This document shows, one piece after another, positions 1 to 64,000 of a stretch of DNA of 64,000 nucleotides (positions are counted from its first letter, which is position 1; each line of letters opens with the position of its first letter). Source of the stretch: an uncultured Pseudomonadales bacterium (GTDB lineage Bacteria; Patescibacteriota; Microgenomatia; UBA1400; PJMF01); the NCBI GenBank assembly GCA_964406075.1, contig CAYOQI010000002.1, positions 18,700 to 82,699 on the forward strand. The letters run 5' to 3'. The position numbers and the translations under genes are program-made. The notes beneath the pieces were generated by a model. It ran no database searches and was not told where the DNA came from. It worked only from the letters and a program-made list of their open reading frames with translations.

Positions 1-2114
1 CCAGCAATTTCTTTGATCCATTGTTCTGAATTTGTTGGCGGAGTGTATTGGGCAGAAATTTGGGCATCTAAAATTACTCGGGCTGAACTCGATGCGGTCT
101 GACTTTGCTTCGATAAAATGTTGATCGTATCTTCCAGCAGTGCTCCACCATCTGGGATTAACTCGACCAGCGTGTTTTGGGCGAGAGGTTTCAAATCTTG
201 AGCTTGATAAATATACGCTTCGGCTTCTACGGTTGCGGTCAATTTGAGGTTTTGTGTTTCATCTCCAACTTTGGCGCTGTACTCTTCTTTCGTCACGGTA
301 GACTTTCCAGAAACGACGATGTACTCACCATCTTTTTTGCTCTCGTTCAACTCTTTTTCAATTTGCTTTGTCAATTCTTCTTTCAATGAACTCATTAATT
401 TCGTTGGGTCTTCTTTCGCGACAGCTTGTGATTCCCGGCTTGTTCCGCCTGCAATATCTTTTTCATTGCGTGCCATGTATGTTTCTTTACTAAAGTTGGC
501 AATCACAAACTCTGTCTCTTTGCTTTGGTTGTAATCTGCACCAATATCAGCGGCCACAATTTTTGCATCCTTTTTTCCTGATTCCAACGTTTTATTGAGA
601 TTGTTGTCAATTTTGGCGGTAGCGGAAGCGACCACAACTTCTTCATCTAAAAGAAACTTCTTATTATTTGCTTGAAATTCAGTTCCTTTGGCAAAGGTTT
701 TGGTGTTTTCGGTGCCATTGTAAATTGTGACGGTGCCTTTTGCTTTTTCACCGATCAACTTTGAACCTGTCGTGCTCGTTTCTTGAGAACCGCTTGCTTC
801 TTTTTTAACAATTTCTGCTTTCAATACGCTTTGATTTTCAGAATTAGAGGAAGCGTTGGGATCGAGCGCAATTTGCACATCTTTTTGAACAGTTTCTGTT
901 TTTAATACTATTTTCACATCTGCTCTTACCTGAGATCGTAAAGTCAAATATCCACCAAGTGCTCCAACGATCAAGATGACACCGAGTACTGGGAGAAGCA
1001 ATTTACGCGGACTTGCCGCTTGAACTCTCCGAGGAGCGACGGCCACCACTGCTGAATCAACCGGTTTCTTTTTGAAAAAAGGAAGAGCGAAAGAAAAGCC
1101 TCTTTTTTTAACTGGAGGTAAAACCTCATTTGCGTCTTGATCCACTTCTTTTAATTCAGGGATAGGTGCTCTCACAGGTTTGGCTGGAACTGCTGACACC
1201 GCCACGGGTAAACCAAATGACGTAACATTTGAGTCCTCTTTCGCCGCGTCAACAGCTTCAAATCCAAAGTCTGTCTCTGCTGGCACTGGTTTTTCCACAC
1301 TCTTTTTTTCAGGTGAAATTGCGGGAGCGGGTGTTGGAACAGCAACGGGAGCTGATGCACTTTTTTGTGCTTTCAAAATTTCTTGGCCACCGACTTCAGA
1401 AATTGCTTGCACCACAATCGTTTTCTTCAAGACTTCGACTTCCGGAATCCGAGTGAAATGCCCTTTGGCCACCCAATCAAAATGTAAGAATTCATTTTTG
1501 ATTTCATTGAGTTGTTCATCGGTAAGGATGGAAGAAAAAAAGAAAACCTGAGGTGGGAAAAGGTCCTTATTAATCCGAGCAATCGCTTCCTGAAAATCCT
1601 CAATCAACAATTCACTTCTTCCCACGGTTTCATGTTGAGTACTTTGTCCATTTTCAATTAAAGATAAAACAATTTCACCAGGTGAAACTTCAAAAAATAG
1701 TGATGAATTTGCTGCCCCACTTTTGACCGACAAATACTTCCACAGTGCTTCATGTGACAAAACAAAACCTACTGGAGTTAAATGGGTTTGTTTCGAAATA
1801 TTCTTAAGCAATGTTTTTTTCTGAGGCAAGATATCATCATCTTTCACCCACTCTTCTGGCAGGCCTAGAAGCACTTCTCCTATCCCTTTAGCTTTTTCTT
1901 TCAGTTCAGTCACTCCAAATTCTATTGCATCAGCCAGCTGACTTTCTTCTTGCCATTCTTTTGGTGTACCCACCGAAAGCACTTGAACTGCTCCAGCATT
2001 CACTTCCCAAACCGCCAAAGTCACCGATGTATCAGTAATATAACAAGTGAGGACTTTTTTTTCTTGAGTTGGTTGGTTGCGGTTCAGAGATGGTAATTGC
2101 ATAACATTGAGCAT
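1..2114 (-). CDS. Hypothetical membrane-anchored protein; its 3' end runs off the left edge, so it is absent from the ORF track
   Basis: Hand translation of the minus strand gives an uninterrupted frame from ATG 2114 (alternative ATG 2102) to position 1, about 700 codons. It starts MLNVMQLPSLNRNQPTQEKKVLTCYITDTSVTLAVWEV. The layout is an N-terminal soluble domain, a Pro/Ala-rich linker, one TM helix (LLLPVLGVILIVGALGGYL), then a Lys/Thr-rich C-domain with KGTVTIYNGTENTKTF. Function not recognised. Confidence 0.8.
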   Translation of the reverse strand, partial: MLNVMQLPSLNRNQPTQEKKVLTCYITDTSVTLAVWEVNAGAVQVLSVGTPKEWQEESQLADAIEFGVTELKEKAKGIGEVLLGLPEEWVKDDDILPQKKTLLKNISKQTHLTPVGFVLSHEALWKYLSVKSGAANSSLFFEVSPGEIVLSLIENGQSTQHETVGRSELLIEDFQEAIARINKDLFPPQVFFFSSILTDEQLNEIKNEFLHFDWVAKGHFTRIPEVEVLKKTIVVQAISEVGGQEILKAQKSASAPVAVPTPAPAISPEKKSVEKPVPAETDFGFEAVDAAKEDSNVTSFGLPVAVSAVPAKPVRAPIPELKEVDQDANEVLPPVKKRGFSFALPFFKKKPVDSAVVAVAPRRVQAASPRKLLLPVLGVILIVGALGGYLTLRSQVRADVKIVLKTETVQKDVQIALDPNASSNSENQSVLKAEIVKKEASGSQETSTTGSKLIGEKAKGTVTIYNGTENTKTFAKGTEFQANNKKFLLDEEVVVASATAKIDNNLNKTLESGKKDAKIVAADIGADYNQSKETEFVIANFSKETYMARNEKDIAGGTSRESQAVAKEDPTKLMSSLKEELTKQIEKELNESKKDGEYIVVSGKSTVTKEEYSAKVGDETQNLKLTATVEAEAYIYQAQDLKPLAQNTLVELIPDGGALLEDTINILSKQSQTASSSARVILDAQISAQYTPPTNSEQWIKEIA

Positions 2115-2315
2115 CTTCAGATTAACACCCGAATTGCGAAATCCCGCCAATTTAATAAAACCAATTTCTAAATAACTCTTGAATATCTTGACAACTACTA
2201 ACTATTCCTCAGCATAATCAACGGCGGGAGAAATTACTCTCGTGAAAGAGCTGTGTTCCATTTAAGCAAAAATTTAACAAAGAGGATAGAGGCTAGAGGT
2301 TTGTACTTGGCGTTT

Positions 2316-2362
2316 TTCTCCTCTTCTAGAGGAGAACATCTGGTTTTTAATAAAAACCAGAT
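2316..2362. promoter_or_regulatory. Two adjacent perfect hairpins in a divergent intergenic region
   Basis: TTCTCCTC(2316-2323)/GAGGAGAA(2329-2336) with a 5-nt loop is followed directly by ATCTGGTTTTT(2338-2348)/AAAAACCAGAT(2352-2362) with a 3-nt loop. Neither has a U-tract, so they are not classic terminators. Confidence 0.5.
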
Positions 2363-2378
2363 AAGAGGCGTCAAATAT

Positions 2379-2407
2379 TCGACAATTTAACTATTATAGG
2401 ATATAAT
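2379..2407 (+). promoter_or_regulatory. Sigma70-type promoter for the small ORF at 2441
   Basis: TCGACA (2379-2384), a 17-nt spacer, then TATAAT (2402-2407). The -10 box sits inside the palindrome AGGATAT-A-ATATCCT (2398-2412). Confidence 0.55.
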
Positions 2408-2440
2408 ATCCTCAAGTGAAGAACTCAATAAGGAGCTAGA

Positions 2441-2575
2441 ATGAACATATTAGACGCTGTAGGTCATTTGGTTCTATTTTTTTCGACTTTGCTTGTGATG
2501 TGTGTATTATACTCAAACATCATGGATAAGTTGAGAACTATTGAGGCAAAACTGGACGAGCTTCTTAAAAAATAA
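2441..2575 (+). CDS. 44-aa hydrophobic peptide, below the track's size cut-off
   Basis: MNILDAVGHLVLFFSTLLVMCVLYSNIMDKLRTIEAKLDELLKK. An AAGGAG RBS lies 5 nt upstream, a promoter sits at 2379-2407, and an intrinsic terminator follows directly. Confidence 0.6.
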   Translation: MNILDAVGHLVLFFSTLLVMCVLYSNIMDKLRTIEAKLDELLKK

Positions 2576-2593
2576 GGAGTGAATCCACTTCCT

Positions 2594-2629
2594 CCCCCTG
2601 GGAAGTAAAACACAGGGGGATTTTTTTTT
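2594..2629 (+). terminator. Rho-independent terminator
   Basis: CCCCCTG(2594-2600)/CAGGGGG(2613-2619) stem followed by a T9 run (2621-2629). Confidence 0.8.
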
Positions 2630-2649
2630 AGTAATCTAACTCCTTCTTG

Positions 2650-3555
2650 TCAAATTTTCTGCAAAACAATATTTGGTTTTCGATGAAAAACTCTCATTCT
2701 TGGGACAGAGTAATTATTATAAATTGCCCACAGACTCCCTGAGTATAAAAATTGTCCCGTGTTACTATTTGTTGTTTCTGGTGAATCATTGTTCATACTT
2801 GTAATGAAGGAAGCATGTGTCATTTCATATTCAATATTTGAAGCATCTAATATTTTTGTCATTCCAATCTCTGAAGCATCCAAATTCTCAAAAAGGATAA
2901 TATCTTCTTCATCTATTAGACCTTTTTCCACAAGACCATTAAAAAATAAATGTGAATTTTTAATCTCCTGATACTCAAAGGTTATGTGATTTTGTGAATT
3001 TTGAATAGCACGATGATCTTCTAGACCATATTTATCCCATATCGGTATATTTAGCACATCAATCATCACTTTTTGATCAAGAAAAAGATTGAATATTTTT
3101 TCTACATCGTCTCCCCAAATTGCTCCTTCAGCCAACTCAGATGATAATTCAGGGAGCGCTTGCCTTAGTGCATAGGTATAGCACTGATTTCCACCAGTTT
3201 CATAACTGTAAATATCTATATCATCATATCGATCCTCAGGAGTGCCATTTTCCTCAAGCGTTTTTTCAACATTCTCAGATAATTTTTCTGCTGGACCATC
3301 TTTAGATTTTAAAAAATGAACTGTAAGAGCTTCTTCTTTTTTTTCATTGTAAAACGTAAGCAAAAAGACTTCATAATGACTATCTAATTCTAGATTTTCT
3401 TCAGTTGATGGAGAAAGAGAATAATAAATAATTGAAGAAGAAAGTTCTGGTCGTCTTGACAAATATTTTGAAGTGTCGGGAAGTAAAGTAGTAGCACCAA
3501 AGCCTAGCATCCCCTCAAGAAATTTTCGTCGTGATATTCCTTTTGTCTTATCCAT
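2650..3555 (-). CDS. Secreted hypothetical protein with a twin-arginine signal peptide
   Basis: The N-terminus MDKTKGISRRKFLEGMLGFGATTLLP contains the SRRxFL Tat motif. The mature part is not recognised. GGNQCYTYAL plus a later EMTHASF could be a Cys/His hydrolase pair, but this is speculative. Confidence 0.6.
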   Translation of the reverse strand: MDKTKGISRRKFLEGMLGFGATTLLPDTSKYLSRRPELSSSIIYYSLSPSTEENLELDSHYEVFLLTFYNEKKEEALTVHFLKSKDGPAEKLSENVEKTLEENGTPEDRYDDIDIYSYETGGNQCYTYALRQALPELSSELAEGAIWGDDVEKIFNLFLDQKVMIDVLNIPIWDKYGLEDHRAIQNSQNHITFEYQEIKNSHLFFNGLVEKGLIDEEDIILFENLDASEIGMTKILDASNIEYEMTHASFITSMNNDSPETTNSNTGQFLYSGSLWAIYNNYSVPRMRVFHRKPNIVLQKI

Positions 3556-3574
3556 ATAAGGATGACTATATCAG

Positions 3575-5446
3575 TTATGCAAAGGAAATATAAATCCGTC
3601 TCACCCCTGCACTCACAGCTTGTTCTTTATCAATTTTCAATTTCCCAATTTGACCTGTACGTTCAACGTGAGGACCACCACACAGTTCTTTTGATATCCA
3701 ATCTTTTTCAGCGTCATTTCCAACTGTGTAGACAGAAACTTCATCCGGATATTTTTCGATAAAAAAGGCAATCGCTCCAGAATCCAAAGCGTCCTGTTTT
3801 TTCATCATCTGCTTGGTCACAGGAAAATCTTCTGCAATCCACGTATTGATTTGACCTTCGACTTTTTGTTTTTCTTCTGCGGTTAACGCTCGATCAAAAG
3901 AAAAATCAAATCGCAATCGTTCAGCTGTGATATTTGACCCTTTTTGTTGAACTGATGTGCCTAATAATTTTCTGAGTGAAGCGTGAAGGAGGTGAGTGGC
4001 AGTATGAAATTTCACCGTCTCCTGTGACTGATCAGCGAGTCCACCTTTGAACATACCTGATGATGCTGAGCGACTTAATTGTTTGTGTTTTTCAAATTCT
4101 TGCTTAAATTGATCAGGATCAACCATTTGTCCTCGTTCTTGAGCTATTTCTTGAGTCAGTTCCAGTGGGAAACCATATGTCTCATACATTTTGAACGCAA
4201 TTTGACCATCCAATTTTTCTACCTTTTCAATTTCCTTCATGCCTTTTGCCAAGGTTTTTCTAAATTTTTCTTCTTCAATTGAAAACTGTTCGCTTATCTT
4301 AGATATCTGATTTTTTACTTCTGGATAAGCTTCTTCATATAATTTTGCAACAACTGGAACCAAATCTGATAAAAATGGTTTTTCAACTCCCATCAAATGG
4401 GCAAACCGAATTGATCGACGTAACAGACGGCGAGAAAAATATCCTTGTTGTTTATTCGAAGGAAACACTCCATCCGAGGCTAACATCACTGCCGCTCGTA
4501 TATGATCACCAATTACTCGAAAACTTCGAGTTACTTTTTCATCTGATCCGTACGATTCATTTGTAATCTCTTCTAATTGCGAAATAACTGCTTGAAACGC
4601 ATCCGTCTTAAACACATCCGGATCATTATTTTTTGCTGCCAAAATCCGTTCTAATCCTCCACCGAAATCAACATTTTTTTGAGGAAGTTCTTTAAATGAA
4701 CCATCATCTTGTTTTTGGTACTGCATGAAAACTGAGTTTCCAATTTCCATAAACCGTCCACAATCACAATTTACATGACAAAGTTCATCTTTCCATTGAG
4801 AATGTTCATGAAGTTGTAATTCGTCCCCAAAATCATAAAAGACTTCACTGTCGGGACCACCAGGTTCACCTACCGGCATATTTGCTGGAACTCCTGATCG
4901 TGACCACCAATTTTTCTTTTCGTTAAAATAAAAAATTCTGCCACTTTGCATACCTTTTTCTTCAGCGTTCTCAACATCTATGGCTTCAATTCCTACTTCT
5001 TTAAAAATATTTTTCCAAATCTCTACAGATTCTGTGTCACGAGGAACTTGATCATTTCCAGCAAAGACCGTTACATACAATCGTTGCGGATCAAGTCCCA
5101 CTTCTTTTGTTAAAAATTCAAAAAACCATGGAAGTTGCTCTTTTTTAAAGTATTCTCCCAGCGACCAATTTCCTAACATTTCGAAAAAAGTCGTATGACG
5201 ATTGTCACCAACTTCTTCAATATCTTGAGAACGAAATGATTTTTGAGAATCGACTAATTTTTTTCCTGAAGGGTGCGGCTGACCAAGTAAATATGGAACC
5301 AGTGGTTGCATACCTGAACTGGTGAACAAAGTGGTTGGATCATTTTCTGGAACCAACGGTGAAGATGGAATAATGGCATGACCGCGCTCTGCAAAGAATT
5401 GCAAGTATTTTTCACGAAGCTTATTGAGAGTAAGAGTGGAAGACAT
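3575..5446 (-). CDS. alaS: Alanine--tRNA ligase, short form lacking the C-Ala domain
   Basis: A class II AlaRS N-terminus (LREKYLQFFAERGHAIIPSSPLVP) and editing-domain motifs HTATHLLH and CGGPHV. The protein ends after the editing domain at 623 aa. Confidence 0.95.
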   Translation of the reverse strand: MSSTLTLNKLREKYLQFFAERGHAIIPSSPLVPENDPTTLFTSSGMQPLVPYLLGQPHPSGKKLVDSQKSFRSQDIEEVGDNRHTTFFEMLGNWSLGEYFKKEQLPWFFEFLTKEVGLDPQRLYVTVFAGNDQVPRDTESVEIWKNIFKEVGIEAIDVENAEEKGMQSGRIFYFNEKKNWWSRSGVPANMPVGEPGGPDSEVFYDFGDELQLHEHSQWKDELCHVNCDCGRFMEIGNSVFMQYQKQDDGSFKELPQKNVDFGGGLERILAAKNNDPDVFKTDAFQAVISQLEEITNESYGSDEKVTRSFRVIGDHIRAAVMLASDGVFPSNKQQGYFSRRLLRRSIRFAHLMGVEKPFLSDLVPVVAKLYEEAYPEVKNQISKISEQFSIEEEKFRKTLAKGMKEIEKVEKLDGQIAFKMYETYGFPLELTQEIAQERGQMVDPDQFKQEFEKHKQLSRSASSGMFKGGLADQSQETVKFHTATHLLHASLRKLLGTSVQQKGSNITAERLRFDFSFDRALTAEEKQKVEGQINTWIAEDFPVTKQMMKKQDALDSGAIAFFIEKYPDEVSVYTVGNDAEKDWISKELCGGPHVERTGQIGKLKIDKEQAVSAGVRRIYISFA

Positions 5447-5467
5447 GAGGTGGATTATACATGATGT

Positions 5468-5613
5468 GTCATTCAGAGTAATCTGATGTAATCATCAGAA
5501 ACGAAGAATCCCGTCGTTTATAGAAATGGAAAATTAATCAGAAAAATAAATTACTTCAATGAGCAACGGGATCCTTCGATCCATGTGCGATGCACTTGGA
5601 TTCTCAGGATGAC
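5468..5613. repeat. Intercistronic palindromic structured element, copy A
   Basis: Outer arms are GTCATTCAGAG / CTCAGGATGAC. Inner arms are GAAGAATCCCGT / ACGGGATCCTTC. An internal hairpin spans 5482-5499, and the AT-rich loop is homologous to that of copy B (45864-45989). Confidence 0.75.
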
Positions 5614-5620
5614 ATACCCT

Positions 5621-6256
5621 CTATTCTACAATCACTTTTCTCTGAATCGTCGTTGAGCGTTTATTTCTATCTTCCGCCACGACAGTAATCGTCTGTTCAC
5701 CTTGGGAAGAAAACTCCATTCCATACTCAAAACTACCATCTTTTTCTATGGCCACAGGTTCAGAATTGATCGTAAGCACGGCATCAATTTGAGTTTTACC
5801 AGATACAAGAACAGGAGAAATAACTGTTTGGGCATCTTCGGGAGAAGTGACTTGAAGCATAGGTGGTTTTCGTAAACGATACCACTGCATTCCTGCAAAA
5901 ATCACAATTCCTGTCACAAAAATTCCGCCGATAAACATTGTGAATAATCGTGGTGTCAAAAAAGTCCGTCGTCGATGAATCGTTTTCAAATATTCACGTG
6001 GAATAATTTTCCCTCGCTCACCTACTTTGAAGTCGCGACGAAACAACGCGAGCACTGTAGCTTCATCGATATTCAAATAACGTGAGTAACTCTGCAAGAA
6101 GCCTCGAACGAAGGTGCTCGGAGGCAAAGATCGAAAATCATTCCGTTCTATGGCGTCCAAAAATTCGACTCGAATTTTGGTACGTTCAGAAATTTCAGCT
6201 AACTGTTTTCGCTGACGAACTCGTTCTTCATGTAAAACTTCACCAACTTTTTTCAT
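5621..6256 (-). CDS. RodZ-like HTH membrane protein
   Basis: An Xre-type HTH (LAEISERTKIRVEFLDAIERNDFRSLPPSTFVRGFLQSY), one TM helix and a C-terminal beta domain. The track start at 6283 is a TTG codon; ATG 6256 (MKKVGEV) is preferred. Confidence 0.7.
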   Translation of the reverse strand: MKKVGEVLHEERVRQRKQLAEISERTKIRVEFLDAIERNDFRSLPPSTFVRGFLQSYSRYLNIDEATVLALFRRDFKVGERGKIIPREYLKTIHRRRTFLTPRLFTMFIGGIFVTGIVIFAGMQWYRLRKPPMLQVTSPEDAQTVISPVLVSGKTQIDAVLTINSEPVAIEKDGSFEYGMEFSSQGEQTITVVAEDRNKRSTTIQRKVIVE

Positions 6257-6310
6257 AACAATAAATACCAGTTTGAAAAACAATTAACTGCAAAAATGTT
6301 AAGTAATCAA

Positions 6311-6748
6311 TTACTTAACTAACACTTTCACCATCCCTGACACTCTTGATCCATCAGCTTGACCTTTTACTTTAGCCATGACTTCTCTCATGATCAAACC
6401 AAATTCTTTCCCTTGATTGGAATCTACTACTTCTTGAACAATTTTTTGAAGTTCTTCATCACTCATTTCAGCAGGTAAAAATTCTTGAATGATTGCCAAC
6501 TTCCCAGTTTCTTCATCAACTAAATCTTGTCTGCCTCCAGCTAAGAATTGATCCATAGCTTCTTTTCTATTTTTCACTTCTTTTTTGAGCAATGAAATAA
6601 TTTCTTCATCAGTCATCTCTCTTTTTAAATCAATTTCTACGTTTTTAATTTGAGAAAGCATAAATCGAACCGTATCCAGTCGAACTTGATCGCGAGCACG
6701 CATCGCATTTTTCATCATCTCAGTCAGTTGTGAACGTAAAGTAGCCAT
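6311..6748 (-). CDS. GatB/YqeY domain protein
   Basis: MATLRSQLTEMMKNAMRARDQVRLDTVRFMLSQIKNVEID is typical of the YqeY family. Confidence 0.85.
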   Translation of the reverse strand: MATLRSQLTEMMKNAMRARDQVRLDTVRFMLSQIKNVEIDLKREMTDEEIISLLKKEVKNRKEAMDQFLAGGRQDLVDEETGKLAIIQEFLPAEMSDEELQKIVQEVVDSNQGKEFGLIMREVMAKVKGQADGSRVSGMVKVLVK

Positions 6749-6814
6749 AGAACTCCATGTAAAAAAGTATTAGGAATGAGGAGTATTGTACCTTGATCAA
6801 GTCGGCTGGGCAAA

Positions 6815-8275
6815 TTACCTTCGAAACAAGTGTGCCAGTTGATTTAAGCTTATTGAAATCTGCGTTGGTCGCCCATGCGGACACGTCAAAGACTCTGTTC
6901 CTGCGGCTAACAAATCTTTTACCAACTTCTGCATTTGAGCTTGATTTAAAGTTTGTCCAGCTCGAATAGCTTGATGACAAGCCAATACAGCTTTTTCTGC
7001 ATCGATATCTGGATGAAACGAGTGAAAATACTCATCATCATCAAAATCTGCTCTCGTCTCTTCATCAATATGAGATCGGAGTTTTTGTGCCACTTTTTCG
7101 TCTTTGAGTAAACGGTTGTACCACAGCTTCTCGTCTGCAGCATGTTGATCAATCAGTAAAAATCCGTGATTGGTTGGTACGAGTAAATACAGATTATGAA
7201 TCTGAGTGATTTCACCGGTAACTTCGGTAGCAGTTGTTTCTCGAACTCCGACATCAGGAAAAATGTGTTGTCCAACATATCTCAACTCATTGGTAGGGGT
7301 TTCTTGAAAGGCTTCGCTTATTGTCGTTTGGAGATAAGAAAAAATTTCTTGTTCGTGCAAAAACTTCACTTTCTTTTTCTGAGGATGAAGATTGATATCA
7401 ACCAATTCGGCGGGTATCTGAAGGCTGATATGAAATTGAGGAAAAAGCCCTCGATGTGAAAATGTTTTTAATCCTGAAGCAATACTTGGGAAAATAATTT
7501 GAGGATCCACAATTCGGTGATTGATAAAACAAAACATGTGCTTTCGGTGATTCACGAAATATTGAGGAGTACTAATCCAACCACTGATTTCGGTATATGG
7601 GTATGTAGAATTTAAATTTTTTCCGTGATCATTTCGCATTTTCCATGTTTGATATAAACGATCCGCATAGGTCTCGTTCGAAAAGCTCGTCCAAATAATT
7701 TTTCCTTGATGGGTAAGTTGAAACGCAATCGCCGGAAATTCCAAACTATATCCTTCAATCAGTTGCAAAATATCTCGAACTTCTTTTCTCGGTTGAATGG
7801 TTTTTTTTCTAACCGGCATATTTCCGAATAAATCAGACACCATCACTGTTGTTCCTTTTTGATGACCTTTAGGCAGAATTGGTTGCACTTTTCCACGGAT
7901 ACTTTGAATCTCATTTCCAACTTTTTCCTTTGCAGTTCGACTTAACACAGTAACTTCAGCCACAGATGAAATTGCGAATAAAGCTTCACCTCGAAAACCT
8001 AAAGTATGAATATGAAGCAAATCATCCGCCTCACTGAGTTTGCTCGTCGCATATCGCTCAAAAACTAGCCCCAGATCTTCAGCATTCATTCCTTGACCGT
8101 TATCAATCACCTTGATGAGATCTAATCCCGCGCCATCGAGCTGAATTTCAATCTGAGTTGCTCCTGAATCCAAAGCATTTTCCAATAATTCCTTGACTAC
8201 GGAATATGGTCGATCAATCACTTCACCAGCAGCAATCTGTCGGATCAAATGGTGGGGTAATTTTTTAATCGGCAT
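6815..8275 (-). CDS. mutL: DNA mismatch repair protein MutL, short endonuclease type
   Basis: A GHKL ATPase N-terminus (IAAGEVIDRPYSVVKELLENALDSGAT) and a C-terminal DQHAADEKLWY endonuclease motif. It starts 4 nt after the mutS stop. Confidence 0.95.
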   Translation of the reverse strand: MPIKKLPHHLIRQIAAGEVIDRPYSVVKELLENALDSGATQIEIQLDGAGLDLIKVIDNGQGMNAEDLGLVFERYATSKLSEADDLLHIHTLGFRGEALFAISSVAEVTVLSRTAKEKVGNEIQSIRGKVQPILPKGHQKGTTVMVSDLFGNMPVRKKTIQPRKEVRDILQLIEGYSLEFPAIAFQLTHQGKIIWTSFSNETYADRLYQTWKMRNDHGKNLNSTYPYTEISGWISTPQYFVNHRKHMFCFINHRIVDPQIIFPSIASGLKTFSHRGLFPQFHISLQIPAELVDINLHPQKKKVKFLHEQEIFSYLQTTISEAFQETPTNELRYVGQHIFPDVGVRETTATEVTGEITQIHNLYLLVPTNHGFLLIDQHAADEKLWYNRLLKDEKVAQKLRSHIDEETRADFDDDEYFHSFHPDIDAEKAVLACHQAIRAGQTLNQAQMQKLVKDLLAAGTESLTCPHGRPTQISISLNQLAHLFRR

Positions 8276-8279
8276 ATTC

Positions 8280-10991
8280 TTATTTTTCTTCTTTAATTTG
8301 CTCCTGCCACTTGTACAACAAATCCAGAGCGGCTTTTGGCGAAAGTTCTACCAACTCCATTTTTTTTAAAGAATCACTCACCGTATCAGTAGTATAAGAA
8401 ACTTCCAACTCTCCAACTTTTGTCGGTGTAAAACGTGCAAAATCTTTTCTCAATTTTCGAGCACGAGTCAGTACGACAGGAGGTAAACCAGCTTGCTCAG
8501 CTACTTCTATTCCAAAACTTTGTTGTGAACTTCCTTTTTCCAACGTATGGAGAAAAATTAATTTCCCACGATGCAGTTTGACTAAAAACACACAATTCAC
8601 AATTTCTGGAATGTGCCCAGAAAGTTCAGCCAATTCATGATAATGCGTGGCAAAAAATACAAACGGATGTTCTGGAATTTGTACAGAATACTCAGCAATT
8701 GCTTGAGCTAAACTCATGCCATCCCCCATTCCAGTTCCTCGTCCTATTTCATCAAAAATGATTAAAGAGCGTGCAGTCACTTGATGCAATATCTTGGCAG
8801 TTTCCGTCATCTCAACCATGAAGGTAGATAATCCTTTGTGAAGTGCGTCTGAAGCTCCAATTCGAGAAAAAATTCGATCAGTCAATGGAATAACAGCTGA
8901 CTCGGCCGGTACAAAACAACCCATATGTGCCAGTAATACGATCAATGCAACTTGCCGGATGTAAGTCGATTTTCCGGCCATATTTGGCCCGGTTAATAAG
9001 AAAAATCTCTCTTTATCTGACATGTGTGTGGAGTTAGGCACAAAATCACTCCCGATAACTTGGGCCACAACTGGATGTCTCCCTTGCTCAATAGTCAGTA
9101 TTCGCTCTGAAGTCATCGTGGGACGAACATATTTCTGCTCCAAACTGACTTGAGCAAATGAAGAAATACAATCTATCTGAGCAATGGCTTTTGCCATGTT
9201 TTGAATGACAGAACTTTTTTTAACGATTTCTGCTGTTACCTGTTCAAATAATTCCAACTCCAATGCATCAATTCTTTCTTTGGCTGATAAAATTTTTTCC
9301 TCTTTGATTTTCAATTCATACGTAATGTACCGTTCAGCGTTCACCAAAGTCTGTTTACGTTGGTATTTAAATTCTTCTTTCACAAAACCTGATTGTGCTT
9401 TGCTAATTTCAATATAAAAACCGAATACGGAATTGAACCCTACTTTTAGATTGGAGATGCCTGTTCGTTCTCGCTCACTTTTTTCAAAAATTGTTAACCA
9501 GCTTGAAACACCATCATGCACTTCTCTCAGCGCATCTAACTCAACATGTTTTCCTAACTTGATCATTCCACCAATTTTGGTAATTCCAGGAGGATCATCA
9601 ATAATCCACTCAGAAATGTACTCTTGTAGACTTTGGGTAGAACCAGAAAGTGCCGTAAGCGAAGAGAAAAAAGGCACATCTTTTATCACTGTTAAACAGA
9701 GTTCAGCTTTCAATAAATTTTCTTTGAGCCCTACTAAATCTCGAGCCGTACCTAACCCAACCGCTAATTTACTGACTTGTCGCTCAATATCCGTAATTTC
9801 TTCCAGCAACTTTCGTAACTCTTTCAATTGACTTGGATGTGTCACACACCACTCAACTTGATCCAACCGATCTCGAATGGGAGATACAAACGCTAAAGGC
9901 CGTGCCAACCATTCCTTCAGCAATCGTGCGCCTAAAGGAGTCAATGTTTTATCAATGATCGATAACAAACTTCCTTGATACGATTTGTCCATGGTGGAAG
10001 TAAAAAGTTCCAAGCTATCAGAGGTGATCGCATCAATATGCAAATACTGAGTGTCAGTAATGACTTGAACTGACTGCAAGTGAGGAATGTCACCTCGTTG
10101 GGTATACATCAGATATCCAAGCAGGACACTTGCAGCTTGCTGAAGCAGTGGATCTTCTAAATCATAGCCCCTAAGTGATTGAACTGATAAATGTTGTCGA
10201 AGAAATTTTTCGGCATGTTGGGACCACCGATCCCATTCTGGAAAAGTTGAAATATTGCTAAAAAGATGTGAGGAAAACCGACCCAGTTTTTCTGGTGAAT
10301 TATATTCTTGTGGAGAAAGTAAAATTTCTTTCGGTCGAATCGCTGATAACTCATCAATCAAATTTTCATCGCTACATGGTTTAAGAAAAAACTGACCTGT
10401 GGCTAAGTCTGCATACCCAATTACACAATTTTTCCGTTGATGGACGACAATCGCGACATATGAGGATTCTCGCTCATTCACTACTTTTCCCTCAATCATC
10501 GTGCCAGCTGTCACAATACGAACAACCTTTCGTTCCACTAAATGTGGAGTGCTTTGCCCTTTCGTAATCCCAACTTGTCGGGACGAAGGAGGGCCTTGCC
10601 CTTCCGTAGCCTTGTGCGAAGGAGGGTCTTTGGGAGGAGTCACTTGCTCTGCAATCGCGACTCTATAACCGGCCTGCACCAACTTTGGTAAATACGTATC
10701 AACCGCATGATATGGCACTCCACACATCGGAATTGCACCATCTTTGCCGCGAGATCTGCGAGTCAAAGTAATTCCTAAAATGTGTGAACCTAATTTTGCA
10801 TCATCTAAAAATAATTCGTAAAAATCACCCAGTCGAAAAAAAAGGATGCAGTCGGGATATTGTTTTTTTAACTCAATGTACTGTTGCATCATCGGAGTTT
10901 GAAACTCCGGACGACTTTGATCCGCAGGAAGAAATACTTCTTTCTTATCTGGATCAATCGTCTTTTTCTGCTTCACCTTCATAGGATACAC
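8280..10991 (-). CDS. mutS: DNA mismatch repair protein MutS
   Basis: [30 protein letters not shown], Walker [11 protein letters not shown] and the C-terminal HTH region. It carries an extra G+C-rich loop insertion at 10539-10640. Confidence 0.95.
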
Positions 10992-11038
10992 AGCGTATCA
11001 GGAAGCAGAGATAAGGTAAAGATAAATGAGTAAAAATA

Positions 11039-11067
11039 AAAGACGCGGAGTTTCCTCCGCGTCTTTA
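11039..11067 (-). terminator. Rho-independent terminator after the GlsB/YeaQ-like gene
   Basis: AAGACGCGGAG / CTCCGCGTCTT stem with a TTTC loop. On the minus strand it is followed by TTTTATTTTT. Confidence 0.75.
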
Positions 11068-11095
11068 CCAAGTTTGGCTCTTTTTTCATTCAGGT

Positions 11096-11347
11096 TTATG
11101 AACGAGCGAGTTGACGTCCCATCCAAATGAGTAAGATTGCACCAATGGTGGAAACAATCAAACTATATAAATTGAGACCGGTAACACCGCTCTCACCAAG
11201 GAGATTCATCAAGAAGCCTCCTCCAATTGCACCTACAATTCCAAGGAGTACATCTGTAACAAAACCTTGTTGTGAATTAGTTTTCATAACGATTGAAGCA
11301 ATCCATCCCGCTAAGAAACCAAGGATGATCCAAGCTAAAATTCCCAT
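11096..11347 (-). CDS. GlsB/YeaQ/YmgE family (transglycosylase-associated) membrane protein
   Basis: MGILAWIILGFLAGWIASIVM...GIVGAIGGGFLMNLLG, 83 aa. Confidence 0.85.
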   Translation of the reverse strand: MGILAWIILGFLAGWIASIVMKTNSQQGFVTDVLLGIVGAIGGGFLMNLLGESGVTGLNLYSLIVSTIGAILLIWMGRQLARS

Positions 11348-11455
11348 GGTATCCCCTTTCTGTTGAGTTAAGTATTAATATGTGAAGTATGACCTGAGTG
11401 AGAGTGAATAAAACGAAGGATATGTAAGAAGTACGTAAACGTTGAAGTATAATGA

Positions 11456-11674
11456 ATGAGATATATGAATAACTCACTTAATCCAGCCGACAAACCAATT
11501 GACCTGGAGCATGATATAAAAAATCATTTAACAGTCATTCTGTCTTATGCCAACTTACTTGAAATGTGGAAAAAAAGTCCCGCACAAGATCCGGAAAAAT
11601 TTGAAAAATATATAGGAATCATTAAACAACGAGTGGAAACACTAACTGCTTTAAGTGAACAAATCCCTGATTAA
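11456..11674 (+). CDS. Stand-alone HisKA/DHp-like mini-protein (72 aa)
   Basis: An H-box-like segment LEHDIKNHLTVILSYANLLEM is followed by a second helix, with no sensor or ATPase domain. A TATAAT box at 11447-11452 directly precedes the two candidate ATGs (11456, 11465). Confidence 0.55.
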   Translation: MRYMNNSLNPADKPIDLEHDIKNHLTVILSYANLLEMWKKSPAQDPEKFEKYIGIIKQRVETLTALSEQIPD

Positions 11675-11695
11675 ATTGTGGTGAATCTTCACCAA

Positions 11696-12373
11696 TTACT
11701 CTGTTTTTAAAACATATCCAAATCCTCGAATGGAATGAATAAGTTTCGCTTGAGCGTTGGCTTCCAATTTTTTTCGCAGATATCCAATATACACATCAAC
11801 AACTCTTGACTCCACATCGGGACTATATGACCACACATTGCTGAGAATCATCTCACGAGTGATGACTCGTCCCTGATTGAGAAGTAAGTAGTGAAGCAAA
11901 GTGTACTCCGTATGAGTCAGAGGGATTTTCTTACCTGCTCGACTCACTTCAAACGTTTGAGTGTTCATCTCTAAATCACCGATACTTAATACAGCATTAT
12001 TTTCTGGAGAACGAAGACGAGTTTGAACACGAGCAATTAATTCTTCCGCATGAAATGGTTTTGTGATGTAGTCATCAGCCCCATTCTGCAATCCTGCTAC
12101 TATGTCTTCCGTTTTATTTTTTGCCGTCAACATAATAATTGGAATGTGGGGGTACTTACTTTTTATATGTTGGCAGACCGTTTCCCCATCTATATCAGGA
12201 AGAGTCAGATCAAGAACAACTAAGCTTGGACGAATCTCATCGACCAACTTCAACGCTTTGCTTCCTTGATGTGCGGCATGCACTGTATAACGCTGAGAAG
12301 TTAATACTTCTTGTATATAGGTCGAGAGATCTTTATCATCTTCGACTATTAAGATTGTTGGAAATACACTCAT
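11696..12373 (-). CDS. OmpR/PhoB-family response regulator
   Basis: A receiver domain (ILIVEDDKDL...VVLDLTLPDIDG...LTAK) plus a winged-helix C-terminus (LTHTEYTLLHYLLLNQGRVITREMIL...VDVYIGYLRKKL). Confidence 0.92.
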   Translation of the reverse strand: MSVFPTILIVEDDKDLSTYIQEVLTSQRYTVHAAHQGSKALKLVDEIRPSLVVLDLTLPDIDGETVCQHIKSKYPHIPIIMLTAKNKTEDIVAGLQNGADDYITKPFHAEELIARVQTRLRSPENNAVLSIGDLEMNTQTFEVSRAGKKIPLTHTEYTLLHYLLLNQGRVITREMILSNVWSYSPDVESRVVDVYIGYLRKKLEANAQAKLIHSIRGFGYVLKTE

Positions 12374-12605
12374 AGATACCTCAATTCATTTTTTTTACTA
12401 TACCACCTTACAAATAAAATCCTATAGTTTTTTCCTGATTCTGACTCTTGTTTTACCTTTTTCTTACAAAACTTCGTAAAATCACTGCAAACATCTGGAT
12501 TCACTCTTCTTTCCTTCTTCTCACACAACTCCGAATAGTTCTTGATAACTACCAACTACTATCTAAACAATTAATATATGGTCTATCCCACCAAAGAAAG
12601 GAAGC

Positions 12606-12929
12606 ATGCCTACAACAAATGCAAAATCATCCCACAATCAAACAGTAATGGCTGGAATAACAGGGGCAGCCATCGGAGCAGCAGTCGCAACAACAGCAGC
12701 CATTTTGAGCAATGATGAAAAAAGACAGCAAATGAAAAGTGCTGTAAAAGCGGTAACAAATAAATTAAATGAACTTGCTGACAAAGCTCAACCAGTTATT
12801 CAAAACATGAAAGATCAAACGCAAGACGCCGCGAAGAAAGTTGCTAAACCAGTAAAAAAGAACCTTCCTGAAATAAAAGAAAAAGCCGAAAAAGCAAAAC
12901 AAGAAGTCAAAAAGAACACGAAAGTGTAA
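12606..12929 (+). CDS. YtxH-like Lys-rich protein
   Basis: A Gly/Ala-rich hydrophobic N-segment (MAGITGAAIGAAVATTAAIL) is followed by a Lys/Gln-rich helical tail. An AAAGGAAG RBS is present. Confidence 0.55.
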   Translation: MPTTNAKSSHNQTVMAGITGAAIGAAVATTAAILSNDEKRQQMKSAVKAVTNKLNELADKAQPVIQNMKDQTQDAAKKVAKPVKKNLPEIKEKAEKAKQEVKKNTKV

Positions 12930-13066
12930 CTTAATTGAAGAATCGAAAAAAAACGAGTAAGAAAACTGTAAGAATTCGTGACAAAACTTCATCTTCACTA
13001 GACAATGTAAAGTGCGGTTGATCAATATACAGACAAAATTTCTTTTATACGAAGTTTTCGCTACAG

Positions 13067-13097
13067 ATGCCCCGCTTTTTTCGGGGCATTTGTGTTG
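13067..13097 (+). terminator. Rho-independent terminator or attenuator just upstream of the kinase gene
   Basis: ATGCCCCG(13067-13074)/CGGGGCAT(13082-13089) followed by TTTGTGTT. It ends only about 10 nt before the ATG at 13105. Confidence 0.65.
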
Positions 13098-13104
13098 AAG
13101 CATT

Positions 13105-15504
13105 ATGCAGTTTGATACCACAGACCATCTAGAAAGTTTCTTCCTCCTCTCCCCTGTAGGGTTTGCTGTTGTTGATGAGAAATTTCGATTTCTTTGGGTA
13201 AACAACGCCTTCGCAGAAATGAATGCCCAACAGATCTCAGCGCATGAAGGGAAATCTGTCGAAGAAATTTTAGGTAAAACGGTATGGCAAACATTGAAAC
13301 CCTTTTACCAAAAAGCGTATAAAGGTGAAACATTCAGAGACATTTCCATTAGTAGTAAAGTACTTAAAAAAACTCAAAAATCGCGACATTTTCTCGTTAC
13401 CCTTTATCCCTTAAAAGAAAAAAATACCATCTCCAAAGTCGGTTGCTTAATTCAAGATGTGACTGAACAGAAACGCTCGGAAGAAGATCTCCATTCAATC
13501 AAAGACCGACTAGAATTTGCCCAAGAATCAGCAGCAATTGGTAGCTTTGAGTGGGATTTTCAAACTGGAAACATTTGGTGGTCTCCTGAAGAAGCCAAAC
13601 TACTTGGTTATCCTGAGGAAACATCCCAATCTCACATTTCTGAGTTGGAAAAAATTATTCATCCGGATGATGTTGATCAAGTAATGAATCAGATGAATAC
13701 AATTAAAAAAAACCTTTCATATTTTGAATCTGAATTTAGGATCATTCGTCCTGACAAAGCCATTCGGTGGATTAAAGGCAAAGCAAAGGTGTATCGAAAT
13801 ACTAAAAATGAAATTGTCAAAATCATTGGAGTAAATTACGACATTACGAATAGAAAGAGAAATGAGGAAATACTTCAATTCAAAGCGGAGATGAGTCAAA
13901 TTCTTTCTCGCTCGCTTGACTACGATACGATTGTTAACTCACTTTCAAAAATTGCTGTGAAGTACGTCGCCGATTGGTGTGCAATTGATATACTTTCTCC
14001 TCAAAATACATTAGAACTAGTCGCAGTCGCACACAAAGATCCAAAAAAGGTGAAGTGGGCAAAAAAATTACGAGTCGAATTTCCACCTGATCTCACTGAA
14101 CCACATGGTGTCGCTCAAGTTATTCGAACTGGAATTCCTGAATTTTATCCTGAAATCACGAAGGAAGTGATACTTGCAGCGGCCAAAAGCCAGCGTGAAC
14201 TCGATATCATTGAGAAAGTCGGTTTTACTTCCGTCATCATTGTGCCACTGATTATAAAAGGAAAACCAATTGGTGCAATTTCTTTGATAACAGCTGAATC
14301 AAAACGAAGATATGACAACTCAGATTTTGAGATGGCCAAAGAGTTGTCTTATCATGCATCGTTTGCCATTGAAAATGTCACTCTGTACAACGAAGTCAAA
14401 AGAGAACAAGGAAGATTAGAAAATCTTCTTAAAAATGTTCCCGGTGTAGTGTGGGAGGCGTATGGTGTTCCAGATCATTCAGAGCAGGAAATCAATTTTG
14501 TGAGTGAATATGTGGAACACATGCTCGGTTACACCGTCAATGAGTGGCTATCTACTCCAAATTTCTGGCTCCACATTGTTCATCCTGATGATAGAAAACG
14601 TGCAGGTGATGAATCAGTCGCAATTTTTAACAGCGGTGAAAGAGGTGTCAGTCGGTTTAGATGGATCAAAAAAGACGGCAAAGCATTGTGGATAGAGTCA
14701 CATTCATACGTCATTACGAATAGTAATGGAGAGCCAATTGGAATGCGTGGCGTCAGCATGGATATTTCTGATCGAGTAGAAATCGAAAGAAGAAAAGATG
14801 AGTTTATTTCAATTGCCAGTCATGAATTGAAAACACCAGTCACAAGTATCAAAGTTTTTACCCAAGTACTTCAGTCCATGTATGAAAAAGGCAAATACGA
14901 CCAAACTGGGAAGTACTTGCAAAAAATGGACAACCAAATACAAAAACTTACCAATCTAATTGCAGACTTATTAAATGTTTCAAAAATTCAAGCTGGGAAA
15001 ATTGAATTCAGAAAAGATTGGTTTGATTTAACTCACCTTATCAAAGATACCGTAGAGACTTTACAAGCGATCACCGGTCAAAAGATTAAATTTCAACAAA
15101 AAGAGTCATTAAAAGTTTGGGGTGACGAGGATCGAATTGGACAGGTCTTGGTAAATCTTATTTCAAATGCAATTAAGTATTCACCCGATGAAAGCACCGT
15201 GGTAATTAGCACCGAAAAAAATGGCTCACAAACTATCGTCCATATTCAAGACTTTGGCATGGGAATTGCCTCAGAACATCAGGATAAAATATTTGATCGG
15301 TTTTACAGAGTATTCGACGCGACAGATCGAACGTTTCCTGGATTAGGTATGGGACTATATATTAGCTATTACATTATTTCTCATCATGATGGAAAAATTT
15401 GGGTGAAAAGCGAAGTAGGAGAGGGCTCAGTCTTTTCCTTTAGCCTTCCAAACTCACCTGATAAAACAAGTAAAATGAGAAAAAGAATGAAGCGAATAAC
15501 ATAA
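13105..15504 (+). CDS. Cytoplasmic multi-sensor histidine kinase (PAS-PAS-GAF-PAS-HisKA-HATPase)
   Basis: There is no TM segment. Repeated PAS/PAC-like blocks are present (IRWIKGKAKVY.., FRWIKKDGKALWIE). The H-box is FISIASHELKTPVTSI, and the N/G boxes are LVNLISNAIKYSP and GLGMGLYIS. Confidence 0.92.
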   Translation: MQFDTTDHLESFFLLSPVGFAVVDEKFRFLWVNNAFAEMNAQQISAHEGKSVEEILGKTVWQTLKPFYQKAYKGETFRDISISSKVLKKTQKSRHFLVTLYPLKEKNTISKVGCLIQDVTEQKRSEEDLHSIKDRLEFAQESAAIGSFEWDFQTGNIWWSPEEAKLLGYPEETSQSHISELEKIIHPDDVDQVMNQMNTIKKNLSYFESEFRIIRPDKAIRWIKGKAKVYRNTKNEIVKIIGVNYDITNRKRNEEILQFKAEMSQILSRSLDYDTIVNSLSKIAVKYVADWCAIDILSPQNTLELVAVAHKDPKKVKWAKKLRVEFPPDLTEPHGVAQVIRTGIPEFYPEITKEVILAAAKSQRELDIIEKVGFTSVIIVPLIIKGKPIGAISLITAESKRRYDNSDFEMAKELSYHASFAIENVTLYNEVKREQGRLENLLKNVPGVVWEAYGVPDHSEQEINFVSEYVEHMLGYTVNEWLSTPNFWLHIVHPDDRKRAGDESVAIFNSGERGVSRFRWIKKDGKALWIESHSYVITNSNGEPIGMRGVSMDISDRVEIERRKDEFISIASHELKTPVTSIKVFTQVLQSMYEKGKYDQTGKYLQKMDNQIQKLTNLIADLLNVSKIQAGKIEFRKDWFDLTHLIKDTVETLQAITGQKIKFQQKESLKVWGDEDRIGQVLVNLISNAIKYSPDESTVVISTEKNGSQTIVHIQDFGMGIASEHQDKIFDRFYRVFDATDRTFPGLGMGLYISYYIISHHDGKIWVKSEVGEGSVFSFSLPNSPDKTSKMRKRMKRIT

Positions 15505-15512
15505 AGGAAACT

Positions 15513-15875
15513 ATGAATAAAAAAATATTAATCATTGATGACGATGAAGCAATTGTTGACGCCATTACGGCAGCGTTAGAGTTGAAGGAATATCAAGTCA
15601 TTGGACTTGGAGATGCCAAAGAAGCAGTCACTGTTGCACAAAATGTGCGACCAGATCTCATTTTGCTTGACTTTCTTCTGTCTGGAACAGATGGGAAAAC
15701 GGTCGCTCTTGAAATAAAAAAACATGCCGAGTTAAAAGATATCCCTATCATTATGTTATCTGCCCATCCAAACGCAAATGATTATGCACGTGAAGCTCAA
15801 GCGAATGACTTTCTTCCGAAACCTTTTGATCTTAATCAATTGTGGAATGCCGTGGAAAAACAACTTTCAAAATAA
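15513..15875 (+). CDS. Single-domain (CheY-like) response regulator
   Basis: KILIIDDDEAIVD...LILLDFLLSGTDG...MLSAHP, 120 aa with no output domain. Confidence 0.9.
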   Translation: MNKKILIIDDDEAIVDAITAALELKEYQVIGLGDAKEAVTVAQNVRPDLILLDFLLSGTDGKTVALEIKKHAELKDIPIIMLSAHPNANDYAREAQANDFLPKPFDLNQLWNAVEKQLSK

Positions 15876-15994
15876 TTCTTACTATCTTCTTTCGTATTCC
15901 GCATAACTTCATCATTTATTTTAATTAATATTATGCATAAGTGAAAAAGATACGATTAGTAGTTCTACACACATATTGAAAGAGACAAAATAAA

Positions 15995-16495
15995 ATGGCC
16001 AGAATAACCAACAATCCAACCCAAAAACCTGTGCCTCTTCCTCCTCCAGTCATAGAAACGCCTGAAGATCAAAGTCGGAAATTGGATCAATTAGCAGAAG
16101 TAGATAATAAAGCACTTTTTACCTGTTCCACCGTATTTCCATTTTCGATTTTCCCAACCACACTCATAGTCGATCGAAATAAAGTGACTGTCAGAGAATA
16201 CTTTTTCTTTGGATCTCGCCAACTTCAAACGTTTCTTATACAAGATGTGATGAATATTTTAGTTGCCGAATCTTTGCTTTTTGCATCAATCCAACTCGTG
16301 CATAGCCGTTTCCCTGATGAAAAAATTGATATTCATAATTTAACAAAAGCCGATGCTCGAAAATTTCGTTTGATTGTCCAAGGACTCATGGTTGCTGATA
16401 AACAAGGGCTAAATTTAACTACCATTCCGTACGATGAACTTGTTCCCAAAATCGAACAAGTTGGAAAAACTGCATCTTCACATTCTCCCGCATAG
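15995..16495 (+). CDS. Hypothetical protein
   Basis: A 166-aa ORF with coding-like composition, following the two-component genes. No motif recognised. Confidence 0.5.
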   Translation: MARITNNPTQKPVPLPPPVIETPEDQSRKLDQLAEVDNKALFTCSTVFPFSIFPTTLIVDRNKVTVREYFFFGSRQLQTFLIQDVMNILVAESLLFASIQLVHSRFPDEKIDIHNLTKADARKFRLIVQGLMVADKQGLNLTTIPYDELVPKIEQVGKTASSHSPA

Positions 16496-16662
16496 TTCAT
16501 TCCTTACGAACTGTTTACTAATCTCAACTCATTCTTTCATTTTTAATTGAAATACTTAGACTAATATTTTTATATCAACAAGGGACATATGAAAAATTCA
16601 CTGTACCTTAAACTGGAAAAAAAAGTGTTTATATCCTTAGGAAAATTAATTTCTTCACTCAT

Positions 16663-16678
16663 ACTGTAAATTTACAGT
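16663..16678. promoter_or_regulatory. Perfect 16-bp palindrome, candidate operator
   Basis: ACTGTAAATTTACAGT (CTGT-N6-ACAG core) in the 320-nt gap upstream of truB. Confidence 0.35.
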
Positions 16679-16814
16679 CACATCCTTGGTATAAACATTT
16701 CTCCCCTTTTTCGTCTTAACTTTTCACCTTCTGTAGTTGTTCTTAATGAATTGCACTCAGTGTATAACTATATGATAATTACCCGATCAGTCAGAAAAAG
16801 GATAAAGGCTATTT

Positions 16815-17468
16815 ATGATAGTTGCCATTTGGAAACCTAGTGGGCCGACTTCATTCCAAATTATTTATCAGCTTCGAGAAATTACTGGTGAAAAAAGAAT
16901 TGGTCATGCAGGAACTTTAGATCCCTTAGCCTCTGGCGTATTAATTATTGGAATTGGGCGTGAGAGTACTAAACAATTAGATACCTTCATGCACCAAGAC
17001 AAAGCCTATACCGCAACGCTTGTGTTGGGAAAAACAAGTTCTACAGATGATTCTGAAGGTGAGATTAAAGATTTTAATCTTGATATTCATCCAACTGTTC
17101 AACAAGTTCAGGCGGTTATCTCTGACTTCATCGGAGATATTCAACAAATCCCACCTATTTTTAGTGCGATAAAAATCAAAGGCAAAAATTCGTATGAGTT
17201 AGCAAGAAAAGGGAAAGCCGTAGAATTAAAATCTCGACAAGTTTCGATTTACTCAATTAAAATAATCACGTACAACTACCCTTCGCTTCAAATATCCGTG
17301 GAATGTGGCAAAGGCACATATATTCGGTCATTGGCGAGAGATATTGGAGATAAATTAAAAACTGGAGCACACATAACTCAATTAACTCGCACAAAAGTCG
17401 GTAACTATTCCGAACAAAATTCTTTAACGCTAGAACAATTCAAACAGTTTTGGATCAAACAACAATAA
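16815..17468 (+). CDS. truB: tRNA pseudouridine(55) synthase
   Basis: GHAGTLDPLASGVLIIGIG catalytic motif and the expected size. Confidence 0.92.
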   Translation: MIVAIWKPSGPTSFQIIYQLREITGEKRIGHAGTLDPLASGVLIIGIGRESTKQLDTFMHQDKAYTATLVLGKTSSTDDSEGEIKDFNLDIHPTVQQVQAVISDFIGDIQQIPPIFSAIKIKGKNSYELARKGKAVELKSRQVSIYSIKIITYNYPSLQISVECGKGTYIRSLARDIGDKLKTGAHITQLTRTKVGNYSEQNSLTLEQFKQFWIKQQ

Positions 17469-17530
17469 ACTAAGCTATTCCTTCTACTCTCTTGTACAAT
17501 CAAAGAACTTGCACAGTTTGGGAAAGTTTT

Positions 17531-19003
17531 ATGAAAAAAAAGAACATTATTGTGATTGGCTCCGGATTCGGTGGGCTTGCATCAGCAGCCTTGCTGGCAA
17601 AAGAAGGTCATAACGTAACTGTTTTAGAAAAAAATGAGCAGCCTGGTGGGAGAGCCAGTACCTTGCACAAGGATGGATTTCGTTTTGAAATGGGTCCTTC
17701 CTGGTACATGATGCCAGATGTGTTTGAAAAGTACTTTGCAGAGTTTGGTAAAAAAGTTTCAGATTTCTATGCACTCACTCGCTTATCTCCAAAATATAAA
17801 GTTTTTTTTGAAGATAAATCTTCGGTTGTACTTTCAGATGATCTCCAGAAAACTATTGAACTCTTTGAGTCTTGGGAAAAAGGTGCCGGAGAAAAATTCA
17901 AACAGTACTTAGCCATCAGTCAGAAGAAATATGAAATTGCGATGGAACATGTTATGTATCGTAATATCGATTCTTTTTTTGATTTTGCTCGACCACCTCT
18001 CATGATCAACGGTCTTCAGTTGGGAATTGTGGAGTCAATGCATCATCACATTGCACACTTTTTCAAACATCCAAAAATTCAACAAATTCTCGAATATAAC
18101 TTAGTTTTTTTAGGATGCTCACCGAAAAAAGCCCCCGCATTATTTAGTCTCATGACCCATGTCGATTTCAATTTGGGTGTGTGGTATCCCGAAGGTGGAA
18201 TCACGGCAGTTGTTCAAGCACTAGAAAAACTTGGAAAAGAACAGGGCGTTAAATATGTTTATAACGAGCCTGTTATTCAACTTGAGACATCTGCCGAAAA
18301 AATTCGCACCGTAGTTACATCAAAACAGAAATATAAATCTGATATCGTAATTTCAAATGCAGATTATGTTTTTACCGAGCAACTACTTCCTCCTGACCTG
18401 AGAATGTACTCTGATGCACATTGGAAAAAGAAAGTTTGGGCTCCATCCGCGTTTTTACTGTACTTAGGAGTTAAAGGCAAACTTCCTGATATTGCTCATC
18501 ACACTCTCTATTTTGGAAATGACTGGGCTAAACATTTCGCTGACATTTTTGATCATCATCGGTGGCCGGTTGATCCTTCCATTTATATCAATAAACCTTC
18601 AGAAACCGATCCTACTGTGGCACCGAAAGGTCATGAAACATTGATGGTACTCGTACCCATCGCACCAGGACTAGAAGAAAATCACACATGGAAAAAAATG
18701 TATGCTGAATATGTGATTTCATTTATTGAAGAGAAAATTGGAATCTCGTTAAAAAAGAATATAGTGACTCAGGAAATTTTTTCCGTTTCAGACTTTGAAT
18801 CTCGTTATAATAGTTACCAAGGAAATGCACTAGGTGGGTTAGCACACACGCTTTTTCAAAGCTCTTTGTGGCGACCAAATAATTTTAGTGACAAAGTTAA
18901 AAATCTTTTCTACGCTGGTGCAAATACTGTTCCTGGAATCGGCGTTCCACCAGCAATTATTTCTGCCCACTTAGTCAGAGATCGGATCAGAGAAACTTTG
19001 TAA
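17531..19003 (+). CDS. crtI: Phytoene desaturase family (CrtI/CrtD) FAD oxidoreductase
   Basis: MKKKNIIVIGSGFGGLASAALLAKEGHNVTVLEKNEQPGGRA dinucleotide fold and the C-terminal GANTVPGIGVP motif. The track start at 17492 is probably too far upstream. Confidence 0.88.
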   Translation: MKKKNIIVIGSGFGGLASAALLAKEGHNVTVLEKNEQPGGRASTLHKDGFRFEMGPSWYMMPDVFEKYFAEFGKKVSDFYALTRLSPKYKVFFEDKSSVVLSDDLQKTIELFESWEKGAGEKFKQYLAISQKKYEIAMEHVMYRNIDSFFDFARPPLMINGLQLGIVESMHHHIAHFFKHPKIQQILEYNLVFLGCSPKKAPALFSLMTHVDFNLGVWYPEGGITAVVQALEKLGKEQGVKYVYNEPVIQLETSAEKIRTVVTSKQKYKSDIVISNADYVFTEQLLPPDLRMYSDAHWKKKVWAPSAFLLYLGVKGKLPDIAHHTLYFGNDWAKHFADIFDHHRWPVDPSIYINKPSETDPTVAPKGHETLMVLVPIAPGLEENHTWKKMYAEYVISFIEEKIGISLKKNIVTQEIFSVSDFESRYNSYQGNALGGLAHTLFQSSLWRPNNFSDKVKNLFYAGANTVPGIGVPPAIISAHLVRDRIRETL

Positions 19004-19048
19004 TTGACATAATTTTTTCTTTTAACTTTTTAATTTTTACTCTTCAAT

Positions 19049-19873
19049 ATGATCTCAAAAAAACTTGACACTATATTCAAAAAAGGAAGCACAACCTATT
19101 ACTATAGTAGTTTGTTTTTTCCTCCAGATGTAAAAAAAGACGTCTTTATACTATATAGCTTCGTTCGAACTGCAGATGATTTTGTTGATGGTATTCCTGC
19201 AAAAAAAAAGGATTTCACTCAATTTGTTCAGGACTATTATGCAGGTATTAATAAAGGGGGGAGTGAAAATACGATCATCCAAGACTTTATTTTGCTCCAA
19301 AGGAGAAAGGGATTTAAACAGGAATGGATCGATGCTTTTCTAGATGTGATGAAACAGGATTTGACCAAAAAAAAGTATTCGAACGAAAGGGAACTTGAAG
19401 AGTACATGTATGGCTCAGCAGGAGTTGTGGGATTGATGATGGCCAAGATACTAAATTTACCAGCAAAGAGTATGCAATCGGCTCAATTATTAGGAAAAGC
19501 AATGCAGTACATTAACTTTATTCGGGACGTTCAAGAGGATTTATCTTTGGGAAGAATGTACTTTCCCCAAAATATTTTAAAGAAGTATGGCCTAAAAACA
19601 CTTCAGTACGATGAAGTTCAAAAAAACGAACAAGTTTTCCGAACTTTTATTTTTGATGAAATTTCACGTTACCAAACATGGATAAATGAAGCACAACTTG
19701 GTTTCAAACACATTCCAAAACGTTATCTCATCCCAATTAAAACTGCGAGCAATATGTACGACTGGACTGCCCAAAGTATTTTAAAAAACCCAATGATTAT
19801 TTATGAAAAAAAAGTAAAACCAAAACCGATGAGGGTTATTTTAGAAGTTATTAAAAATTCCCTGATCACATAA
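19049..19873 (+). CDS. crtB: Phytoene/squalene synthase family protein
   Basis: YYYSSLFFPPDVKKDVFILYSFVRTADDFVD and YMYGSAGVVGLMM..INFIRDVQEDL Asp-rich motifs. Confidence 0.88.
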   Translation: MISKKLDTIFKKGSTTYYYSSLFFPPDVKKDVFILYSFVRTADDFVDGIPAKKKDFTQFVQDYYAGINKGGSENTIIQDFILLQRRKGFKQEWIDAFLDVMKQDLTKKKYSNERELEEYMYGSAGVVGLMMAKILNLPAKSMQSAQLLGKAMQYINFIRDVQEDLSLGRMYFPQNILKKYGLKTLQYDEVQKNEQVFRTFIFDEISRYQTWINEAQLGFKHIPKRYLIPIKTASNMYDWTAQSILKNPMIIYEKKVKPKPMRVILEVIKNSLIT

Positions 19874-19878
19874 ATATC

Positions 19879-20733
19879 GTGAATCAAACAACACTTGCCT
19901 TTTTCATTCAGCTTTCACGTCCTCGTTTTTGGAGTTACTTAGCAGGTCCATTTAGTATTGGTTTTCTGGCTTCAATTGAATCATTCAGTCAACTTTCTTC
20001 ATTCACATTTTGGGGTTGGCTGTTCTTCTTTTTATTTCCGGCCAATCTACTTTTATACGGAATCAATGATATTAGTGATGAAGATACCGATGCATTTAAT
20101 CAAAAAAAAGGCACAAAAGAGATTCGGATCACTTTCGTAAATAAAACTGTGGTTTCTCGATTAATGCAGATATTATTACTGGTGTTTTTTCTTTTCGGTC
20201 TGCTGTGTACTCAAACGTTACTAGAGAAAAGTGTTTTTTTTCTTTTTCTTTTTTTAACATATAGCTACAGCATGCAGCCCTTCCGATTCAAAGCCCGACC
20301 GTTCATTGATTCTGCTTCAAATGTGCTTTATCTTCTCCCTGGAATTTTTGCATTTGTTATCAATACAAACCAACTTCCGCCACTGTGGGTAATAATCGCT
20401 GGAAGTTGTTGGACCTTTTCCATGCATCTTTTTTCAGCAGTACCAGACATTTCTGCAGATAAAAAAGCCGGTTTGCAAACCACGGCGATCTTCTTCGGAC
20501 AAAAGCGTTCACTCCTCCTTTGTAGTATTTTGTGGGGAATTACATCGGTAGTGTTTATTGCAAACTACTCTCATCCCTTTTCATACTTGTCACTGCTCTA
20601 TGTACTGCTTCCAGTCTACACACTACATTTTCCCAAACGAATTGAAAAAGTATATTGGTGGTTTCCATATGTGAACACTGGATTTGGTGCGACATTATTT
20701 TTTCTTGTTTTATTAAAAAAATATTTATACTAA
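19879..20733 (+). CDS. UbiA-family prenyltransferase (lycopene-elongase-like)
   Basis: A polytopic membrane protein with NDISDEDTD (NDxxDxxxD), a GTG start, and a position between crtB and a CruF-like gene. Confidence 0.7.
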   Translation: MNQTTLAFFIQLSRPRFWSYLAGPFSIGFLASIESFSQLSSFTFWGWLFFFLFPANLLLYGINDISDEDTDAFNQKKGTKEIRITFVNKTVVSRLMQILLLVFFLFGLLCTQTLLEKSVFFLFLFLTYSYSMQPFRFKARPFIDSASNVLYLLPGIFAFVINTNQLPPLWVIIAGSCWTFSMHLFSAVPDISADKKAGLQTTAIFFGQKRSLLLCSILWGITSVVFIANYSHPFSYLSLLYVLLPVYTLHFPKRIEKVYWWFPYVNTGFGATLFFLVLLKKYLY

Positions 20734-20745
20734 GTAATATCTTTT

Positions 20746-21525
20746 TTGAAAAATGCTTTTACCGAGAAAAAAATAACACGAAATATGAATGTATTAAAAG
20801 TATTCACCCTCGTCATTATTTTCATTGGAAGTTTTTTTGCTGCCACTCAGGAACTTCCACCACAATTTGAATTTATTCCTCTCCTTTCCGTTATCCTGCT
20901 CGCTCTCCCTTCATATGTCGGTCTGATTCAACAAACAAAAATCTGGAACGGAATTATCATACTTGCGGTTCTCAGTCTTTTTGCGTTTGGAATTGAAAAC
21001 ATCGCAATTATGACAGGGATGCCGTACGGTGAGTTTTATTATTTCAATCAATTGGGTTTTAAAATCGGTGAAGTTCCATGGACCGTCGCATTCGCATGGA
21101 CGCCACTCCTGTTAGGCTCAGCAGGGTTCTCGATGTTCATGTTAAAACGATTAAACGCTTTGACTTTTTTCACTTTCGTTCTGCTAACAACACTCTTAAT
21201 GGTGATGACTGATCTCGTCCTCGACCCCGGTGCAGTTTCGCTTCGATATTGGGAATGGAGAAATCCAGGCATCTATTATGGAGTACCAGTTATCAATTAC
21301 TTTGGATGGATTGTTTCAAGTGTAATCGGATCAACAATCTTGTATGTTTTAACTCAAAAACTTGCCGTCATTCGACAAGAAAAATCATTGCTTTTATCAT
21401 GGCAATATTCACTCGTATTTTGGACCGGGATAGTTCTGTGGAAACAGCTTTGGATAGCTTTCATTTTGGGAATCATTTTTCTCATTTTCATGTATCAACA
21501 ACAGTTAAAACCTCGTAAATCATAA
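20746..21525 (+). CDS. cruF: Carotenoid biosynthesis membrane protein (DUF422/CruF-like hydratase family)
   Basis: A polytopic protein with TDLVLDPGAVSLRYWEWRNPGIYYGVPVINYFGW, typical of the Caroten_synth family. The start is uncertain (TTG 20746 or ATG 20785). Confidence 0.65.
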   Translation: MKNAFTEKKITRNMNVLKVFTLVIIFIGSFFAATQELPPQFEFIPLLSVILLALPSYVGLIQQTKIWNGIIILAVLSLFAFGIENIAIMTGMPYGEFYYFNQLGFKIGEVPWTVAFAWTPLLLGSAGFSMFMLKRLNALTFFTFVLLTTLLMVMTDLVLDPGAVSLRYWEWRNPGIYYGVPVINYFGWIVSSVIGSTILYVLTQKLAVIRQEKSLLLSWQYSLVFWTGIVLWKQLWIAFILGIIFLIFMYQQQLKPRKS

Positions 21526-21560
21526 TTCTTTCAACTTCCACAAACAAACTCGATGAAACG

Positions 21561-21592
21561 AAAAAGTCCCGACATGATCGGGACTTTTTTTT
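21561..21592. terminator. Bidirectional rho-independent terminator
   Basis: An A5 run, then AGTCCCGA(21565-21572)/TCGGGACT(21578-21585), then a T7 run. It lies between the convergent cruF-like and Lys-rich genes. Confidence 0.8.
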
Positions 21593-21608
21593 CAAACAAA
21601 AGAAAAAG

Positions 21609-21737
21609 CTATTTCTTTTTGGCTTTCTTTTTTGTAGCTGTTTTCTTTTTTGGAGCAGCTTTTTTAGCAACTTTCTTTTTGACAGTTTTCTTTACTGTCT
21701 TCTTGGCCGCTGCTTTTTTCTTCTTTGCAACTGGCAT
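21609..21737 (-). CDS. 42-aa Lys/Ala-rich histone H1-like basic peptide
   Basis: MPVAKKKKAAAKKTVKKTVKKKVAKKAAPKKKTATKKKAKKK. A strong GAGGAGG RBS lies 6 nt upstream of ATG 21737, and the bidirectional terminator is downstream. The longer track ORF (to 21869) is probably an over-extension. Confidence 0.7.
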   Translation of the reverse strand: MPVAKKKKAAAKKTVKKTVKKKVAKKAAPKKKTATKKKAKKK

Positions 21738-22019
21738 ATGGTCCTCCTCGTAACAAAAAAGATTCTTAATTATGGTGAATCTTTTCCGTTTTAAAATAAT
21801 AGTTTGGATAGTGGGCAGGCAGAAAGGACATTGTTTTTTATACCAACTCTTGAGATGAATTGAGTACAAATTTTTTGTATATATCCATTACAAATCAATA
21901 CAAAAAAATGTCAAGCAGGAGAATATCAATTCCTCTACCGTTTCCCTCTAGTAGGAGCAAAAATATTTGTCAAAAAAAGAATGAGAAAGATTATTGAAAA
22001 AAAAGATGAAATTTATTAC

Positions 22020-22937
22020 TTACAACCAACGTTTTTTGTAGAAAATGGAACCGATACATCCACAGCTTATTATGACAACTAACAACACAAACCAAAAAGC
22101 AAATCGATGATCTTGAAACGGTAAAATTACATTCATCCCGAACAGTCCAGCAATAATGTTTGGGATGGTAATCAGAATAGTAAATGAAGTCAAAAACTTC
22201 ATAGTATTATTTAAATTGTTTGTAAAAATAATTTGGTAGGAATCACGTAAACCCGTCATACTTCGTAATGTCACCTGACTGAGCTGAACTGATTGATTGA
22301 TACCGATCACCACATCTTCAAACAACTCTTTATCACTCTCATGAAAAACAACTTTTTTACTGTTGGATAAAATCTCGAAAATATTTTGCATCGGAACTAA
22401 GGAGGCGATGTATTGATTCAGTACTTCTTCGTTTTCTAATAATCGAGCAATCACGGTACTATTTATTTTTTTCAGAGTTTTTTTCTGTGCCATGACTTCA
22501 TCTGCAACTTGCTTCACTTTCATGGTGTACATGCGTGCAATCAAACTCAGAATTTTTAACAACATTTTGGGCCGTTGTGTCGTAACTATTTTTTGATCAG
22601 ACAAAAGTAGTTGTGCAATCGGGTTCTGATTTCCACCAATCAGATAGACGGAACTATCTGTGTAAATAATCGTTAACAATTCTGTATATAAGCCATCATG
22701 ATGCTCTCTAGGATGACGAAGATGAATGATTAATCCCTCATCATGTCGTTCAAAACGTGGTACTTCATAGATATCAAACACATCAATCAAATCTGCTTTT
22801 TCTAAACCAGTCAAATCAGCAATTTCTTCCAATTCAGTTTTGGTCACATCTTCCGCGATCACCAAAGAACCTGATCGAGGTGAATCGATTGATTTAACTG
22901 TTTTCATTTGAATAGTTTTGAAAAAGAAACGAGTCAT
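22020..22937 (-). CDS. corA: CorA-family magnesium/cobalt transporter
   Basis: C-terminal FGMNV (GMN motif) between two TM helices. An AAGGAG RBS precedes ATG 22937 (MTRFFF). Confidence 0.85.
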   Translation of the reverse strand: MTRFFFKTIQMKTVKSIDSPRSGSLVIAEDVTKTELEEIADLTGLEKADLIDVFDIYEVPRFERHDEGLIIHLRHPREHHDGLYTELLTIIYTDSSVYLIGGNQNPIAQLLLSDQKIVTTQRPKMLLKILSLIARMYTMKVKQVADEVMAQKKTLKKINSTVIARLLENEEVLNQYIASLVPMQNIFEILSNSKKVVFHESDKELFEDVVIGINQSVQLSQVTLRSMTGLRDSYQIIFTNNLNNTMKFLTSFTILITIPNIIAGLFGMNVILPFQDHRFAFWFVLLVVIISCGCIGSIFYKKRWL

Positions 22938-23084
22938 GGGAGCTCCTTGAATACAAACTGAAGTATTTTTCAAGTAAACGGTGTTTCCGTTGAAGCCCAG
23001 AGTAAGGACGAAGATGAAAATACAACAAACAATTAACGCTGGCTATTGTATACCTGATTTAAAATAAAAAGGGAAAGAATTGGT

Positions 23085-23113
23085 GCTTCGGCGTGCTTAA
23101 CACACGCCGAAGC
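23085..23113 (-). terminator. Stem-loop terminator after the 67-aa ORF
   Basis: GCTTCGGCGTG / CACGCCGAAGC, a perfect 11-bp stem. A T-rich tract follows a few nt downstream on the minus strand. Confidence 0.6.
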
Positions 23114-23121
23114 TGTGAAGG

Positions 23122-23325
23122 TTAGCAGATCTGACGACCCTCAACATACATACAGCGACCCGGAGTGCGGAATTCATTCCACACTTCGATTAATTTTTCT
23201 GGCCCAAAACTAAAGACCAGAAAAAAAATAGCCGCTAGTACAATGAGAACAATTATCAGGACAATTTTGCCCAAATACTTGTCCCGAAAAAACCGGAGTT
23301 TAAACTTGAATTTTCTCCACCACAC
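23122..23325 (-). CDS. Small single-pass membrane protein with a Cys-containing tail (67 aa)
   Basis: A basic N-terminus (MWWRKFKFKLRFFRDKYLGK), a TM helix, and the tail ...GRCMYVEGRQIC. It has its own terminator. Confidence 0.5.
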   Translation of the reverse strand: MWWRKFKFKLRFFRDKYLGKIVLIIVLIVLAAIFFLVFSFGPEKLIEVWNEFRTPGRCMYVEGRQIC

Positions 23326-23422
23326 TTACTCATCTCCTTTACACTTAGATTAGACCTATAACTATTTTAGCATGACTTACTCGAGTTGTCATTTTTTATG
23401 TATTCCCTTACCCAAGAAAAAA

Positions 23423-23449
23423 GGGTCGCGCATAGCTAACGCGCGACCC
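23423..23449 (-). terminator. Rho-independent terminator after the 49-aa ORF
   Basis: GGGTCGCGC / GCGCGACCC stem. On the minus strand it is followed by TTTTTTCTT. Confidence 0.8.
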
Positions 23450-23456
23450 TCATGCG

Positions 23457-23606
23457 TCACTGTCCCCATGGGGTACACCCCACGTTGTTGTCGACGCAAA
23501 ACTTACTATCAAACAGTGTTTCCAAGGAGAATCCCGAACTCAGGATTACCAGAAGTACAAGTATGATAATAAGAAAAACTAATGCAAACCACCTTTTTCT
23601 GCTCAT
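23457..23606 (-). CDS. Small single-pass membrane protein (49 aa), below the track's size cut-off
   Basis: Hand translation gives MSRKRWFALVFLIIILVLLVILSSGFSLETLFDSKFCVDNNVGCTPWGQ. It has the same architecture as the neighbouring 67-aa ORF, and a terminator starts 8 nt after its stop. Confidence 0.5.
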   Translation of the reverse strand: MSRKRWFALVFLIIILVLLVILSSGFSLETLFDSKFCVDNNVGCTPWGQ

Positions 23607-23654
23607 TTTTTTGCCTTTTTCTCTTACCTTGATTGGGATTGTATCAGAAGAACT

Positions 23655-25376
23655 TTAATTCTGAGTATTTGAAGAACAAAGTAATTCCAGGCTTTTTTCA
23701 CTTGTCAGTTTTTCTCTATAGTCATCAATATCCACAGCTTTGACCTGTGGATGAACTTCTGCAAAATCTTTAATCACTACTTTTGAGTCTTCGATTTTGA
23801 ATTCCTGATCATTAGTGAAATACAAAACTTTTGTTGAGTTTATATCACAGACAAACGAATCAATGTTTTTATTTCCAAACTCATACTTTCCCAATTGAAC
23901 TGGGTGAGAAAAACCAAACGAGTCAGGTTGTGGTCGCACCACATTCTGCTGATACCACGCTGGATCTATTTGTTGATAAAAAGCGACAAACATATGGGCA
24001 TCAGAAAAAAAGGAATCTGAAAAATAAAGTGTTGTGTAATTTTTCTCTTCTTGTTGAATCACTTCTAGTAACTCATTCGGAAAAGGTGAAAAAGCCGTTT
24101 CATATTGTTGAGCGTACACGGCATGGTAATGCGTGAAGTATTGAAAAGTACCTAAGAGTGAGAGTATTGCAATTAAAATAATGGGGAAATTTCTCAGTAA
24201 TTTTTTATTGAATGATTCTGATATTTTTACTAATCCTAATCCAATGATTACGGTCAAAAAAAACATCACTAGACTCCCGCGTACTATCTGAGGTCCAGCT
24301 ACTAAAGCCGACGGAATGGGTGCAATCAGTAGGATCCATTGCCACAAACGACTTTGACCGTCGGAACGAGAAAAGAAATACCACAGTCCAACGACGTAAA
24401 AGGGAAGAAAAAGTAAAATAAATTCACCATATCCAGGTGGATTCAAATATTCGACTTCATCACCTTCCCAAAATAAAAAGTGTGGCGAAAAGAAGCTGAA
24501 ATAATTTTGAGTGAACTGTGATGTGATAAATGTATATTTGTTAAAAAAGACCCGACATATTTTCGGTAAAACGGTCCGAAAAGTTAAGAAACAATAATTC
24601 TGTTGCTCAATCACTTTTGCCTCAATGCCTTTATCAAAAAAGATTGAAACTTGAGAAAATCGTGCCGTTCCTCCACTCCCCAGTAGCTGAGAAGTTAATG
24701 GTGAGATGACAATTACAAAAAAAATCAGTAATGGCAAGAAAAATTTTCTGTTCTGTTTTTGTAAATAAAAGTAAGTAGCAACGCCAATGAAAAAAAGAAT
24801 CACAATTAATCGATACGCAATGTATGTATAAAACGTTAATCCAAATAAAATTCCAGAAATAACTGTCCACTTTTTTTTACTTGTTTTCAAAGATTGCTGA
24901 AGTGAAAGTAATCCGCCAACAAATAATGTTAATGCTAAATTTGATTCAAAACCCATCCGTGATAAATGAACGGCCCAAGGACTGACGGCAATTAAAAAAG
25001 AAGTAATGAGTGCAGTTCGCATTCCCATTTTTTCTTTGACCAAAAAATAACTCAGAACAATTAACATCGTGCCGGCAATCACTGAAGGAAGGCGGACACT
25101 AACGTCATTGAGCCCAAACAAGAAAATAAACGGCACAGTGGCGTAGACATACAAAGGTTGCTTAAAGTCGCCAAATGCTTCAAATATGAGTGGAAGTGTT
25201 CTTCCCCACTCATCATTACCAGTTTTTAAAATTGAAAAAGCATTGTAACCAAAACTCATTTCGTCGACGGTTAAACGCGATGGTGCTTGATCCAATCGAA
25301 AGAGACGAAGGAAAAGTCCTAAGAAAAGGATTCCAATCAAAAGTACAGATTGAAAACTGAATAACTTTTTTTTCAT
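23655..25376 (-). CDS. Glycosyltransferase family 39 (PMT/ArnT-like) membrane protein
   Basis: Polytopic, with N-terminal RLFRLDQAPSRLTVDEMSFGYNAFSIL...DEWGRTLPL, typical of the PMT_2 family. Confidence 0.8.
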   Translation of the reverse strand: MKKKLFSFQSVLLIGILFLGLFLRLFRLDQAPSRLTVDEMSFGYNAFSILKTGNDEWGRTLPLIFEAFGDFKQPLYVYATVPFIFLFGLNDVSVRLPSVIAGTMLIVLSYFLVKEKMGMRTALITSFLIAVSPWAVHLSRMGFESNLALTLFVGGLLSLQQSLKTSKKKWTVISGILFGLTFYTYIAYRLIVILFFIGVATYFYLQKQNRKFFLPLLIFFVIVISPLTSQLLGSGGTARFSQVSIFFDKGIEAKVIEQQNYCFLTFRTVLPKICRVFFNKYTFITSQFTQNYFSFFSPHFLFWEGDEVEYLNPPGYGEFILLFLPFYVVGLWYFFSRSDGQSRLWQWILLIAPIPSALVAGPQIVRGSLVMFFLTVIIGLGLVKISESFNKKLLRNFPIILIAILSLLGTFQYFTHYHAVYAQQYETAFSPFPNELLEVIQQEEKNYTTLYFSDSFFSDAHMFVAFYQQIDPAWYQQNVVRPQPDSFGFSHPVQLGKYEFGNKNIDSFVCDINSTKVLYFTNDQEFKIEDSKVVIKDFAEVHPQVKAVDIDDYREKLTSEKSLELLCSSNTQN

Positions 25377-25382
25377 GAAGAT

Positions 25383-27872
25383 TTAACTTAATCTAAATGT
25401 ACTACCAGGTTTTACTGAACCATCGATAAGTGCTTTGGCTAAAACGTCTACGACCTGATCGTTAATTATTCTTTCTAAATAGCGTGCTCCAAATTGAGGA
25501 TTGTATCCTTGTTGAGCAATTTTCTGGATGTACGCATCATCAAATTCCAACAAAACTCCGTGTTCAGCTCGTACTTTTTCTTTCAGTTGTGCAAGCTTAA
25601 TCGAGGCAATTTGACTCACTTCTGTTTGAGAAAGTGGGGTGAAAAACACAACTCCATCAAATCGATTTAAAAATTCAGGAAGAAAAATTCTTTCTTGAAT
25701 TAAATGATTTAATACTTGTTGTGAAAGTTCTGATTGTGGAACTCCTTGCTCGTAAAGTGAACGAATGAGTTCACTTGCTGCATTAGAAGTCGCAATCACA
25801 ATGGTGTGGTGAAAAGAAATTTGTTCACCTCGTGCATCTGTTAAATAACCTTCATCAAAAATAGTAAAAAGTGCATTCAAAATTTTCGGATGTGCCTTTT
25901 CCATTTCATCAAAGAGCACGACACATGATGGTTTCGATCGAACTGCTTCAGTCAGCTGACCACCTTGAGCAAGTCTTCCACCTTCATTTGGAGTTCCTAT
26001 CAAATTTACTAAATATCGTTCTTCAGTATATTCGCCAAAATCAACTCGAATCAGAGCATCTCGATTTTGAAAATAAATATCCGCAACAGATTTCGCCATC
26101 TCAGTTTTTCCCACACCGGTAGTACCGAGGAAAAGTAATGCTCCGATGGTTTTATGCCCACTTCCCAACCGAACTTGAGCTGTACGAATTGACTCTGCAA
26201 CTGTTTTTACCGCTTCATCCTGACCAATAATCCGCTCATGCAATTTTTCTTCTAAATGAGATAAGAGATCTTTTTGTTGATCAGTCCAAATTCCAATTTG
26301 GACACCCGTTTTTTGAGAAATTACTTTATCAACTGTTTCCTTCGTTAAATGTGGAAGCTGTTGTTGTTGGGAAACAGCCAGAGCTTCATCCAAAATAATG
26401 AGTGCTTTTTCTGGAAAAGGAATATTCGTCATGACATGTTGCGACTGCGATACAATTTCTTTCAGTGCGGGAAAGTGAATCTGAACATGTCGAGCTTTCT
26501 CATAATCCGAACTCACTTCAAAAAGCAGATGAATCGTTTCATCAGTGGAAGTTGGTTTCAAAGGCATCACTTCGAATAACTCAAAAATCACCGCATTCGG
26601 AGTAATTTGATCTCTCATCCCTTGCTCGGTAGTTAACGCTAGTAATTTAAACGGAAATTGTTGTCCAACTTGATGGAAAATTCCACTAAAATCGTGAAGG
26701 TCTTGACCTTGACCGACATACCGATCAAATTGATCGATGACTAAAATCACATTCCCTGCTTGTCCAGACTCTGTCAAAATTTCTCGCAGTAATTGCTCGG
26801 GATTTTTATCTTTATTCCCTTCACCTAAAACTTTTTCCATGTTCAAAAGTAAAACTCGATGATCAGATAAAGATGGAGTTGTGTGACCTTCTGAAATTTT
26901 CTTCGCCAAAAAATGACAGACCGTTTTTTTACCCACTCCAGGTTGACCAACAAGCAGTACTTGGGTTTTCGTTTGTTTTGAAAAAAATTCTTCTAATTTC
27001 TCAACTTCATCATTACGTGGGTTAAAAATAAATTCTCGATGCAAATCATCACTCATGTCATCTGTGAACTTATCAATTAAAGGGGTAAAACCATATCCCC
27101 AATCTTTTCCAATTGAGGGTGTTTTTTGCAAAGATGCCTTTGTCCAAAACTGAGCTGACTTTTTTTCTTCTATTTTCCATAGTAAATACCATGTCACCAC
27201 TTCTTGAGCATCTTCAACTAGAATTCCTTTTTGGCGAAACCATTCATTAACCGATTGATTATCAGAAAGCAACCATTTGAACATTGTTAATAAATGTATA
27301 TCAATATCTTTGGATTGTTCTAAATCCTTAAGCAAAGACTCACTCAGTTCAATTGGCTGGGTGCTTAACCATGTAAAAAACTCTGCAGTAATGTCTGCTT
27401 GTCCAAACCGTTGCAAAAGGTAAGTAGTATCAGCGCTTTTTTTTAATACTTGAGCAAAATCAGCTCCAGAATGAATGCTCCGAAAAGCATCAACTGAAGA
27501 TTGTTTTGATTTCCAAATCAGAAAAAACAGAAAGGAAAATGGCACAAAGATAAAAAAGACTGCAGTAACTATCACCCAAAAAATAACATTAAGAAACAGC
27601 GTCAACAAGCCAAGCACAATCACGACTACACGCAGGATGAAACCAATAACTCGACTAATAATATTGAAGGAAATAATCTCAACTGTTTCGTGAAGATCGA
27701 AACCTGGTTTTTGACGAACCTGGTATATTCTTTTCCAAGGGAGAAGTAACTGTCGACCATGCCGAGAAATGGCAAAAAGATTCCAAAAATGCCAGGTGTA
27801 ATTTTTAAACAGCATCGACAGAAAGCGTGGAGCTTTTACCAAATACCACTGAAAAAAATGTTCCTGATGCAT
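25383..27872 (-). CDS. Membrane-anchored double-AAA+ Clp/Hsp100-type ATPase
   Basis: N-terminal TM helices (VIGFILRVVVIVLGLLTLFLNVIFWVIVTAVFFIFVPF). D1 Walker A is GQPGVGKKT. D2 is GQDEAVKTVAESIR...LFLGTTGVGKTEMAK with a Clp D2-small domain. The start is uncertain (27872 or 27974). Confidence 0.8.
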   Translation of the reverse strand: MHQEHFFQWYLVKAPRFLSMLFKNYTWHFWNLFAISRHGRQLLLPWKRIYQVRQKPGFDLHETVEIISFNIISRVIGFILRVVVIVLGLLTLFLNVIFWVIVTAVFFIFVPFSFLFFLIWKSKQSSVDAFRSIHSGADFAQVLKKSADTTYLLQRFGQADITAEFFTWLSTQPIELSESLLKDLEQSKDIDIHLLTMFKWLLSDNQSVNEWFRQKGILVEDAQEVVTWYLLWKIEEKKSAQFWTKASLQKTPSIGKDWGYGFTPLIDKFTDDMSDDLHREFIFNPRNDEVEKLEEFFSKQTKTQVLLVGQPGVGKKTVCHFLAKKISEGHTTPSLSDHRVLLLNMEKVLGEGNKDKNPEQLLREILTESGQAGNVILVIDQFDRYVGQGQDLHDFSGIFHQVGQQFPFKLLALTTEQGMRDQITPNAVIFELFEVMPLKPTSTDETIHLLFEVSSDYEKARHVQIHFPALKEIVSQSQHVMTNIPFPEKALIILDEALAVSQQQQLPHLTKETVDKVISQKTGVQIGIWTDQQKDLLSHLEEKLHERIIGQDEAVKTVAESIRTAQVRLGSGHKTIGALLFLGTTGVGKTEMAKSVADIYFQNRDALIRVDFGEYTEERYLVNLIGTPNEGGRLAQGGQLTEAVRSKPSCVVLFDEMEKAHPKILNALFTIFDEGYLTDARGEQISFHHTIVIATSNAASELIRSLYEQGVPQSELSQQVLNHLIQERIFLPEFLNRFDGVVFFTPLSQTEVSQIASIKLAQLKEKVRAEHGVLLEFDDAYIQKIAQQGYNPQFGARYLERIINDQVVDVLAKALIDGSVKPGSTFRLS

Positions 27873-28041
27873 ATCTTGATCATACAGTAGGCAGACAAAT
27901 CTTCCAATGTATTTATTGGAAAATATTGATGTTACTTTTAGATAACTGATATAGAATATACTGAAGCATTCCAAAAATGGATTTAAGCAATTGGAATGTT
28001 TTTTTTGTTTATTTAATTAATCTCAAAAAATTGACAGATAT

Positions 28042-29223
28042 ATGAAGGCAAAATCATCTTTAACTATTTTGGGCCTTATTATGCTAGTGAACGCATTGAG
28101 TTACGGCACGATTATTCCATTGCTTTATCCTTATTCGGCAAAATTTGGAATTGATGCAACAGGATTAAGTTTTTTGTTTGCTTCTTTCTCAATTGCTCAA
28201 TTTTTAGCAACACCAATTTTAGGTAGACTGTCTGATAGATTTGGACGAAAACCCTTACTTTTGTTGTCTTTGTTTGGAACAAGTTTATCATTGGCTTTAT
28301 TTGCGTCCGCACAAAACGTCACAATGTTATTTATTGCTCGGATCTTAGATGGAATTACAGGTGGAAATATTTCTGTTGCACAAGCTGCAATAGCAGATAG
28401 TACTGAAGGTGAAGAACGTGCAAAGGCGTTCGGCTTACTTGGTGCTGCTTTCGGTTTTGGTTTTCTATTTGGCCCAGCAATGGGAGGATTACTAAGTCAA
28501 ATTTCAATTACAGCCCCATTTTGGTTCGCTGCCTCACTCGCTCTTGTCGGAACTATTTTAGGATATTTCTTTTTATCTGAAACACTACCAAAAGAAAAAA
28601 GACAAACAGCGAAACAACCGTTATTTAATTTTTCCCAAATGATTCAAGCACTGTTGTCTCCAACAGTTGGTATCGTTTTACTACTTTCCTTCCTTACAGC
28701 CTGCGCATTAAACGCCTGGATTATTGGTTTTCAATCTTTCACTGTTGATATATTAAAACTGTCTGCACGAGATGTTGGATTATTTTTCTCAACATTTGGT
28801 CTAATCAGTATTATCATGCAAGCGGTAGGAATTGGATTAATTATTAAGAAAGTTCCAAATAAAAGTCTGATTTTGTGCGGATCGCTTTTATTAACTAGTT
28901 TGTCACTCATAAGTATTCTGCCTGCAACAACGTTTGTTCCGTTTTTCATTGTTGTAGCAATTTACGGAATTGTAAATTCTCCACAGATGCCAATGATTAC
29001 CGCAATTATTTCCGAAAGAACAAAAGCTGAAGACCAAGGTGGGATTTTAGGAGTGAACCAAAGTTACGTTTCATTAGGGCAAATAGTTGGACCTTTACTT
29101 GCGGGTGCTGTTGCTACCTATTCTGTCCGATCAGTTTTTGGATTAGCACTATTTATCACTTTAACTGCACTCATTGCTTCTCGATGGCTATTCATTCCTG
29201 CTCGGAAAAAAGTTGACTTATAA
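28042..29223 (+). CDS. MFS transporter (drug-efflux-like)
   Basis: 12 predicted TM helices and the GRLSDRFGRKPLLL motif. Confidence 0.85.
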   Translation: MKAKSSLTILGLIMLVNALSYGTIIPLLYPYSAKFGIDATGLSFLFASFSIAQFLATPILGRLSDRFGRKPLLLLSLFGTSLSLALFASAQNVTMLFIARILDGITGGNISVAQAAIADSTEGEERAKAFGLLGAAFGFGFLFGPAMGGLLSQISITAPFWFAASLALVGTILGYFFLSETLPKEKRQTAKQPLFNFSQMIQALLSPTVGIVLLLSFLTACALNAWIIGFQSFTVDILKLSARDVGLFFSTFGLISIIMQAVGIGLIIKKVPNKSLILCGSLLLTSLSLISILPATTFVPFFIVVAIYGIVNSPQMPMITAIISERTKAEDQGGILGVNQSYVSLGQIVGPLLAGAVATYSVRSVFGLALFITLTALIASRWLFIPARKKVDL

Positions 29224-29475
29224 TCACTTTTTGGTTTCAACCATGGTGTACCCTAACTTTTTAATGGTTGTCACGATATCTTCAATCGAAATTTTTTCTG
29301 GATCATAACGGACGGTACTCACTGCTCGTGCGAAATTAGAATTTGCCTCAAAAACACCTGGCGTGTCTTCCAACTCTCCATCAATATTTATCGAACAACT
29401 GGAACAATGCATCCCTTCAATTTTGAAAGTGACAACTTGTCCAGGTTTTTCTTTTTGTTTAAAAAAATGAAACAT
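29224..29475 (-). CDS. copZ: Heavy-metal-associated (HMA) copper chaperone-like protein
   Basis: The GMHCSSCSINI metal-binding motif on a ferredoxin-like 83-aa protein. Confidence 0.8.
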   Translation of the reverse strand: MFHFFKQKEKPGQVVTFKIEGMHCSSCSINIDGELEDTPGVFEANSNFARAVSTVRYDPEKISIEDIVTTIKKLGYTMVETKK

Positions 29476-29613
29476 AAAATTTATCCTTACTTCTAATAAC
29501 TCCTGAATCTTGCATCATTTGACTTCGCAATGGTTTAACAGTAAACAGATCCTTGGTCGTACCTCCTCAGGATGACAAAACAATGAACTCATACCTGATA
29601 CCTGATACCTAAC

Positions 29614-30687
29614 TTATATAACTTTCAGCGTCCCGGTATACATTCCCATTGAGCACGCAAAAGTATACTCACCTTTTTTTTCAGGTGTAAAACTAAATGT
29701 TTTCTGATCAATCGGGCCAAGCTGGGCTTTGATATCAAAGGCCTTCATCACAAATGAAGTTGCACAACTGTACACATTGTTCGTATGCAAAGTTAACTCC
29801 ACCGGCACTCCAGCTTTTACTTCAATATTTCTCGGCGAGTAGCCACTATTTTGGATTTCAATTGTTACCTTTTGTTTTCCATCTTCAGTTTTAACTAAAG
29901 AATTTTTTTCCGCAAATCTTTGATTCGAAAAGAAATAGGTAATTGGTTGAGTCATTTTTTGAAAAGTAACAGGAGCATCTAACACGACTAAAATTCCATT
30001 CAAACTACTCATACCCAAAAACAGCAATGAAATCGCTGCGATTCGTAAAAATGAAGTTCTAAATCGATCTGACAATTGAGCCGTTGCCACACCTACCACT
30101 GTAAATATTGGTGATGTTCCTAAAACAAATACGCCCATAATCAACGCACCAAGAACTGGACTCGCCGAACTAATCGCTAATACTTCCATTGATTGAGTGA
30201 CACCACATGGCACAAAAACAGTGAATAATCCAAGCAAAGCTGGAGCAAACAATGAATCATCTTTCCCAATCGATCGGAGTCTTTTTTGAATAAACTTCGG
30301 AGGTTGAAATACAACAAACCGGAAAATCGGATGCAGTTCTAATAAATTTGCCGCAGCAGCTAACATAAAAAAGGCTGCAATTCCTTGAAAAAGTAATGTC
30401 ACAGTTAAACTCAGTTGAAGTTTTGATCCTAACCAACCTAACAAAAAACCTAGAATGACATGAGAGATGAGTTTGGCTATTAGAAAGCTGGCGACCGGTA
30501 ACCAATCATTCTTATCAATATGTAAAGCATGTTGACGAATTTGTTTCTCACTTGAATTATCAAGAAACTTTTTCTTATGGTTTGAAATGACACTCGTCAA
30601 CAAGCCACCTTGCATGGCAACACAAGTGAGTCCACCCGTAGTCAAGCCAGTGATAAATATTGCCCACAAATTCATGTCTGCCTCCAA
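29614..30687 (-). CDS. Polytopic membrane protein with a C-terminal cupredoxin-like domain (copper-operon accessory)
   Basis: About 6 TM helices, then a soluble beta domain (KVTIEIQNSGYSPRNIEVKAGVPVELTLHTNN...CSMGMYTGTLKVI). It sits between copA and copZ. Confidence 0.6.
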   Translation of the reverse strand: MEADMNLWAIFITGLTTGGLTCVAMQGGLLTSVISNHKKKFLDNSSEKQIRQHALHIDKNDWLPVASFLIAKLISHVILGFLLGWLGSKLQLSLTVTLLFQGIAAFFMLAAAANLLELHPIFRFVVFQPPKFIQKRLRSIGKDDSLFAPALLGLFTVFVPCGVTQSMEVLAISSASPVLGALIMGVFVLGTSPIFTVVGVATAQLSDRFRTSFLRIAAISLLFLGMSSLNGILVVLDAPVTFQKMTQPITYFFSNQRFAEKNSLVKTEDGKQKVTIEIQNSGYSPRNIEVKAGVPVELTLHTNNVYSCATSFVMKAFDIKAQLGPIDQKTFSFTPEKKGEYTFACSMGMYTGTLKVI

Positions 30688-30796
30688 ATTATATTTAAAT
30701 GTAAAATCCTACTGTTTTTTAACTTTTTCTTGCTGTTATTTCTAACGATGGCCAGATTTTTTTCTACTACTTAGTGTAGTTTATATTTGTGTGAAA

Positions 30797-33139
30797 TTAA
30801 AGAGTTATCTTTTTTAAGCGTAAGGCATTCCCAACAACCGATACACTTGAAAAAGCCATCGCCATGCCTGCCCAAATTGGGCTTAACAAAATTCCCACAA
30901 ATGGATAAAACACACCAGCTGCTATTGGAATTCCAATCACATTATAGAAAAATGCCCAAAACAGGTTTTGTTTCACAATTTTCATTGTGACCTTTGAAAG
31001 TTTGACAGCTTGAACTACTTTTTCTATATCACCGTGTAGTAAGGTCACATGAGCTGTAGAAATTGCAACATCAGTTCCAGTACTCATGGCAATTCCAACA
31101 TCAGCGGTGGCTAATGCTGGGGCATCATTGACACCATCCCCAACCATCGCAACGTTTTTTCCGCTCTTTTTTAATTCTTGAATGAAATGAGCTTTCTGAT
31201 CAGGCAGAACTCCGGCGATTACCTTGTGAATACCTACTTGCTTGGCAATAAACTCCGCTGTTTTTTGATCATCACCGGACAACATGACCACTTCTACTCC
31301 CATATCATGGAGTGCTTGAACGGTTTGCGGGGCATTGGATTTAATCGTATCGGCCACAAACACCATTCCCAAGAGTTGCTTCTTCTTTGCTAAAAAGATT
31401 GGCGTTTTCCCTACTTTAGTATACTGAATTACTTCTTCATCATTAATTGTAATACCTAACTCAGTCATAAAGTTTTTATTCCCTGCATATAACCATTCAT
31501 CTTGAATTTTTCCTTGGACACCTTTTCCTTCAACAATTGAGAAATCTTCAATCTTTCGTAACCGAATCTTTTCAACTTCAGCTCTTTCAACAATTGCTGA
31601 TGCTAATGGATGCTCAGAATTTTTCTCTAAACTCGCCAGTATGCTTAAAACTTTTTCGGCTGTTTCACCTTTAGATGGAAAAATATCAGTCACGGTTGGT
31701 TTTCCTTGAGTCAGCGTTCCTGTTTTATCCATCACAATTGTATTTACGCTGTGAAGTTTTTCCAAACTTTCTGCATTTTTTATTAAAATTCCTAGTGATG
31801 CTCCTCGTCCAACCGCAGTAATTAAAGCCGTCGGAGTAGCTAGTCCTAGAGCACATGGACAGGCGATAACTAAAACACCAACAAATGCTTTGATCGCTAA
31901 GGGTAAAGCAATACCAAAATTGTCTGTCAAAACTCCATATGTAAGCCAACTCAACAAAGTGAAGGCCGCAATCACAATGACAATGGGAACAAAAACTGCT
32001 GAGACTTGATCAGCAAGTCGTTCAATTGGGGCCTTTGACATTTGAGCATCACTCACCATTTGTACAATTTGTGAAAGTAAGGTTTCTTGTCCAATTTTTT
32101 TCGCTTCAACAATCAGCACACCTTGTTTATTCATCGTGGCTCCAATAACACTGTCACCAACTTTTTTCTCAATCGGTAATGACTCACCCGTAATCATAGA
32201 TTCATCGACAGATGAACTTCCTTCAACGACTTTTCCATCTACAGGAATCTTTGTGCCTGGTTTTATAATCACGAGATCACCAACTTGAACTTCATCAATT
32301 GAAATTTCCATTTCTTTTCCACTTCGCCGTACTAAAGCAGTCTTTGCTTGTAATCCAATCAGTTTTTCTAATGCTTCACCTGTTTTCTTTTTTGATCGAG
32401 CTTCTAAATATTTCCCAAAAAGAATAAATCCAATCACAACAATAGTGACATCAAAATAGGTATCACGTGGAAATCCCCAACGCTCAAAGGTAATTGGGAA
32501 AAAGACAATCAAGGACGAGTAAATAAATGCAGTTAAGGTTCCAATTCCCACTAAACTATCCATATTCGCAACTCGCAACTTTACAAATCGAATCACTGCA
32601 TCAATAAATTGTTTCCCGGAAGTAATTAAAGTGAAGAGCGATAAGAAAAACAAGATTAATGGCCAAAATCTCATTGGTAATGGAAGCATTGGCACCAAGG
32701 GAAATGTTTGGGAAGCTATTTCCCACATCATGACAAAAAATACAAAAACTGCTAAAGGAAAAATTAACTCAACTTTTTTTCTTTCTTCATCAATGTCATT
32801 TTCACTTGGAGGGGCTGCATGAGCACTATGATCTTCCATTTGATGACCATGGTCATGAGAAATTTTTCCCTGAGATGGCATACTCACTTCGCTTTGAGCA
32901 TGCTGTGATTCACCATCTTTCATTAAGTGATATCCATACTGTTCTAGTTCTGAATTCATTTGAGAAATATCCACTTTGTCTGGATTGTAGGTAATTGCAG
33001 CTTTTTCACTCGCAACATTAACGGTGCAGCTTTCAACACCTTGTATTTTTTTTAATGTACGTTGAATGATTGAGCCACAGCTCGCACAGTGCATGCCGTG
33101 AACTTTATAGTGTTGTGTTGTTGTGGAATCTTTTTGCAT
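30797..33139 (-). CDS. copA: Copper-translocating P1B-type ATPase
   Basis: N-terminal HMA motif GMHCASCG, a His-rich stretch, the TM CPC motif ([11 protein letters not shown]), DKTGTLT, and [10 protein letters not shown]. Confidence 0.95.
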
Positions 33140-33205
33140 TGAAAGGCTGTAACTCCTGAATTAATGTCTACTAATACTTAACTTATTTAATATTAAAAAC
33201 ACTGA

Positions 33206-33778
33206 CTACACTCCATACCATTCTTTTCTCCAAGCCTTGAGTTGTTCAAGATTTGGGGAAAGAATTGATAATACTTCATCTGCAATATTAAGTACCTCGG
33301 TGCGTTGGGATTTTGTCTTGACTTCTTGCGCCATAGCAATTGCTTGTTCATGATGAGTCATCATTGAATTGAGAAATCGTAAATCAAATTTTTCATCTGG
33401 CTCACCCAGATATACTTTCTGAAACTGTTTAATCTCACGGGTATTATCAAACCACTCTTTTTTATATTGGTACAACTGTTCAATCCCTTTGCTATCCAAC
33501 TCAATAATTGTTTCTCCTAAAGACCGGATTTCAAGTCGTTTTGAATGAAGTAACGCTTGTTCTGACATATCTATCGCACTTAAGTGATGTGCAATTAATC
33601 CATCTACATATCGTAAATCTAAATATCGATCAGCATTCCCCAACTCCATCATTTCCTCTTTTTCTTCATCTTTCATAACAACATACTCAGGTGTAAATGC
33701 AAACCCAACCATAGTTCCGATCAAAAAAGCTATGATCAATAAAGAAATTGTTAATTCAGGAGAAAAGTTTTTTTTCAT
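33206..33778 (-). CDS. DUF305 family protein (membrane-anchored)
   Basis: Two repeats with conserved HH motifs (LIAHHLSAIDMSEQAL, MMTHHEQAIAMAQEV). Confidence 0.8.
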   Translation of the reverse strand: MKKNFSPELTISLLIIAFLIGTMVGFAFTPEYVVMKDEEKEEMMELGNADRYLDLRYVDGLIAHHLSAIDMSEQALLHSKRLEIRSLGETIIELDSKGIEQLYQYKKEWFDNTREIKQFQKVYLGEPDEKFDLRFLNSMMTHHEQAIAMAQEVKTKSQRTEVLNIADEVLSILSPNLEQLKAWRKEWYGV

Positions 33779-33786
33779 ACTTACCT

Positions 33787-34056
33787 TTATTTAGTGTTAC
33801 TAAAGACTTTCATCACTTCTTCAATTGCTTTTTTTGACTGCCCTTTTTTGACATGATCCACAACACAGTGTGAGAGATGTTCTTCCAAAAGGACTTCATC
33901 AATTTTTTGAAGTGAACTTTTTATCGCTTTGGTTTGTGTTAAGACGTCAATGCAGTACACATCTTGTTCGACCATCTCGATCACTTTTTCTAGATGTCCT
34001 CGAACAATTTTGAGTCGATGAAGTGCATTGTCTTTCGTCGTTTTAGTATGAAACAT
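33787..34056 (-). CDS. csoR: CsoR/RcnR/FrmR-family metal-sensing repressor
   Basis: LHRLKIVRGHLEKVIEMVEQDVYCIDVLTQTKAIKSSL...HLSHCV carries the C-H-C ligand pattern. Confidence 0.88.
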   Translation of the reverse strand: MFHTKTTKDNALHRLKIVRGHLEKVIEMVEQDVYCIDVLTQTKAIKSSLQKIDEVLLEEHLSHCVVDHVKKGQSKKAIEEVMKVFSNTK

Positions 34057-34172
34057 AGTAATAGTTCCTATCTCCCTCTGGGAGAGACCCCTTGCGAGTA
34101 AGCCAGGGAGTGAGGGAATAATCTAAAAATGGTTTTTGTGACTAATTTTTTGTAATGAACGTTTATCAATCT

Positions 34173-34193
34173 TAGTCCCCCACATAGGGACTA
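34173..34193. promoter_or_regulatory. Candidate CsoR operator
   Basis: The C/G-tract inverted repeat TAGTCCC-CCACATA-GGGACTA, about 120 nt upstream of csoR. Known CsoR operators are GC-tract pseudo-palindromes. Confidence 0.35.
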
Positions 34194-34246
34194 GAAATAA
34201 GTATAAAAATAAGCCGCGAATATGTCAATGAGGAAAAACATTCTCG

Positions 34247-34660
34247 CTAATACTGCATTGTCGATAGTGAAGGTATTTGAGGAGGGGAAACTTTATCCAA
34301 AATTCTTGGAGTTAAAATACTCGTTCCGACAATTAAAGCCACAAATGCCATAACCAGCACAGCTCCGGCAGCAATATCTCGTGCTCTTTTCGTCGCAACA
34401 TATGACAACTTTAATTCATCTCGAAGTAAATTTGCTAATTCTTCCACAGCAGTATTCACCATTTCAGCGGAAATAACTAACCCAATCAAGATAATCAATG
34501 TAAACCATTCAGTTCGCGAAATACCTGCCCAAACACTCAGTGGAATGACAATTGCTGTTGCAAGTAAATGGACTCGCATGTTTCGTTCCAAAGAACTACT
34601 GACGATACCTTCTCCGGCAAAGCCAAAACTTCTGACTACTTTTTTCCAAAAAATTATCAT
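34247..34660 (-). CDS. dgkA: Diacylglycerol/undecaprenol kinase (DgkA family)
   Basis: ERNMRVHLLATAIVI...ISAEMVNTAVEELANLL on three TM helices. Confidence 0.85.
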   Translation of the reverse strand: MIIFWKKVVRSFGFAGEGIVSSSLERNMRVHLLATAIVIPLSVWAGISRTEWFTLIILIGLVISAEMVNTAVEELANLLRDELKLSYVATKRARDIAAGAVLVMAFVALIVGTSILTPRILDKVSPPQIPSLSTMQY

Positions 34661-34673
34661 AACTTTCCCGTAT

Positions 34674-35132
34674 TTATTGAGCTGAAGTCAAGAGTACAGC
34701 CATCCAAGCATCTGCTTGTTGAAAAGCTGTTGCTTGATCATTAAAAAATCGATCAATTCGAAGTGATGGGGTAACAATTTTTCCACCGTGATCTGAAATA
34801 AATTTTTCCAGATGTTCGACTGCTCCACAAAAAATGTGATATGTTTTGTCACCTAATCCAAACACTGCAATTTTTGTTGGTGCTAGATCTAGTGAAGCAT
34901 TTCGATTCATGAAATCAGCAAAATCAGGATGAGGCTGGCCTTCTAAACCATCAGCATCCCAACTTGGTGATCCCAATAAAACAAGCTGATACTCTGAGAA
35001 AGAAGATGGCTGAGTCGAGCTTATTTCTTGCACCACTACTTCATGTCCTTGCGTTTGAGCAGCTGTTTGTAGATGTTGAGCAACTAAAAAAGTGGATCCT
35101 GAATTGGTTGCGTAGGTGATCAGAATTTTCAT
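34674..35132 (-). CDS. Flavodoxin
   Basis: MKILITYATNSGSTFLVAQHL FMN-binding loop, 152 aa. Confidence 0.85.
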   Translation of the reverse strand: MKILITYATNSGSTFLVAQHLQTAAQTQGHEVVVQEISSTQPSSFSEYQLVLLGSPSWDADGLEGQPHPDFADFMNRNASLDLAPTKIAVFGLGDKTYHIFCGAVEHLEKFISDHGGKIVTPSLRIDRFFNDQATAFQQADAWMAVLLTSAQ

Positions 35133-35250
35133 ATGAACTCCATTATAGAAATATATTTAAACCGAATACAACTCAAGAAATAACTGATGAGCTCCTTCCG
35201 ATTGTATCGCATTCCTGAATTTAGAAAATCCACAGTCCAGTTTGAGAAAT

Positions 35251-36816
35251 TTAAGCAACTGCTCGAAGTTGAAAGACACTTTGACCACTTACTGGATTTG
35301 TTGGACCCATTTGCCAAAGACTATCAATTTTGGTGGTGTTGCCTCTAGATAGAATCTGAAAGGAAGGAAGGAACGAAACTTCAGATTTAGTTTGATTCGA
35401 AATTTTAGGAGAGTGTGAGGTCTGGGAATAATTAATACGCTTATCCGAAATTGCTGATAGTGGCTGTCCACGTTTATAAGAACAATGAGTGCATCTATTC
35501 GAATTTGTAGACAGATGCTGACAATTTGGACAAACCTGACATGTATCTATCCCTAGACCAGGATGTAATCCTCCAAATCCATTGGCTCCGTTTTTTACTA
35601 AGCCACCTCCTGCAGATAATGCTCCACAGATTCCCCACCCACCCACTCGAGTGAAAATCGTCGGAATGACATTTGCAAGCGAACCCAGAAATGCGACTCT
35701 ATCACCAGTTTTAACTAAGACTTCATCAAATTTTTTCACCACTTCTTCACCAGGAACATTTTTATTGAGCAACAAAGGATTTGCCAGAGCTTCAAAAAAG
35801 ATCTTCAAATTCGTATCTTGTGTAATACTTGGGGCATGTGTAAATTCACGTTGGAAAATTTCTAAAATGGCATGTATGGATGAGTCAATTGATTTTGCTT
35901 GTTGGTCCTGGCGCTTCCGAGCTCGACGAATCCTTCGAGGAAGCAACCAATCTCCTGCTTGTACTCCTAACTTAACTAATAACTCCTCAGGCCCTAGATT
36001 ATTTTTGTCTTCGGACAACTGAATGATCCTCATCATTGTTGCTTCTTCATCAAATTGATCCAAATGAAACGTATCAACTTGGTCAATGTTTAATAATTTG
36101 TGAGCTTGTGCTCTCCAGCCTATGCGATGGTAATACCCTTGTGACTCCACTACATACTTCACCTCATCTGAATTTGATTGAGGAAAAGCGACTAACCGAT
36201 AGACATTAAAGTACGAACCTCCTCCCGCATGTGCTTCACTTCTCGGCATGGCCAATGCATACCAAGGGCTGGTAAATCCTTCTTGAAGATTTCCTTTTCT
36301 ATCAGAAATTTGAACGGATTCAGCTGATGTCGCCAATTTTTGAAGTAAAGGCAGAGATAACAAAGGATCTTGAGCTAAATGTTCATTGACTAATTTTTGA
36401 GTTTGCAAAAATTCTAATAAATAGCGTTGAACAAAAACTTCGGCGTACCGTGCTCCACTCTGCTCCCCATGCTTTCCTTTTCCCGCAGCGAACAGCCAAC
36501 CTTCTTTTGCTCTCTCCACAATATCTGGTTGAGAAGGATAATCAGGATCTAAAACTTGTATTCCACCTTCTTCTTTTTGCTCGACCTCGTACAAAAAACG
36601 CGGTGACAACGGCAAGATCACTTGTTCTTGGATGAGGGTGAGTAACTGTTTTCGTAAAAGTGGGACGAATTTTTCGATCGCTTTTTCTTTTCCAAGCAAG
36701 TCTACCGCTTTTTTGAAATCTTCCAGCAGATGTGACAAATTAAATACCTGAGGAATTTCAGATTCTTTTATTTCTTTTCCCTGAACAATGAAGGTCCGTT
36801 CTCGCTCTCTTCCCAT
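35251..36816 (-). CDS. Orphan 521-aa protein with an Arg-rich segment and a C-terminal Cys-rich zinc-ribbon-like motif
   Basis: Coding-like composition. It contains LLPRRIRRARKRQDQQ, a Gly-rich GGWGICGALSAGGGLVKNGANGFGG segment, and CQVCPNCQHLSTNSNRCTHC. No family recognised. Confidence 0.6.
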   Translation of the reverse strand: MGRERERTFIVQGKEIKESEIPQVFNLSHLLEDFKKAVDLLGKEKAIEKFVPLLRKQLLTLIQEQVILPLSPRFLYEVEQKEEGGIQVLDPDYPSQPDIVERAKEGWLFAAGKGKHGEQSGARYAEVFVQRYLLEFLQTQKLVNEHLAQDPLLSLPLLQKLATSAESVQISDRKGNLQEGFTSPWYALAMPRSEAHAGGGSYFNVYRLVAFPQSNSDEVKYVVESQGYYHRIGWRAQAHKLLNIDQVDTFHLDQFDEEATMMRIIQLSEDKNNLGPEELLVKLGVQAGDWLLPRRIRRARKRQDQQAKSIDSSIHAILEIFQREFTHAPSITQDTNLKIFFEALANPLLLNKNVPGEEVVKKFDEVLVKTGDRVAFLGSLANVIPTIFTRVGGWGICGALSAGGGLVKNGANGFGGLHPGLGIDTCQVCPNCQHLSTNSNRCTHCSYKRGQPLSAISDKRINYSQTSHSPKISNQTKSEVSFLPSFQILSRGNTTKIDSLWQMGPTNPVSGQSVFQLRAVA

Positions 36817-36825
36817 AAAAAAAGC

Positions 36826-37190
36826 TCTCTAGAGCCTGTTTGAGAAGTCCCTTTCAATTCGAAAGGCAGTCAGGTTCGAGAAAAAAAGTGTGCAGAACGA
36901 CGAAGTAGTAGCTCGGTCTACTTCAAGGAGTGATAAGCACTTTTTTACCGAATCCTGCTGACTTGCAGAAGAATGCGACTTTTCAAATAGGCTCTGTGGA
37001 GCATGCGGAGACGACAAAAGTCGACAAAAAAAATCCGATGCTCGTCGAAATTCCGGTGAACACCGGAACGCGTTTGAAGATCGGACTTTGCGCGATCCCG
37101 ACAAACTTTGTCGTGGATCGGCATCACCGTTGCGGCACAGTTCTGGATTTCTCACCTAAGTCAGGCGAGGCACCAGATTCCAGCAAACGC
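36826..37190. ncRNA. Unclassified highly structured RNA candidate; strand unresolved
   Basis: The region is richer in G+C than its flanks. The ORFs predicted here are Arg/Ser/Cys-rich and not protein-like. There are at least 10 nested helices, including an 18-bp long-range helix (36832-36849 / 36977-36994), a perfect 8-bp hairpin (37051-37068), and a second domain closed by 37070-37076 / 37184-37190. Confidence 0.65.
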
Positions 37191-37244
37191 TAAGTATTGT
37201 TTACTTGTAACAAAAAACTGAACACGACACAACCAACAACTTCT

Positions 37245-37493
37245 TTACATCATGGTCATCAGATAGGTCAGCACGAATACACCTGTAACAATCAAGAAAA
37301 TCATAATTAAGTTTCTAGCATTCGGATGTTGATCGTAGAACTCCACTTGTTCATTGTGAAGACGTGGTTTCGTCCAGTGAGAATGAGTTTTAGCTGGAGA
37401 TGAAGCTACTTTTCTTACAGCTTTTTTAGCTGAAACTTTTTTCTTTGGTGCTGCTTTTTTAGCAGAAGTCGTTCGGGCAGGTTTCTTTTTCAT
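37245..37493 (-). CDS. Lys/Ala-rich basic protein with a C-terminal TM anchor
   Basis: MKKKPARTTSAKKAAPKKKVSAKKAVRKV... followed by LIMIFLIVTGVFVLTYLM. Confidence 0.6.
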   Translation of the reverse strand: MKKKPARTTSAKKAAPKKKVSAKKAVRKVASSPAKTHSHWTKPRLHNEQVEFYDQHPNARNLIMIFLIVTGVFVLTYLMTMM

Positions 37494-37583
37494 ACGACAT
37501 CCTTATGTGGAGTATTTAATAACTCCATCCATCATACACTGAGGAAAAAAAAGGAATCAAGGATATAAAATGGACAAAAATAT

Positions 37584-37793
37584 TTACGAGTTATTTCTCG
37601 CTCCAAGCGGCTTGTGTGGAATAAGAGGGATTTTTGGTCTCTGTTTTTGTCTTTCAACTTCTAGTGCTGCAACAATCTCTAACGGAGACGGCGGAGCCTC
37701 GCGAGTAAATTCATAAATAACTACTAGTTCAGCATTATTAGGATCGTAATGACTTTCTAAAACTCTTTCACGTTGACCTGGAAGTGATGACAT
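37584..37793 (-). CDS. Hypothetical protein (69 aa)
   Basis: The ORF has an AAAGGAGGAG RBS immediately upstream of its ATG at 37793. Confidence 0.55.
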   Translation of the reverse strand: MSSLPGQRERVLESHYDPNNAELVVIYEFTREAPPSPLEIVAALEVERQKQRPKIPLIPHKPLGARNNS

Positions 37794-37836
37794 TCTCCTC
37801 CTTTAGGATGAAAAATAATGTTTGGGCCAAAAAAAA

Positions 37837-38208
37837 TCACCAAATTCCTTGATCTTTCATAAAACATTTTGTGGTCACTTGTAAACCAAGTTGCTTTGCT
37901 TTTTCCACAACTTCCAAAGATTCTGAACCTGGTTGCATCCAGATATTTTTTATACCTAAGTTATGACATTCATCGACAATTTGAGATGTAACGCTATGAG
38001 GAACAACGGTAATTACAAGTTCAGGAAGAGTAGGAAGATCTGACAAGGAGGAGAAAATTGGTTGATTTAAAACTGATTCAGCTTTGGGATTGATGCCAAT
38101 TACTTGATAACCATTGTCCAATAAATCAGCAAAAATTCTATGACCATACTTTTCAGGTTTGGCGGAAACACCTACCAAAGCTATTTTCGTTTGACGATTA
38201 AACATCAA
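37837..38208 (-). CDS. CoA-binding domain protein (YccU-like)
   Basis: KIALVGVSAKPEKYGHRIFADLLDNGYQVIGINPK. Confidence 0.8.
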   Translation of the reverse strand: MMFNRQTKIALVGVSAKPEKYGHRIFADLLDNGYQVIGINPKAESVLNQPIFSSLSDLPTLPELVITVVPHSVTSQIVDECHNLGIKNIWMQPGSESLEVVEKAKQLGLQVTTKCFMKDQGIW

Positions 38209-38248
38209 ATTAAAAGGTGAACACGTAATAATAAACGCCTAATTTTCT

Positions 38249-38545
38249 CTATTCTCTTCTCTCAATCGTAATAGTGCACTCTGTAACAAGAGCAGCCAAA
38301 GCACCAAGTGCTGCCCAAACGGGCGCCAGGACCAAGCCAGCAACACCAATACTCAGTGGCAGTACGATTAATGACTTTCCATTTTTATCTTTAATCGTGA
38401 TGCGTCGAATATTTCCTTCTTTGATGAGGTTTTTTACTTTAGCGATTAAATCTTCCCCATTTACTTTGAAACTTTCTTGCTTTGGAGATTCAGTTTTTTT
38501 GGTCTTGGGTTCTTCAGCTTGCGCTGTGGTTTTTTTGGTTGGCAT
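38249..38545 (-). CDS. DUF4342-like protein
   Basis: FKVNGEDLIAKVKNLIKEGNIRRITIKDKNGKSLIVLPLSIGVAG with a hydrophobic tail. Confidence 0.6.
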   Translation of the reverse strand: MPTKKTTAQAEEPKTKKTESPKQESFKVNGEDLIAKVKNLIKEGNIRRITIKDKNGKSLIVLPLSIGVAGLVLAPVWAALGALAALVTECTITIERRE

Positions 38546-38583
38546 ATTTTTTTAAAATTAAAAAGTAAGGTAACAATGCGAAT

Positions 38584-38790
38584 TTAATCCTTTTTTGCTC
38601 TCTGCTTTAAAAGATCGTTTATTGCCTGAGAAGTTTCAGAATCAATTCTTCTGTCGACAGATCCATCTAGATGAATAATGCGCTTAGCTAATAGCTCGGT
38701 GTAGAGAGCCTCTGAAAGCACTTCTGGAGGATGAGCACGTAATAGATCATTAATGGCTCTGTTTTGTTCTTCTGTTAGATTTCTTGACAT
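38584..38790 (-). CDS. Hypothetical 68-aa protein with an internal AINDLL repeat
   Basis: RAINDLLRA and QAINDLLKQ flank a central segment. Confidence 0.5.
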   Translation of the reverse strand: MSRNLTEEQNRAINDLLRAHPPEVLSEALYTELLAKRIIHLDGSVDRRIDSETSQAINDLLKQRAKKD

Positions 38791-38810
38791 ATCCCTATTA
38801 TACTCCTTTT

Positions 38811-39683
38811 TTACAGCAACTCACTCGTGTGCTCTTCCGCCTTTTGTTCAAAAGGCAGGATATACATATCTGTTCGATACTCATTTGTTCCGACAAATTC
38901 ACCCTCATTTTTCAATACTCTCTCAAGTGGTCGACATGCAAAACACCCATCCTCTCCTGCTGAACATTTGAATAGTTGAAGCTGACGAGCCAGCTTGACT
39001 TGTTTGGCCAGTTTGAGCACTTGTTCATGTGCAGTATCTAAATCCGGTAATGCTTTTTCGACTAACTCATCACTCCATTCGAGATACCAGTAACTGGCTT
39101 TCTCTACTTTACGATGCTGACAATGATGAACGAGTAAATGGTAAATCGGAAGCTGCATGGAATTTCCATCTTCTTCCGCTTTGCTTGTTTTGAAATCAAT
39201 AATATGGACACTATCGTTTGAAGGCAGGTATTCTAGCCAATCAATTTTTCCACATAAAATAATATTGTCGGCGTCTGATAACCAAAAGTAGGGTAAAGAT
39301 TGTTTGATTTTGACAGCCATGTTCACCAACGGGCCAGGAGTACGCATGATTCGTCGCAACATCTCCTCACCTCTTTTTTTATACTTTTCTTCTTGTTCAA
39401 TTGAAGAAAATCCACCTTTTTTACCACTGACCTTTTTCCACGCATTTTCAAATTTAACCAGCAAAGATTCTGAAAATCTGTTTTGAGTAGGCAAAACCGA
39501 CAGAGACTCTACCACCTCATGCACCGCTTGACCCAACGCTAACGGTGGACTCATGACTTGAATCTTATGTTTTGTGGCTGGATCTTTGTATACATTTTTT
39601 AAATAGTATGCACGCGGACACTTCACAAAATCGCTCAATGACGTATGTGATACCCAGACAGCTGAAAATTTATCTTGAACCAT
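38811..39683 (-). CDS. PD-(D/E)xK nuclease with a Cas4/AddB-like Fe-S cysteine pattern
   Basis: KCPRAYYL (N-terminal Cys), GKIDWLEY...HIIDFKTSK (D...DxK), QLPIYHLL (QxxxY), and C-terminal CSAGEDGCFAC. Confidence 0.7.
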   Translation of the reverse strand: MVQDKFSAVWVSHTSLSDFVKCPRAYYLKNVYKDPATKHKIQVMSPPLALGQAVHEVVESLSVLPTQNRFSESLLVKFENAWKKVSGKKGGFSSIEQEEKYKKRGEEMLRRIMRTPGPLVNMAVKIKQSLPYFWLSDADNIILCGKIDWLEYLPSNDSVHIIDFKTSKAEEDGNSMQLPIYHLLVHHCQHRKVEKASYWYLEWSDELVEKALPDLDTAHEQVLKLAKQVKLARQLQLFKCSAGEDGCFACRPLERVLKNEGEFVGTNEYRTDMYILPFEQKAEEHTSELL

Positions 39684-39719
39684 ATAGTGGTAAGTATAAC
39701 AAATTTAAAAAAAACCGAT

Positions 39720-40151
39720 TTATAAAAATCCCAGTAATAATACGCACAGCCCACAATAAAGTAAGGGGAAAATCCCCCACCAAAAAGCTAAATACCACCA
39801 CTTAGAAAACCAGGCTCTCCAAGTTTTAAAAGTGGAAAACAAACCGACAACAATAAATGTCGAGGCAACCAACCAGAATGTCATCTCATCATCAGAGGTA
39901 ATATTTTCTTTTTCATACATGAAAATTAATTGAGCTAAACCAATCACCGTCATAATCATCGACCAAGAAAAGGCGATCAATAAAAGCAAACACACTGCCG
40001 AAACAAAATAAATAATTGACCAAAATATTTTTTTGGTCAATTGTTTGGAGGAAGATTCAGTTAAAAAGTGAGAAGTATTGCTCGAATGAACTGGTTTTAC
40101 TCTAGAACGACGGCTTTTCTTTACTGGTGTGACTGGACTTGCTTTCTTCAT
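39720..40151 (-). CDS. Hypothetical membrane protein
   Basis: A basic N-terminus followed by 4 predicted TM helices. Confidence 0.55.
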   Translation of the reverse strand: MKKASPVTPVKKSRRSRVKPVHSSNTSHFLTESSSKQLTKKIFWSIIYFVSAVCLLLLIAFSWSMIMTVIGLAQLIFMYEKENITSDDEMTFWLVASTFIVVGLFSTFKTWRAWFSKWWYLAFWWGIFPLLYCGLCVLLLGFL

Positions 40152-40207
40152 ATAATATTCACATCTGCTTTTAACTCTTAATTTTTTGGTTCTGATACAA
40201 TACAGCT

Positions 40208-40474
40208 ATGCTTGAAAATGTTTACTATGTGCTCGCTAGTATTTTTATCGTATTACTCATTTTCGTACTAGTAGCAACTATTGTGATTGGTGCTTTGTTT
40301 CTCTTTGGTATACGAAAATTCTCAAGGGACATGAATTCTCGAGGAAATCGATTATTAACAGCTTTAACGGAACCTCGTCCTGGGAAAATCAATCTGGTAA
40401 CCTTCGCACCCCTTTTACCTCTTTTGCCCTATATTCTCAGAATGATGAGTAATTTCAAGAAGAAAAAAATCTAA
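40208..40474 (+). CDS. Hypothetical small membrane protein
   Basis: An 88-aa ORF with one long TM helix (YYVLASIFIVLLIFVLVATIVIGALFLFGI). Confidence 0.5.
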   Translation: MLENVYYVLASIFIVLLIFVLVATIVIGALFLFGIRKFSRDMNSRGNRLLTALTEPRPGKINLVTFAPLLPLLPYILRMMSNFKKKKI

Positions 40475-40496
40475 GCTTGTCTGTTTCCCTTAAACT

Positions 40497-40739
40497 TTAC
40501 GAATTCGGACGTACTTGGATAACATCAAAATGTGCATCAGGAGCTAATCCCATTCCTGTAAATAGTTCGTGCAATCTAACAGTAATTTTCCCATCAGTAG
40601 GATTATGATGTTTTGTTTCTCCCTCAATTATTTTAGCAACTTTAGAAGTAACGACTCTTCTTGAATTACCTACTTTTAAAATGTATGTTCCTTCTCTGTC
40701 GGCATTTGGTTTTAACTGAAATTCAACTAATCCACTCAT
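40497..40739 (-). CDS. Hypothetical protein (80 aa)
   Basis: ORF with coding-like composition. A GGAGATCGAT RBS-like sequence lies upstream. Confidence 0.5.
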   Translation of the reverse strand: MSGLVEFQLKPNADREGTYILKVGNSRRVVTSKVAKIIEGETKHHNPTDGKITVRLHELFTGMGLAPDAHFDVIQVRPNS

Positions 40740-40873
40740 ATCGATCTCCTATTCAATTTATATGGATATCACCATAACTTTTTTACTGTGAGTAAAACAG
40801 TCTCACCTTTTAGTACATTTCTGTATATACTAGAAATTCTTCAAAAAAAATTGATATTGCAAACTATTTTCTG

Positions 40874-41242
40874 TTATTGACGTAGCCTTGAGGTTATCCC
40901 AGTAATATAACAGACAAAGCTTTCACTTCCTTCGCAAACGATAAAAAGTTCACCAGTTTTTAAATTTGCTTGCACGACCCCTTTTGGATGATCAAATGAC
41001 ACACGAACTTCTTGATCGGTCATATAAATCTGATGACCTTTTATTGGAGAAATTGAAGTAAGGACAGCACGAAAACGAGAGTTTATCTTGACGTAAGAAT
41101 ACTTGTTCTCATACAGAATTTTAACTCTTGCTCCAGGTTTTATTGTATATATCGCTCGATGCAATTCCTTGGCTCGCACAATGCCTTTTGCTTTTTCTGC
41201 TAATTCAGTTTTTGGTTTTTTTCTTCTTCTAGTTTCGACCAT
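40874..41242 (-). CDS. Hypothetical protein (122 aa) with a basic N-terminus
   Basis: ORF only; MVETRRRKKPKTELAEKAKG. No family recognised. Confidence 0.5.
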   Translation of the reverse strand: MVETRRRKKPKTELAEKAKGIVRAKELHRAIYTIKPGARVKILYENKYSYVKINSRFRAVLTSISPIKGHQIYMTDQEVRVSFDHPKGVVQANLKTGELFIVCEGSESFVCYITGITSRLRQ

Positions 41243-41282
41243 TCAAATAATATTAACAGTAGTTAGAAAAAAAATTTGTAAT

Positions 41283-41309
41283 AAAAAAAGGGCCTTTCAG
41301 CCCTTTTTT
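41283..41309 (-). terminator. Rho-independent terminator after the cupredoxin gene
   Basis: An A7 run, then AAGGGC / GCCCTT stem, then a T6 run. Confidence 0.7.
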
Positions 41310-41329
41310 CTTACAAATAAATTTTAAAT

Positions 41330-41770
41330 TTATTCCACAATCATTTTTCCAATCATACCCATCTCTCTGTGTTTCATGTAACTACAGTAATACTCAAACG
41401 TCTTTCCGGCCGCATCTGCTGGAACAGTGAACGTAATTGTTTCTTCACCTTCACCTGTAATTTGTGAGGTTTTTGCACCTTCAATTTCATCAATTACAAA
41501 ATCATGAGTGCCCTCTACATTGACCAATTTAACAGTGACTGTTTGACCAGCTTTCACTTTCATTTCAGGTACAGAAAATTTAAAGTTACTACTCTCCACG
41601 GTAAAATCTGCATCTTGTGCCTGCATATTTGTTGTTTCGGTCGTTTCCATCACAGCTGGAATTGAATCTGTTTCAGTAGCAGTATCTGTAGAAGTGGTGG
41701 CTTGTTGAGAACATCCAGCTAAAACAACTGCGGCGACAGGAATAAAAAGTAACGTTCGTATTGATTTCAT
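41330..41770 (-). CDS. Cupredoxin (plastocyanin/azurin-like) lipoprotein
   Basis: Lipobox in MKSIRTLLFIPVAAVVLAGC. Type-1 copper ligands in GTHDF...YYCSYMKHREMGM. Confidence 0.8.
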   Translation of the reverse strand: MKSIRTLLFIPVAAVVLAGCSQQATTSTDTATETDSIPAVMETTETTNMQAQDADFTVESSNFKFSVPEMKVKAGQTVTVKLVNVEGTHDFVIDEIEGAKTSQITGEGEETITFTVPADAAGKTFEYYCSYMKHREMGMIGKMIVE

Positions 41771-41866
41771 TGGGCCTCCTCGATTGACCTTTGGACTTTT
41801 ATAAGTAAAGTACAGAATACTGAAGATTTCAGAATAATACAAGTTGTAGTAGGTGACTATTTACAC

Positions 41867-43702
41867 TTATTTAATCAATTCGTACACGGCTTTTACAATG
41901 GCCGCTGCCGAAATGTTTTCATACTCTAAGAGTTCCTGAGGAGTGCCACTGTGAGGTATTTTTCTGACAGCTAAGGAAACGATCGGAATATTTGTGGGAG
42001 TAAGTGCACTTTTAATTGTCTCAGCAATACCCCCCTCCGGATAATGATCTTCGACGATAATCATCGCTTGAGTTTCTTGCAACGCTTTCATAAGCGTTTG
42101 GGTATCAAGTGGTTTTATGGAATAGAGATCAATAATTCGAAGTGAAACACCAACCTTTTGAAGCTCATCAAACGCCTTGAGTGCTTCATGTACAGTGATG
42201 CCGGCTGCTACAACAGTAACTTGATCTTTCTCAGAAGATCGCACAGTTTTACTTCCTCCAATACGAAACTCTTCATCTTCAGAATATAAAATGGGAGTTG
42301 GCTCGCGTGTGGTTCGGATGTAAACACTACCTTTTTGAGCAATCGCTAATTCCGCCAACTTATCAGCAGAAGTCGCATCAGATGGATATAAAACGGTACT
42401 TCCAAATACAGACCGAAACAGAGCAATGTCTTCCAATCCCATTTGTGATCCACCATCTTTTCCGATAGAAACACCAGCATATGAGCCGAGATAAATAATG
42501 TGTTCTTGTGCTTGCCCTGCCATGCGAATTTGATCAAAGGCTCGGGTAAAAAAAGCCGCAAAGGTAGAAACAATTGGCAACTTTCCACGCGTCGCCAATC
42601 CAAGTGCCGTTCCCACCATGTTTTGCTCAGCCACAAACATTTCCAAAAAATGATCTGAATATGTTTTTTTAATATCTTCCATGTGAGTGGAATTACTGAC
42701 TTCAGCATCCAGAGCAATAATTTCGGGATGAGCAGCAATGGATTTCAATATACCTTGAGCCACGGCTTTTTTTGTCGCGATTAATTCTGAAGACGAAAAA
42801 GGTGGCAAATCGACAGGAGAAGGTAACGACTGTTGAGGTTGCTTCTTTTCAGGTGAAGAGATTTTCCCGAGGATATTTTTATCAAATGTCCCGAGTTCTT
42901 GAAGTGCTGGCGATACTTGTTCTGATGATAAAGTTTTGCTGTGCCAACCTTCTTTGTTTTCCCAAATCGAAAATCCTTTGCCTTTCATTGTCTTGGCAAT
43001 AATCATGAAAGGAGTGTCGGGATCTTTTCCTGATTCAAGATACGCTTGGTGAATTTGATCCAATGAATGTCCATCAACTAAGTATGTTCTCCACCCAAAC
43101 GCTTGAACTTTTTTTTCATAACTCAAAAGATCATGTCCATGAAGAGTTTCTCCTCGTTGACCTAATCGATTGACGTCGAGAATTCCAATTAGGTTCCCTA
43201 GTTTATAACGAGCCGCAATTTCCAAGGCTTCCCAATTTGATCCTTCAGCGAATTCACTATCCCCTAACAACACAAACGTTTTATATGAAAGCTCATCAAT
43301 TTTTCCAGCTAATGCAATTCCTACACCCGCGGACAAACCTTGCCCAAGTGATCCTGTAGGTACTTCAGTAAATGGAAATTCATTGGTGGGATGACCTTCT
43401 AATCGTGAAGTGAGCTGACGAAGAGAGAGCAGTTCCTCAGGGGAAACTTGTCCCGCAGTTGCCCACAAAGCATAAAATAACGGCGAGGCATGACCTTTGG
43501 AAAAAATTAACCGATCATTATTTGGTTCATTTGGATTTGAGACGTCGAATCGAAAGTGTCCACCAAACATTAAAGCCACCATTAATTCAACCGCAGACAG
43601 CGACGAAGTGGCATGACCTGATCCAGCCGCAGTTGTCGAAACCAAAATATCGTGACGAACACGTTTGGCTAATTCTAGTAAATTGTTTACTTGTTCGGAC
43701 AT
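41867..43702 (-). CDS. tkt: Transketolase (single-chain)
   Basis: GSGHATSSLSAVELMVALMF, GDSEFAEGSNWEAL and the C-terminal Pyr/TK-C regions. Confidence 0.92.
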   Translation of the reverse strand: MSEQVNNLLELAKRVRHDILVSTTAAGSGHATSSLSAVELMVALMFGGHFRFDVSNPNEPNNDRLIFSKGHASPLFYALWATAGQVSPEELLSLRQLTSRLEGHPTNEFPFTEVPTGSLGQGLSAGVGIALAGKIDELSYKTFVLLGDSEFAEGSNWEALEIAARYKLGNLIGILDVNRLGQRGETLHGHDLLSYEKKVQAFGWRTYLVDGHSLDQIHQAYLESGKDPDTPFMIIAKTMKGKGFSIWENKEGWHSKTLSSEQVSPALQELGTFDKNILGKISSPEKKQPQQSLPSPVDLPPFSSSELIATKKAVAQGILKSIAAHPEIIALDAEVSNSTHMEDIKKTYSDHFLEMFVAEQNMVGTALGLATRGKLPIVSTFAAFFTRAFDQIRMAGQAQEHIIYLGSYAGVSIGKDGGSQMGLEDIALFRSVFGSTVLYPSDATSADKLAELAIAQKGSVYIRTTREPTPILYSEDEEFRIGGSKTVRSSEKDQVTVVAAGITVHEALKAFDELQKVGVSLRIIDLYSIKPLDTQTLMKALQETQAMIIVEDHYPEGGIAETIKSALTPTNIPIVSLAVRKIPHSGTPQELLEYENISAAAIVKAVYELIK

Positions 43703-43708
43703 AGTATT

Positions 43709-45799
43709 TTATAAAATAATTCGAGCGTCTAAAACTTTTATTCCTTCACCTTCATTTAAAACTAAGACTGGATTGAGATCAATTTCTGAAATCTGAGGAA
43801 AATCCGTCACGAGCTGAGAAACACGTAATACACACTCAAGCAATTTTGTTGCATCTTTTCCAACTTGCCCACGGACACCGGTTAACAACGGATAGGACTG
43901 CAATGACTCAATCATCGTTTGTGCGGTCTGCCGGGTAAGAGGGGCGAAACCCATTTGCACATCTTTAAACACTTCCACATAAATCCCTCCTAAACCTACT
44001 ACAACAACTGTACCTAAATCAGGAATTTTTCGAACACCCACAATCATTTCAGTGCCATTCATCTCCGCCATTTCCATAATCTGCACTCCATCAATTTTTG
44101 CCTCTGGTCGATTACTAGAAACGGTGGAAAGTAGATTGGTATACGAACTTTCAATATTGTCGGCTGAAATGTTTAGCAATACTCCGCCCGCATCACTTTT
44201 ATGTTCGATGTCAGGAGACACTATTTTCATGACCACGTTTTTCCCCAGTGACTGAGCAAATTGCTTCGCTTCTTCTGGACTGTGTACGACTTGCGATCGA
44301 AGGGTGTTAATTCCATATACTTGTAATACATCGGAAACTTTTTCAGCTGGAACTTTGGGTTGCCCACTCACTTCACTCATCAAAGTGTCAACATTTTCTT
44401 TATGAATATCTGTAAACAACTCAACATTCCCTACCAGTTTTTGTGAGGTCGAGACAAACTTTCCTAACACTGCTAAACATCGCGCAGCTAACTCAGGAAA
44501 AGCTGTCGTGTTGACTTTGGCGGCTTCCATTTTTAATATTCCTGGAAAAACCGTGTGCTGTCCCATAAAGGAAGCAACAATAGGTTTGTGCGAACGTTGT
44601 TTAAAATCTGCAATGACTTGGGCTGTAGCTTCAATCTCAGTCATACTTTGCGGTGTCAGCACCGCTAAGATTGCATCGGTTTCTGGATCTTTTTCTAAAA
44701 TTTCTAAAGTTTGTTGGTAATCTTGAGCTGAAGCGGCTCCCAGCATATCAACGGGATTATGAGTATTACTGGCAGGAGGAAGAAATGATTTAAGAGCATT
44801 CATAGTCTCTTCACTCAGTTGAGCTAATTCAAGACCATGCTTTGTAGCTTCATCGGTAGCGAGAACACCTGGTCCACCAGCGTTCGTCACAACAGCAATT
44901 TTCTCCACCGGAACAAGCGTGTTACGAGCAAACATATCCGCGTATTCAAACAACTCACGTACTGTCTGAGCTCGAACTACACCCGCCTGCGAAAATAACG
45001 CATCATAGACTCGATCCTCGGTACTTAGTGCACCGGTGTGGGAAGCAATAGCTTGTGCACCAGCAGTGGTTCGACCTGCTTTCAAAATGACAATTGGTTT
45101 TGGAGTAGTTGAATGGATAAGCGCTCCCGCATTTTTTATGAAACGCTGAGCATCTTTCAATTGTTCAACATATAAAGCAATTACTTTTGTTTCAGGATCA
45201 TCTAATAAAAATTCGAATAAATCATTTTCATCAATCACTGCTTTATTTCCTGTGCTTAAAAATTTTGAAAACCCCATTCGAAACTCCACAGCATAATCTA
45301 AAGCCGAGGTACACAACGCCCCACTTTGAGAAATGAATGCAATATTTCCTTGATCGGGCATCGCTGGAGCAAATGAGGCATTCATTTTGATAAACGGATT
45401 GATAACGCCTAAACAATTCGGACCAATGACCGCCATATCGTACTTCCGCGCGATTTGCGCAAGCTGCTCTTCAAGCTCGGTATTTCCAACTTCTTTAAAA
45501 CCTGCCGATAAAATAATTGCTCCGGGAATCTTTTTTTGACCAGCTTGTTCTAAAACTTGAGGAACGATTTGGGCGGGAACAGCCACCACCATCAAATCAA
45601 TTGGCTCAGTAATTTCAGTGAGATCATGAAAAACTTTTAAGTCATACAAAGAATCAATTTTCGGATTGACTGGAAAAATTTTTCCTTGATAACCTTGTTG
45701 AACGAGATTTTTGACCACATCATTACCAACCGACTTTTCTTGGCTGGATGCGCCGACAATTGCAATAGACTTGGGTGAAAAAATTGAGTGAAGATTCAT
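43709..45799 (-). CDS. Acetate--CoA ligase (ADP-forming), fused alpha/beta
   Basis: An N-terminal CoA-binding region (PKSIAIVGASSQEKSVGNDVVKNL), a succinyl-CoA-synthetase-like flavodoxin domain and a C-terminal ATP-grasp domain. Confidence 0.9.
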   Translation of the reverse strand: MNLHSIFSPKSIAIVGASSQEKSVGNDVVKNLVQQGYQGKIFPVNPKIDSLYDLKVFHDLTEITEPIDLMVVAVPAQIVPQVLEQAGQKKIPGAIILSAGFKEVGNTELEEQLAQIARKYDMAVIGPNCLGVINPFIKMNASFAPAMPDQGNIAFISQSGALCTSALDYAVEFRMGFSKFLSTGNKAVIDENDLFEFLLDDPETKVIALYVEQLKDAQRFIKNAGALIHSTTPKPIVILKAGRTTAGAQAIASHTGALSTEDRVYDALFSQAGVVRAQTVRELFEYADMFARNTLVPVEKIAVVTNAGGPGVLATDEATKHGLELAQLSEETMNALKSFLPPASNTHNPVDMLGAASAQDYQQTLEILEKDPETDAILAVLTPQSMTEIEATAQVIADFKQRSHKPIVASFMGQHTVFPGILKMEAAKVNTTAFPELAARCLAVLGKFVSTSQKLVGNVELFTDIHKENVDTLMSEVSGQPKVPAEKVSDVLQVYGINTLRSQVVHSPEEAKQFAQSLGKNVVMKIVSPDIEHKSDAGGVLLNISADNIESSYTNLLSTVSSNRPEAKIDGVQIMEMAEMNGTEMIVGVRKIPDLGTVVVVGLGGIYVEVFKDVQMGFAPLTRQTAQTMIESLQSYPLLTGVRGQVGKDATKLLECVLRVSQLVTDFPQISEIDLNPVLVLNEGEGIKVLDARIIL

Positions 45800-45863
45800 A
45801 GTTAATAATTATAGTATAGAGGGTAAAAACAGCTTGATCTACAAACACTTTATTTATATTAAT

Positions 45864-45989
45864 GTCATTCAGAACATTCTTGTGTACTCACAAGAAGTGA
45901 AGAATCCCGTAGTTTACGGAAAAAATTTAAATCAAATAAATAAACAACTTCAGTAAGCGACGGGATTCTTCGGATTACCTCAGAATGAC
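45864..45989. repeat. Intercistronic palindromic structured element, copy B
   Basis: Arms are GTCATTCAGAAC...GAAGAATCCCGT and ACGGGATTCTTC...CTCAGAATGAC. The internal hairpin at 45877-45896 differs in sequence from that of copy A but sits at the same position. Confidence 0.75.
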
Positions 45990-45993
45990 AGAT

Positions 45994-46929
45994 TTAATAA
46001 AACGCTAGCTCAAAATAGGATGTTGTGGGTTTCCCATATTTTCCGGAAATGTCATCTGCATTGGTGTGGTTGAGTATTTCAACTTTTTTTCCTAAAGAAT
46101 TCATAACTTCCAGAATAATCATCAAACTTTGAGGTGAATCGAGATAATCTGAGTTCAACGTAGAAATCAACTCAAAGTTATTTGTCAAAAAGGCCTGTTT
46201 AGTTACTTCATCTTTTTCGAGTGATTCTGCCACAGTCAGATAATGGGAAAAATCAATCGAAGCGACTACAACAGTGTTTTCATCTATCTCTTTTTTTAGA
46301 AAATCTGTAAACGCTTTCCTTTCATCATTCGATAGGTTTTTACGGAAAATAAAAGGTGTCACTTGGACTTCCGGTAAAAAATGTTTGATAAATGGAAGAA
46401 TGCCACCAACACCATGTTCTTTTTGCATGATTGTGTCATTTACAGAAATAAATGAGTATTCAAGCGATTTTTCTATTAAAATAGTGTCACTTCTAACAAC
46501 TCCTAATTTTGTTTCCCAATCTGCAATTGATGTCAGGACTGGAGTACTCCCCACTTCATAATGATTAGGACTGAGCAAAATTATTTTTTCTACCGGCTGA
46601 TCTTTCATTCGATGAAAAAAATCCGCAATCAGCGGACTTGCTAATAAATGATGTGGAATCACTCCACCATAGATTTTTCTGGAATCTTCAATTTGAGAAA
46701 GTTGATTGAGACTTTGATAAAAAGAATGTTCTTCAAAAAATAAAACTGGCAAGGTGAAACGTGACTCTTCTTCTTCACGAACGGTGCCTAAAATATCCGA
46801 AGTTTTGGCCTGAGGATCGGTCGTAGCTAATTCAGAGAATTCGTTTCCAGAATACTTGTATTGAAAACCAAAAATAATGAAAATACTGAAGACAGCTATT
46901 CCCAGGAGGATTTTAGGAATAATGTTCAT
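45994..46929 (-). CDS. Memo/AmmeMemoRadiSam-B-like protein with an N-terminal TM anchor
   Basis: GGVIPHHLLA, LLSPNH and IDFSHY resemble the Memo-family metal-site motifs. ATG 46929 lies 1 nt after the A2M stop. Confidence 0.5.
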   Translation of the reverse strand: MNIIPKILLGIAVFSIFIIFGFQYKYSGNEFSELATTDPQAKTSDILGTVREEEESRFTLPVLFFEEHSFYQSLNQLSQIEDSRKIYGGVIPHHLLASPLIADFFHRMKDQPVEKIILLSPNHYEVGSTPVLTSIADWETKLGVVRSDTILIEKSLEYSFISVNDTIMQKEHGVGGILPFIKHFLPEVQVTPFIFRKNLSNDERKAFTDFLKKEIDENTVVVASIDFSHYLTVAESLEKDEVTKQAFLTNNFELISTLNSDYLDSPQSLMIILEVMNSLGKKVEILNHTNADDISGKYGKPTTSYFELAFY

Positions 46930-46930
46930 G

Positions 46931-49900
46931 TTATGTCTGTAAATCTGGCGGTTTTGATTCAGGAATTTCTGAAATACTGCCAACAGAAGAATGTAAGGCT
47001 TTTAATCTGCGTCGACGACGAATCACAACCGCAATTCCTGCTAACAGTAATCCAATGGCAAGAATACCAAGTAAAACAAATGGGGAAGAAATTAGTGATC
47101 TGAGGAAGTTCCAGATTCGATCAGACCATCGTTCGAGAGCAAGAGCGGCAGCTTTACTCAAAATAATTTTGGGAGTTCCGGTCACGGTAATGGTATCTGA
47201 CTGTGAATATGCATAAATTTCTGGAGCGTACATCAGCTCAGCATGAGCGGGTGGAACGGCAAATGTACCAGCGGAAACAACCCGAGCTTTGTAGGTAAAG
47301 GTGTGAACCCCAGGTCGCAGTTCATACAACGAAATAATAACTCCATCTTCAGTAAATTCACGTTTATCAACACGATACTCATAACTTGGATTCATTTCAT
47401 TCGCCTGTTCGTTGTTGAATACGGTATTGATCGGGATGAGTCCAGCCGGTAAATGGTCATGAATCAGCGCATAGTTTTGATCGGTTTCAGTTCCATAAAT
47501 TTTTAATTTAACCGTTACCGTATCTCCCACTGACAAGGAATACTGTGCTCCTCGATCGGACTCATATTCTCGAGTAATTAGAATGCCATTTCCAAAAGGT
47601 TTGGTTAGATGAGCAGTACGAAACTCTTCTTGCACAAAAGTTGAATAGAGTTGACCTTGTCCATTTTGTTGAAGGGAAATCGTGGAACCGGATTCTTGTA
47701 TCTTATCTAAAGGAATAGGAACTGACGGACTCCAAGCTGTTGAAGCATCGACAGAACCTTGAGAAATTTGTTCACCATCTAAAGAAACAAGGTACGAGTA
47801 ATTTGGAGCAGATTCATTGCCAGTTTGAGCAAACTCACTCAATGACTTCATGACTTGAGCAGTAGCAAAAGTATTGGACCAATACACATTTTGTTGATTA
47901 CGAAGTAGGAATCTGACCGCTTGACTTGCGAGTGTTCGATCACCATTTCCTGCCAGAATCGCTCGCACTGCTAATGCAGTTGAGGTATTTGTTGAGCCAA
48001 ATCGACGTTGCGTCCCACCTTCCCAGAATACTCGATCCCCTTCCGTTTTTCGTTTATCCAACAAAATCTGTAATCCATTCGTTTGTGAATTACTGTCACC
48101 TCGCTTCACATTCGTTAAGACTGCATATGCCACCACATCAGCGGGTAATTGGTTTAAATCTGTAAGGCTCGTAACACTGCTAACACCTTGACCTAGTACC
48201 GTTAATGCATAATTTTTCATGATAAATTCTTCAGCCGAATCTCTCACTTCATTGCCTCTCACATAACTTGATGACGAAGTGAGGTAGTTCGTTGCCCTGT
48301 TTATCATTTCTTCAGGCACTTGATACCCTAACTCTTTTGCCGTAACTAATGATTCGATCACGTAGGCAGTCACAAATGCATCCGCAGTTTGATCATGCCC
48401 CCACCAATTCCATCCACCATTGCTCAATTGATGCTCACCAAGTTTACTGATTCCTTTTTTGACCATCTCATCCATCTCCTCGGACTGAAGAGCCGCAAAA
48501 TACTTCGGATATTTTTTTGCAATTAATACTGGCACCAAACGACTAGTTGTCTGCTCTACACAGCCATACGGGTAATCTACTAAGTACTTCATGGCATCAG
48601 GGAGCGAACCGACCAGGGTGGATGAGAGCAAAAGCTTCGCAGAAGATTTTTGCGGATCAGAATCGGAGTTGAAACGAACCTCATACTCTGTACTACCATC
48701 ACCGACCTGGGCACTACGTTGATAGTATCCAAATTTTCGCACCGGGATCTGAACGATGATTGAGTCAGCACGATCTGTCTGAGTTGTACTCTTGGCGGAA
48801 ATCGTTACTTCAGCTTTTTCTTCTTCTTTGGTGGCCAAAACATCCCAGAAAAGTTGTTGACTGGCTTGACCAGCAATTTCAACTTGTCGTTGAGCATCTT
48901 CTTGAATCTCACCACCTGTAAATCCGAAATCAACGTCAAAAGTCTGTGCTTCATCAGTAAAATTATGGATAACTGCGGAAAGTTCTATTTCATCTCCAAC
49001 TCGAATGATATTTGGGAGGATCGGTCGAACGACAATATCTTTTTGAACTGTTAACTCTGCTGTCGATTGTCCGACTTTTGTATCTGTCGTAGCCGCAACT
49101 CCAGCTACTACCCAAGTTGTTAAATTATCAGGCAGTGTAAATCGAATTTGAGCATATCCATTTGCATCAGTCCGAACAACCGGATTCCAATAGGCGACAT
49201 CTTCAAACTGTTTGCGAACATCACTTTTCTGATTATGTACCCACACACCATCTGCAAAAAATGTTTGATATTTTTCAACACTTAAGTTGTAAACAGTCAC
49301 TGGTTTACGCAACCATTCAATAGAATCAACTGTTACTTCCTGATCATTTGAACTACGTAATTGATCACCAATTTGAATCTGATCAGCGGTTTGCCATGCC
49401 CCATTGACCCACAAAATATGATTGGGAGTAATTTCTAAATTGCCATTAATAGATAAGTAGCCATCTTCCTGTTCTTCATGTGTATCAGTAACTTTGGCTT
49501 TGATTAACTCTGAACTATATTCATTTGCTCGGGTTAAAATCCAGTCGCCTTTTTTAACATCTTCAATACTCTTTGTTTTTCCATTCACCATCAAAATTTG
49601 AGTGTCAGCGGTAAAACACCCACCTCCACCTTCTGCATTAAATACATTTATCCCCTCCAAAGAATGAGCTTCTTCGGTATTTTCCCATCGTTCTATCCAA
49701 AACGTTTCAAAAATATTTTGAAGCTGGCTATCTGCCAACTCAAACAAGGCTTTATCCACACTCCAAACAGCCACTTCTGCTCCACCCACTGGATTACCTG
49801 CCTGATCTTTTGTATACACATCAATCACTGCTGTTTCTCCAGGACCGTAGGTTTTCTTTTCAGATTGAATGCCAACTTGAATCTTTTTTTGCTGAGCACT

Positions 49901-52114
49901 GACAGGTAAACGTACTGAAACTGAGTCAAAACCTCCATCTGAAAATCCACTAACACGAGCAAATATATTCGGCATGTCGTCAGCATCGAGGGGAATATTT
50001 ACCTCTGCATTTTTCCCCGAAAAAGATACCACTTGATACCGATCTACCCTTCCTCGTTGAATCGCTAATAACACATCAATATCTGGAATAGTTGAGGTCA
50101 AAGTTAATCTCGCACTTTCACCAGGTTGATACATTTCTTTGTCAGGATTTATGGAAAGGTACGAGGATTGACCGTCATTGTAGTACGGCACATCAAACTC
50201 ACTTATCCATGCACCAAATTCTTTTACCACAGGATTCCCTGTAGGATCTTTTACTTCGACTGAAAAACGATAGTAGCCAGTCTTATCCGGAGTAAAGGAA
50301 ACCGACGCTTGACCACTCTGATTGGTAGTGATTTTTTGTGACGGATAATCCGCTGTTTCTTGTCGATATTGAGGATACTTTTGGTTCGGATCAATATACG
50401 ACACCCAAGTTTCTCGCTTGATCTTCACTTCTACTTCAATATTCGCCACTGATTCTTGTTTTCGAGATCTCAACTCAAGTGGTAGGGTATAGAGTTCATT
50501 TATTTTTCCTTGATAACTTCCCGTTGGTTGTCGATAGATCGCTACTTTTCCGGCATACACAATAAAATTCTTTCGTGCCAAAACAGGATTTTGAGAGGCA
50601 TCCAAGAATGAAGCTTCCACTGTAATCACTTTTGATTTGCCATTCATTTCAAATTTTGATGTATCAAGTACTATTTCAGCTTCACCTTGTGTGTTGAGTG
50701 AAACGAAATCTTCTTTGAGTTTGTTCCCTCTTCCCCAATTTCCATAACGGTATTTATCATCTGGAAGCCACTGGTAGTCAGAGAAGTAATCATATTCATA
50801 AAAATCTGATGAATCGACGGTGTACTTCACTTCTTGACTCGACAATGGTTGACCAGAGAAAAATGCTCCTGATAGGTTCAACTTCATTTGATCACCACGA
50901 TGATACTCAAAACCCTCACCCTCTAATTCAAGAAAGTATTCTGGTTTTCTAAAATACTCGACTTGAAAACTTGCAGATCCATAGAAATTCGAGTAATCCC
51001 GATTTGCTTCAACTTGATCTGACAAAGCATCAATAATGACAGTGTAGTAACCAGGATTAATATCTGAAGGAAGTTGGAATTCACCATGCACTGATCCTTG
51101 ATCAGAAATAGGAAGGTTTTGATCAAAAACCGGATGTTGAAAATCCCAATCTTTAATAATACGAGTTCTGACTAATCCAGTAGGAATCGTATAGCGAGCG
51201 TCATCATCATCACGCAATACTGATTTGAAATAGAGTGTGTCACCAGGTTGATAGAGAGGGCGATCAGTGAATGTAAAGTACTTTACCTCCCGTTCTTTCG
51301 GACGAAAAATTCGATACGACACCGAGCCACTATTTAAGTATTTTAAATTAATTGGAATGACAGCGATGTGTCCACCACTTCTTAAGAGCGCAATATCTAC
51401 ATCCTTATTGATAGGCAATGTACCAATTCCTCGATCATCAAGCACTGTTGATCCAAGATCGGTGCGCTGATTTTTCAGTCCATACAGTGACACGGTACCG
51501 GAAGTTAATTTTCTTTTGGTTCTAAAATCCTGCCCCCAAAGGATAAATTGGTTATCTCCTTCTTTACTGAGTAATCCAATTGGTGACCGAATAATCATCA
51601 CATCTCGGACCAGATCCCCGGTACGAATTGTGAGATACCAAATACCAGATTCACTTAAAGGTAAGGAGATTTTCGATGCAGAATCATATCCGGATCCAAG
51701 AAATTGTTGAAAAGAAGTAACTTGAGTTAATACTGAGGTATCAATTTGACCACCACTTTGTTTCCCTTCATCATTATATTGGAGGTATTTAAGCAGAGTT
51801 TCTTCAGATGCTTGGAATAACGTAAATGTGGCATCTCCAGATACTTCCCAACTTCCTACTTCTATAGTCGGATCCGCAGTCGAAGCCAAAGTAATAAGAC
51901 CACCTCGGTTTTCTTGCTTCTGTATCATCATGCGAGGGGTACCACGAATGATTTGCTTCCATCCATAACTAAGACCAGCTTGAATACTTTGAGAAGAAAA
52001 AATCAATCCACCAATGACTAGGATGAAAAAACTAAGGGTGAAAAAAAGAAGTCGAGGTATTTTGACTTGGGGTAAAGCAAATAATTTTTTCTTTACTTTT
52101 CGAGCGTTACTCAT
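46931..52114 (-). CDS. Bacterial alpha-2-macroglobulin family protein (thioester-containing) with an inserted Hint domain
   Basis: An N-terminal TM anchor, repeated MG-like beta domains, the thioester motif YPYGCVEQ (CVEQ = 48551-48562) and a C-terminal TM helix. The preferred start is ATG 52114 (MSNARKVKKK), which overlaps the upstream stop. Confidence 0.88.
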   Translation of the reverse strand: MSNARKVKKKLFALPQVKIPRLLFFTLSFFILVIGGLIFSSQSIQAGLSYGWKQIIRGTPRMMIQKQENRGGLITLASTADPTIEVGSWEVSGDATFTLFQASEETLLKYLQYNDEGKQSGGQIDTSVLTQVTSFQQFLGSGYDSASKISLPLSESGIWYLTIRTGDLVRDVMIIRSPIGLLSKEGDNQFILWGQDFRTKRKLTSGTVSLYGLKNQRTDLGSTVLDDRGIGTLPINKDVDIALLRSGGHIAVIPINLKYLNSGSVSYRIFRPKEREVKYFTFTDRPLYQPGDTLYFKSVLRDDDDARYTIPTGLVRTRIIKDWDFQHPVFDQNLPISDQGSVHGEFQLPSDINPGYYTVIIDALSDQVEANRDYSNFYGSASFQVEYFRKPEYFLELEGEGFEYHRGDQMKLNLSGAFFSGQPLSSQEVKYTVDSSDFYEYDYFSDYQWLPDDKYRYGNWGRGNKLKEDFVSLNTQGEAEIVLDTSKFEMNGKSKVITVEASFLDASQNPVLARKNFIVYAGKVAIYRQPTGSYQGKINELYTLPLELRSRKQESVANIEVEVKIKRETWVSYIDPNQKYPQYRQETADYPSQKITTNQSGQASVSFTPDKTGYYRFSVEVKDPTGNPVVKEFGAWISEFDVPYYNDGQSSYLSINPDKEMYQPGESARLTLTSTIPDIDVLLAIQRGRVDRYQVVSFSGKNAEVNIPLDADDMPNIFARVSGFSDGGFDSVSVRLPVSAQQKKIQVGIQSEKKTYGPGETAVIDVYTKDQAGNPVGGAEVAVWSVDKALFELADSQLQNIFETFWIERWENTEEAHSLEGINVFNAEGGGGCFTADTQILMVNGKTKSIEDVKKGDWILTRANEYSSELIKAKVTDTHEEQEDGYLSINGNLEITPNHILWVNGAWQTADQIQIGDQLRSSNDQEVTVDSIEWLRKPVTVYNLSVEKYQTFFADGVWVHNQKSDVRKQFEDVAYWNPVVRTDANGYAQIRFTLPDNLTTWVVAGVAATTDTKVGQSTAELTVQKDIVVRPILPNIIRVGDEIELSAVIHNFTDEAQTFDVDFGFTGGEIQEDAQRQVEIAGQASQQLFWDVLATKEEEKAEVTISAKSTTQTDRADSIIVQIPVRKFGYYQRSAQVGDGSTEYEVRFNSDSDPQKSSAKLLLSSTLVGSLPDAMKYLVDYPYGCVEQTTSRLVPVLIAKKYPKYFAALQSEEMDEMVKKGISKLGEHQLSNGGWNWWGHDQTADAFVTAYVIESLVTAKELGYQVPEEMINRATNYLTSSSSYVRGNEVRDSAEEFIMKNYALTVLGQGVSSVTSLTDLNQLPADVVAYAVLTNVKRGDSNSQTNGLQILLDKRKTEGDRVFWEGGTQRRFGSTNTSTALAVRAILAGNGDRTLASQAVRFLLRNQQNVYWSNTFATAQVMKSLSEFAQTGNESAPNYSYLVSLDGEQISQGSVDASTAWSPSVPIPLDKIQESGSTISLQQNGQGQLYSTFVQEEFRTAHLTKPFGNGILITREYESDRGAQYSLSVGDTVTVKLKIYGTETDQNYALIHDHLPAGLIPINTVFNNEQANEMNPSYEYRVDKREFTEDGVIISLYELRPGVHTFTYKARVVSAGTFAVPPAHAELMYAPEIYAYSQSDTITVTGTPKIILSKAAALALERWSDRIWNFLRSLISSPFVLLGILAIGLLLAGIAVVIRRRRRLKALHSSVGSISEIPESKPPDLQT
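49232..49618 (-). other. Hint / bacterial intein-like (BIL) domain inside the A2M ORF (129 aa)
   Basis: It starts CFTADTQILMVNG, contains TPNH, and ends YQTFFADGVWVHN. The next residue is Gln. Confidence 0.8.
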
Positions 52115-52835
52115 TGGGAGCCACACCATAGATAACAATGGTTGTGCCTGGGTTAGATTCTGATGCAGCGATACTCTTTTTGCCTTCAGGAACGACCGGA
52201 TGTGCCCAGTCATAGAGAAGAGCTACTTCTTCAGTTTTCATATTGATACAACCATGCGACATGGGATGACCAAAATTGTCATGCCAATACGTACCATGAA
52301 TACCAAATCCACGTGTTTTAGGAATTTCCTCATTGTAGAAAAACATCGTGTACGGAACATTTGGAAGATAGTAATAGGTGCGATTGGCTTTCGACCCACC
52401 TTCCATCTTGGTATATCTCAGTTTTGTCCAAATTTTAAAAGTACCGGTCGGTGTTCTTCCCCACTTTCCTGATGAAATCAGGAAACTATAGATGAGTTGA
52501 TCCCCTTCAAAGGCGTATATTCTTTGTGCTCCCAAATCTACTTCAATGCGTTTATCAGCTCGAGGATCAATCGGTTCGGTCGTATCACCCAGAACCTGCG
52601 TAGAAGATTGATATTGTTCTGCAGGCACATCTACAAGTTTGCCCATGAACTCACCAGCTGTTTCTGTTCTATATTCACTTTGCAGACCATTTTCAAAAAT
52701 AGGATAAATAGGGAATCGAGAACGATTTTGAAGAGAGACAGAACTAAAAGCCAATGCTGAGGCTACCGCAAGAAAAATAGTCTGAATAATGTACTCACGT
52801 CTACGCATGTTTTTCCTTAAATTTGATTCACTCAT
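52107..52835 (-). CDS. L,D-transpeptidase (YkuD domain)
   Basis: HGTYWHDNFGHPMSHGCINM catalytic His/Cys motif and an N-terminal TM anchor. Confidence 0.88.
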   Translation of the reverse strand: MSESNLRKNMRRREYIIQTIFLAVASALAFSSVSLQNRSRFPIYPIFENGLQSEYRTETAGEFMGKLVDVPAEQYQSSTQVLGDTTEPIDPRADKRIEVDLGAQRIYAFEGDQLIYSFLISSGKWGRTPTGTFKIWTKLRYTKMEGGSKANRTYYYLPNVPYTMFFYNEEIPKTRGFGIHGTYWHDNFGHPMSHGCINMKTEEVALLYDWAHPVVPEGKKSIAASESNPGTTIVIYGVAPNE

Positions 52836-53252
52836 CCATGTAATATCTCAATTTATCAACTCTGTTTCACTCTTTCGCAGAAAAACTGCTCGAAAGCAGT
52901 CTCCATCAACACGATTCAAATATGTGTATCTTTCAGTATAGATCTACTTTAGGGTGGTTGTGAATAGGAACACATCCGGAAGGAATTGTAAGAAATAATT
53001 CTTCAACTCTACAAAGTTTTCCTCAAGTAAGTAAATCCCATAGTATTTGCTATTTCAGCTTAATACTGTTATACTGAGCAGGTAGGTTTTCTCGATTACC
53101 GAGAAAAATTTGCTCTTTTACATAAAGTAAAGACGCATCCCTGTCAATTACTGAGCATCGATCTCCATCGGTCTTGAGTAATTGGCAGGGATTTTGCTTT
53201 CTGCAGATCTCATCCAAGAAACTATTCGAATTCAAAAAAAAGGAAACGAGAA

Positions 53253-53819
53253 ATGCTGCGTAATATCGCGTTAATACTGTTATTGGTCGTTACATTCATA
53301 GGAATGGCGATTACTCAGAACATACCCACCCCCCAGCCATCAAACACGGCTACCCTTGACTGGCTGTCGGATATTTCAGTCTCTGAATATATGGCTACTG
53401 ATGTTCCTGTTAACTTTTCTCCTTCATCAGTAATACTCATTGATATAATGAATATTCCTGACCCTGAAAAAGCAAGTATTTTATTGCTTGTTTGGGGATT
53501 AGAATTAGATCCCGGAGAAAATGGGATCATTGATGAAATTATTTATGGAGAGAAAATTGTGGGTACAGATGAACTCCCACTACAAATTTTTTCCAATCAC
53601 CAAATGACGAGGGTTATCATTGCCTGTCTTTATTTCCCTCGAGAATTGGCAAATAACCCAACGACTTTCGATCAATTCGTTATAGGAGGTGAATGGGGCA
53701 CACTAAATAAAGCCCATCCTCTTTTAACCAATGCTGTTCAAACTCTGGAAAGAGTTGATCATAATTTACCAACTTGGGATTTAACCCAACGACATAGCGA
53801 AGAACTCGCTGATTCGTAA
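53253..53819 (+). CDS. Hypothetical exported protein
   Basis: Signal/anchor sequence MLRNIALILLLVVTFIGMAI and an AAGGAAA RBS. Confidence 0.55.
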   Translation: MLRNIALILLLVVTFIGMAITQNIPTPQPSNTATLDWLSDISVSEYMATDVPVNFSPSSVILIDIMNIPDPEKASILLLVWGLELDPGENGIIDEIIYGEKIVGTDELPLQIFSNHQMTRVIIACLYFPRELANNPTTFDQFVIGGEWGTLNKAHPLLTNAVQTLERVDHNLPTWDLTQRHSEELADS

Positions 53820-53903
53820 GAAGCAATCTAAAATTTAAAATTGAGCCCAAGCAGGAGCGACTACACGTCGCCAAACTGCCAAGCTCAAAAATCGAAAAAG
53901 AGA

Positions 53904-53928
53904 AACCCGCTACACATGCGGGTTTTTT
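53904..53928. terminator. Bidirectional rho-independent terminator
   Basis: AACCCGC(53904-53910)/GCGGGTT(53918-53924) flanked by A-rich and T-rich runs, between convergent genes. Confidence 0.8.
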
Positions 53929-53947
53929 GTATCGACTTTAGTGCAAA

Positions 53948-54337
53948 TTAACTTTTCTTCTCTTCTTTTTTGTCTGAAGATTTAGGAGCTGGAACCTCAG
54001 CTGGCTTGACTTTTTTCTTATCTAATCTTTCCAAACCAATAAGTTTTACCCCAAAGTACACGACAGCCGCAATAATCATGAAATCGATCATGCTATTGAG
54101 GAAATTTCCCCACATGATCTTGGCTCCGCCCACTTGCAGATACATCTGCTTCAAATCACCGGCTTTGCCTAAAATAATTCCTAACACTGGGTTGATTAAA
54201 TCAGTGACTAACGACGTCACAACCTTACTAATTGATCCACCCATGATAAATCCAACCGCTAAACCAACCACACCTTGTTCGCGAATAAAGTTGATGAATT
54301 CTTTCATGATAGGTCCTCGTTGTTGTGGTGCTTCCAT
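53948..54337 (-). CDS. mscL: Large-conductance mechanosensitive channel
   Basis: KEFINFIREQGVVGLAVGFIMGGSISKVVTSLVTDLINPVLG. A GGAGGT RBS lies 4 nt before ATG 54337. Confidence 0.92.
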   Translation of the reverse strand: MEAPQQRGPIMKEFINFIREQGVVGLAVGFIMGGSISKVVTSLVTDLINPVLGIILGKAGDLKQMYLQVGGAKIMWGNFLNSMIDFMIIAAVVYFGVKLIGLERLDKKKVKPAEVPAPKSSDKKEEKKS

Positions 54338-54439
54338 ACTACCTCCGTTTTCTATAATCGAATAGTGAATTAAAGAGAGTGTATTTTACCAGATTGGAGA
54401 AGAAGAACGAATGATTTCCGTTGTTTTTGTGAACTTTTT

Positions 54440-56227
54440 CTATGTTTTCATTTTTTCTCGGATGGTTTGGAGTTCCAAGAGGAGTTTTTGTTCTTCATTT
54501 TCTTGGTCTGAACTTTTTGTTTCTGTATCTAATGTTTCAATTTTTTTCAGGAGTTCTTGTTCTTTTTCTTTAAAAAATAATTGTTTTAATTTTTGAATAT
54601 TTCCTTGTAATCCATGAGCATCAGATTCTTGTTTTTCAACAGAGTCTAAATAGACTTCGGCAAAAAGTGAGTGTAATTCTGGCGCCAACTGAGCGGAAAA
54701 CTTTTTCATATTAAATAAACGGGAGTTTTTTTTCAATTGATCGAATAACTGACGAAACCCCGGATGACTGATCCAATCCGATTCAATTTGATGCACATAA
54801 ATTTGAATATCTGTCGGCTCAACTTTCAATAATTCTCCCATCACACTTATTTCTAATTTTTCTCTGGGAGTCCAAGATTGTTGTTCTTTGGATTCAACAG
54901 TTGTATTGGTTTCTTTTTTAACATGATAATTTTGTAAATCTTTTCGTAACATGTCTCCCGAGACATTCAGTTTTTTTGCTAATTCTTCAATGTAATGTGA
55001 TTGTTCAATCAAATGTGGAATCCGCAGGAGCACTCCAACTAATTCAGCCACCACCGCTTGTTTCCCTTCTCCGGTCGTGATGTCGTTTTGAGTCACTGCT
55101 GCATCAATCAAAAACTGATAAGCAGAGATGGCTTTTTTGACATGCTCGCGCCATGCTTTGGGATTTTCACGCGCGATTTCATCAGGATCTTTTCCTGCCA
55201 AATCAACGGTAGAAAGGACTTTAATTCGAAGATCAAACCCCCGAGCCACATCAATCGCCCGTTTTGTGGCTGCAACTCCAGCCTTGTCGGCATCTAATGA
55301 TAAAACAATCGTATTCACCACTCGTTGCAAACGTTCTAAATGCTCTTTGGTCAAAGCACTGCCTTTGATCGCTACAATATTTCGAACATGTGCCTGAGCT
55401 GAAGATAAAACATCAAATTCTCCTTCGGCAATAATGGCCGACTGTGCTTCACGCAGAGCTCGATAGTGCTGAGAAAAACCAAATAACAACTCACTTTTGT
55501 GATACAAACTTGTTTCCGGAGAATTGATGTACTTGGCAGTCTTTTCTTCAGGATTTAAGACTCGTCCAGAAAACCCGACAACTCTGCCTCGATGATCGGT
55601 CAAGGGAAAGATGATCCGACTGCGAAACCGATCATAGTAATCTCGAGCGGTGGTGGAGTTATTGGGCGCACCATTCCGAAGGATGATTAAACCGGCATCA
55701 GACATGTCCGCCAGGGAATACTTTTTCTTTCCATGCACGTAGCGAATCAATCCATCCCAACTTTCAGGCGCAAAGCCAATTTGAAATTCTTTTATAATTT
55801 CATTATTTATTCCACGATCCTTGAGATACTTCTTTCCTATCTCTCCAACTTTGTGGTCAGTGAGTAAAAAATGAAAATACGATTTCGATAAATCTAAAAT
55901 TTCGAGCAATCGCTCACGTTGCGTATCTTCAGGAGTAAAGTGTTGGGCTTCGAGTTTAATACCAGCTTTATCGGCCAGCATTTTCAAACTTTCACCAAAT
56001 GTTAATCCTTCATATTTTTGTAAAAAGGTAAAGACATCTCCGCGTTCACCACAACCAAAACATCGAAAGACCTGTAAATCAGGAGTAACAAAAAAAGATG
56101 GAGATTTTTCACTGTGAAATGGACAAAGTGCTCGGAGATTTCTGCCGGCACGTTGCAACTGAATGCGTTCACCGATGACTTGTGCAATATCGGACGCGTC
56201 TTTCACTTCCCGTATTTGATTCGACAT
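54440..56227 (-). CDS. dnaG: DNA primase
   Basis: Zinc ribbon CPFHSEKSPSFFVTPDLQVFRCFGCG, plus a TOPRIM region (IIAEGEFDVL, LSLDADKAG). Confidence 0.93.
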   Translation of the reverse strand: MSNQIREVKDASDIAQVIGERIQLQRAGRNLRALCPFHSEKSPSFFVTPDLQVFRCFGCGERGDVFTFLQKYEGLTFGESLKMLADKAGIKLEAQHFTPEDTQRERLLEILDLSKSYFHFLLTDHKVGEIGKKYLKDRGINNEIIKEFQIGFAPESWDGLIRYVHGKKKYSLADMSDAGLIILRNGAPNNSTTARDYYDRFRSRIIFPLTDHRGRVVGFSGRVLNPEEKTAKYINSPETSLYHKSELLFGFSQHYRALREAQSAIIAEGEFDVLSSAQAHVRNIVAIKGSALTKEHLERLQRVVNTIVLSLDADKAGVAATKRAIDVARGFDLRIKVLSTVDLAGKDPDEIARENPKAWREHVKKAISAYQFLIDAAVTQNDITTGEGKQAVVAELVGVLLRIPHLIEQSHYIEELAKKLNVSGDMLRKDLQNYHVKKETNTTVESKEQQSWTPREKLEISVMGELLKVEPTDIQIYVHQIESDWISHPGFRQLFDQLKKNSRLFNMKKFSAQLAPELHSLFAEVYLDSVEKQESDAHGLQGNIQKLKQLFFKEKEQELLKKIETLDTETKSSDQENEEQKLLLELQTIREKMKT

Positions 56228-56281
56228 ACCCAGATTATATAGCAACAATTTCCAAAGTGGATTTTCTCAGCTGTGTGAAAA

Positions 56282-56821
56282 TTACAATGCTGGAGCAGGA
56301 TCGCTCACAGGGGCTTCTAGTTCTTCGCCTGAAGGCACATACCAGTCTCCTGGATCGATATTGTTGAGCGTCGCTCCACCTTGTACAGCTACTTCAATAC
56401 GTTTGTGTGAAGGACAACTTGCAAGCAATCCACAGGTGACGAACTCGGAATAGTAGGCTTTTACTTGAGGACTTGACTCTACATAGGCATAGACTTCATA
56501 TGATCCAGCGGGAACTTCAAGCTGATATGTCGTTGGCTGATCTGGGGTGATAATATGATCGTTTGTACAGAAATTTTGAGAAGTATCCTTTCTTTGGGCA
56601 CAGATCACCATGTCAATTGGAACACCTTCACTTGGATAACTCAGCTTCCCTTGAATTTTTCCAAAAGCAGATGGTTCGACTGTCGACATCACTTCATCAG
56701 GAGTTAGAACTTCAGTATTCGTAGATGGTTGAGCAGTATCGTCAGTTGTCTGTTGTCGACGACATCCAGCTAAAATAAGGGAGAAAACACAAAGGAAAAG
56801 GACGAGTGAAAGTTTTTTCAT
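56282..56821 (-). CDS. Lipoprotein, function unknown
   Basis: Lipobox LILAGC followed by a Cys-containing beta domain. Confidence 0.6.
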   Translation of the reverse strand: MKKLSLVLFLCVFSLILAGCRRQQTTDDTAQPSTNTEVLTPDEVMSTVEPSAFGKIQGKLSYPSEGVPIDMVICAQRKDTSQNFCTNDHIITPDQPTTYQLEVPAGSYEVYAYVESSPQVKAYYSEFVTCGLLASCPSHKRIEVAVQGGATLNNIDPGDWYVPSGEELEAPVSDPAPAL

Positions 56822-56905
56822 ATACTCATGCTACCACAACCATAAGGCATGACAACCTCTTTTACTTTTTCATAACATTGCTCTTACAACTTGAATGCGA
56901 AAAAT

Positions 56906-57427
56906 TTATTTAAATATGGGGATAGCTTGAATGATCAAGCGTTGTCGATCGAAGATACCACTGCATGTATATAGGGTTAGAATTTCGGTTTCGGTGGGTT
57001 GAACCCAGGTGGTTTGAGAAGCATCAACTTCCGTAATCAAATGAATTTGATACTTCCACTCATACCCGTTTTTTGTGACTAAAGTAATGACTTGGCCTTC
57101 TTTTGCATGTTTCAGTTCACCAAATAAATCCGGCCAGTTATGAGCATAAATAACAATATTTCCATTTCCTCCAGGATAGGCAGAGTTTTCTAAAAAGACT
57201 GCTTTGTTTTCACTCAGTGGCCATTTGCCACCTTCCAATCGGGCAGATTTAACATCTACAGCCATCAATTGACTTAAAGTCAGATGAACAGGGGTAATGT
57301 CTTCTTTACTCAAGGAAACTAAATCTTCTTGATCTGATGAAAATGAGTACACCGTCCGTTGGGAACGAAAATGTTCACTGACAATAACAATGAAAAAGAA
57401 AGCAATAAGAATAAGGATTGATCGCAT
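56906..57427 (-). CDS. Sortase family transpeptidase
   Basis: A TM anchor, NIVIYAHN (His) and LTLYTCSG (TLxTC Cys). Confidence 0.85.
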   Translation of the reverse strand: MRSILILIAFFFIVIVSEHFRSQRTVYSFSSDQEDLVSLSKEDITPVHLTLSQLMAVDVKSARLEGGKWPLSENKAVFLENSAYPGGNGNIVIYAHNWPDLFGELKHAKEGQVITLVTKNGYEWKYQIHLITEVDASQTTWVQPTETEILTLYTCSGIFDRQRLIIQAIPIFK

Positions 57428-57488
57428 ACATTCTCGAGATAGAATGTGGCCGATTATATCAGAAATATCTTCTTTTTATTACTATGGG

Positions 57489-58742
57489 TTATGCAATTGC
57501 TTCAATCTGTGAAAGTTCTTGTTGGGGGAGACGAATTTTTCGTTTGACGGTCAATAATAAAAACAGACTTAAGAAAGTGAGCACAATTCCCCAGACTCGA
57601 AAAACACTGTGTGTGCCGAAGACTTCTGCTAAAACTCCATTCAGCAAGGGACCTAAAACGTACCCGATACTTCCACAAATTGAGGTCAGACCAATCAGAT
57701 CATTCGTATAGTGAGTTGATCTGCCTAAATAATCTTGCATGGTTGCTGATATTGCGGTGTATAAAATTCCTAGTCCAATCGAAGCAAAAAAAGTCAGTCC
57801 TAAAATGGACCACATTTGAGTGGTCATACTCATCGAAATTAATCCTATTCCAGACAGAATTCCACATATAAAAGCTAGACGTTTTTTGCCAAAAGGTTTA
57901 GACAGTTTTCCCATGAACATACCGGTCAATAATCCTGGCAAACTATAAATACTGACAAATGCTCCACCAAATGGATGGAAGCTTTGTAACTCTTCTGCAA
58001 AGAGTGGTCCGATGGAATAAAACGCCGAGTCAATCAAGAAAAAGACAATCGTTAATAAGGACAGTGGCCAGAGTGCTTTTTCAAATATTGTCCAAATTTT
58101 GAGTTCTTTCAAAAACGAACGCGTGGGAATAACTGTGAAGTGTCTGTGAATTATTTTTTTTCTTTTTTCCGACCATCGCACACCTATATACCAGTATGTC
58201 CCGACCAGAAAGGCACAGATGGCTCCGATATAGGGAAATTTCTCATCTTGATCAAACAACATACTTGCCAATAACGGACCAATCACCAGTCCCAAATTCT
58301 GCACTACCGACAAGATTCCCCAGGCCCAAGCGTGTTCTTCATGATGAACTCTTTCTTGAATCAGGTGATACTTTGAAAACAGCATCGACTCAAAGTAAAT
58401 TCCCCATACGGCCATACCCAGTAAAAAACCAACTGTGGTCGGAAATAAGAGAAACGCAATCGGAAAGAAAAATACCGATCCGAACAGCAAAGCATTGAAA
58501 AAACGTGAATCTTTATTGGTAAATAACCGCGGAAAAGTAAAATCACAAATAATTCCAATGGCCGAAGAAAAAGCTAAGACTACTCCCATCAGAGCCGGAC
58601 TATTCATGTATTTTGCAATACTGACTGGTGCGATGTAACTCATCATGGAGTCACCGATATGAAAAAAAAAGAACGCGACAGCGAACAATAAAAACGCGGT
58701 ATGTGGTTGGGCAGAAGATTTCCAAACTTCAGTGCGAAGCAT
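57489..58742 (-). CDS. MFS transporter
   Basis: About 12 TM helices, 417 aa. Confidence 0.75.
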   Translation of the reverse strand: MLRTEVWKSSAQPHTAFLLFAVAFFFFHIGDSMMSYIAPVSIAKYMNSPALMGVVLAFSSAIGIICDFTFPRLFTNKDSRFFNALLFGSVFFFPIAFLLFPTTVGFLLGMAVWGIYFESMLFSKYHLIQERVHHEEHAWAWGILSVVQNLGLVIGPLLASMLFDQDEKFPYIGAICAFLVGTYWYIGVRWSEKRKKIIHRHFTVIPTRSFLKELKIWTIFEKALWPLSLLTIVFFLIDSAFYSIGPLFAEELQSFHPFGGAFVSIYSLPGLLTGMFMGKLSKPFGKKRLAFICGILSGIGLISMSMTTQMWSILGLTFFASIGLGILYTAISATMQDYLGRSTHYTNDLIGLTSICGSIGYVLGPLLNGVLAEVFGTHSVFRVWGIVLTFLSLFLLLTVKRKIRLPQQELSQIEAIA

Positions 58743-58800
58743 AGATGTACTAAGGATGCCTGAAAAAGGAAATGCCTGTCAATCAGAGCTTGTTTGAATG

Positions 58801-59166
58801 TCAGGCTTTGCTATGCACTCCGATCCAATTTCCTTCTGTATCAGTAAAGGCTCCCATATACCCAAACATCTCAGAAATTTGAGTACAAGGGACGACAATT
58901 TTTCCTCCAGCACTTTCAACTCTATCTAATACGTCCTGCATCTTTCCTTCGACTCTCAAATAAATTTTTGTTCCATCCACACTTGGAACATATCCTTTCC
59001 CATGTGCAATTGCTCCACCAATGCCATCAGTATCAACTGGAAACAATCCTAGCTTCGGACCGACCACCATTTCCTGCAAAGTGATTTGAAAAATATGCTC
59101 GTAAAATTTCTTGGCTCGATCAAAATCACTGACCGGAATTTCAAACCAATCAATTGCATGTTTCAT
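58801..59166 (-). CDS. VOC/glyoxalase-family protein
   Basis: IDWFEIPVSDFDRAKKFYEHIF...GGAIAHG, 121 aa. Confidence 0.75.
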   Translation of the reverse strand: MKHAIDWFEIPVSDFDRAKKFYEHIFQITLQEMVVGPKLGLFPVDTDGIGGAIAHGKGYVPSVDGTKIYLRVEGKMQDVLDRVESAGGKIVVPCTQISEMFGYMGAFTDTEGNWIGVHSKA

Positions 59167-59729
59167 ATGTGCTCCTTAAGAAAATATCTCCATAATTTAT
59201 CAGTTGCTTTGCGAATACCAACCCGCGGTGACGACTGGATTTGAGTATATCGTTTTCCTCGGTCTTCAATAAATAAGGATGATGAAGTGGTGAGATCAAT
59301 TCCTGAATCTGTTAACGTAATATTCATCGCTCGACAAATTTTTCCTGGACCATTTGTCACATTATTTATTTTCACGTTATTTAATCTCCTATTTTTCACC
59401 ATCTGGTTTACTCCATCTGTTGGAATAATTGATCGGATAAGTACAGCTCCGGGAACTTCCGCTCGCTCTGTCACCACATTGAAACAGTGATACATCCCAT
59501 AAATAAAGTATACATACGAAAAACCTGCTTCTCCAAACATGACTCCGTTCCGCTTTGTCATTCCTACGAAAGCATGACTGGCCGGATCATCAGTACCTGT
59601 ATAGGCTTCCACTTCTACAATTTCTCCACTCATCAATCCTGCTTCAGTTTTCCGAACCAAAAAATTGCCCAATAAATCTTGAGCAACTTCGACTGTTGGA
59701 CGAGCGTAGAATGAACGGGGAAGTGTCAT
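59163..59729 (-). CDS. mpg: DNA-3-methyladenine glycosylase (AAG/Mpg family)
   Basis: LPRSFYARPTVEVAQDLLGNFLV...GEIVEVEAYTGTDDPASHAF. Confidence 0.88.
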   Translation of the reverse strand: MTLPRSFYARPTVEVAQDLLGNFLVRKTEAGLMSGEIVEVEAYTGTDDPASHAFVGMTKRNGVMFGEAGFSYVYFIYGMYHCFNVVTERAEVPGAVLIRSIIPTDGVNQMVKNRRLNNVKINNVTNGPGKICRAMNITLTDSGIDLTTSSSLFIEDRGKRYTQIQSSPRVGIRKATDKLWRYFLKEHI

Positions 59730-59780
59730 ATAAATGAATTACAGGGTAGAATACTTGATTACGCTTGAATTTTAACACCT

Positions 59781-60251
59781 ATGACCACTGAACCTCCTCA
59801 ACGCATTCCTTTCACTGCTGAAGCCTATCAAAAACTCAAAGATGAATTGGCTCGACTCACTCCCCTTCGTGAAGAGGTCATCATTCGCTTGCAAGCTGCT
59901 CGCGAACAAGGTGATCTATCTGAAAATGGGGCATATAAATATGCCAAAATGGAGCTGGGAAATATCAGTAAAGAACAACGCCGACTTAAGTACTTAATCA
60001 CTTTTGGAAAAGTTCAGGCCATTCAAGCCAATACCGGTACTGCTACTTTTGGGAGCACCATTACTATCAAGAATGGTGAGAAGGAACTGACCTTCATGCT
60101 CGTCAGTGAACATGAATCTGATCCTACTCAAAACAAACTCAGTTTAAAGAGTCCAATAGGCAAAGCGGTACATGGAAAAAAAATTGGGGATATCGTCAAA
60201 GTCCAGCTACCGATCGGTGAAGTCACCTGGACGATTACGAATGTGAGCTAG
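59781..60251 (+). CDS. greA: Transcription elongation factor GreA
   Basis: A coiled-coil N-terminus with GDLSENGAYKYAK, and a C-terminal FKBP-like SPIGKAVHGKKIGD. Confidence 0.9.
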   Translation: MTTEPPQRIPFTAEAYQKLKDELARLTPLREEVIIRLQAAREQGDLSENGAYKYAKMELGNISKEQRRLKYLITFGKVQAIQANTGTATFGSTITIKNGEKELTFMLVSEHESDPTQNKLSLKSPIGKAVHGKKIGDIVKVQLPIGEVTWTITNVS

Positions 60252-60845
60252 TAAAACTGCATACACTCCACTGACCACCCCCACTGCGAGTAATCCTCCC
60301 CCTACGACATCACTCACCCAATGTTTCCCTAAAATCACCATACCTGTCATGGTTAGGAGTGCAAGTAATATGCTTGCTATAACTACTACTGTTTTTCTTT
60401 TTTGACGATTCACTTGAATCAACCATTGGGCACTCAATAACGAAGCGAGGAAAACTGTTCGATATGTATGTCCTGACGGATACGACGACTGAACTTGGAC
60501 ATGAAGTGAAGGAAAAGATAAACCAGCATTTCCACGGTGGAACATGTATGGTGGTGCGGGATGGGCCAGATATGTTTTCCCAACTAATATCATTCCTAAT
60601 CCCACACAATAGCTTGTGAAAATAAGAATTTTCACTCTTTTTTTCACTGGTAGCAACCAGACGGCGATCAAAAGAATAAATCCTTGAATCTCCATACTCC
60701 CTAAATCCACAATTGTGGCCAATGGATTATCCACAAAGTGAGGAGTCCTATCCTGAAGTCGAACCAAGACATTAAAATCCATACTCCGAATCACATCGGT
60801 ATAAACAAGCCACGTCAAACCAAGAAAAGATATGCACGACAACAA
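60207..60845 (-). CDS. PAP2-family phosphatase
   Basis: SYPSGHT and a later SDVVGG motif on a polytopic membrane protein. Its 3' end overlaps the greA 3' end by 45 nt. Confidence 0.75.
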   Translation of the reverse strand: MLSCISFLGLTWLVYTDVIRSMDFNVLVRLQDRTPHFVDNPLATIVDLGSMEIQGFILLIAVWLLPVKKRVKILIFTSYCVGLGMILVGKTYLAHPAPPYMFHRGNAGLSFPSLHVQVQSSYPSGHTYRTVFLASLLSAQWLIQVNRQKRKTVVVIASILLALLTMTGMVILGKHWVSDVVGGGLLAVGVVSGVYAVLLAHIRNRPGDFTDR

Positions 60846-61062
60846 TGTTAGGAAAATGAAAAATTTTGAAAGACTAGTAGATGAAAAATGAAAGTTGGGC
60901 AGAAGTTGTAGTATACAAGATTGTTCACAACAAAAAATCGGTTTTACTCATCTTCATCTTCCAAATAAGCAAGTAAATCTCCCCTTCAGTAATTTATTGC
61001 CTTAAACCAGTCGTCGCCAGTGAGTCTCATAGGAAATTGAGAGAAGGTATTTCTATTTTTTG

Positions 61063-62160
61063 CTAAGGAATCTCTACTGTTAATCGACCCTTGCCATTCG
61101 GATCATCATATTCCAATGTAACTTCATCAATCCATTCTGGGTTAAACAATTTTGCCACAGCTGTTGCAATCTGTTGTTCAGTTTTAGTTTTAAGGTCATA
61201 GACCGTTAGAGTAACTGTTTTCCCACTTTCGTAAAATTCATTTGCGCTATCAACATCGAACAGTGGCGGATGATTACTCGAGGCAACTTTTTCACTGACA
61301 ACGTTAAGATCAGCATCTGGTCCTACAGATGTTGGTAATTCATATTGTAATAATTCAGAATTTTCAATGTTAATTTTAACGAGTTTTCGGTAACTCGGTC
61401 CAAAACTGTCACTAAACCAAAAGTATGGCTCATGCCATTCCATTAACGCTGGCTGCTCAATTTGTAGTTCCTTGGGAAGAATGGTGTGTACAGTATTGCC
61501 TATACCAGTTATGAAAGTTAACTTTTCATCTGTAATACTATTGGTTTCAGTTCCAAGTATAGCTATATACTTGCCATCACCTGATACTCGAAAACTTAAA
61601 CCTCTACTAGAAAATAGTTTGATTCCTTGTTTTTCCGATCCATACTTCCATAGCTCCTCTGTCCAGTCATCATCACGATACCCATCATAACCAATTCTTT
61701 TAATGACATAGATATAGCCATTTACAAGCTTAATTTGGTAGTAACGCCCTTGTTCAACATTTTCCAATGTGAGAAATAAGGTTTCATGTTGTGACTGAAT
61801 ATCTTTCAAATAAATGTCTGCAGAAGATTCGTCTGTAGGATTTTCTTTGACCACTACTTCAAAATCCCCTACTATTTTGCTTTCTTCTGGAACTGAGGGT
61901 GAAACAGTCGCAACTTGTTGTGATTGCTCTACCAAGCTAGATTGGGAATTTTTTTTATTTTTAAAGTTAACTGCAACACCAATTACTACACCCACAATAA
62001 CTACTGCCAATACAACTGTTCCAATAGTGAAGACTGAACTGCCGCTTCGCTGAGGGATACTAATTTCATTGGTGGAGATTTGAGGTGTGGGTTGAGGAGT
62101 AAGAGGTGAAGTTTCCTCTGTATTTTTAGTCGGATCTACATCAAGATTTTTTTTATTCAT
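61063..62160 (-). CDS. Membrane-anchored extracytoplasmic protein, function unknown
   Basis: A Pro/Thr-rich N-terminus, a TM helix (VFTIGTVVLAVVIVGVVIGVAV), and a beta-rich domain that may be propeller-like. Confidence 0.55.
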   Translation of the reverse strand: MNKKNLDVDPTKNTEETSPLTPQPTPQISTNEISIPQRSGSSVFTIGTVVLAVVIVGVVIGVAVNFKNKKNSQSSLVEQSQQVATVSPSVPEESKIVGDFEVVVKENPTDESSADIYLKDIQSQHETLFLTLENVEQGRYYQIKLVNGYIYVIKRIGYDGYRDDDWTEELWKYGSEKQGIKLFSSRGLSFRVSGDGKYIAILGTETNSITDEKLTFITGIGNTVHTILPKELQIEQPALMEWHEPYFWFSDSFGPSYRKLVKINIENSELLQYELPTSVGPDADLNVVSEKVASSNHPPLFDVDSANEFYESGKTVTLTVYDLKTKTEQQIATAVAKLFNPEWIDEVTLEYDDPNGKGRLTVEIP

Positions 62161-62283
62161 ATCTAAATTATGTAATGAAAAAAGATCAGACGCTAGAGGG
62201 ATGAGAACTAGTAGTCACTAACTGTCCATGGAATTGTTTTAAGTGATTCATCCAGAAACGCATACAGTGTCAACAGCACATTG
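62161..62283 (-). repeat. Duplicated promoter-plus-leader, copy 1
   Basis: About 85% identical to 62899-63022. On the minus strand it reads TTGACA (62273-62268), a 16-nt spacer, ATGAAT (62251-62246), then a leader of about 80 nt ending ...CATTACATAATTTAGATATGAA. Confidence 0.7.
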
Positions 62284-62286
62284 AAT

Positions 62287-62898
62287 TCACTGCAATTTTT
62301 TGTACACAAAACTTGCCAATCCACCACCGACAACTGGTGCGATCAGATACAACAGGATCATAGGGAGATGTGCTCCCCAGTTTTGAAAGTCGAAAAGTAA
62401 CGGACCGACACCGACAGCTGGATTGAATGCTCCGCCCGAAATTGGACCGCCAGCAAAAGCTCCAACCATCAAGGCCAATCCAATCGCTAAACCGAAATAC
62501 TGATTATTCTTGGTTTTATCTGTGGCCGCTGTGTGCAATACCACCGATGCCAGTAAAAAAGTAAATACAATTTCTACTACACCCGCCGTAGCGAATGTTG
62601 CACTTCGAGCTATGGTAGGAGTAAATCTCTCTCCTGTCATAAACAAATACGTGGCAGATGCCACGATACCAGCGATAAGTTGAGTGAGAATATAGGCTTT
62701 CGCATCTTCATTGGAAATTTTTTTATTGATCAACAACGCAATCGTCACCGCAGGATTGTAGTGCGCTCCTGAAATATACCCTCCCATGTAGACTAGGGCA
62801 ATTAATACTCCTCCAATTGCTAGCGGATCTCCTGTTAATGCAACCGTCAGGACTAAGAAGAAAGTGCCGATAAATTCGACTAGAAGTTTTTTGTTCAT
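62287..62898 (-). CDS. MIP-family channel (aquaporin/glycerol facilitator)
   Basis: Two NPA boxes (HYNPAVT, FNPAVG) and 6 TM helices. Confidence 0.88.
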   Translation of the reverse strand: MNKKLLVEFIGTFFLVLTVALTGDPLAIGGVLIALVYMGGYISGAHYNPAVTIALLINKKISNEDAKAYILTQLIAGIVASATYLFMTGERFTPTIARSATFATAGVVEIVFTFLLASVVLHTAATDKTKNNQYFGLAIGLALMVGAFAGGPISGGAFNPAVGVGPLLFDFQNWGAHLPMILLYLIAPVVGGGLASFVYKKLQ

Positions 62899-63022
62899 AT
62901 CTAAATTATGTAATGAAAAACGATCAGGCGCTAGAGGAACAAGAAATAGTACCCACTATACGTGGATTGAATTGTTTTGATTGATTCATTCAGAATCGTA
63001 TACAGTGTCAACAGCACGATGA
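62899..63022 (-). repeat. Duplicated promoter-plus-leader, copy 2
   Basis: The same TTGACA-16-ATGAAT promoter (63011-63006 and 62989-62984) and the same leader as copy 1. Confidence 0.7.
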
Positions 63023-63180
63023 TCCACAGTCCCATAAATTACTTAGCGATAGTAAAGACTGCTGTAGATAAACAGCTATTCAGTAATTAAAATATATTTT
63101 CTATTCCGATTAGCACCAGCTTTTACAACAATTTTTAATTTAGCCAACTATCTTATAGGGGTATGACCATGAGGGTTTTC

Positions 63181-64000
63181 TTAACTTAAGACTGGATACC
63201 CTAATATTTTTTCCTGGAAATCTAAAGCAAAATCAGTTTCACCTCGTTTATCTGAATTGTAAAACTTCAAACCCAAACATTTTATTTCTTTATAGCCATG
63301 ATTACTGGCTTCTTTCAAGAATTGCTTATAGTTTTGTGAATCTTCATCATCAACCTCAAATACCACTTCACTCTTATCCGATAGACTCTTCAGGGCTTCT
63401 TCTTTCCAAGCGTCATGCTCGAGCAAATGGCCACCTTTAGGTTCTATCAATACTTGATAGTACATTTTGCCATTTGCAACATCATTAATAATCATAATGT
63501 AGTCAGGGCTGAATTTACGCCCGTCTTGTGGGCTGAAAAGCCAATAGTCAAGCTCATTACGTATCAGATAAATCTCTGCATCAGTATACTTTGCTTGCAA
63601 GTAGTTGATCTGACTAGCTACGTACTTCACAAACTTTTTTTCTTCGCTTGTTCCGTAATTCTCATCATATGCATACCAATTTGCAGACTGTACGTCATAT
63701 CGCAATTCTGGATTTTCGTGATCTGACTGAGCTTTAGCACGCTCATCATTACTCCTAAATACTTTTTCGCCAGTAATTTTGTGTTCCGTTGGGAATGACA
63801 TCAGATAGATGTTCTTTTCCTTACCAAACACTGCCGACAATAAAAGTGGGCGGAACTTTTTGCTGCCAGTGATACGAGGCATATTTACGTCAATAGCCTT
63901 TCGCACTTCAGGTAAAATTACACCAACTAGCAACTGTAGTTTTTCGGTCGGACTGATTTGGTAAATACTTTTCCCTTCTTCGTAGGTATATTTTATCTCG
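63181..64000 (-). CDS. C-terminal part of a larger protein ending in a PD-(D/E)xK nuclease domain (restriction/helicase-like); 5' end off the right edge
   Basis: The frame stays open to position 64000 (EIKYTYEEGKSIYQISPTEKLQLLVGV...). The motif FSPDYIMIIND...YQVLIEPKGGHL fits D...ExK. Confidence 0.6.
   Translation of the reverse strand, partial: EIKYTYEEGKSIYQISPTEKLQLLVGVILPEVRKAIDVNMPRITGSKKFRPLLLSAVFGKEKNIYLMSFPTEHKITGEKVFRSNDERAKAQSDHENPELRYDVQSANWYAYDENYGTSEEKKFVKYVASQINYLQAKYTDAEIYLIRNELDYWLFSPQDGRKFSPDYIMIINDVANGKMYYQVLIEPKGGHLLEHDAWKEEALKSLSDKSEVVFEVDDEDSQNYKQFLKEASNHGYKEIKCLGLKFYNSDKRGETDFALDFQEKILGYPVLS

Follow-up and report, generated by a model that had tools for sequence, protein, structure and literature searches.

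Type-A bacterial intein-like (BIL) domains, such as the one from C. thermocellum (PDB 2lwy; Pfam PT-HINT, PF07591), are the closest described relatives of the domain reported here. They are defined by an intein-like C-terminal His-Asn (PMC4031507, PMC7765530) and occupy variable regions of bacterial proteins that are secreted or at the surface and non-essential, not a conserved site of an essential enzyme (PMC7765530). Our domain shares with them the Hint fold, Cys1, TxxH and His-Asn, the lack of a +1 nucleophile, and this kind of location. The host is different: here it is an alpha-2-macroglobulin (A2M), with the domain in its functional trigger loop and not in an arbitrary variable region or at a pre-toxin junction. 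Moreover, the A2M Hint is conserved and vertically inherited over hundreds of proteins, with a fixed signature, GG/C...HN/x-K-G (slashes mark the domain boundaries).

By fold, the closest solved structure is BIL2 of the Tetrahymena thermophila BUBL1 polyubiquitin-like locus (6y75, 6tmm; TM 0.80-0.82). In BIL2, the thioester is attacked by the epsilon-amine of a lysine and an isopeptide results (PMC8616854), a reaction that could explain the invariant lysine at +2 of the A2M Hint. However, it is eukaryotic, has ubiquitin-like flanks, conjugates in trans too, and is ~23% identical to the A2M Hint. The next-best structural matches are class-1 mini-inteins (Ssp DnaB, gp41-1, Mtu RecA), which share the fold and the residues of blocks A, B, F and G. 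The A2M Hint differs from them in lacking a +1 Cys, Ser or Thr, in lying in a non-conserved linker, in not being sporadic, and in having Asn at the block F position 'VY[DN]L', where inteins usually carry Asp.

On the host side, the bacterial A2Ms ECAM/YfhM and SaA2M (4rtd, 5a42, 4u48) have the same MG domains, bait domain, TED with CxEQ and C-terminal MG domain with EXMY, and are likewise membrane-tethered and outward-facing. The protein described here has transmembrane helices instead of a lipobox and a Memo-like neighbour instead of PBP1C, and the bait of the Patescibacteria proteins is very short, Gly-rich and, in most members, interrupted by a Hint. Complement C3, C4 and C5 also hold a folded, removable domain, at a site that is topologically equivalent, between MG6 halves, just before F-x-[DE]-x-x-x-W; the removal of this anaphylatoxin domain is the activating event in complement (C3 structure). 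Its fold is, however, unrelated to Hint, and it is removed by convertase, whereas the Hint would remove itself. To our knowledge, A2M and complement proteins are spring-loaded and are always triggered from outside, by a protease that cuts one loop.

Both protein chemistries are well studied, but a BIL-like Hint inside an A2M bait was not reported in the literature searched. A search for a Hint, intein or BIL domain in a macroglobulin returned no publication describing this architecture, and in a broader search the papers that mention Patescibacteria A2Ms mentioned no Hint.

The A2M host and its inserted Hint domain

The window, that is, the whole stretch of 64,000 nucleotides analysed, encodes a thioester-type A2M (Table 1). 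Its true start is probably Met34 (52112-52114), a correction to the 1760-aa ORF; the database copy (P0001) has 1727 aa and is 100% identical. Pfam domains MG2, A2M_BRD, A2M, TED_complement and bMG10 were all matched above threshold, and the Pfam A2M domain aligned to human A2M from residue 729 and also to the alpha' chains of C3, C4 and C5. Both sequence and fold comparisons placed ECAM and SaA2M first among PDB entries (profile E 5e-55), and a 1200-residue model retrieved the Salmonella and E. coli A2M structures with a Foldseek E of ~1e-45. Among 44 aligned sequences, the thioester residues Cys1218, Glu1220 and Gln1221 were invariant, and so were Met1661 and Tyr1662 of ELMY, which corresponds to the EXMY motif that shields the thioester in ECAM (PMC4498604).

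Table 1. Features of the A2M gene and its downstream neighbour (window coordinates; aa numbers refer to the 1760-codon ORF)
Feature	Residues	Coordinates	Strand	Basis or remark
Thioester-type A2M ORF		46931..52213	(-)	single ORF, 1760 codons
Hydrophobic N-terminal segment	55-73	51995..52051	(-)	19-mer, Kyte-Doolittle 2.5
Bait-region domain, Pfam A2M_BRD	686-826	49736..50158	(-)	E 2.6e-17
N-side bait linker, SLEGINVFNAEGGGG	851-865	49619..49663	(-)	pLDDT <50 (model residues 552-565)
Hint / BIL-like domain, 129 aa	866-994	49232..49618	(-)	translation, Pfam, NCBIfam, PDB, fold model
Cys1 codon	Cys866	49616..49618	(-)	Cys in 119/119 Hint-bearing homologues
Block B motif TPNH	929-932	49418..49429	(-)	Thr 118/119, His 119/119
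Blocks F/G, VYNLSVEKYQTFFADGVWVHN, terminal His-Asn	974-994	49232..49294	(-)	His-Asn 119/119; intein_Cterm match
+1 and +2 residues	Gln995, Lys996	49226..49231	(-)	no Cys/Ser/Thr at +1; Lys +2 near-invariant
C-side bait linker, QKSDVRKQFED	995-1005	49199..49231	(-)	pLDDT <50 (model residues 696-706)
Pfam A2M domain (MG domain after bait, from AYWNP)		48929..49195	(-)	E 9.3e-23
Thioester motif GCVEQ	1217-1221	48551..48565	(-)	sequence read
bMG10 / C-terminal MG domain, with ELMY at 47228-47239		47219..47587	(-)	Pfam match
C-terminal transmembrane anchor, then RRRRR		47021..47077	(-)	Kyte-Doolittle 3.0
Memo-like gene, directly downstream of A2M		45994..46983	(-)	Pfam Memo E 4e-24

No lipobox was found in the A2M; it has transmembrane segments at both ends instead. 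The N-terminal one, a signal anchor or a signal peptide, has a comparable segment in 149/161 homologues, and a segment comparable to the C-terminal one is present in 156 of the 161. By sequence and model, the ORF outside the Hint block reads as a bona fide, membrane-anchored thioester A2M.

The product of the Memo-like gene has an N-terminal membrane segment of its own. Of 24 related loci, 14 have this gene right behind that of the A2M, as do L081 and L082, two loci compared below, and the two genes possibly form one operon. Upstream of the A2M, the window holds a YkuD L,D-transpeptidase gene, a candidate for a conserved partner by analogy with yfhM-pbpC, but no such gene adjoined the A2M in the 24 related loci. 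The A2M is not paired with PBP1C; its neighbours are YkuD (non-conserved) and Memo-like (conserved). Neither the A2M nor the Memo-like gene matched a PADLOC defence model.

Translation of 49232-49618 (-) gives a 129-aa block, CFTADTQILMVNG...TPNH...VYNLSVEKYQTFFADGVWVHN, in frame between ...NAEGGGG and QKSDVRKQFEDVAYWNP; it runs from Cys866 to Asn994 and ends in VHN (residues 992-994). The original prediction had described this block with its Cys1, TPNH and His-Asn, together with GCVEQ and their coordinates, and all these sequence statements were confirmed by translation. The domain search it proposed recovered both the A2M domains and the Hint. PT-HINT was the best Pfam model for the segment (E 2.8e-15; 57.2 bits alone and 51.9 bits within the whole protein, vs. 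a threshold of 27.7). Pfam Intein_splicing (37.3 bits vs. 35.8), Pfam Vint (34.3 vs. 27) and NCBIfam intein_Cterm (26.4 vs. 15.6) also exceeded their cut-offs. The top PDB sequence match was 2lwy, named a 'bacterial intein-like domain', with an E of 6.4e-9 for the sequence alone and of 3.3e-16 for the family profile; it has the block F motif VYN in common with the A2M Hint. Such agreement greatly exceeds what chance would give.

The AlphaFold model of the domain (pLDDT 89.8, pTM 0.84) matched BILs, inteins and Hedgehog 1at0 in Foldseek with TM 0.7-0.85. BIL2 and the C. thermocellum BIL were on top, and inteins, Hedgehog and Vint ranked lower. From sequence and model, it is near certain that the block is a Hint domain of the type-A BIL / PT-HINT clade, and its His-Asn end and absent +1 nucleophile fit type A. 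Two other assignments were discarded. The Pfam Hint (Hog) model stayed below threshold and covered just its N-terminal 100 positions; a Hedgehog-type Hog domain does not agree with an end in His-Asn at 129 aa and no added recognition region. A pre-toxin location was rejected too: Pfam detected no toxin domain downstream of the Hint, where the rest of the A2M follows (MG domain, TED, bMG10 and transmembrane anchor).

Regarding its position, residue 997 aligned to residue 729 of human A2M, the first one past the bait region (690-728). In the ECAM alignment, the Hint with its linkers corresponded to an unaligned stretch (924-978) containing the disordered part that proteases cut, Arg923-Leu942. 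In the AlphaFold model, judged from pLDDT and secondary structure along the chain, a folded Hint sits between two linkers with pLDDT <50; the BRD helices precede this segment, and the following MG domain starts its first strand behind it. These three lines agree with the bait-region position proposed originally, and the thioester, which had been placed about 220 residues downstream of the insert, is 224 residues away (Asn994 to Cys1218). Location in the A2M bait loop is near certain. The N-side linker ends in an invariant Gly-Gly right before Cys1, and Arg1000 of the C-side linker was present in 120/120 sequences. The bait loop of a membrane-anchored ectoprotein, with Gly-rich disordered linkers on either side, is also the kind of location in which BILs are found. 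Human A2M is functional with a Gly-Gly-Ser bait, and the bait loop tolerates almost any sequence.

Conservation of the domain and its junctions

A word-indexed homologue search with the Hint alone gave no match, and an all-against-all representative search was used in its place. It retrieved 340 cluster representatives at E <= 1e-30; among the best 150 of these 340, most span the Hint and both flanks. The architecture is present in Davies-, Roizman-, Woese-, Gottesman-, Woyke- and Blackburnbacteria, WWE3 and Moranbacteria. The relatives contributed 269 A2M-type Hints at the same site as in the window, and ~95% of relatives retain the Hint. What had been treated as the oddity of a single gene is a conserved architecture of hundreds of Patescibacteria (candidate phyla radiation, CPR) proteins.

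Invariance of the catalytic residues was assessed on 119 Hint-bearing aligned sequences (Table 1), and the junctions were counted on the 269 A2M-type Hints. Gly at -1 was found in all of them, and in 120/120 aligned sequences. The +1 residue was Q in 145, D in 61, E in 36, G in 14, N in 4, K in 3, F in 2, S in 2, L in 1 and A in 1; thus Cys or Thr occurred in 0/269 and Ser in 2/269, leaving 267 non-nucleophilic. At +2, Lys was present in 263/269. This lysine had been missed in the original prediction. The QK pair is missing from Hint-less relatives, and 50 of 71 related non-A2M Hints carry Lys at +1 or +2; by both observations, Lys+2 is tied to the Hint and not to the A2M.

These counts bear on whether the block could be an ordinary class-1 intein, either with a misread +1 codon or recently arrived as a mobile element. 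Its blocks A, B, F and G are intein-like, and Intein_splicing and intein_Cterm were matched. Nevertheless, the non-nucleophilic +1 recurs in independent sequences from many assemblies, no homing endonuclease was found in the A2M Hints (125-129 aa throughout the relatives), the insertion is in a variable linker and not in a conserved active site, and the Hint co-diverges with its host and is present in ~95% of the clade. Comparative data refute both a sequencing error at +1 and a mobile intein, so that an ordinary intein keeps practically no probability. The initial call of a BIL-like Hint, and not a canonical intein, was upheld by the 267/269 count and by BILs being the best match in sequence and fold.

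The N- and C-termini of the Hint fold lie side by side, and the domain can occupy a loop without disturbing its host. Together with a model in which the Hint is an independent domain on flexible linkers, this would allow a catalytically silent Hint, kept as a structural bait decoration or a binding module. At ~55% mean identity among the relatives, however, Cys1, Thr/His and His-Asn (119 aligned) and Gly -1 (269) are conserved. A silent domain would not be expected to keep all its catalytic residues invariant or almost invariant when the remainder of the Hint varies. Catalytically dead decoration was rejected on these residues, and we regard a silent Hint as very improbable.

Mean pairwise identity was 55% for the Hint and 53% for the host core. 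The Hint and host distance matrices correlated with r = 0.73, a value reached in 0/500 permutations, but control host blocks gave a higher correlation (0.85 +/- 0.02). Given this difference, some exchange of Hints between lineages is possible; overall, the distances point to a Hint that is vertically inherited and co-diverges with its host A2M.

Finally, orthologues with and without the insert were compared, as had been suggested. The linker of Hint-less orthologues has 20-24 residues (mode 21), and the two linkers of Hint-bearing proteins sum to 20-25 (mode 21). In one pair, proteins with and without the Hint are 80% identical, with the junctions AEKGG/Hint/QKGGGGR (L081) and AEKGG-GGGGEGR (L082). 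There have been at least two losses of the Hint, which left behind a poly-Gly bait of unchanged length. The DNA of L081 and L082 is compatible with loss as a simple deletion between Gly-codon repeats, which is not provable at 80% protein identity.

Probable processing of the A2M chain

From its sequence, the A2M Hint likely autoprocesses. Following established Hint chemistry, the folded Hint would form a thioester at Gly865 through Cys866, by analogy the candidate nucleophile for the N-S acyl shift at Gly865-Cys866. Asn994 would cyclise and cut the Asn994-Gln995 bond, and the 14-kDa Hint would thus remove itself from the bait loop. The A2M halves would be re-joined by attack of an amine on the Gly865 thioester. 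This amine may be the new alpha-amine of residue 995, since type-A BILs can splice by aminolysis (PMC4031507), or the epsilon-amine of Lys996, giving an isopeptide, as in Tetrahymena BIL2 (PMC8616854). The product would be a native spring-loaded trap with a Gly-rich bait of ~21 residues, equivalent to that of Hint-less orthologues, and a protease cut in this short bait would then fire the thioester as in other A2Ms.

Our preferred reading is tentative: an active type-A BIL Hint, vertically inherited in the Patescibacteria A2M bait, that removes itself while the halves are re-joined; taken as a whole, it falls somewhat short of being probable. Re-joining over a permanent nick is only the most probable among several outcomes. 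It is favoured by the Hint-less orthologues with bait linkers of identical length, by the Hint-bearing and Hint-less pair at 80% identity, and by the invariant thioester CVEQ and ELMY shield. Type-A BIL aminolysis, the BIL2 lysine isopeptide and the frequency of Lys+2 point in the same direction. Lys996 could provide the amine for re-joining, which is a guess by analogy with BIL2; alternatively, proteases could cut at Lys+2, or it could assist in catalysis.

When BILs were assayed in published work, cleavage products, both N- and C-terminal, outweighed the spliced ones (PMC7664689, PMC4031507), and this dominance favours a nicked product. Cleavage without ligation, at one or both junctions, would leave the A2M as two chains that the split MG domain and two membrane anchors keep together; with hydrophobic anchors at both ends of the A2M, both chains would stay on the cell. 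The nick could be a maturation step, like the beta/alpha processing of C3/C4/C5, with the Hint as an anaphylatoxin-like plug until a slower C-terminal cut. It could also act as a timer or self-trigger, firing the thioester independently of any protease, e.g., for covalent attachment to a nearby surface. The Hint lies at the bait-region or anaphylatoxin-domain site, and its strong retention and slow evolution suggest a useful role. However, any bait cut fires the trap in characterised A2Ms (PMC4498604; PMC9352918), so a constitutive nick would waste the invariant thioester and the ELMY shield. Equal-length Hint-less orthologues, one of them 80% identical to a Hint-bearing protein, imply that both forms are interchangeable in function, and the invariant Lys+2 would be left unexplained. 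We consider cleavage without ligation rather unlikely. The original prediction of a self-triggering or constitutively two-chain A2M is retained in part: it is one of the several outcomes allowed, while the equal linkers, the kept thioester and ELMY, the amine re-joining known for BILs and Lys+2 speak against it.

The Gly865 thioester might also be resolved by an external amine or nucleophile, with the 865-residue N-terminal fragment ending up bonded to a target. The target might be a lysine on the attacking protease, a peptide of the cell wall, a lipid or a protein on the surface of a host cell, and the bait would hold a second warhead, akin to Hedgehog cholesterol transfer or BIL2 ubiquitin-like conjugation. 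BIL2 joins its N-extein to lysines of other proteins and is the closest solved fold; the invariant Gly -1, the flexible poly-Gly flanks, the outward-facing A2M and the inferred host-attached life of the organism's group are in line with such trans-conjugation. Nevertheless, no acceptor was identifiable, the L,D-transpeptidase encoded upstream is not conserved next to the A2M, and the invariant Lys+2 in cis would be expected to compete with an external nucleophile. Trans-conjugation seems improbable to us.

More broadly, the Hint may serve not as a passenger but as a trigger or second warhead. Its Gly865 thioester and the cyclisation of Asn994 would open the bait independently of a protease, self-timed or induced by a nucleophile, and this would fire the TED thioester and/or ligate the N-terminal half via Gly865. 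The acceptor would be a lysine, either in cis, giving the Lys996 isopeptide, or in trans, with an attacking protease or the surface of a host cell as target. We regard this broader reading as doubtful.

Since the bait tolerates almost any sequence, a useless passenger would easily be lost by sloppy deletion. The ~95% retention, together with a Hint that evolves no faster than its host, suggests that it does more than clear the loop and has a positive function, which weighs against our preferred reading.

Meaning for the A2M family

The A2M described here would have an autocatalytic cutting and joining module built into its trigger loop, with a chemistry kept across a radiation of ultra-small, probably host-attached bacteria. 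If the chain is re-joined, as in our preferred reading, it would be a rare domesticated splicing element that lacks the nucleophile and has a candidate lysine-isopeptide route. If the chain is nicked or conjugates outward, it would be a self-activating thioester protein, bearing on bacterial defence or host attachment.

The trigger or second-warhead reading, if true, would provide the first self-activating members of the A2M/complement family and the first bacterial BIL-mediated isopeptide conjugation, possibly a covalent attachment of epibiont to host. Engineered self-triggering traps or ligation tags could also take the architecture as a natural template. Overall, the A2M with its Hint may be a trap that processes its own trigger, and the case is testable.

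Position of the Hint domain in the A2M

The 129-residue block of the original prediction was recovered exactly in the minus-strand translation, flanked by ...NAEGGGG on its N side and QKSDVRKQFEDVAYWNP on its C side. The features of the window are collected in the table.

Features of the A2M gene and its surroundings in the window
Feature	Coordinates	Strand	Remarks
A2M ORF	46931-52213	-	single, uninterrupted, 1760 codons; Hint in frame
Hint	49232-49618	-	129 residues, CFTADTQILMVNG ... TPNH ... VYNLSVEKYQTFFADGVWVHN
Thioester motif GCVEQ	48551-48565		Hint end 224 residues ahead of the thioester cysteine
YkuD L,D-transpeptidase gene	52107-52835	-	immediately upstream; overlaps upstream extension of A2M ORF
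Memo-like gene (Pfam PF01875)	45994-46983	-	directly downstream of A2M; the two ORFs overlap
Cupredoxin / plastocyanin-like copper protein	41330-41842	-	near the A2M-Memo pair
Copper-type P-type ATPase with HMA domain	30797-33139		

The proposed combination of a Hint with A2M domains was confirmed with Pfam. In the window protein, MG2, A2M_BRD (bait-region domain, aa 686-826), A2M (1007-1095), TED (thioester domain), and bMG10 all exceeded threshold, and PT-HINT, between A2M_BRD and A2M, scored 51.9 bits when the whole protein was scanned and 57.2 bits for the block alone (threshold, 27.7 bits). Intein_splicing and Vint also matched when the block was scanned alone. The intein C-terminal model of NCBIfam matched as well. 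Since the identical protein in the public collection (P0001) has 1727 aa, the real A2M start is probably Met34. Most family members present hydrophobic anchors at both protein ends. The G+C content was 0.35 in the Hint segment vs. 0.41 in the whole gene and 0.38 in the window, a small difference that may be an effect of the Lys/Asn/Ile-rich Hint composition.

The Hint was also thought to occupy the bait-region position, and both the alignments and the structure model place it there. Human A2M aligns from residue 729 onward to the window protein from residue 997 onward; its bait region spans residues 690-728 (PMC8267569), and thus the Hint end coincides with the human bait end. E. coli A2M (ECAM; numbering offset of 22, fixed by Cys1187) aligned to the family profile as far as chain position 901, and the alignment resumed at 957. 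The unaligned stretch, residues 924-978, holds the disordered, protease-cut segment Arg923-Leu942 (PMC4498604). In a 1200-residue model (pLDDT 81.7), the order was BRD helices, Hint, and first strand of the next MG domain, with a confident Hint between aa 851-864 and 995-1005, both with pLDDT < 50; the whole model matched Salmonella and E. coli A2M, C5, A2ML1, and CD109. Finally, the alpha' chains of C3, C4, and C5 align directly past their anaphylatoxin domains.

Kind of Hint and its distribution

Type-A bacterial intein-like domains (BILs) are Hint domains with a C-terminal His-Asn and without a +1 nucleophile, found in variable regions of bacterial proteins (reviewed in PMC4031507, PMC7765530, PMC7664689). 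The window Hint agreed with them in every feature that could be tested, and its best matches in sequence and fold were BILs, in line with its original assignment as BIL-like. The +1 Cys/Ser/Thr that defines a canonical intein was absent from the window protein. By sequence, the closest solved structure was 2lwy, a C. thermocellum 'bacterial intein-like domain', which aligned from end to end, with 'VYN' of block F and the terminal HN included; E was 6.4e-9 for the single-sequence query and 3.3e-16 for the family profile. For the AlphaFold model of the domain (pLDDT 89.8, pTM 0.84), the nearest folds were Tetrahymena BIL2 (6y75/6tmm, TM 0.80-0.82) and 2lwy, followed by DnaB, gp41-1, and RecA inteins, Hedgehog, and Vint.

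The Hint was present, in one and the same alignment column, in 119 of the top 120 full-length homologues (identity, 40-47%). All 119 have Cys1, Phe2, the His of block B, and the His-Asn terminus, and 118 have the Thr of block B; position -1 was Gly in 120/120. When the set was extended to 269 A2M-type Hints, some of them representatives drawn from an exhaustive search, -1 was Gly in 269/269 and +2 was Lys in 263/269, and the +1 residue varied (Q145, D61, E36, G14, N4, K3, F2, S2, L1, A1). The exhaustive search gave 340 cluster representatives (50% identity level) at E <= 1e-30; most of the best 150 of them, proteins of ~1650-1800 aa, covered the Hint and both A2M flanks. Judged by sequence comparison, the Hint in the A2M is a family trait and no accident of the window genome.

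Named sources were Gottesman-, Davies-, Woese-, Roizman-, Woyke-, and Blackburnbacteria, to which a scan of species-representative genomes added WWE3, Moranbacteria, and 'Patescibacteria group'. A second, larger, and more divergent A2M subfamily (2093-2285 aa; loci L015, L016, L017, L019) has the same insertion with junctions identical in kind, GGG/CF...HN/QKG (slashes mark Hint boundaries). The MAG with L017 is labelled Bathyarchaeia archaeon, and several further Hint-A2M MAGs are labelled Gammaproteobacteria, Nevskiaceae, or Bdellovibrionales; these implausible labels seem to be mistakes of binning or labelling on Patescibacteria-like contigs.

The nearest non-A2M relatives were tandem PT-HINT arrays in large surface proteins, arranged head to tail as ...HN/K-G-G(-G)/CF.... 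They had two to six Hints each (P0277, with five copies, P0242, P0281, P0282, P0286, P0303, P0307; all outside the window) and PKD, Big, cadherin-like, or pilin-type N-terminal domains; one array, from an Omnitrophota genome, was labelled 'polymorphic toxin-type HINT'. We know of no description of such abutting Hint arrays.

Patescibacteria A2Ms are mentioned in the literature as a possible shield against host proteases, with the Hint unremarked. Among 8 million full texts, none on the Hint-A2M architecture turned up; the one paper returned for the combination dealt with GAIN-domain autoproteolysis. Automated annotation (Pfam lists of homologues) registers both domains. Hint and A2M are each a known family; their conserved fusion at the trigger loop, which carries the signature GG/C...HN/x-K-G, is a new form.

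Inheritance, Hint-less relatives, and neighbouring genes

Mean pairwise identity was 55% for the Hint vs. 53% for the host core, and the distance matrices of both correlated (r = 0.73; 0/500 permutations as high; 0.85 +/- 0.02 for control blocks of host sequence). These values point to mainly vertical inheritance of the Hint, with purifying selection across the entire domain.

Eight relatives were Hint-less (P0115, P0132, P0133, P0135, P0136, P0146, P0149, P0153), as were loci L024 and L031. They are scattered: P0146 shares 80% identity with the Hint-bearing P0087, and P0133/135/136/149 are a separate group. This makes at least two events, and as many as five in a neighbour-joining tree. The comparison of orthologues, already suggested with the original prediction, revealed a plain poly-Gly stretch at the Hint site (AEGGG-GGG-GExR...FKDTAYWNP, without Gln-Lys). 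Not counting the Hint, the Leu852-Phe1003 linker measured 20-25 residues in Hint-bearing and 20-24 in Hint-less members (mode 21 in both). At the DNA level, AEKGG/Hint/QKGGGGR faces AEKGG-GGGGEGR in the closest pair (L081, L082), which is compatible with, but not proof of, a deletion among Gly codons.

In Hint-less members, the bait is a run of 6-8 glycines. Most proteases would fail to cut it, but it fits the substrate of lysostaphin-type Gly-Gly endopeptidases, and it may serve as a decoy for enzymes that cut cell walls. The second A2M of the MAG with L024 (L025, 6001-6305) loses its frame right at the bait region, with stop codons past ...GGPEMGEEEV; a pseudogene is one explanation, an assembly error within a run of Gly codons the other.

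The Memo-like gene follows the A2M in 14/24 related loci (L001-L005, L007-L011, L014, L020, L024, L032), plus L081 and L082, Hint-less A2Ms included. The window Memo-like protein is probably extracytoplasmic because of its N-terminal membrane segment, MNIIPKILLGIAVFSIFIIFGF. In L081, a cupredoxin / plastocyanin-like gene (9282-9713) comes directly after Memo. Eukaryotic Memo is reported to be copper-dependent, and thus there may be a copper theme around the A2M-Memo pair. The YkuD-A2M adjacency in the window resembles the proteobacterial yfhM-pbpC pairing; tblastn found no YkuD beside the A2M in 24 related loci, so it is not a conserved neighbour.

Fate of the Hint in the bait loop

The Hint in the bait loop is apparently catalytically complete. 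Two motifs are invariant: that of the thioester and, in the C-terminal MG domain, ELMY (EXMY), which in ECAM shields the thioester (PMC4498604). Following Hint chemistry, an N-S acyl shift would occur at Gly865-Cys866 and Asn994 would cyclise.

We tentatively lean towards excision of the Hint with re-joining of the A2M halves. Equal-linker Hint-less orthologues appear interchangeable with Hint-bearing ones, and the spring-loaded machinery is conserved; a permanent bait nick fires other, characterised A2Ms (PMC4498604, PMC9352918). Besides, the +2 Lys goes with the Hint and not with the A2M: it is missing in Hint-less forms, and Lys is found at +1 or +2 in 50/71 related non-A2M Hints. Ligation by an amine is on record for type-A BILs: once freed, the amine can attack the N-terminal thioester, which makes splicing possible (PMC4031507). 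BIL2 ligates via a lysine isopeptide (PMC8616854). However, type-A BILs mainly cleave in vitro (PMC7664689, PMC4031507), which speaks against re-joining. A nick or self-trigger in its place seems to us less likely, trans-conjugation by the Hint is improbable, and what is left falls to a silent Hint or other readings.

The bait loop of human A2M accepts almost any sequence (PMC8267569), and a passenger in such a tolerant loop would be easily lost, yet the Hint is kept in ~95% of family members. This counts against re-joining and argues for a positive role of the Hint, such as that of a self-trigger, a timer, or an agent of trans-conjugation.
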